Below are positions 1 to 10,504 of a stretch of DNA of 10,504 nucleotides, piece by piece. The stretch is from Zygophlyctis sp. KS116 (taxonomy: Eukaryota > Fungi > Chytridiomycota): assembly GCA_054661495.1 (NCBI GenBank), contig BAAFSQ010000322.1, positions 1 to 10,504 of the forward strand. The letters run 5' to 3'. The first letter of the stretch is position 1. Each line of letters starts with the position of its first letter. The position numbers were made by a program, and so were the translations under genes. Under the pieces are notes generated by a model, which was not told the origin of the DNA, did not search any database, and saw only the letters and a list, made by a program, of their open reading frames with translations.

Positions 1-484
1 CAGAGATTTTTTGATGGTCGATAACACCTTTGATTGAATGAAATTGCTGCATTGGACCCCAAATCTTTTGGCCCATTCTAGACATAATACCAAAACTCAT
101 TATCAATGTCAATGATCAAAAATCAGTAAATACTGTATTAAAAATCATTGTATTTTAAAGATTAAAAGATCTCGATTCAATCCTTTTAACGTTTTCTATA
201 ATTTTTTTAGATGCCGATTGGTTAATCACGGAAGGAAGACACACCAGTCCACAATCCTTCCACCAACGGGATAGCCGACACATGCTTCTCCTGACGTTTG
301 TGTAGGATAGACTTTTCTTTCGGTTATTTTCTAGTAGACTTACATTTTGGTCAAGGAAGGCAAGGAACGGACTTGCTCTAAAGGAAAGCTGACTGGTTGG
401 AGACCTTGGCCGATAAGAATGCAAAGTTTTAGATCGGGGTGCCAGCCTTATGGTCTTGATCGTTGATTCCTCAATTATTTATTT

Positions 485-826
485 TTACTCAGCTAATAAT
501 AATAAATTGTAAATTCACCATTAGTTAGTTCAAAGATTTGTTTGGTGATCTTATCTTGAAAATCTTGATCCCGAAAAAGATGCACATCCCGTTCTGGTAT
601 GGGATGTTCTAAATCCCCCCTTTTGAAAGCAAGCAACATAGATTGCACGATTATGGTACTGTCATATTCTGTTTTTTTGATTTTTAGGATTATATGTAAA
701 ACTGTTCATTCCAGCATTAGAGATTGCCCAATCAAACATCTGATTCTTTGATTGCCGAGCATTAAAATCATTCAGCTTTGCAACTTCGTCCTAAAATCAG
801 AGAGCGGTTTTATAAAAGATTGCCAT
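485..826 (-). other. Possible small or degenerate gene (~82 aa), unresolved
   Basis: Protein-like open segments DEVAKLNDFNARQSKNQMFDWAISNAGMN (790-703) and YDSTIIVQSMLLAFKRGDLEHPIPERDVHLFRDQDFQDKITKQIFELTN (668-519). They join only via atypical introns or a frameshift. No recognised motif. Confidence 0.2.
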
Positions 827-878
827 AATCTATCCGGTTAAATCAAGTTGCTACCTTTTATTGTTCAAAAAATCTAAA

Positions 879-922
879 GTGGACAACAAATGGACAATAA
901 GTAGACAACAGATGGACATCAT
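879..922. repeat. Imperfect 22-nt tandem duplication in intergenic DNA
   Basis: GTGGACAACAAATGGACAATAA (879-900) vs GTAGACAACAGATGGACATCAT (901-922), 17/22 identical, with internal ~11-nt periodicity of TRGACA. Confidence 0.6.
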
Positions 923-1121
923 AGAATACTAAAAGCTCAAGTTGGTTAAAAGATTCTTAATGCACCGACACATAATTTCAAAATTCAAAATCATTTAAAA
1001 CTTTCAATGATCACACAAAGGGACATGCGTGGTTGTGATTTTTCGCTATTATGGAACGTGCCGTGCCGCAAACTATATCTGCTAATTTTTTTAATATATA
1101 AGATTTAATTGAATTTCATTT

Positions 1122-2401
1122 TTAAATATTTCTATAAATTACTGAATCAACTGATATCCAGGTTTTGTTATCATCTTCTGGTTCATTACGTACCGTAAAG
1201 GAAATGTTAAATACATCAAAGTCCACTTCATAAACTTGGCACGATCCTGTTGGGGCTGATGAACCCACCAGCTGTGTAGCTACAAAAGAATTTCCGTCAA
1301 TTTTTGGTCCTTTTCCATGCCCCTGATGAACACCTCTTTAAAATCAGAAAAAGAACAACTGTACCTTATATCGAGTCCCAGAATTTGTGAAATTGCATCA
1401 ACCAAAACATCTGCTTCGTTTTCCTTGTAATATTCAGACTTTTTATTTTCCACCATATTCCTGAGACTTTCTTCAGCATCCTTCTTCCACTTGACAGCTA
1501 ACTTGTAAGGATTTTTTATACCATGCTCCACCCAATCAGGAACAAATGTTTTAAAGAAATCACATTGATTTGATCCTTTATACGTTCCATGATTTGTATG
1601 ATTTTGAATACCTGCATGACTAGAATCAATCGAGTGAACTATTTTATCCAAACAAGTTGGACAATCAAAAGGTCCCCAAGGTTTGAGATCAATTATAGGA
1701 GTACCATCTACAAGATCTGCTCCAGCCACAATTACAGTTCTACTTTCAGCACAGACACTGATAATTTGAACTAGCGACATTCCAATTGCATTTGGACGAT
1801 GAGGAGATCTTGTAGCAAAAAGCCCAATCGATCCTCCATTTAATAGAGGAGGCAATACTTTTGCTGCAAAAGATGCAACTTTTCCAGTGAAATTCCCAGA
1901 TTTTGCATTTGTTGTTCTATTTCTTAAAGCAGAATCCTTATTTGAAGATGCATTGCAACCAGAGAGAGATTTTAATAGATTTGTATTTTCATGAAAGAGA
2001 AAAATAACAAACATGTGTGAGTATCCTTCAAGTCCCAACAATGTTTCCGTTGGCATTTCCATTGATAAAACAATTTTAGATCTTGAATTATTAACTAAAA
2101 GCCCCTGTCTTGGAGTACCTCTTCTAGCTTTAAAAGGAGATTGCGCCTTTCCAATAATCACCAATGGATAACCTGAAAGAATGATCTTGTCCACAACTTG
2201 TTCCCTTATCATCTTTTCAGCCTTTATTCTTCCTGATCTTTCAGCGGCAATCTTTTGTTGACAATGTTGATGTAGATCTGATCCCTTGGAATCTGTCTTG
2301 TTTTCTGAATTTTGAATCTTTACAATCCAAGATTCAGATATTTTCCAACTCAAAAACAGACCCACCAATGTACCAGATATGAATGCTAAAGATTGATTCA
2401 T
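1122..2401 (-). CDS. TRMO: tRNA (m6t6A37) methyltransferase TrmO/TsaA family, with N-terminal hydrophobic segment; 2 exons, ~416 aa
   Basis: TsaA motifs SPFKARRGTPRQG, GLEGYSHMFVIFLFHEN, GLFATRSPHRPNAIGMS and GADLVDGTPIIDLKP. A 29-nt intron at 1336-1364 (GTACAG...TTTAAAG) restores LGLDIRGVHQG and extends the frame to TAA at 1124-1122. Spliced length 1251 nt. Confidence 0.9.
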
Positions 2402-2424
2402 TCAAAAAATTTCTTGTCTTAATG

Positions 2425-3373
2425 CTATATAATCTTGCCCAAACTTAATTCCCACAATTTTGCAGCCTTTTCTTGATCATAACTCTCTAGACTTGATTCA
2501 ATAACTTTTCCTTTTGAAAATACTTTCCCAGACTCTTCATTTAAACATGCTTGTACCATCCATTCTGCAGCCTGATCTAGAGATGTTGTAAAAGAGAATA
2601 AAGGAAGTATATAATACATTAAAACCCGTTTAATAAATGAGGAATTCCTAGATAATTGAGTAGTCGGCACAAAACCTGGACAAATTGCTAGAATTAGTAA
2701 AGTTTTAAAATACCATTTACTCGTATTCCCAACTTTTTCTTTTTAATCATACGATCTAGTTCAAAAGTAAACCAGATATTTGCAAGTTTTGAATTTTGGT
2801 AAGCTGTCCGAGAATCATAATTGTTTCGTGTCCATTTTAGATCATCAAAATCAAAGTTTGGTCTTCCTTTAGACTTAAATAAATTCAGATTACCCATTTT
2901 TCCATTTGTTTCTTGAGGATTATGCAATGAGGAAGAAACGACTAATATTTGACAGTTTTGACTTAGTTTCCCTGCATTCAAAAGACCAATGACTAAAGCA
3001 AAATGACCCAAATGATTGGTTGCAAGTGTTAATTCTAGTCCGGAATCAGACGCAAAGCAAAGTTGTGGTGGACCCCAAATTCCTGCATTACAAACCAGAA
3101 TATCAATCGGACCTGTCCATTTTAAGATGAATTCATTGATAGAATTTAGATTTGCTAGATCTAGAGAGTATGCGGTAGAGTTACTTCCTAAAGACTCTTG
3201 TGCAAAACGTCCGGCCGTTTGGTTTCGACAACCTATTTTTTAATTGTATATAATACATAGAGCTACTTGATACTCTTTTAACTCTATAAACTTTTGAGCA
3301 GTTGCAAAGCCAATGCCGCTGTTTGCTCCCTATGATTAATACCTTAAAATACAGTGATCAGAACGGTTTTCAT
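2425..3373 (-). CDS. Classical short-chain dehydrogenase/reductase (retinol dehydrogenase/WWOX/protochlorophyllide reductase-like); 5 exons, ~282 aa
   Basis: Spliced protein has MKTVLITGANSGIG (TGxxxGxG), ILVCNAGI, ATNHLGHF, VVSSSLH, catalytic YQNSK (YxxxK), CPGFVPTT and C-terminal AAKLWELS. Introns at 3330-3352 (23 nt), 3233-3256 (24), 2867-2893 (27) and 2688-2713 (26). Spliced length 849 nt. Confidence 0.9.
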
Positions 3374-3394
3374 TAAAAGTAATTTATTAAATTG

Positions 3395-4827
<1,433 letters not shown>

Positions 4828-5126
4828 TCAAATTTTCAAGAGTTTTTTCTTGTTTACTTGACCAATTGCTATTTTTTGTATTGAGATTTTATAGTATCTT
4901 ACGGATCAACTCAACTCAAGCTTACAATTTAATATTTATTTATTTATTTTACTAATTTTTTTTGGAATTTATTTTAGAATTTATAATTTATTAAAAAGGA
5001 AAAAAACTACTAAGATTAAATTAAATTAAATTAAAACTAACCTAGTGAAAAGTTTTAGAATTGTTTTAAGCACTCAAGTAGAAAGCACTCAAGTCAGGTT
5101 GAAAGTAGGGTGAGGAACAGGTTGAA
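4828..5126. promoter_or_regulatory. Divergent RIO2/NPL4 intergenic region, probable bidirectional promoter
   Basis: 299 nt between head-to-head start codons, with an extremely AT-rich core (poly-T/poly-A tracts, TTAAA repeats near 5016-5035) and a direct repeat AAGCACTCAAGT at 5068-5079 and 5083-5094. Function inferred from position only. Confidence 0.55.
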
Positions 5127-7007
5127 ATGCTCCTGCGAATTCGGTCGCCGACTGGACAATTTAAACTCAATTTACAAGAGTCTGCTACATTTACTAGTTT
5201 AATTTCTGAAATTTCTAAATTACTAAAGACTGAAAGAGAATTTAAATTGAATTTTGATTTCAAGGAAAATGAGATTTTAAGCTCGAAATTAAAGTATTTT
5301 ACATTTTATAATTTCTAGACATGGAGACTTGATTACAGTAGAATGGAAAAATTCTACATTAAATTCTATAGAAGCAGAGACTCTAAAGACTTTAAGTAGA
5401 ATTGATTGTGAATTAGATTCAGACAAGGGACTTATAGCTCAAGGATTTAATTCACAATTGTAATTTTTTACAAGATAACTAAAGGTGTCGTCATGGGCCG
5501 AGAGGTATGTGTGAATATTGTCTTCCTTTACAACCATATGATGCAAAATATTTAGAAGAGAAAAAGATCAAGTTTATGTCGTTTTATTCTTTTATAAAAA
5601 AGAATTTGGAAAATAATCAACTTGGAAAACCACTCTTAGAATCTGATTTTAAAGTTAAATTTCCTTGTCCTTCTGGGACGCATGCTCCATATCCATCTGG
5701 GATTTGTACAAAATGTCAACCAAGTTCAATTATACTAACTTCTCAGAGTTTTAGATGTGTAGATCATGTGGAATTTGAATCTCCAAAAATGATTGATTCT
5801 TTTTTAAGTGGTTGGAGAGATTCAGGAGTACAAAGGTTTGGTTATCTCTATGGAAAAGTAGAAAGGTATTTAGAGGTTCCTTTGGGGATAAAAGTGGTGG
5901 TTTCTGCTATTTATGAACCTATACAAGAAGGTTGGGGTGATGGGATTCAAGTGGATGTGGATGATGCAAGAGTACATAGAGTAGATTCTTTAGCGGATCA
6001 ATTAGGATTACAGCGTGTAAAAATTTATTAGTTGATTTTAGATTGGAATGATTTATACAGATTTAACAGATGATGGATCAGGTCAGGGACGTGTAATTTG
6101 TAAAAGGCATGTTGATTCATTCTTTTTGTCTTCTGCTGAATGTATATCTTCTGCTTCTATGCAATATAGCTATCCAACTCCTTGTAAGTACTCTGAATCT
6201 GGTTATTTTGGTTCTAGATTTGTGACTTGTGTATTGTCTGGTATATTTTATTTATTAAAGGATTTAGGGAATAAATCAAATGAAATTGATATTGAATCCT
6301 ATCAAATTTCAAATATTGGAGTTGCAATGGCTAGAGATGGGATTATTGAGGCTTCAGTAGATCCAACTTTGATGAGAGTTGTAGCTTCTACAAATACAAA
6401 GTATGTTCCAGAGGTGTTTTACAAGTATCGTAATGAATATGGTATTATGGTGCAAGAAGCAGCAAAGCCCACTTTCCCTGTAGAATATTTAATTGTGACT
6501 GTATGTATTTTTTAATTTAATATAAGATGACTCATGGTTTTCCTTCCGTTTCGAATCCAATATTCACAAAGTCTGAATTTCAAGTTGAAAACAGGCCTGG
6601 TAATCCTAGAATTGATATGATGTCAATGGTTAAGAAACATTTAGACTCTTCAGAGCTCATGGAAGCTCTGTCAGATTTTCATTTGCTAGTTTTCTTGCAT
6701 GATTCAAATTTAATTGACCAGGTATTGTAATTTTATTGATGGTTTTAGGAGGATATACGGTTAATTATTGAAATTGTCAAAACTCGTTCCAGTGATGTAT
6801 TATCAACACTAGTTTCGAGACCTTCATGGAAAAATTTCTTGGCGATACTTTCTGCTTCAACAGGTCCTAATTTAAGCTCATCTACTCCTAGTGGAACTAC
6901 CAGCTGGTCGTGCCGCCACTGCACATACGTTAATATGGGAGCTGATTGTGGTAAGATTCATATTTAGATTTAATAATTTAGAAATGTGTGGACTTCCAAA
7001 GGATTAG
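5127..7007 (+). CDS. NPL4: Nuclear protein localization protein 4 (Cdc48/p97-Ufd1 cofactor); 8 exons, ~564 aa
   Basis: N-terminal MLLRIRSPTG ubiquitin-like region; zf-NPL4 motifs CRHGPRGMCEYC and HAPYPSGICTKCQP; FRCVDHVEF, QRFGYLYG, AIYEP, GMIYTDL, FGSRFVT and PTFPVEYLIV; C-terminal NZF/RanBP2 finger WSCRHCTYVN...CEMCGLPKD*. Introns at 5294-5318, 5460-5484, 6017-6041 (25 nt each), 6241-6267 (27), 6501-6526 (26), 6722-6748 (27) and 6951-6981 (31). Spliced length 1695 nt. Confidence 0.96.
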
Positions 7008-7351
7008 ACGTAATTTGGAAACATAAATCGAAGATATCTATTGAAAGAATTTTACTGAGTTTTCTTAATATCCACAATATAATAAATAGCTTTAGTTGAT
7101 TACTTGCCATTCGGTAATATCTTCAAGTTCTTCATGATCTTAATCTCTCTGAAGATTCAGTTTGTCTCGTGAATGCGTAAATCAAGTCCGATAATTCCTG
7201 AAATCAGTCATCAAATCAGCTCAAGTGTTATAGTGGGAAAATGAATCGCTAAAAGCAATGAATTGAATTGTTTATAGGTTATTGGGGGAATCATAGAAGC
7301 CGAAGTAAATACCACAAACAATGCGAGTATTTGTTTACGTTTTGAAAATTA

Positions 7352-10300
7352 ATGAGCTCAAGTACAGTGAGGTAAGAATAAATTACAGATTAATTCAAGA
7401 CCAAAAACTCTTGTTCATAAGCCAAAGTCATCAAATTTCTATGATTCTTTAAAGGACCCAACACTGCATTCCTTTTTTCAAAAGCCAATGGTTCGATCAC
7501 ACTTGATGGAGAATGGATGGGTAATCTTTTATTATCTCATTCAAGTTTGCATCTAATGCAGAATGCTCTGTCTGCAAAAAGAAGAATAGAGGAGATATCC
7601 GATTGTGCGTTGGATGCAATACATTTACTCATGTGAATTGTATACCTCCATCTCCACTTAATGCAGCAAAGATCAAGGTCCTGATCATTTATTTCTTACC
7701 GATTGGAGCTGATATTACCTTTTTAATGAAACTGATCGCAGAATCTAGTCATTTTTCAGAGATAGAGGAATTGAATATAAGAACGACCAGACCAACATTA
7801 AATCATTTAAGGAAATTTGATTCTGTTTTGGTTTTTGGTCTTCCTGATGAAAAAAGAGAGGGTCATCGATGGAAGGAGCCTGACTATTTGGGTGATATTT
7901 TAGCCGCATATGTTCTTGGAACTGGAAATTCAAAGAAAGGTGGTGTTGTGCTGGGTCCAATGACTCATTCACTTGAATTAGGAGGGCGTTGGAGGAAACA
8001 GCGCTTATATCCATTACTGCCAGGCAGACCTATTAATTCTAAAAGTTGCAAAATGGGAAAGGTATTTTATTTAGTTTTATTCTAATCAAAGATTGAAATT
8101 GAAGGACATCCACTGTTGCAGGCATCAAGCTGTTTTAATGGAGGAGAATGTTCCTATCATGTTGCTGGTGCAGTAAATGAAAATGGTGCCAATACAGTTT
8201 TACGATGGGGCGACGGATTACCACTGGTAGTAGTTCTAGATGAGCATTCTGCTGTTGAACGTGGAAGGGTGGTTTCTCTTAACTTTCTTCCGGCGCCCAA
8301 AGTAACGGCACAGCAGCCTCTAGATTATTTTTGGGGTAATACACATCTACATTAATATTCAAGATCCATGCGGATCGGGAGATGCTCTTTTGGTCAATGC
8401 TTTGCGGTTTGCTGCGAGCCCAACATATGAAAAAGTAGGTGGGATGTTTAGCTGTGACAAGTGTGTAAGTTTTCCATTGTCCTCAACTTAGAAAAACTCT
8501 GAATTAGAAGAGCCAAACCAAATTCACCTTATCAAAAGAATATATAACTCAAATACTCCAAAAAAAGTACATATAGGAAAGCCTCATTGTAATTCTCAAG
8601 ATTTCGAAGAATTAAAGCAGATTTATAGAGAAAAATTTAGGGTACATTTTTTGATAGATAATAATTCAAGAAGCAAATCGACGACTCGATTAATAAGAAA
8701 TATAATGTCCTATCTACTTCCGAGCGCGAAAAAAAATCTGCTACATCGATCCAATCTGCTGCAATACAATCAAAGCAATCGTTGATCACTGTTAAGTCGT
8801 TTAAATCAGTTCAGGTATATCTTTTCAGTGTCTTAGTTTAGGAACAAAAGCATTCTAAAAAGTATGGGAGGTCTCAAATAAAGTCACCGACATCGGCTGA
8901 CAAATCTAATTCACAGAGCTCAAACAATCAGTCTGATGGAATATGTCCTACACCTTCCCAATGGACTCCTTATACTGCTGAATTTCCGGATGCTTGTTTG
9001 GATGACGAGTTTGCATACGATGGGCCTTTGAAAAACGAAGATGAGAGGAGAAGATCAGACTCAGAGCAAAATCGGGTCTCTTTTGCTGGAACTATAGAAA
9101 AATCAAACTCATCAAATGAAACTCTCGCTAAATCCTTGCAGAAAACTGCTGCCGAAAATTCCGAAAATATATCCACAAGTAGCAGCGGTGCCCCTAAAAA
9201 GATAAGAAGACCAAGCTCATCGAAACCAATCAGTGGTATTGGAAAAAATGTAAAAGTTATCGGTGCGCCTCAATACAAGCCGACAAAAAGATTAAATGAT
9301 CAACTTACTAATGAGCAGTCAGCTCAACGGCCAACTAAAATTATCCCCAAAAACACTCCAAATGAGGGATCTGTCTCAAAATCAAAGCCGGCTAAAGTGA
9401 CTCGTATTTCTACTGGCCAGATAGCAAGAAGGGAAAAGGAAAATCCTCAAAATGTTAAAAATGGTAATAGAAAATTAAAGAATGGCTTGAATGATTCAAA
9501 AAATGAAAGCATCATTGAAAAACTCACCGCCGCTTTAGTTGATGAAATGATTGATCAAGCTCAAGAAATGCAAATAACTGCCGAAATAAAACCAGACACT
9601 ATTTTATACGAATCAGAAGACTTCAAATCTTTGGCTTCTCAAGATTCAACTCTTCAAAAAGAAATTGACACAATGACGGAAGCTACAAATACATCTGATC
9701 AGATAGAAGATTTGACAGTGCATGTTAAAACTATCAGTCAGCCCAAAATAGCAGCAGAAAGCAGAGCAGATTTGAACGAACAAGAACAAGGAAAATCGAA
9801 TGAAGCAATCAACAATACAGAAACGGTGAAAAGATCAAGAAACGATTTGCCTAACTCCAAAGAACAAGAACTAAAAACAGTCGAAGCAATTAGCCAGCCT
9901 GAATCAGTAGCTGGATATAACGTGGATATGACTAAATCCAAAGAGGATTTGAATAAATCAACAGAAAAATTGAAATCAGCTGAAGATATTAGCTATAGTA
10001 AATCGGCAGCACAATCCAAATCAGTTCAAGCTATCAGTCAGCCCAAATCAGCAGCTGTATCTAAATGCGATTTAGCTCAATCCAAAGAACAATTGAAATC
10101 AGTTGAAGCTATCAGCAAGCCTATAACACCTGGATCTAGAGGAGATTTACAAAAATCAAGAGAACAATTGAAATCAGTTGATGCCATCAACAAGACTAAA
10201 TCAGTGGCTGGATCCAGAGGAGACTTGAGTAAATCTAAAGAACAATTGAAATCGGTTGATGCCGTCAACAAGAATAAATCAATGCCTGGATCCAGAGGAG

Positions 10301-10504
10301 TCTTGAGTAAATCTGAAGAACAATTAAACTCAGTTGAAGCTATCACTCGGCCCAAAGCCACTGGATCTAAAGGAGACTTGAGTAAATCAAAAGAGCAATT
10401 AAAGTCGGTTGATGCCGTCAACAAGACTAAATCAATGGCTGGATCCAGAGGAGTCTTGAGTAAATCTAAAGAACAATTGAAATCAGTTGAAGCTATCACT
10501 CAAC
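7352..10504 (+). CDS. Large uncharacterised multidomain protein (ERICH3/FSIP2-like motif, split PHD-like finger with inserted alpha/beta domain, disordered tail with tandem repeats); 3'-truncated by window, >980 aa
   Basis: Continuous frame from ATG 7352 using GTA..AG introns at 7372-7399 (28 nt), 7521-7545 (25), 8062-8091 (30), 8336-8363 (28), 8465-8506 (42), 8642-8670 (29) and 8815-8841 (27). The last exon is stop-free from 8842 to the window end. The alternative acceptor at 8490 (26-nt intron) leads to a stop at 8545-8547, so the junction at 8465-8547 is uncertain. Confidence 0.75.
9721..10504 (+). repeat. Coding tandem repeat, 75/78-nt units (25/26 aa, consensus SV[ED]AI...GSRGDLSKSKEQLK)
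   Basis: Well-conserved units start at 10021, 10099, 10174, 10252, 10330, 10405 and 10483 (spacings 78, 75, 78, 78, 75, 78). Degenerate copies occur from ~9721. The array runs off the window. Confidence 0.93.

Follow-up and report, generated by a model that had tools for sequence, protein, structure and literature searches.

A Probable PHD-Type Zinc Finger of a Chytrid Fungus with a Glutamine-Amidotransferase-Like Domain between Its Zinc Ligands

Introduction

Few chromatin readers are as small or as thoroughly studied as PHD fingers, which normally consist of 50–60 contiguous residues. Canonical members such as PHF21A/BHC80 (2puy, 2yql) and CHD4 (6ryr, 2l5u) have the same C-x2-C-x(8-12)-C-x2-C-x4-H-x2-C pattern, C[LI]xPP[LI] stretch and aromatic-x-C-x2-C ending as the chytrid sequence described below. 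The CH2 region of p300/CBP has been described as containing a PHD finger that a RING domain makes discontinuous (Delvecchio et al. 2013, as cited in PMC10418647 and PMC12858617). As those citing articles present it, the PHD zinc ligands of p300/CBP are separated by an entire folded domain, which sets a precedent for nesting within a PHD finger.

The DNA analyzed here (the window) is the whole of a 10,504-nucleotide stretch from the chytrid Zygophlyctis sp. KS116 (GenBank assembly GCA_054661495.1, contig BAAFSQ010000322.1). One of its genes likely encodes a C4HC3 PHD-type finger, predicted to be a two-zinc cross-brace. The loop from ligand 6 to ligand 7 accommodates an entire class-I glutamine-amidotransferase-like (ThuA/GIFT-like) domain, which is probably non-catalytic. 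The insert in p300/CBP is a small zinc-binding RING, while the chytrid insert, an alpha/beta GATase1-like domain, is metal-free, runs to about 225 residues and has relatives of bacterial type. In addition, p300/CBP is an animal acetyltransferase with its PHD finger between a bromodomain and a HAT domain, whereas the chytrid module heads a low-complexity protein, and Pfam searches of the window gene and its orthologs found neither a bromodomain nor a HAT domain. The gene is not assigned to the p300/CBP type of discontinuous PHD finger; the likeness would be an analogy of architecture, leaving equivalence of the interrupted loops aside. The initial annotation had proposed a domain inside a PHD finger and did not recognize the architecture as described; the first part is supported, but the p300/CBP case means that the arrangement is not without precedent.

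Gene Structure and Genomic Context

Splice junctions were assigned by comparison with relatives. The coding start, placed by conservation with the related locus L030, is the ATG at 7352, which lies upstream of the region first annotated and is the only start from which the frame into the conserved exon 2 can be reached. The parts of the gene outside the finger and its insert, and the introns, are as follows.

7352..7371, forward strand: exon 1 with the start codon (MSSSTV plus 2 nt); ATGAGC and a phase-2 donor are conserved with L030
7372..7399, forward strand: intron 1, 28 nt, GTAAG...AAG; compared with L030, conserved at both ends and divergent inside
7400..7520, forward strand: exon 2, carrying the conserved N-terminal motif ...FYDSLKDPTLHSFFQKPMVRSHLMENGW; amino-acid sequence 90% identical to that of L030
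7521..7545, forward strand: intron 2, 25 nt, from comparison with L030
8062..8091, forward strand: intron 3, 30 nt, inside the insert, with an in-frame TAA; same site in L030 and L031
8336..8363, forward strand: intron 4, 28 nt, phase 1, within the insert; shared with L030 but missing from L031
8465..8491, forward strand: intron 5, 27 nt, from comparison with L030
8492..8814, forward strand: exons 6 and 7 (8492-8641 and 8671-8814, with a 29-nt intron at 8642-8670); motif ELKQIYREKFR/KQIDDSINKKY
8842..10504, forward strand: final visible exon, open for 554 codons up to the end of the window

The exons are collinear with those of the orthologs. The exon 2 motif, in which Y, L, DP, L, V, L and NGW are invariant across chytrid orthologs, forms three short helices in the ortholog model (H11-18, H20-28, H31-35) and has no match in a Pfam search. 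The two tiny introns first noticed inside the insert bear scrutiny: they are 30 and 28 nt long, consistent in frame, both GTA...AG, and identical in position in the syntenic relative L030. The junction at intron 3 (...MGK/IEIEGHPLL) is collinear with ...LGKIEIAKHPLI in the ortholog P0008, and that at intron 4 (FW/D/P) agrees with the FWD of orthologs. Downstream of the finger, the motif of exons 6 and 7 recurs in orthologs (e.g., LKGLYRQRFKDQIAWSVERKY in P0008). The last exon is Ser/Lys-rich and of low complexity, with 26/51-residue tandem repeats at 9996-10501 and no TAA or TAG in its 554 codons, and the encoded protein has at least 986 residues. A ciliate origin, which introns this small might suggest, is rejected, given this stop-free run and the chytrid provenance of all homologs. 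No domain was found by Pfam in the post-finger region or the tail. In the Gorgonomyces ortholog, an IQ motif is the sole Pfam match outside the finger and insert.

Comparison with L030 gives 46, 27 and 169 differences at first, second and third codon positions, each out of 326, and the coding frame is real given this excess at third positions. The Npl4 gene adjoins this gene upstream in the window and in L030 alike. These data bear on the suspicion that the layout stems from an incorrect gene model, a chimeric assembly or contaminating bacterial DNA, which might be raised because the nearest non-chytrid relatives of the insert are bacterial. Such an artefact is very improbable: the strong third-position excess, the spliceosomal introns at sites common to L030 and the shared Npl4 neighbor all stand against it, as does the recurrence of the same part order in at least six chytrid species, whose genomes were assembled and annotated independently, and on two environmental contigs. 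The insert can therefore be taken as native to this genome, as originally proposed, since it combines spliceosomal introns, Npl4 synteny with L030 and purifying selection. Judged from comparative sequence, the gene is genuine, spliced and of chytrid fungal origin. A search for paralogs of the insert or of the N-terminal motif in its own genome found none.

The Probable Split PHD Finger

The finger and the domain that it encloses comprise five consecutive parts.

7564..7641, forward strand: N-terminal part of the PHD finger, ligands 1-6, C-x2-C-x10-C-x2-C-x4-H-x2-C (translation, Pfam PF00628, PDB sequence matches)
7642..7662, forward strand: IPPSPLN, end of the PHD-profile match; corresponds to the C[LI]-P-P-x-P-[LI] stretch after ligand 6 in canonical PHD fingers
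7672..8420 (approximate), forward strand: inserted GATase1/ThuA-like alpha/beta domain, KVLIIY ... NALRFAA, with two introns; collinear with residues 71-293 of the ortholog model
8421..8446, forward strand: linker SPTYEKVGGM from the last helix of the insert to ligand 7; P-T-Y conserved in the eukaryotic family only
8447..8464, forward strand: C-terminal part of the PHD finger, F-S-C-D-K-C (aromatic-x-Cys7-x2-Cys8); translation, 13/13 in both columns

Translation bears out both halves of the motif reported initially. That of 7546-8061 reads FASNAE-C-SV-C-KKKNRGDIRL-C-VG-C-NTFT-H-VN-C with exactly the spacing claimed (Cys1 at 7564-7566, Cys6 at 7639-7641), and that of 8366-8464 ends in ...GGMFSCDKC. 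The exon count also confirms the distance from ligand 6 to ligand 7, which is 251 residues (140 + 81 + 1 split codon + 29). All eight PHD ligands are thus present in the window in the order C-C-C-C-H-C-C-C. The spacing of ligands 1-6 is canonical, while the loop between ligands 6 and 7 is too long for the short loop of a PHD finger (tens of residues): its length is 251 residues here, orthologs have 228-278, and the 11 canonical fingers of the same genome have about 10-20. The last two ligands lie this far from the first six because a whole domain occupies the loop of the finger.

The assignment of the N-terminal cluster as PHD-type, made at the outset from the ligand pattern, has support from profile and structure-database searches. 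Its Pfam PHD (PF00628) score is borderline, at 22.7 bits with hmmscan of the exon and 25.3 bits in a genome scan against a cut-off of 24. In both scans the match covers profile positions 1-33/34 of 47, and the 11 other PHD fingers of the genome match positions 1-47. In a PDB sequence search, the best matches to the first half were the PHD fingers of CHD4, KMT2D and PHF21A (E 9e-6 to 3e-4). The IPPSPLN region may be compared with CLDPPL in the PHF21A alignment, and its P67 is found in 13/13 orthologs. The residue two before the ligand His is an invariant Phe in this family, and Trp in the W-x-H fingers of the genome. RING and RING-CH identities were ruled out, as the C-x2-C-x4-H spacing is that of a PHD finger.

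Conservation extends to the distal pair. About 25 homolog clusters were found among 1.84 billion (1.84e9) proteins, and the full-length homologs come from three chytrid orders, Rhizophydiales, Cladochytriales and Chytridiales. All of these have a common layout of N-terminal motif, six ligands, insert, PTY linker and CxxC. P290, T291 and Y292 of the linker are present in 12-13/13 chytrid-type sequences and absent from bacterial ones. A check of all eight ligands in orthologs, suggested in the initial annotation, shows each to be invariant wherever it is covered (9/9, 11/11, 12/12, 12/12, 12/12, 13/13, 13/13 and 13/13 for ligands 1-8), including the distal CxxC in every ortholog.

A second suggested check, deletion of the insert, was carried out on database orthologs only, with a small PHD HMM built from the fingers of this genome, and gave a divided result. 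The insert-deleted constructs align end to end (1-45) to the local HMM, but the distal piece adds 3-6 bits in only 4/8 orthologs and nothing or a slight loss in the other 4/8, as scored with this small HMM. A word-based search with a length window for an un-split ancestor (N-motif plus half-finger), a weak search, returned the query alone.

An AlphaFold (AF2) model was obtained for the ortholog segment P0008:58-372, which is 44% identical to the main exon of the window. The model has a mean pLDDT of 92.2 and a pTM of 0.88, with about 92 in the finger and 88-93 in the distal CxxC segment, after which a helix follows. For a two-zinc cross-brace, with ligand pairs 1+3 and 2+4, the pLDDT of the distal CxxC and the pTM are indirect signs. 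The N-terminal half alone (P0008:84-130), folded without an alignment, gave a poor model with a pLDDT of 55 that, for want of that alignment, carries no information. Among the Foldseek and VIA matches listed, which are filled by the large insert, there is no PHD structure aligned over both finger halves.

Some of these observations would also suit a different and unlikely reading, in which the C4HC cluster has degenerated into a remnant or binds one zinc as a knuckle and the distal CxxC has another function (forming a small zinc knuckle by itself, acting as a redox pair or contributing to a zinc site between the subunits of a dimer), with no intramolecular PHD cross-brace around the insert. 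The borderline match to profile positions 1-34 only and the four orthologs in which the distal piece brings no gain point this way. So does L031, in which the distal motif is KDKCSTC (MFKCDQC in L030) and the CxxC is shifted by three residues, so that the register is not rigid. However, Cys3 and Cys4 would then be partnerless, because no other Cys is conserved in the insert and there is no eukaryote-specific His pair in the vicinity. The CxxC is invariant in 13/13 sequences, always falls 6-11 residues past the last helix of the insert, and is preceded by an aromatic or hydrophobic residue before Cys7, as in PHD fingers. The confidence of the tail and of the whole chain in the AF2 model would also be unlikely for a free tail. 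A PHD finger predicted to close around its insert is the favored reading.

The Inserted Domain

The claim that the insert is a complete GATase1/ThuA-like domain stands up well to structural comparison. Residues 71-293 of the ortholog model superpose over the whole domain on the three-layer alpha/beta fold of class-I GATases. VIA-align gives Z scores of 18.8 to 2gk3, 18.5 to 1t0b, 17.4 to 3rht and 14.3 to the N-domain of IFT52; Foldseek agrees on the fold (E 1e-7), and an Atlas search likewise supports the GATase1/ThuA-like assignment. Across STM3548 (2gk3), 1t0b, 3rht, 4e5v and the IFT52 GIFT domain (5fms, 8bd7), 194-205 residues are aligned at Z 18.8-14.3. Judging by the model, the insert forms an entire class-I glutamine-amidotransferase-like (ThuA/GIFT-like) domain. 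It differs from these proteins in being only 10-18% identical, in lacking a catalytic Cys, and in being embedded in another domain, where the others are free-standing or terminal.

The insert is probably non-catalytic, judging by its alignment. No column of the insert reaches 40% Cys in the chytrid group or in the bacterial one, and the strand-turn reads GGVV[LV]; without a conserved Cys, the class-I GATase nucleophile (of the Cys-His-Glu triad) is absent. It is quite unlikely that the insert instead keeps a ThuA-like or other hydrolytic or amidotransferase activity, which the PHD finger would only deliver to a histone tail or other substrate. That proposal could draw on the fold itself, which class-I GATases and ThuA-like proteins share, and on residues G141, G154, V156, G168, W170 and H199, which do not vary across bacteria and chytrids and might form the lining of a pocket. 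Besides the missing nucleophile, it has to contend with profile scores: the insert exons of the window have no Pfam match at E up to 1, ThuA and GATase1_like included, and the bacterial relatives reach only 16-18 bits against a ThuA cut-off of 33.4. Moreover, the same fold is a non-catalytic scaffold in IFT52 and OST48, and the bacterial relatives stack 2-10 copies together with Ig-like domains, as is typical of binding modules.

The bacterial resemblance of the insert, proposed initially, was recovered by searches, including one for related loci with a single bacterial domain as query. The nearest sequence relatives are tandem domains in secreted bacterial proteins, with 26-31% identity and a per-domain E of about 1e-20. 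They occur in Vicinamibacterales, Sumerlaeota, Seongchinamella and Flavobacteriales MAGs (P0031-P0047, P0016, P0018), where the tandem copies follow signal peptides and accompany Big_9/HYR/PKD domains. Unlike the chytrid family, these proteins have no zinc finger, and they also lack the eukaryote-specific motifs W-x-E-P, DDHP, PTY and RWRK..PLLPGR, the last of these a conserved basic patch. The bacterial copies align to the exact span of the insert, with boundaries that coincide with its ends. In the insert tree, the eukaryotic copies all fall on one side of a 100/100 branch, the tree being unrooted as to the direction of transfer. The insert probably entered an ancestor of Chytridiomycetes once and possibly came from bacteria.

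Proposed Role

The most likely predicted role is that of a composite, non-catalytic binding module heading a long protein that is rich in repeats and of low complexity. In the flavodoxin-like fold, strand one starts and the final helix finishes on the same side, so the chain would be brought back to the finger. Cys7 and Cys8 would then complete the second zinc site with Cys3 and Cys4, and the composite could behave as a rigid binding module. Its PHD surface may serve to bind a peptide, with a histone-H3-like tail as the likeliest ligand, and a second docking surface may come from the insert, by analogy with the GIFT/ThuA-like domains of IFT52 and OST48.

A more far-reaching and still tentative possibility is that a bacterial-origin domain was captured once in the third loop of a PHD finger, early in chytrids, to give a new composite reader. 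The zinc finger might act as a metal-dependent clasp on the ends of the insert, and the insert might reshape or gate the peptide-binding groove; the RING inside the PHD finger of p300, which regulates its neighbor, offers an analogy for such gating. This would make it a chytrid-specific chromatin or cytoskeletal recognition module without counterpart elsewhere.

Significance

This is a natural and conserved case in which a domain four times the size of a PHD finger sits between its zinc ligands. If closure of the finger is true, the third loop of a PHD finger tolerates insertion of a whole domain, which bears on protein engineering. Such tolerance also matters for domain annotation, since profile searches see only a truncated finger. 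Closure would, in addition, make this a clean example of a bacterial-type module nested in a eukaryotic zinc finger. Finally, the layout marks a lineage-restricted family of chytrid proteins, which is present in cultured species (Nowakowskiella, Cladochytrium, Gorgonomyces) and could therefore be studied.

Gene structure and authenticity

The split-finger region lies in a spliced gene on the plus strand of the window. The gene model was refined against L030, a syntenic environmental contig whose related gene shows 73–90% protein identity and which also carries Npl4 upstream.

Features of the split-finger gene
7352, plus strand: start codon ATG, from comparison with L030; exon 1 is 20 nt
7372–7399, plus strand: 28-nt intron after exon 1, from comparison with L030
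7400–7520, plus strand: exon 2, encoding the conserved motif ...FYDSLKDPTLHSFFQKPMVRSHLMENGW
7564–7641, plus strand: ligands 1–6, C-x2-C-x10-C-x2-C-x4-H-x2-C
8062–8091, plus strand: 30-nt intron within the insert, with an in-frame TAA
8336–8363, plus strand: 28-nt phase 1 intron within the insert
8447–8464, plus strand: F-S-C-D-K-C, with ligands 7 and 8
8465–8491, 8642–8670 and 8815–8841, plus strand: downstream micro-introns
Up to the window end, plus strand: final exon, 554 open codons, with 26/51-residue tandem repeats at its end

Conceptual translation of window:7546–8061 gives FASNAECSVCKKKNRGDIRLCVGCNTFTHVNCIPPSPLNAAKIKVLIIY..., and those of 8092–8334 and 8366–8464 run on through ...GHPLLQ..., ...RWGDGLPLVVVLDEH... 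and ...LLVNALRFAASPTYEKVGGMFSCDKC. With this exon set, and the final exon open to the window end, the visible protein is therefore at least 986 residues long, with the finger ligands at about residues 54–79 and 331–334.

The splice junctions rest on sequence comparison among the window, L030, the more distant environmental contig L031 and annotated chytrid proteins. Every exon junction of the window aligns gap-free to the annotated proteins; for example, ...MGK|IEIEGHPLL pairs with ...LGKIEIAKHPLI. The two tiny introns inside the insert, cited in the initial annotation as a sign that it is native to this genome, occupy the same sites in L030; at shared sites the GTA...AG ends are kept while the interiors have diverged, and one intron common to the window and L030 is missing from L031. 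Differences between the window and L030 at codon positions 1/2/3 number 46/27/169, as expected under purifying selection in just the proposed frame. Comparative support for the gene model is thus strong, and the junctions, common introns and codon-position bias together exclude contamination or chimerism for practical purposes.

In L031 (3760–3880) there is no counterpart of intron 8336–8363, nor of the intron after the distal CxxC. In the tail of the gene (9996–10501, plus strand), units of 78/153 nt (26/51 residues) are repeated in tandem; they are of the type GSRGDLSKSKEQLKSV[ED]A[IV].K. Long repeats with a comparable S[RK]xDL..SK..L flavour occur in the Entophlyctis ortholog P0009, and Cladochytriales orthologs carry PWLDW-type repeats in their place. 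The upstream gene (5507–6967, plus strand) is an Npl4 homolog split by micro-introns, with a C-terminal RanBP2/NZF-like WSCRHCTYVN motif; its L030 counterpart contains zf-NPL4/NPL4, and the order from Npl4 to the split-finger gene is kept there. About 380 bp (6968–7351) separate the Npl4 stop from the ATG, which is long for such a compact genome, and only short ORFs were seen there, such as 6970–7110 on the minus strand.

A probable PHD finger in two parts

Translation reproduces both parts of the finger as first described, ligands 6 and 7 being separated by 251 residues. The N-terminal cluster is PHD-type by several measures. The Pfam PHD profile (PF00628) matches the exon over positions 1–33 of 47 with 22.7 bits (E 9.8e-5; cut-off 24), and a six-frame scan of the whole 12.7-Mb genome gives the site 25.3 bits for positions 1–34, with full-length profile matches at 11 other loci. 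A PDB sequence search with the N-terminal 60 residues of an ortholog matches almost only PHD fingers, the best being CHD4 (8.9e-6), KMT2D (9.6e-5) and PHF21A (1.9e-4). A RING identity is ruled out, since the C-x2-C-x4-H spacing is that of PHD fingers. In addition, the usual PHD continuation C-[LI]-P-P-x-P-[LI] is present from ligand 6 onward.

Exhaustive HMMER comparison of the main exon with 1.84 billion cluster representatives yielded 25 clusters at E ≤ 1e-3. The long annotated homologs are hypothetical proteins of chytrids in the Rhizophydiales (Gorgonomyces, Homolaphlyctis, Polyrhizophydium), Cladochytriales (Nowakowskiella, Cladochytrium) and Chytridiales (Entophlyctis). They share one order of parts: an N-terminal motif, six ligands, the insert, L-R-F-V-A-x-P-T-Y, 6–8 residues and C-x2-C. 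In the homolog alignment A1, ligands 1 to 8 are kept in 9/9, 11/11, 12/12, 12/12, 12/12, 13/13, 13/13 and 13/13 covering sequences. L030 reads MFKCDQC at the distal motif, and L031 keeps the CxxC, moved by three residues (KDKCSTC). Because ligand columns 7 and 8 are invariant and both contigs have the CxxC, the proposed refutation, a non-conserved distal pair, fails.

Three database proteins depart from this pattern: Homolaphlyctis P0005 is divergent past mid-insert and has no distal CxxC, Polyrhizophydium P0049 is missing Cys1, and about 25 residues of the insert are skipped in Cladochytrium P0010. These appear to be mis-modelled annotations, likely caused by missed micro-introns.

Fold of the insert

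A structure was predicted for the chytrid ortholog segment P0008:58–372, which shares 44% identity with the main exon of the window, from an alignment of 58 rows in which the window's exons were entered separately. The model has a mean pLDDT of 92.2 and a pTM of 0.88, with pLDDT about 92 in the first half of the finger and 88–93 at the distal CxxC; a helix comes after the latter. No Pfam sequence match was found for the insert. In an exhaustive structural comparison, model residues 71–293 superpose on complete single-domain GATase1/ThuA-like proteins.

Structural matches to the ortholog model
2gk3, STM3548: Z 18.8, 195 aligned residues
1t0b, ThuA-like: Z 18.5, 199 aligned residues
3rht, GATase1-like: Z 17.4, 198 aligned residues
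5fms, IFT52 N-terminal (GIFT) domain: Z 14.3, 195 aligned residues

An OST48-type oligosaccharyltransferase subunit also matches (Z 11–12.5), and Foldseek and the ESM Atlas concur on a GATase1/ThuA-like fold, as had been suggested from sequence. In the model, then, a whole domain makes up the insert and fills exactly the gap from PHD profile position 34 to the final CxxC. The ESM Atlas also returned a BTB-BACK protein cluster (500 aa; TM 0.64, model residues 51–294), which may represent another eukaryotic use of this fold.

Probable closure of the zinc finger

Indirect observations make it probable that the finger closes around the insert. No insert column of A1 holds a conserved Cys; the class-I amidotransferase nucleophile is accordingly absent, and Cys3/Cys4 have no other possible partners. 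The CxxC always lies 6–11 residues past the insert's last helix, and the residue before it is aromatic or aliphatic, as PHD fingers have it. By established topology, flavodoxin-like folds have the start of their first strand and the end of their last helix on one and the same side. The pTM of the model and the high pLDDT of its tail argue for a single rigid body.

Insert-deleted constructs from eight database orthologs align end to end (1–45) with an HMM of this genome's 11 canonical PHD fingers; in four orthologs they score 3–6 bits more than the N-half by itself, and in the other four they gain nothing. The N-half folded alone without an alignment gave a poor, uninformative model (pLDDT 55).

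Origin of the insert

Outside the chytrid family, the sequence relatives of the insert are exclusively prokaryotic, in proteins of 700–4300 residues with 2–10 tandem copies behind signal peptides (per-domain E down to 1e-21, 26–31% identity) and with Big_9, HYR and PKD-like domains. By their genome records they belong to Vicinamibacterales, Sumerlaeota, Seongchinamella, Flavobacteriales and others; the contig of one is 1 Mb long and prokaryote-style. The bacterial domains have boundaries that coincide with the ends of the chytrid insert. In an unrooted maximum-likelihood tree, a 100/100 branch has all chytrid-type copies, database protein P0017 included, on the same side. The tree is consistent with a single capture event. 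Transfer from bacteria is plausible; because the tree is unrooted, we infer it rather than report it as a result.

The bacterial proteins (P0031–P0047, P0016, P0018, P0055; loci L002–L009) are secreted and combine 2–10 tandem GATase1-like domains with Big_9/HYR/PKD. The only Pfam coverage of this family comes from sub-threshold ThuA matches, and it looks to be a separate, so far undescribed domain family.

Comparison with known fingers and proposed function

The observation of the initial annotation is confirmed, and its interpretation, zinc-site geometry aside, is supported. In p300/CBP, as described in PMC10418647 and PMC12858617, a discontinuous PHD finger is interrupted by a RING, so the nesting of a domain in such a finger has a precedent. 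The novelty lies in what is inserted (a metal-free alpha/beta domain, large and bacterial in type), in how large it is relative to the finger that hosts it, and in its restriction to chytrids. Literature searches by phrase for PHD fingers described as split, interrupted or discontinuous turned up no other relevant case.

We regard a GATase1-like domain within a PHD finger as the likely architecture of this protein. More tentatively, it could form a composite, non-catalytic binding module. One part would be a putative peptide-binding groove on the PHD surface. Among the PDB fingers nearest to it in sequence are some that bind the unmodified H3 tail (compare PHF21A, CHD4, KDM5A and DPF3). An invariant Phe stands where this genome's W-x-H fingers carry Trp. 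The insert, with its eukaryote-specific conserved patches (W-x-E-P, RWRK..PLLPGR, DDHP), would supply a second putative surface. The rest of the protein, with a conserved short motif (LKxxYRxKFxxQI), long Ser/Lys-rich repeats and, in one ortholog, an IQ motif, looks like a scaffold.
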